The notes beneath the pieces are model-generated. The model ran no database searches, was not told where the DNA came from, and was given only the letters and a program-made list of their open reading frames with translations. Made by a program: the position numbers and the translations under genes. This document shows, in pieces, positions 1 to 64,000 of a DNA stretch of 64,000 nt; position 1 is the first letter of the stretch, and each line of letters starts with the position of its first letter. The stretch comes from Stylophora pistillata (Eukaryota): assembly GCF_002571385.2 (NCBI RefSeq), contig NW_019218163.1, positions 202,939-266,938 on the forward strand, written 5' to 3'.

Positions 1-38787: not shown

Positions 38788-38962
38788 GTCTGCAGACATG
38801 GATCAGTATTCTGATGAGGAATCCCCAAGACAGCTTCAAGGACATGGCGGTAGGCATAGGGGTAGAAGCCGCCATCCAATGGCAAGAGGACAGGATACAG
38901 ATTGGGATAGGAGGCAGCCAAGGTAGCAGCGGGGCAAGTGTAATAAGACTAAGACTAAAACT
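38788..38962 (+). repeat. 175-bp duplicate of the EML C-terminus and stop region (38394-38568)
   Basis: Ungapped match with 8 mismatches by manual count. Confidence 0.92.
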
Positions 38963-39451
38963 TTTTTGTATTACTGAAATTGGGAATAGAGTCAGAGATT
39001 AGGTAGTGTGAGTACTAATTGAAAGAACCAAGGGGAAACTGTTTTCTCTAAACCTGACTTAACTTTTAGCATGTTTTTCTCCAAAAGAAAAACAAACAAA
39101 AAACCAGACCAAAAAAAGCAAAGAGCAAATTGCTGAGCACTGTTTTTCTATTGAATTGCTTGCTACATGCCAGATTTAGAGAGGGGGGGGGGAATGTACA
39201 GAAACTTACTGTTGAGTAGAGTTTTTTACTAAGCCTCTTTAAAGGAAAAACTATTGTGAGGTAAGCTATATTTATTTAGGATGACTCTGAAACATAAAAG
39301 ATAAGTTACCCATATTTATTTATCAATGTAACTTAGGTATATTTAATTTTATGCTATGATTGTGTTTAGTCTTGCAAGGTATTTATCCAACTTTTTGTAG
39401 CATGCTCATTTGAATTGATCACGTGCTGCAGAATTTGTTCTCTTTTCATGG

Positions 39452-39797
39452 CAGGGTTCGTACACTTTTGACCTGTTAAAATTCCATGACTTTCCATGAC
39501 TTTTTCCATGACCTTTTGAAAGATTCCATGACTAGAATGCAGTGTGAAAGAATGTTTGCAAACATTCTCACAATGCGTGCTTCTGTTTATTTCTAATGAA
39601 ATTAAATCTGATTTTTGGACTCGTCAGTTAACTTTTCAACTTTGGGTCTTATTGCCTTTCACTCATAGAGAGCATAATTATTGATTTTCCATGACTTTCC
39701 ATCACCCACACGTAAATTGCATGACTTTCCAGGCCTGGAAAATGAAATTTTGAAATTCCATGACTTTCCAGGTTTTCCATGACCTGTACGAACCCTG
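39452..39797. mobile_element. MITE with CAGGGTTCGTACA TIRs, 5-bp TSD and TTCCATGAC subterminal repeats (hAT5-like)
   Basis: 13-bp TIR; catgg on both sides. Confidence 0.75.
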
Positions 39798-40712
39798 CAT
39801 GGTAAGGACTCTCTTGATATCTGACAAATGTGTCATTACTGGAGGTTATGGAATACACACAGCTTCTTCAAGAGCTTTACAAGGCACAAAATATATTAAA
39901 AATTTATTAATTACAAATTGATTTTGAGAATTAATGAGTTAAATAGTCGTTAGCAATTGGTCTGGTTAGTTTTTTTTTTTATATATATATAGATATTCAT
40001 TGTAGATTCATCCCTGATAGGAATGGAAATAGTTTGATGGAAAGGGTTAATAGAATTATTAGTTAAAAAATGCAATAATAAGTAATAACACCAGACAAAC
40101 AGAGAATTCCCATAGGTCAGTGTAAGCAGTATCAATTGCAAATAAACTTCTATTTAATATTTCATCAAAATTAACAGATTGCACAATAAAGTAAAAAACA
40201 TAAGAAAGGTTTATGATTGTGTACCATAATAATGCACAAAGCCAAAGAAATTTTCAGATGTTCATACTGAGCATACTGCAAGGACATTTTAATTTCAACA
40301 GACCACACAGTTCAATGAACATGAAATGAAAATTTGACTGGTAGCTTTTATTATACAATTCTTACAAGTTTTACTTTTCATTTCCTTTTAAAAACTGAAT
40401 AACAGGATGTGAAAACAACAAGTTCCTCAAAATAATCATTAATAATACATCCTAATAAATAATTCTATGTCCATCCAAGCGAATCTTCATTGCTATTAGT
40501 TTAAGAGTCACAACATTTTCAAAACATCCAATTTCTCAAGTTAACATGTCATTCCAGCCCCAATCATTGCTTTTCAAAATTTAATATCCCCTCTGATCAA
40601 TAAATAATTAAAAATTGGACTGTCAAAAAATCTTCACCAAGAATATGATTGGTATAAAAATCCATTCTATTTGAGTCAAACACTGCAATGAACATCATTT
40701 GATAATTATATT

Positions 40713-42671
40713 TCATGAGTAATGAAATTGCTGCATTAAAGATAAACTTCCATTTGTCATTGTATACACATTGACAATCTTCTGATTGTTCGACCACAGT
40801 CTAAACTGAATGGCAGAGAATACCGCAATAGCTGACAAGAAGAATGCCAAAACAGCTCTCCATGGACGTGCACCAGCACGCTGTTCCAGAAGAAACTGCA
40901 TAACTTTATCCCAGCAATCTTCCTGCTCTGACCTCCTCTGACGACTAACTTGGCGAACCAAGCGATTCCACAAATAATCAACATCAACATTTCCAAGAGA
41001 GATGATTGGCAGCATTAAGAAGAAGAGTAACAGAAGTGAATGCAAATATTGAAAAAAAGGCAATGGATTGGTCTTTACAATCCACACATGTAACTCAAGA
41101 AAAAGACAGACTGTGCATAGAATTAGGTTCAGTGCAATCCAACCTGAGGAAAATTCACGGAATTTGTGGAAGGCATCAAATGCTTCAGCCAAACGAGCTC
41201 GACACAAATCAATGTTGTTGATGTTTTCACGCAGAAACTTTGTTACCAATTTGATTTCTGACTCATAGCTGCAACGTAGAAGGTACACTAAGTAGCAAAA
41301 TCCACCAAAGTTAATGTAGCCTTCTACAATGACAAAAAAGTGAAGAGGAACCAAAGTTGTTAGACTAGAAAGTGTTTCATTAGCAACCATGGGTGAGACC
41401 AGCTCTGGGTCAAAATATGGCGCTGCTATCTTCAGACACTGGGTGCACATCACAGCCAAGCTCCCAACGAAGAGGGCGTAACCAGCAAACTGCTTATCCT
41501 TCATGTTCACAAATCGCATACGATGGACAAGGAATTCTACAGCCAATGCATTTGACCAGCTTCCCATGAACATAGTTGGCCATGTGGTGTGCACAACAGA
41601 AATGAGACAAGTGAATGGACCAACATAGAGCAACAGCTTCATTCCAATCCAGGCAAGCACATGAACAATATCACAGCCAGAATTTGCATAGCTTGTTATC
41701 AATAGCACAATGTTAGCTAATGTTATACCAGTTATGAGCAGGAGCCACACCAATGACAGAAAGCCACTTCCACAGTGGTTCAGAAAGGATGAGCCAATTT
41801 CATGATCAGTGATAACAGTTGGCACACCTTTGTAATCCCATGTCAAGCTGTCACATACTTTACACTGATTATCTGTGTAGTAGAATGCAGTGTGCTTCTT
41901 TGACTTTATGCATCTGTTGCATAGTTTGGAGCAAACCAGAAAACCTAAAGAAAGAAAAATAAATCAGATGTAACACAGTATCAAAATGAACATGGAGCCC
42001 ATGACATGACTGACAAGGCTCTCTGTTGTATTCAGAGCACCCAGGAATGGTTAATTTATGTGTTTACTAAAGTGTACACCCATGTTGATATATTAACCCT
42101 TTAAACTCCCAAATATGATCAATGATTACTAGTAACATCTCCACTTATCTCTACATTATTCTGAAAACAAAGTGATAACAATAGAAATATTTAATGTTTG
42201 AAGGACACTATCTTGATGTAACATTACATTCTCTCAACTACTTTCCAGCATATTATTGGAGGTAGTAGGAGAACTGCTAGTCAGATGACACCAAACAGGT
42301 ACAGGAAACAGAATAACAGCTGTTTTTTAAGAAACAGGACACATGAAAGTTTAGTTTGAAGGAATTACTTTTCTTGAAGTGTACTTTGATCCTATGACAC
42401 TTATCAGGAAATGCCTTGGGTATTTTACACCAAATATCTGAGAACAGAGGAACTTAACAAAAAAAAATTTTGAGGAATATGTTTAAATATTATCGGCATT
42501 AAAAACAGGAAACTGTACTACAGTTATGCTTTTACCAGAATGATAAAGCCCTAATGTCTTGAAGTAGAACCACAAGAGGATCGGCCATCTTTCACCCACT
42601 TCAGCTGCTCTTAAAATGGGAACATTCACAGACTCACTGCTACCACGGTGAATGTTCAGTGCGCTGGACAT
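40713..42671 (-). CDS. Uncharacterised 7-TM membrane protein, probably gustatory-receptor-like (7TMIC/GRL), ~455 aa
   Basis: Exons 42671-42536 and 41944-40713 join in phase 1. N-terminal FKTLGLY segment, seven hydrophobic helices, final helix ending ...FSAIQF. Upstream exon(s) are possible. Confidence 0.7.
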
Positions 42672-44602
42672 CTAAACGATAGAAAATAAGTTGGAAAAAG
42701 ATCAACAAATAAAACAAACGCACTTCAGGACTTAAGAAAAGTTTTGAAATACCCTATACCACTGAAAATGAGATGTGAAAATTGTCGTTGGGTTAAAAAA
42801 AAAAATTTCAACCAGATTCCAGATTCCCTCTATTTTGCTCAAGAAACCATCCAACCAACTTACTATTATTAGAACCCTTTCCTTTTTTTGAACAAATTTA
42901 AAATCCAATCATTTCCCTATTTTCAGAACATTGTCTCCCAATTTCCGGTACATATTTAGAGCAGTGATCATGAGCATTTCCTGTCCCAAATTAACAATCT
43001 CAAATTAACAGTCGTCCACTCAAGTAGATGCACTTGGCTCAAATTGACTAGTTTTATGGTTTGTAAAAAAATTGTTGCTTTGAAGAGACAAAATACTGGA
43101 TTCAACTTCGCGCCGAAGAATCCCTTTGACATTGTTCTAGAAGTTCGAAACCGCCCCCATACTTCGCATATGCACACGAAAACCGTGATTTCATGAGATC
43201 AAAAATCGCAAAGGCCTTTAAATTTTGCTGTATTGAAATGTAATGAAATTAGATCTTATGCCTCGTTTCCAATTTTTCGCGCAACACTCTGAGCAAAATT
43301 ATTCAGTTTTTTTTTGTGCACTCCATTACGCAACGAAGCAACCTGAATATTACGTGACATGGCGTAATGTTTATTTCTCGTGACATTTGTAGAAATATGA
43401 AATACGAAAGATTGCCAGCACCAACAAGGCTGAAGATAACAGGCATTTAATAATAAATGAGTGTCGTTTCCTATAACGATCCTCAATCACTGCATTCAGC
43501 TTAGGAGACCTCAAGTCGTAAGGGTTAAATGTTTCGTCGAGACCTGTAAATTTGAAAAATAACAACTAACCTTTTTATCGGAATTCGCTGCTCCACTCCA
43601 TTCCGCCGAGGAAGACGTGTAGAAGGTCGTTTTATTTCGCATATTGCGACCAGAGGGGTTTACTGCAAAGCAGAGAGGCAGATCACTCGGAAAGGCAAGA
43701 CAAAAGATGGACAGTTCCCTTGGTTCTAGTCTCGTTACATAACATAACAACAACAAATAGATATTCGTTTTCCCATGAGAAAACAGTAGTCGATCAGAAT
43801 GACAAATGATGTGAATTTACTGATTGCGCCCGAGTAGATCGTCGATTTCTTAAAAACTTAATTGACGAGAATAAAAAGAGCTTCAGTTTTCTCTTTTCAC
43901 TGCAAAAGTTTTGAAATGGAGAAAAATTGACCTATGAAGCTTGAGGGCTTGCAAGTCATTGCAACACAGTCAAAGTTGCTGCTTTGAAGCTTTGATTCGC
44001 GTCATGACAAATTCTAGAACCGTTCAAAAACCCATCAAAGATCGTTTAGGGCACGTTCGCTGATTTCCACTTAAACAAAGAGATCTGTCCAACTTTCTTT
44101 CCACATCCCATCCCATGAAATAAAATGTTCATAAGCAGCAAAAATAAATTCACATTTTCCCAGGATAACTTACCAGATCTTCACTCAATTTTCTATGTCA
44201 GCCGGAGAAATCCATGTTTGAAGCTCACATCGCATGTCTGCTTAGGTCAGAGTTCAAAGATATGTCATCGCTTTTTTTTTACACCGTCACGGACACCGTC
44301 ATGTGAAAGTTAGGTTCCAAAGGAGGCCGGATAAGGAACGATAACAGAATCAAAACTAACACCTGAAGATATAAAATTATGACGTACATTCTCACCTGGG
44401 TTCGCGATATTCAAACGAGTTCATGATCGTTTACCTCCACGCGTCCGCGCGTAAACTCGCATTATACCCGCGCGCCATTCGCGCATACTAGGGCCATACC
44501 CACAAACCCTAGCGGTATTTAGTTTACACGGCATTTCGGTTACAGATTCGAACGATCCTAACAAAATTTGTACCGATCTGTCGCTACGACAAACGTGATA
44601 TC

Positions 44603-47549
44603 ATGATCAAAGTCATAACATCGGTCGTCTGCGCCTTTGCAGCGATCTTGATGATAATTTTGAGCTTAGCCACGACCTACTGGCTGCAGTGGGTGATAGT
44701 TTCTCACAACAGAAACATCACTCATTACCGAGGTTTGTTCAGGCATTGCTGGGAATCCAGGGACAACGTTACAGACGAACTCATCAGCGCGGAGTCTGAT
44801 TGTTCCAGTGACAAGCACACGCTCAAGGATGTACTGAAATCAGGTGAGCAGTTAATTTGGTAACCTTTGAAAATGGTTAGTAGAGGGAAGTAGGCGTAGT
44901 ACAGGAACTTTCTAGTCACTTTTTTTTTACTCCATAACCGAATCTAAGATTTGAAAGGAGCAGCGCTCGACGTAACTACCTGTCAGTGACGATTTCTTTC
45001 TTTTGACTTGTGCGAGATAGACTGCGAAAAGTTTTTAATCATTGTAACTAGTGAACCATTGCGTTGTAATTTTTAAAATCATACGTAAAATATTTTTATG
45101 CGTGAAGTGAAGCGAGCATAAATGAAAGCATGCATGTTAATCAAGCAGAACGCTACGTACAGATTCCTTTCAAATTTTAATCGGCACACCCTGTGATTTC
45201 GTTCTCGGGAAAGCGCAGCTCTGAGGGAACACACGTTAATACTAAACAATGATCAAAGTCATAACAAGCTTTGTGAGCTGTTTAGCGGCAATTCTGTTAG
45301 GAATTTTGGCACTAGCCACCGACTTTTGGCTAGTGTGGTGGAAAGAAGCAAAGGAAATCGGAGGTGTACAATATCATCATGAAGGCTTGTTTCAAACTTG
45401 TTCTGAAACCTCGATCAATAGCACTGTAGTTGCTGCCGATAGCTGCACAACATTACATGATTTGGGAAGACCAGGTAGATCATTTTCGGATTTGTTTCTA
45501 AATAGTATATCGAAGATAAAATATTTGCGTGTCTTGTGTACATTTGTGTTCCTTACTAGTATCTGGCTGACTGATAGGGCAGTAAGTTTGCTCATAGTCT
45601 CCCTACATGATAAATCTTTCTATAACATCAAAGTAACTTTACAGTGTAACTTCTGTCAGTAACTAATTCTGTTAACTCGGAGTTAAATAGATCGATGTCA
45701 GCAAGAAACTTGATAGTTTCGAATAATTATTCTAATTATGAACAGTTCTTATACATATTTTAAAGGTTGTGAATCTTTATGAGAATATTTGTTGTTCATA
45801 GAAACTTTTGTGTTTCAGATTTTAGTCTTATTTCATGAACTACCAGTAAATTATTGTGAAAAGTTTGAAAACAACATACTGAATATTCTCTTCTCTTAGA
45901 ATACAAGCATGTTCTGGAATTTTCTACGAAATAGCAGTGATTCTCATCAATAATAAACAATCAAAAAGTGCATTAGATATGATTTGCAACTGTTGCTTTT
46001 TCACTGTGCAGTGTGTTAGGACCTCTGAGTCAATGTTACTAAATCAATCAAGTTTCAATTGACCACTAACACTATTGGAAGGGTGAAGCCTCTGTGTAAA
46101 GACAGAACAGCTTGTAACTGCGTGGTTATATATTTACAGGTTCCTGGTGTGATTTAAAGAAATCTTGAATAACAGCATAATCCAATATGAGACCAATTTT
46201 ATGTGGTTTATGCGTAACATGCTTGTCATTTAGTAACTAGTCCACAATTTTTATTTGATTGTACAATTGTACACTGTACTTTGTTGTTCTCCTACAGAAG
46301 CAAATACTCTTACTTTGATTTGCTGTTTACAACAGAATTAATGCAGTATGTAACAGTGTGTAATTTTCAGGTTGATTTTTTGCCTCAAATAATTACTGGT
46401 GGCAGTGCCTATACGGTAACAAACAGAAACATGACTGTGTTAGCAGAACACTGCCACAGCCTAAAACTAAGAAAAAATTACCTCAATTAATGATGTCCCA
46501 ACAAAGAATATCCAGGCATGAACATAAACAATGATAGTTTCCAGCATTACATGACCCATTTTAAACAAGTGCCGTGGTTTACAATAAGAAATGCGCTGAT
46601 GTTTGTTCAGAAACCTTAGCTATTCCAAGAAACAAACAGATTAAGGAGACTGAAGCTTGAGGACAACTGACTACTGACAAATATTCATGCAGATAATTGA
46701 TGATACGCAAGGGAAAAAATTCAAGCTTAAATTTTCCTTCTGTTTAAAGCTCATCAGACTAGCTGATGTGTACATCGTTCTGGAAACATTGTCCTGCCTC
46801 ATTGAACAGAATATTTACCAATGTTTTCCTGTCTAAAATATTCACTGCCAGTGGTGTTGACTTTTAGGGCTCTCTCTTCAGACAAGTTTTTATCTTTTTT
46901 TATTAACAATCATTTTATCAATTTTGTGGTTATGTATAATAAATTTGTCCTGAGTATGATTGTAGGCAGAGCAGAGTTCAAAATCAGCACATTTATTTAC
47001 TCCACACCACTGCCATGTCCCTCCTTATTTAAGCTTTGATGTTCATGGTTATCTACAGGATGGGACAAAAATAAATGCTGGTCTCTCTCTCTCTAATTGA
47101 ATGAAAATGTTTTGAGTACTTATAGATATTGTTTTTTTTTTTTTTCAGACTGGAATGGAGCAGTGATTGCCTTGATGTTTCTGGCCCTCATCTGCCATTT
47201 AATTGCCTTTATCATAGCCATTGTGGCAGCAATACGAAAGGGACATCCTTTTCCATCCTTTACTGTAGGCGGATTCTTCTGTGCAGCAGGTATGTACAAC
47301 ATAATAGCTGTTGAGTCTTGTTATTAACCTTCATGAGGAAAAGGCACCTGAAAAACTTGGATTTGATTTTTGTTTTGAACAATCTCCTCTCTGTTTTTCT
47401 ATGTAGCTATTCTTGTGGTTATCGCTTTGCTGGTCTTCACATTTTTTAACTGGAAGGATGATGTGTTCTTCAGCTGGTCATATGGCGGAGGATGGTCTAC
47501 AGTGGCATTGTCCATTATAGCATTTGTGTTAATTATGGCAGATCGCTGA
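44603..47549 (+). CDS. Claudin/PMP22/EMP-family tetraspan protein, isoform a (174 aa)
   Basis: Exons 44603-44843, 47149-47289, 47407-47549; W...GLF..C...C signature, 4 TM, FSWSYGGGW. Confidence 0.85.
45249..45474 (+). CDS. Alternative first coding exon (isoform b, 169 aa) of the same claudin-like gene
   Basis: Own ATG, TM1, W...GLF..C...C, and a phase-1 donor CAG|GTAGAT compatible with the exon at 47149. Confidence 0.8.
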
Positions 47550-49003
47550 GGAATTGCAGAGCCCAACTGACAAATCAAACAGAAAGTAGACTTCAACACC
47601 AGATTGTTCCAGTTGGACATAACTAGCATTATGGCCTCAAAGTCAAGAATGGCATTTGAACATTTTGTAAGTTAAGTGTGTAAAAATTTTATGTGGATTT
47701 GTTGCTGGGCTCAAAGTATTCTACAGTGCACCTTTAATCCTTGTATGTCATAACATAATCAACATCTCAAAAAAAACTTGATTTCTAAAGGATCCTCATC
47801 TGAATGAAATAATGATGTTGACAACAAAATCAAAAATTATTATGCTTGAAAACGTTATCATCAAGGGTTAAATATGTTCAACAAATTACCAGGATTTCTC
47901 TTGTTAAAAGTGCTTTTTGCTTTTTTTCCCTGTAGTTTAGTTTTTCTATGACAGCGACACAATTTTCTTCTCCAAATGGAATAAAATTTAAACCAAGCAA
48001 AGTTTACAAAGTCACAACACTGATGGTTACAGTTTTTTTGTTTCTATTTATTGGCTTTAGTTAATGTATTTTTTTATTAGATTAGAAAGTGGAATTTAAA
48101 AATGTATAAGGTTAAAATTATGGAATGAGTCCATAACATTTCAAGTGAGATAAATATCATTGCATAGCCTGGCATCTGATGTAACTTACTAAATTGTGGA
48201 TGTAAAAAGTTTTTTCACCTTTTGAGACATTTTTTGTTACCCAGTATGCATAGCAATGCATGCTAAGTATTTATACTGAGACACAATTTTGTACATAATT
48301 AGGATTGTTTTGTTCTGTTTTGCCTTGTTTTTCATTGCAAATGCAAATTTATTGATTGCTTCCCTTTGAAAAAATACCCTAATTAACCTTGACAACCTTG
48401 TGTTTCAAGAACATGTTTATTGGTTATTTTGGGTATTTTTAGAAATATGTTTCCTCCACCTTAGGAATGCTAGGAAAATTTAAATATATTCGACAAAGCA
48501 AAGTGTGTTTCCTTGTGTTTTGACTGAGTAGAATATTTCATAGTGTGGCACTGAGTTGAATTTCCCAGTTAAGGACCCTAAATATCATTTCTTTATTCTT
48601 TAAAGGTTGTTTGATAGATCAATACCATCACTATTGTTATACATTAGACTTGTTCAAGAGCATTCAATCACTACACAATAATGTGTGTAGCTGAGATGAT
48701 AGAAGCAGTATCAGCATTTATCATGTTGAGTTCAAAGTCTGCCTAGCTTCTAAGCCTCTTATCCACGAAGTGTTCTCATGGCAGCACATTATGAAACAGT
48801 TATTAAATTCTTGTGTATATGTTATCTGCCTCAGCCTTCGGCTTTAGCAGATTCATACGCGGAATGCAAATTTGGTGTCCAGTTTGAATTGCCATTCTTC
48901 TGGACTTACTAGCCTTGTCTTCACATGGAAACACAAAAGGATTTTTACATGTGTGAGAGGCTAGTGAGTCCAGAACAATGGCAACTCAAATTGGTCGCCA
49001 ATA

Positions 49004-49235
49004 TACGTATCTATAACCGCAGTTCAAAATATATGAACTTCATATATTCATTGTATCTGATTTATCATCACGGGTTTATTACGAATCAACTTAACGGCCT
49101 GCTCCCAGTTGGCTTGTTAGCTCAATTGGTAGAGCGCTGCACTAGTATCGCAGAGGTCAGTGGTTCGAATCCCGTACAGGCCTGATTTTCGCTATTGCAT
49201 AAATAGCGCTCTCTACTGCGAGGATCGTGCATCAT
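49004..49235 (+). mobile_element. Repeat unit with internal tRNA-Thr(AGT)-like cloverleaf (49111-49183)
   Basis: Acceptor stem GGCTTGT/ACAGGCC, D arm GCTC/GAGC, anticodon loop CTAGTAT; T-stem mismatched; flanks shared with 11411-11754. Confidence 0.75.
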
Positions 49236-49457
49236 TAGAATGATTGCAATGTTAGTAATAGCTGGGCGACAGAAGGTAAAAGGAGAAGGGGAAGACCAAA
49301 AACCACTTGGAGACGTACAGTAGAGAAAGAAAGGCAAGAGACAGGTTGGAGGTCGTGGGAGGAGGTGCGGACAGCAGCAACCAGTCGAGAGCAGTGGAAA
49401 AGCTCAGTGAAGGCCCAATGTGCCACGAGGCATGAAAAGGATTGATGATGATGATGA
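49236..49457 (+). mobile_element. RTE-clade LINE 3' end
   Basis: WATEGKRRRGRPKTTWRRTVEKE...QWKSSVKAQCA followed by a (TGA)n tail. Confidence 0.8.
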
Positions 49458-49899
49458 CCCTATTGTTTGTAATGTTTTGTTGTCTTTGTTTTACGTCACT
49501 CGTGAGCTTCACAGGTTTTTACACCGAGGATGAGCCCAAATGAGTGATTCTTGCCACATTTGATGGAAACAAATTCGAGTCTTCCCACGCAACATCGGAT
49601 ATTCCAACTGACCTGCGATCTATCCTGCAAATAAAGCACGTCGCGTTTTTTAATGGAGTATGAACACCTGTAAAAACGCATCAATTACTAGGACAAACCT
49701 TCGCAAAACAGGTTCATTCCTTGTTCCCTGTACGTACATCATCGTGAAACATGGCATCCCGAGGCATACCAGGGGACCAAACTTTATACTCGCAAAGATA
49801 GATGGGACAGACGGAGAGGGAGAAAATTACAAAGACCACTTTAGAAGTAGTTGTATTCCTCCCACAAAATGTTCTGAGGTCTTTTCAAAAATTCAAAAA

Positions 49900-50593
49900 G
49901 ACGAGAGGGACACAAGAGTTAAAATTGCGAACGTAAGTGTGAAAGAAAATGCGCGAGATACTAACGTAACAATCTAAGAGAGTAAAGTAAAAAAGGGCGA
50001 GATTCTCACATAACAATAAAAGAGAGAAAATTGAAATTGCGCAAGAATCTAATCTCACAATCAAAGAAAGAAAGCTGAAAATACGCGAGATACCAACAAA
50101 ACAATCAAAGGAGATTGGGTAAGATTGTAACGTAACAATCAAAGAGAGAAAACTAAAAATGCGCACGATTCTGATGTAACAATCACAGAGAGAAAGCTAA
50201 AATGCGCAAGATTCTAACGTAACAATCAAAGAGAGAAAACTAAAAATGCGCAAGATTCTGATGTAACAATCAAACAGAGAAAGCTAAAATGCGAAAGATT
50301 CTACCGCAACAATTAAAGAGAGAAAACTAAAAATGCGCAAGATTCTGATGTAACAATCAAAGAGAGAAAGCTAAAATGCGCCACATTCTGACGTAACAAT
50401 CAAAGAGAGAAAACTAAAAATGCGCAAGATTCTGATGTAACAATCAAACAGAGAAAGCTAAAATGCGAAAGATTCTACCGCAACAATTAAAGAGAGAAAA
50501 CTAAAAATGCGCAAGATTCTGATGTAACAATCAAAGAGAGAAAGCTAAAATGCGCCACATTCTGACGTAACAATCAAAGAGAGAAAACTAAAA
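49900..50593. repeat. 43/44-bp satellite with 174-bp higher-order repeat, running into the gap at 50594-50979
   Basis: Unit aaaatgcgcaagattctgatgtaacaatcaaagagagaaagct; the variant gcgaaagattctaccg recurs at 50291 and 50465. Confidence 0.92.
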
Positions 50594-50979
50594 NNNNNNN
50601 NNNNNNNNNNNNNNNNNNNNNNNNNNNNNNNNNNNNNNNNNNNNNNNNNNNNNNNNNNNNNNNNNNNNNNNNNNNNNNNNNNNNNNNNNNNNNNNNNNNN
50701 NNNNNNNNNNNNNNNNNNNNNNNNNNNNNNNNNNNNNNNNNNNNNNNNNNNNNNNNNNNNNNNNNNNNNNNNNNNNNNNNNNNNNNNNNNNNNNNNNNNN
50801 NNNNNNNNNNNNNNNNNNNNNNNNNNNNNNNNNNNNNNNNNNNNNNNNNNNNNNNNNNNNNNNNNNNNNNNNNNNNNNNNNNNNNNNNNNNNNNNNNNNN
50901 NNNNNNNNNNNNNNNNNNNNNNNNNNNNNNNNNNNNNNNNNNNNNNNNNNNNNNNNNNNNNNNNNNNNNNNNNNNNNNN

Positions 50980-51548
50980 GAATAGGTTTTCGGGGAAGAG
51001 GAGATGAAAGTAGTCAGAGAATGATGGATTGTTAGGAAGCTCCACATTCAACCCTCGATCAGCTGTGAAGTCAAGCCTTCGCGGGATGCGATCGCCAAGG
51101 ACCCAGTTGTCTTCTTCGGTTTCTTCTTCGCTGTCCGCCTCGCCATCACTGTCTTCTTCTCTTCTGTCATCTTCTTCTTCACTGCTTTCAGAATTATCCG
51201 TATTTTCATCTAAATCGCTATCCTCTCCGCCGACAACTTCATCAATAGTTCCTTCATCAACAAATACAATATTGGCCGCCATCTTTGTTTATCAGTGTTA
51301 CCGCGCAACAAAATATATTTCATGCTAATTAACTCTTTTATTCTACTCGGGTCTTCGGAACTCTGTCGGATGCTTAATTTATGTCCCTTGGGTTGGCCCA
51401 TGATCATAAACCAATGTAAGCCCAACATATTCCGAACTTCTCCGCCAATAAAACGATGATGTTCGGAAACCCGGAATATTCCGGGACCCGTCCACATGGA
51501 CGAACACGTGCGCCCGGAATATTCCGGGAGCCGCACGATAAGGGTTAA
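50980..51548 (-). mobile_element. piggyBac transposon left end with transposase N-terminus (cut by the gap)
   Basis: TTAA|CCCT terminus at 51548-51541; two CCCGGAATATTCCGGG palindromes; ORF from 51282 with acidic N-terminus then F...GL.V....SFSDYFHLLF, as in PGBD transposases. Confidence 0.8.
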
Positions 51549-51776
51549 CATTAATGGATGTTATAACCTAATTAACATTTACTCCGTCCTCCAACATAAA
51601 ATTTTTTTCCCGTTTGACTCTTCATTTAGATACCAAGCTCTCTAAATTTGTCGGCGCTCAGACGAATGAATCAATAAGAAGTCGCGCCTAACATAAGCTC
51701 AGAACTCTCTGGCAATCCTTCAGTTTGTAAAGATGTTTTTATTTTCTTTCAAACCACAGCGACACACGCAAACAAC

Positions 51777-64000: not shown

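Follow-up and report, generated by a model that had tools for sequence, protein, structure and literature searches.

A claudin-fold gene on the plus strand of a 64,000-nucleotide stretch of Stylophora pistillata DNA (hereafter the window) joins either of two duplicated coding first exons to common exons 2 and 3, yielding two four-helix membrane proteins that differ in the first transmembrane helix (TM1) and the first extracellular loop (ECL1). RNA contigs contain both junctions, and a tree of first exons indicates that the pair is older than the split between sea anemones and stony corals.

Exon structure and splicing

As the initial annotation had it, two exons open with an ATG and the same first 18 nt, exactly at 44603 and 45249 of the window, and each encodes TM1 plus a loop and ends in a phase-1 GT donor. 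Exon 1a (44603-44843, 241 nt) encodes ECL1a with the motif YRGLFRHC and the sequons N38 and N55, and exon 1b (45249-45474, 226 nt) encodes ECL1b with HEGLFQTC and a sequon at N57; both exons are assigned from their junctions, the RefSeq products and dN/dS. The motifs and sequons (NIT and NVT versus NST) are those claimed at the outset, and the loops are indeed strongly diverged, 1a and 1b having 35 of 84 aligned positions in common. In the six frames of the window, W-GLF-C-C loops are found only in 1a and 1b. The first six codons of the two exons (44603-44620 and 45249-45266) also use the same synonymous codons, through chance or local gene conversion.

The acceptor at 47149 fits both phase-1 donors (44843 and 45474). 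The common exon 2 (47149-47289; sequence, RNA, single genome copy) encodes TM2, the inner loop and most of TM3, and the coding part of the common exon 3 (47407-47549; sequence, RNA, structure model) encodes the end of TM3, a short ECL2 (WKDDVFFSWSY), TM4 and a stop a few residues later. The products have 174 aa (a) and 169 aa (b), with four hydrophobic segments each. They are identical to the S. pistillata RefSeq proteins XP_022800998.1 (isoform X1) and XP_022800999.1 (isoform X2), named 'claudin domain-containing protein 2-like', and both isoforms are therefore already catalogued, by automatic annotation only. When protein searches of the species' own 398 Mb genome were run and the best candidates scored, exons 1a and 1b were recovered together with a single exon 2 and a single exon 3, in agreement with the single set of downstream exons proposed initially. 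Pfam models run against the genome match one exon at a time; none reached the cut-off, and the scan is uninformative about further claudin-like genes.

Of 24 listed runs, 20 contain the stretch, and four from four studies (X1, X3, X5 and X6) were analysed. All four consist of contigs only, which can miss rare forms; two are on record as RNA and two are presumed to be RNA. The junction from 1a to exon 2 (44843>47149) is present in all four runs and that from 1b to exon 2 (45474>47149) in three, being absent in X1, so that both predicted junctions are borne out by RNA contigs. The missing b junction in one run is a weak hint that isoform use differs between tissues. Exon 2 is joined to exon 3 (47289>47407) in 4/4 runs, and no joint from 1a to 1b occurs in the RNA contigs of any of the four. 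The term 'alternative first exons' describes the pair more exactly than 'mutually exclusive'. RNA pairing was considered as a mechanism of exclusion, and the repeat search gave only short inverted repeats at chance level.

GenBank gene models from Pocillopora (P0059) and Acropora (P0063) run exon 1a into a cryptic acceptor inside 1b, as would be needed for a five-helix protein that uses both exons in tandem. This product is rejected: the four runs contain no RNA joint for it, and the pyrimidine tract in front of the cryptic AG at 45285 is poor (0.48 versus 0.76-0.86). A fifth helix would, moreover, invert the topology of the body. The other form of artefact, two separate genes whose body was collapsed in the assembly, is largely refuted by the RNA joints, by the one body among the best candidates in the species' own genome and by three independent contigs with one body each. 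We give an assembly or annotation artefact of either form practically no credence. Stop read-through, as in longer database proteins (P0002, P0003 and P0021), is also rejected; TGA is read as Trp in these proteins, and beyond the stop three of six related loci lose the open frame after a few codons, with another being divergent there.

The 3' UTR (47550-48600) reaches at least 48600 and is covered by high-depth RNA contigs in 4/4 runs to the end of the stretch examined. A polymorphic insertion at 47729-47734, absent from the window, is seen as loose contig ends in three of the four runs; it carries terminal inverted repeats of 17 nt and seems to be flanked by a 6-bp target duplication. The genome holds 185 occurrences of the repeat end, many of them in pairs about 178 bp apart, so that the insertion belongs to a MITE family. 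Further downstream, a tRNA-like or tRNA-derived SINE-like stretch was noted by eye at about 49105-49185, and a LINE- or satellite-like tandem repeat, its unit about 60 nt long, extends from about 49950 to 50500, toward an N gap at 50594-50979.

Promoters and upstream non-coding sequence

The likely promoter of isoform a lies at 44400-44545 and would be shared with a minus-strand gene that stands head-to-head, as judged from CpG content, RNA contig starts and short motifs. CpG o/e is 2.12 in 44400-44599 and 1.52 in 45000-45199, and it is at most 0.42 from 45800 on. RNA contigs start upstream of 1a at 44546-44573, and short motifs at 44496 and 44519 are common to the window and three coral contigs (L012, L013 and L016). 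The minus-strand neighbour (40716-44300) has a spliced joint, 44174>43662, in X3 and X5 and a 409-codon open exon with no Pfam match, and it stands at the same position and in the same orientation in L016. A partial copy of its large exon (about 41390-41570), some 200 nt long, was noted by eye on the minus strand at about 38590-38790, 2.8 kb downstream.

A non-coding block of ~220 bases that ends at the 1b ATG (45027-45248) can be aligned to each of the three coral contigs and includes a 23-nt invariant run at 45102-45124. The other non-coding parts of the gene show no alignment with these contigs, except for a few bases next to exons and behind the stop codon. From the alignment, the CpG content and an X5 contig, the block is likely to hold the promoter and 5' UTR of 1b. 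In X5, the 1b contig begins at 45206, has a depth of 42.8 versus about 2-4 in the flanking introns, and makes up all the depth of the bin 45088-45248. A pyrimidine tract followed by an AG is present at 44995-45020, just upstream of the conserved block, and recurs in L012, L013 and L016; it resembles a splice acceptor, and no joint to it occurs in the four runs.

The alternative to a second promoter is that all transcripts start at promoter a, with 1b-spliced RNAs being read-through products that keep 44844-45248 and isoform b being minor, decayed or a product of re-initiation. One unbroken contig in X3 and X6 runs from 44814 to the 1b donor (44814-45471), which could be merged pre-mRNA or read-through from promoter a; X1 lacks the b junction, and the a donor is non-canonical in the three coral contigs. 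Against this stand the separate and much deeper 1b contig of X5, the stronger conservation of 1b than of 1a together with the conserved block of its own, and the read-through RNA itself, which would carry an 86-aa ORF ending at 44861 and eight ATGs before the b start. We therefore consider a single promoter very improbable, and the sequence makes it likely that each first exon has its own promoter, that of 1b lying in 45027-45248.

Conservation and age of the exon pair

Both exons are conserved in other corals, as the initial annotation anticipated. In 6/6 named X1/X2 pairs compared, the two isoforms have the same 94-aa body and differ in the first exon; these pairs come from Stylophora, Pocillopora, Acropora, two Montipora species and Nematostella, and they cover both robust and complex corals. 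For Oculina, Orbicella, Porites, Exaiptasia, Actinia and Actinostola the b form only was retrieved; several of these are labelled X1 or X2, and a second isoform is therefore implied. Among 13 metagenome loci, three extend far enough upstream, seven contain nothing but downstream exons, and the remaining three are distant relatives that have a single loop and no introns. The three far-reaching contigs (L012, L013 and L016), which are closely related and count as about one lineage, all have the order 1a, 1b, exon 2, exon 3, with an ATG spacing of 645-657 compared to 646 here. Their exon 1a donor is a non-canonical GC (at about L012:1234, L013:908 and L016:3940), and it is GT in the window.

Compared to these three contigs, exon 1a has a dN of 0.18-0.20 and a dS of 0.92-1.08, and exon 1b has a dN of 0.072-0.075 and a dS of 1.0-1.13. 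With dN/dS at about 0.07-0.2 overall, the substitution pattern indicates that purifying selection acts on both first exons, 1b being the more conserved.

In a 17-row tree of named first exons, the split between a and b is supported at 100/99. The AU test rejects trees in which all anemone exons form one group (p = 0.008) and trees in which the two Nematostella exons do so (p = 3e-9). On the basis of the exon tree and these tests, the first-exon duplication is older than the anemone/stony-coral split. That split lies about 500 million years back. The split between robust and complex corals alone is reported as at least 245 million years old (10.1101/197830). A 30-row exon tree could not place Hydractinia and three long-branch rows; the Hydractinia relative is annotated without an isoform suffix, and the length of its branch prevents its use in dating the duplication. 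A recent duplication, as the 18-nt identity might suggest, is ruled out by the exon tree and by the starts in other corals; the identity is no sign of recency because, in the three coral contigs, 2 of the 18 positions are not the same in the 1a and 1b starts.

Family placement and predicted structure

Both isoforms pass the cut-offs of PF00822 (33.5 and 30.5 versus 26.7 bits) and PF13903 (39.5 and 38.3 versus 29.1 bits). The model of isoform b, built from a 24-row alignment, has a pLDDT of 86 and predicts four helices and a four-stranded ECL1 sheet. The model of isoform a, built from 13 rows, has a pLDDT of 60, with values below 50 at residues 36-78, and gave no significant Foldseek match. The b model is matched best to MP20 (Z 18.6, rmsd 2.2, 151 aligned residues, 25% identity), followed by TARP gamma-8 (Z 17.9), TARP gamma-3 (17.6), claudin-15 (17.5) and claudin-4 (17.2), the five being nearly level and the lead of MP20 over gamma-8, gamma-3 and claudin-15 amounting to about 1 Z unit or less.

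The classic claudin motif is W(X>8)GLWxxC(8-10X)C, and many invertebrate claudin-likes are reported to depart from it (PMC3879130). It is found in none of 11 family rows; 10 of them have GLF or GLA, and 14-20 residues separate the cysteines. All 11 end in ADR or ADK a few residues past TM4, with no tail and no PDZ ligand. The label 'claudin-like' therefore stands as far as the predicted claudin fold and the two Pfam families are concerned, and the protein is a member of the superfamily rather than a classic claudin, because it has GLF for GLW, a different cysteine spacing and no tail.

Within the superfamily the nearest relatives are ranked differently by different searches. A coral-only profile places TARPs (gamma-2/-3, 8e-6) above MP20 (3e-4), followed by claudin-4, all of them weak matches. 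With a CLDND2-like row included in the profile, MP20 comes first, so the ranking depends on the profile. The best nameable match outside the close family in a representative search is a CLDND2-like protein (E 7.5e-5), and 16 of 24 residues of the ECL2-TM4 stretch are identical to such a protein. Like MP20/LIM2, PMP22/EMP and CLDND2, the coral proteins have about 170 aa, four helices and almost no tails; they differ in the longer ECL1, with its 14-20 residues between the cysteines. We lean toward placing the protein on the MP20/PMP22/CLDND2 side, as suggested by its size, its sequons and its ECL2-TM4 sequence.

A long cytoplasmic C-terminal tail is a feature of type I TARPs. The TARP/CACNG proteins share the fold with the coral protein (Z 17.9, TM-score up to 0.79) and match it weakly in sequence, and the protein could accordingly be an auxiliary subunit of an ion channel or receptor (TARP/CACNG- or GARLH-like) in which the swapped loop sheet would alter gating or the choice of partner by cell type. 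TARP gamma-2 and gamma-3 lead the coral-only profile matches, TARPs are the top Foldseek matches of the b model, and the top atlas match is a cluster with the automatic name 'CACNG6 family protein' (0.93). However, the PDB match lists are inflated by many redundant TARP entries, the coral protein lacks a cytoplasmic tail while the matched TARPs have 314-336 residues, and the gamma subunits are reported as a bilaterian novelty (PMC4202318). We regard an auxiliary-subunit role as rather unlikely.

The two outer loops

Between W and GL the a loop counts 17 residues, and it carries the sequons N38 and N55 in 5/5 named rows; the b loop counts 19 residues over the same interval, with a single sequon, at N56-58, in 11 of 12 rows. 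The residue before GL is Arg in all five named a-type rows, and it is Arg in five and Gln in three of eight other a-type fragments. In b-type loops it is Glu in 8/8 stony-coral rows and in one of four named anemone rows. The total charges in S. pistillata are +7/-8 for the a loop and +3/-6 for the b loop, both net acidic, and the net loop charges across five pairs lie between +1 and -3. The charge swap that was read at the signature is therefore real as a single Arg/Glu site, conserved in stony corals, and it is not a reversal of whole loops; the oppositely charged ECL1s of the CLDN10a/b type are not found. For comparison, the claudin-10a loop is reported to carry +7/-1 (PMC6862131), and modelled pores are given charges of +8 and -12 (PMC10970694).

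The third position after the first cysteine and the first position after the second are occupied by Ser or Thr in both isoforms here. We take these to be the main selectivity sites of CLDN10, and the Arg/Glu position before GLF presumably corresponds to Q45/A47 of CLDN10. The latter residues are listed as pore-lining in claudin-10 models (PMC10970694).

These features bear on whether the two forms act in the manner of claudin-10a and -10b, their loops lining paracellular septate-junction pores of different charge selectivity and isoform choice tuning ion flux, for instance into the calcifying space. The gene design is that of CLDN10 (PMC6862131), the Arg/Glu residues are kept at a site that would be pore-lining, the predicted fold matches claudin-15, and a Hydra claudin-like is described in a meeting report as located at septate junctions and needed for osmoregulation (PMC10463417). 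On the other side, both S. pistillata loops are net acidic, the presumed main selectivity sites are Ser/Thr in either isoform, Glu is missing from three of four anemone b loops, the classic motif and the PDZ tail are absent, and anemones do not calcify; according to a review, evidence that the claudin-likes of C. elegans regulate paracellular ions was lacking (PMC3879130). We find a claudin-10-like role doubtful. The fuller proposal, that hexacorals, before stony corals and anemones separated, independently evolved a two-promoter switch of the pore loop of a septate-junction protein and that the stony-coral Arg/Glu site sets ion selectivity into the calcifying fluid, strikes us as decidedly improbable. 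As to the calcifying epithelium named in the initial annotation, non-calcifying anemones keep both exons, Nematostella has both forms, and the exon pair therefore did not arise for calcification.

Discussion

The reading we prefer, and hold to be slightly better than an even prospect, is a promoter-driven swap of the loop on an MP20/PMP22-like contact protein, which would change the partner bound at cell contacts. Each first exon would be driven by its own promoter, and cell types would choose between the two. Transcripts from promoter a would pass over exon 1b, presumably because 1b has no acceptor in use. By analogy with lens MP20 or PMP22/EMP, the protein may be small, glycosylated and active in adhesion or sealing, with its loops touching those of the cell opposite; if the loops face a partner cell, exchanging them on an unchanged body would provide two specificities of binding or sealing. 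MP20 tetramers are reported to adhere head-to-head via their loops (PMC11947226).

Coding alternative first exons are not known from MP20, PMP22, EMP and CLDND2 genes; those of PMP22 are non-coding. CLDN18.1 and CLDN18.2 do have the alternative-first-exon design. It is also found in CLDN10a and CLDN10b, where two alternative first exons, each with TM1 and ECL1, are set on a common body (PMC6862131), and the modelled coral protein would share their overall fold (Z 17.2-17.5 to claudins). The coral protein differs from these claudins in that it lacks the classic motif and the tail, its loops are not oppositely charged, and the loops bear N-glycan sequons. Because the coral gene probably lies in another branch of the superfamily, as judged from sequence and structure, the design appears to be convergent with that of CLDN10. 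The proposal of a convergent variable-loop/constant-body system, independent of CLDN10 and CLDN18, is accordingly supported by both junctions, the conserved pairs and the exon tree. The septate-junction claudin-likes of Drosophila (Sinuous and Megatrachea) and of Hydra belong to the same Pfam families as the coral protein, and cnidarians are described as having septate junctions and many claudin-like genes (PMC4681288, PMC9729800).

The design, from CLDN10, and both isoforms, from automatic RefSeq annotation, are already known. Our literature searches listed no paper on the isoforms of this gene or on an ancient independent pair; Ganot et al. 2015, reportedly a survey of cnidarian claudin-likes, may list both forms. 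The present analysis indicates that, within the claudin superfamily, alternative first exons that exchange TM1 and ECL1 have at least two separate origins. The retention of the exon pair since before anemones and stony corals separated suggests that ECL1 is a natural module of specificity in these proteins. In single-cell data from corals and Nematostella, counts made per gene lump together two proteins whose outer faces differ. This locus is a test case for the tuning of cnidarian junctions by claudin-like isoforms, and it bears on the route by which seawater ions reach the calcifying space.
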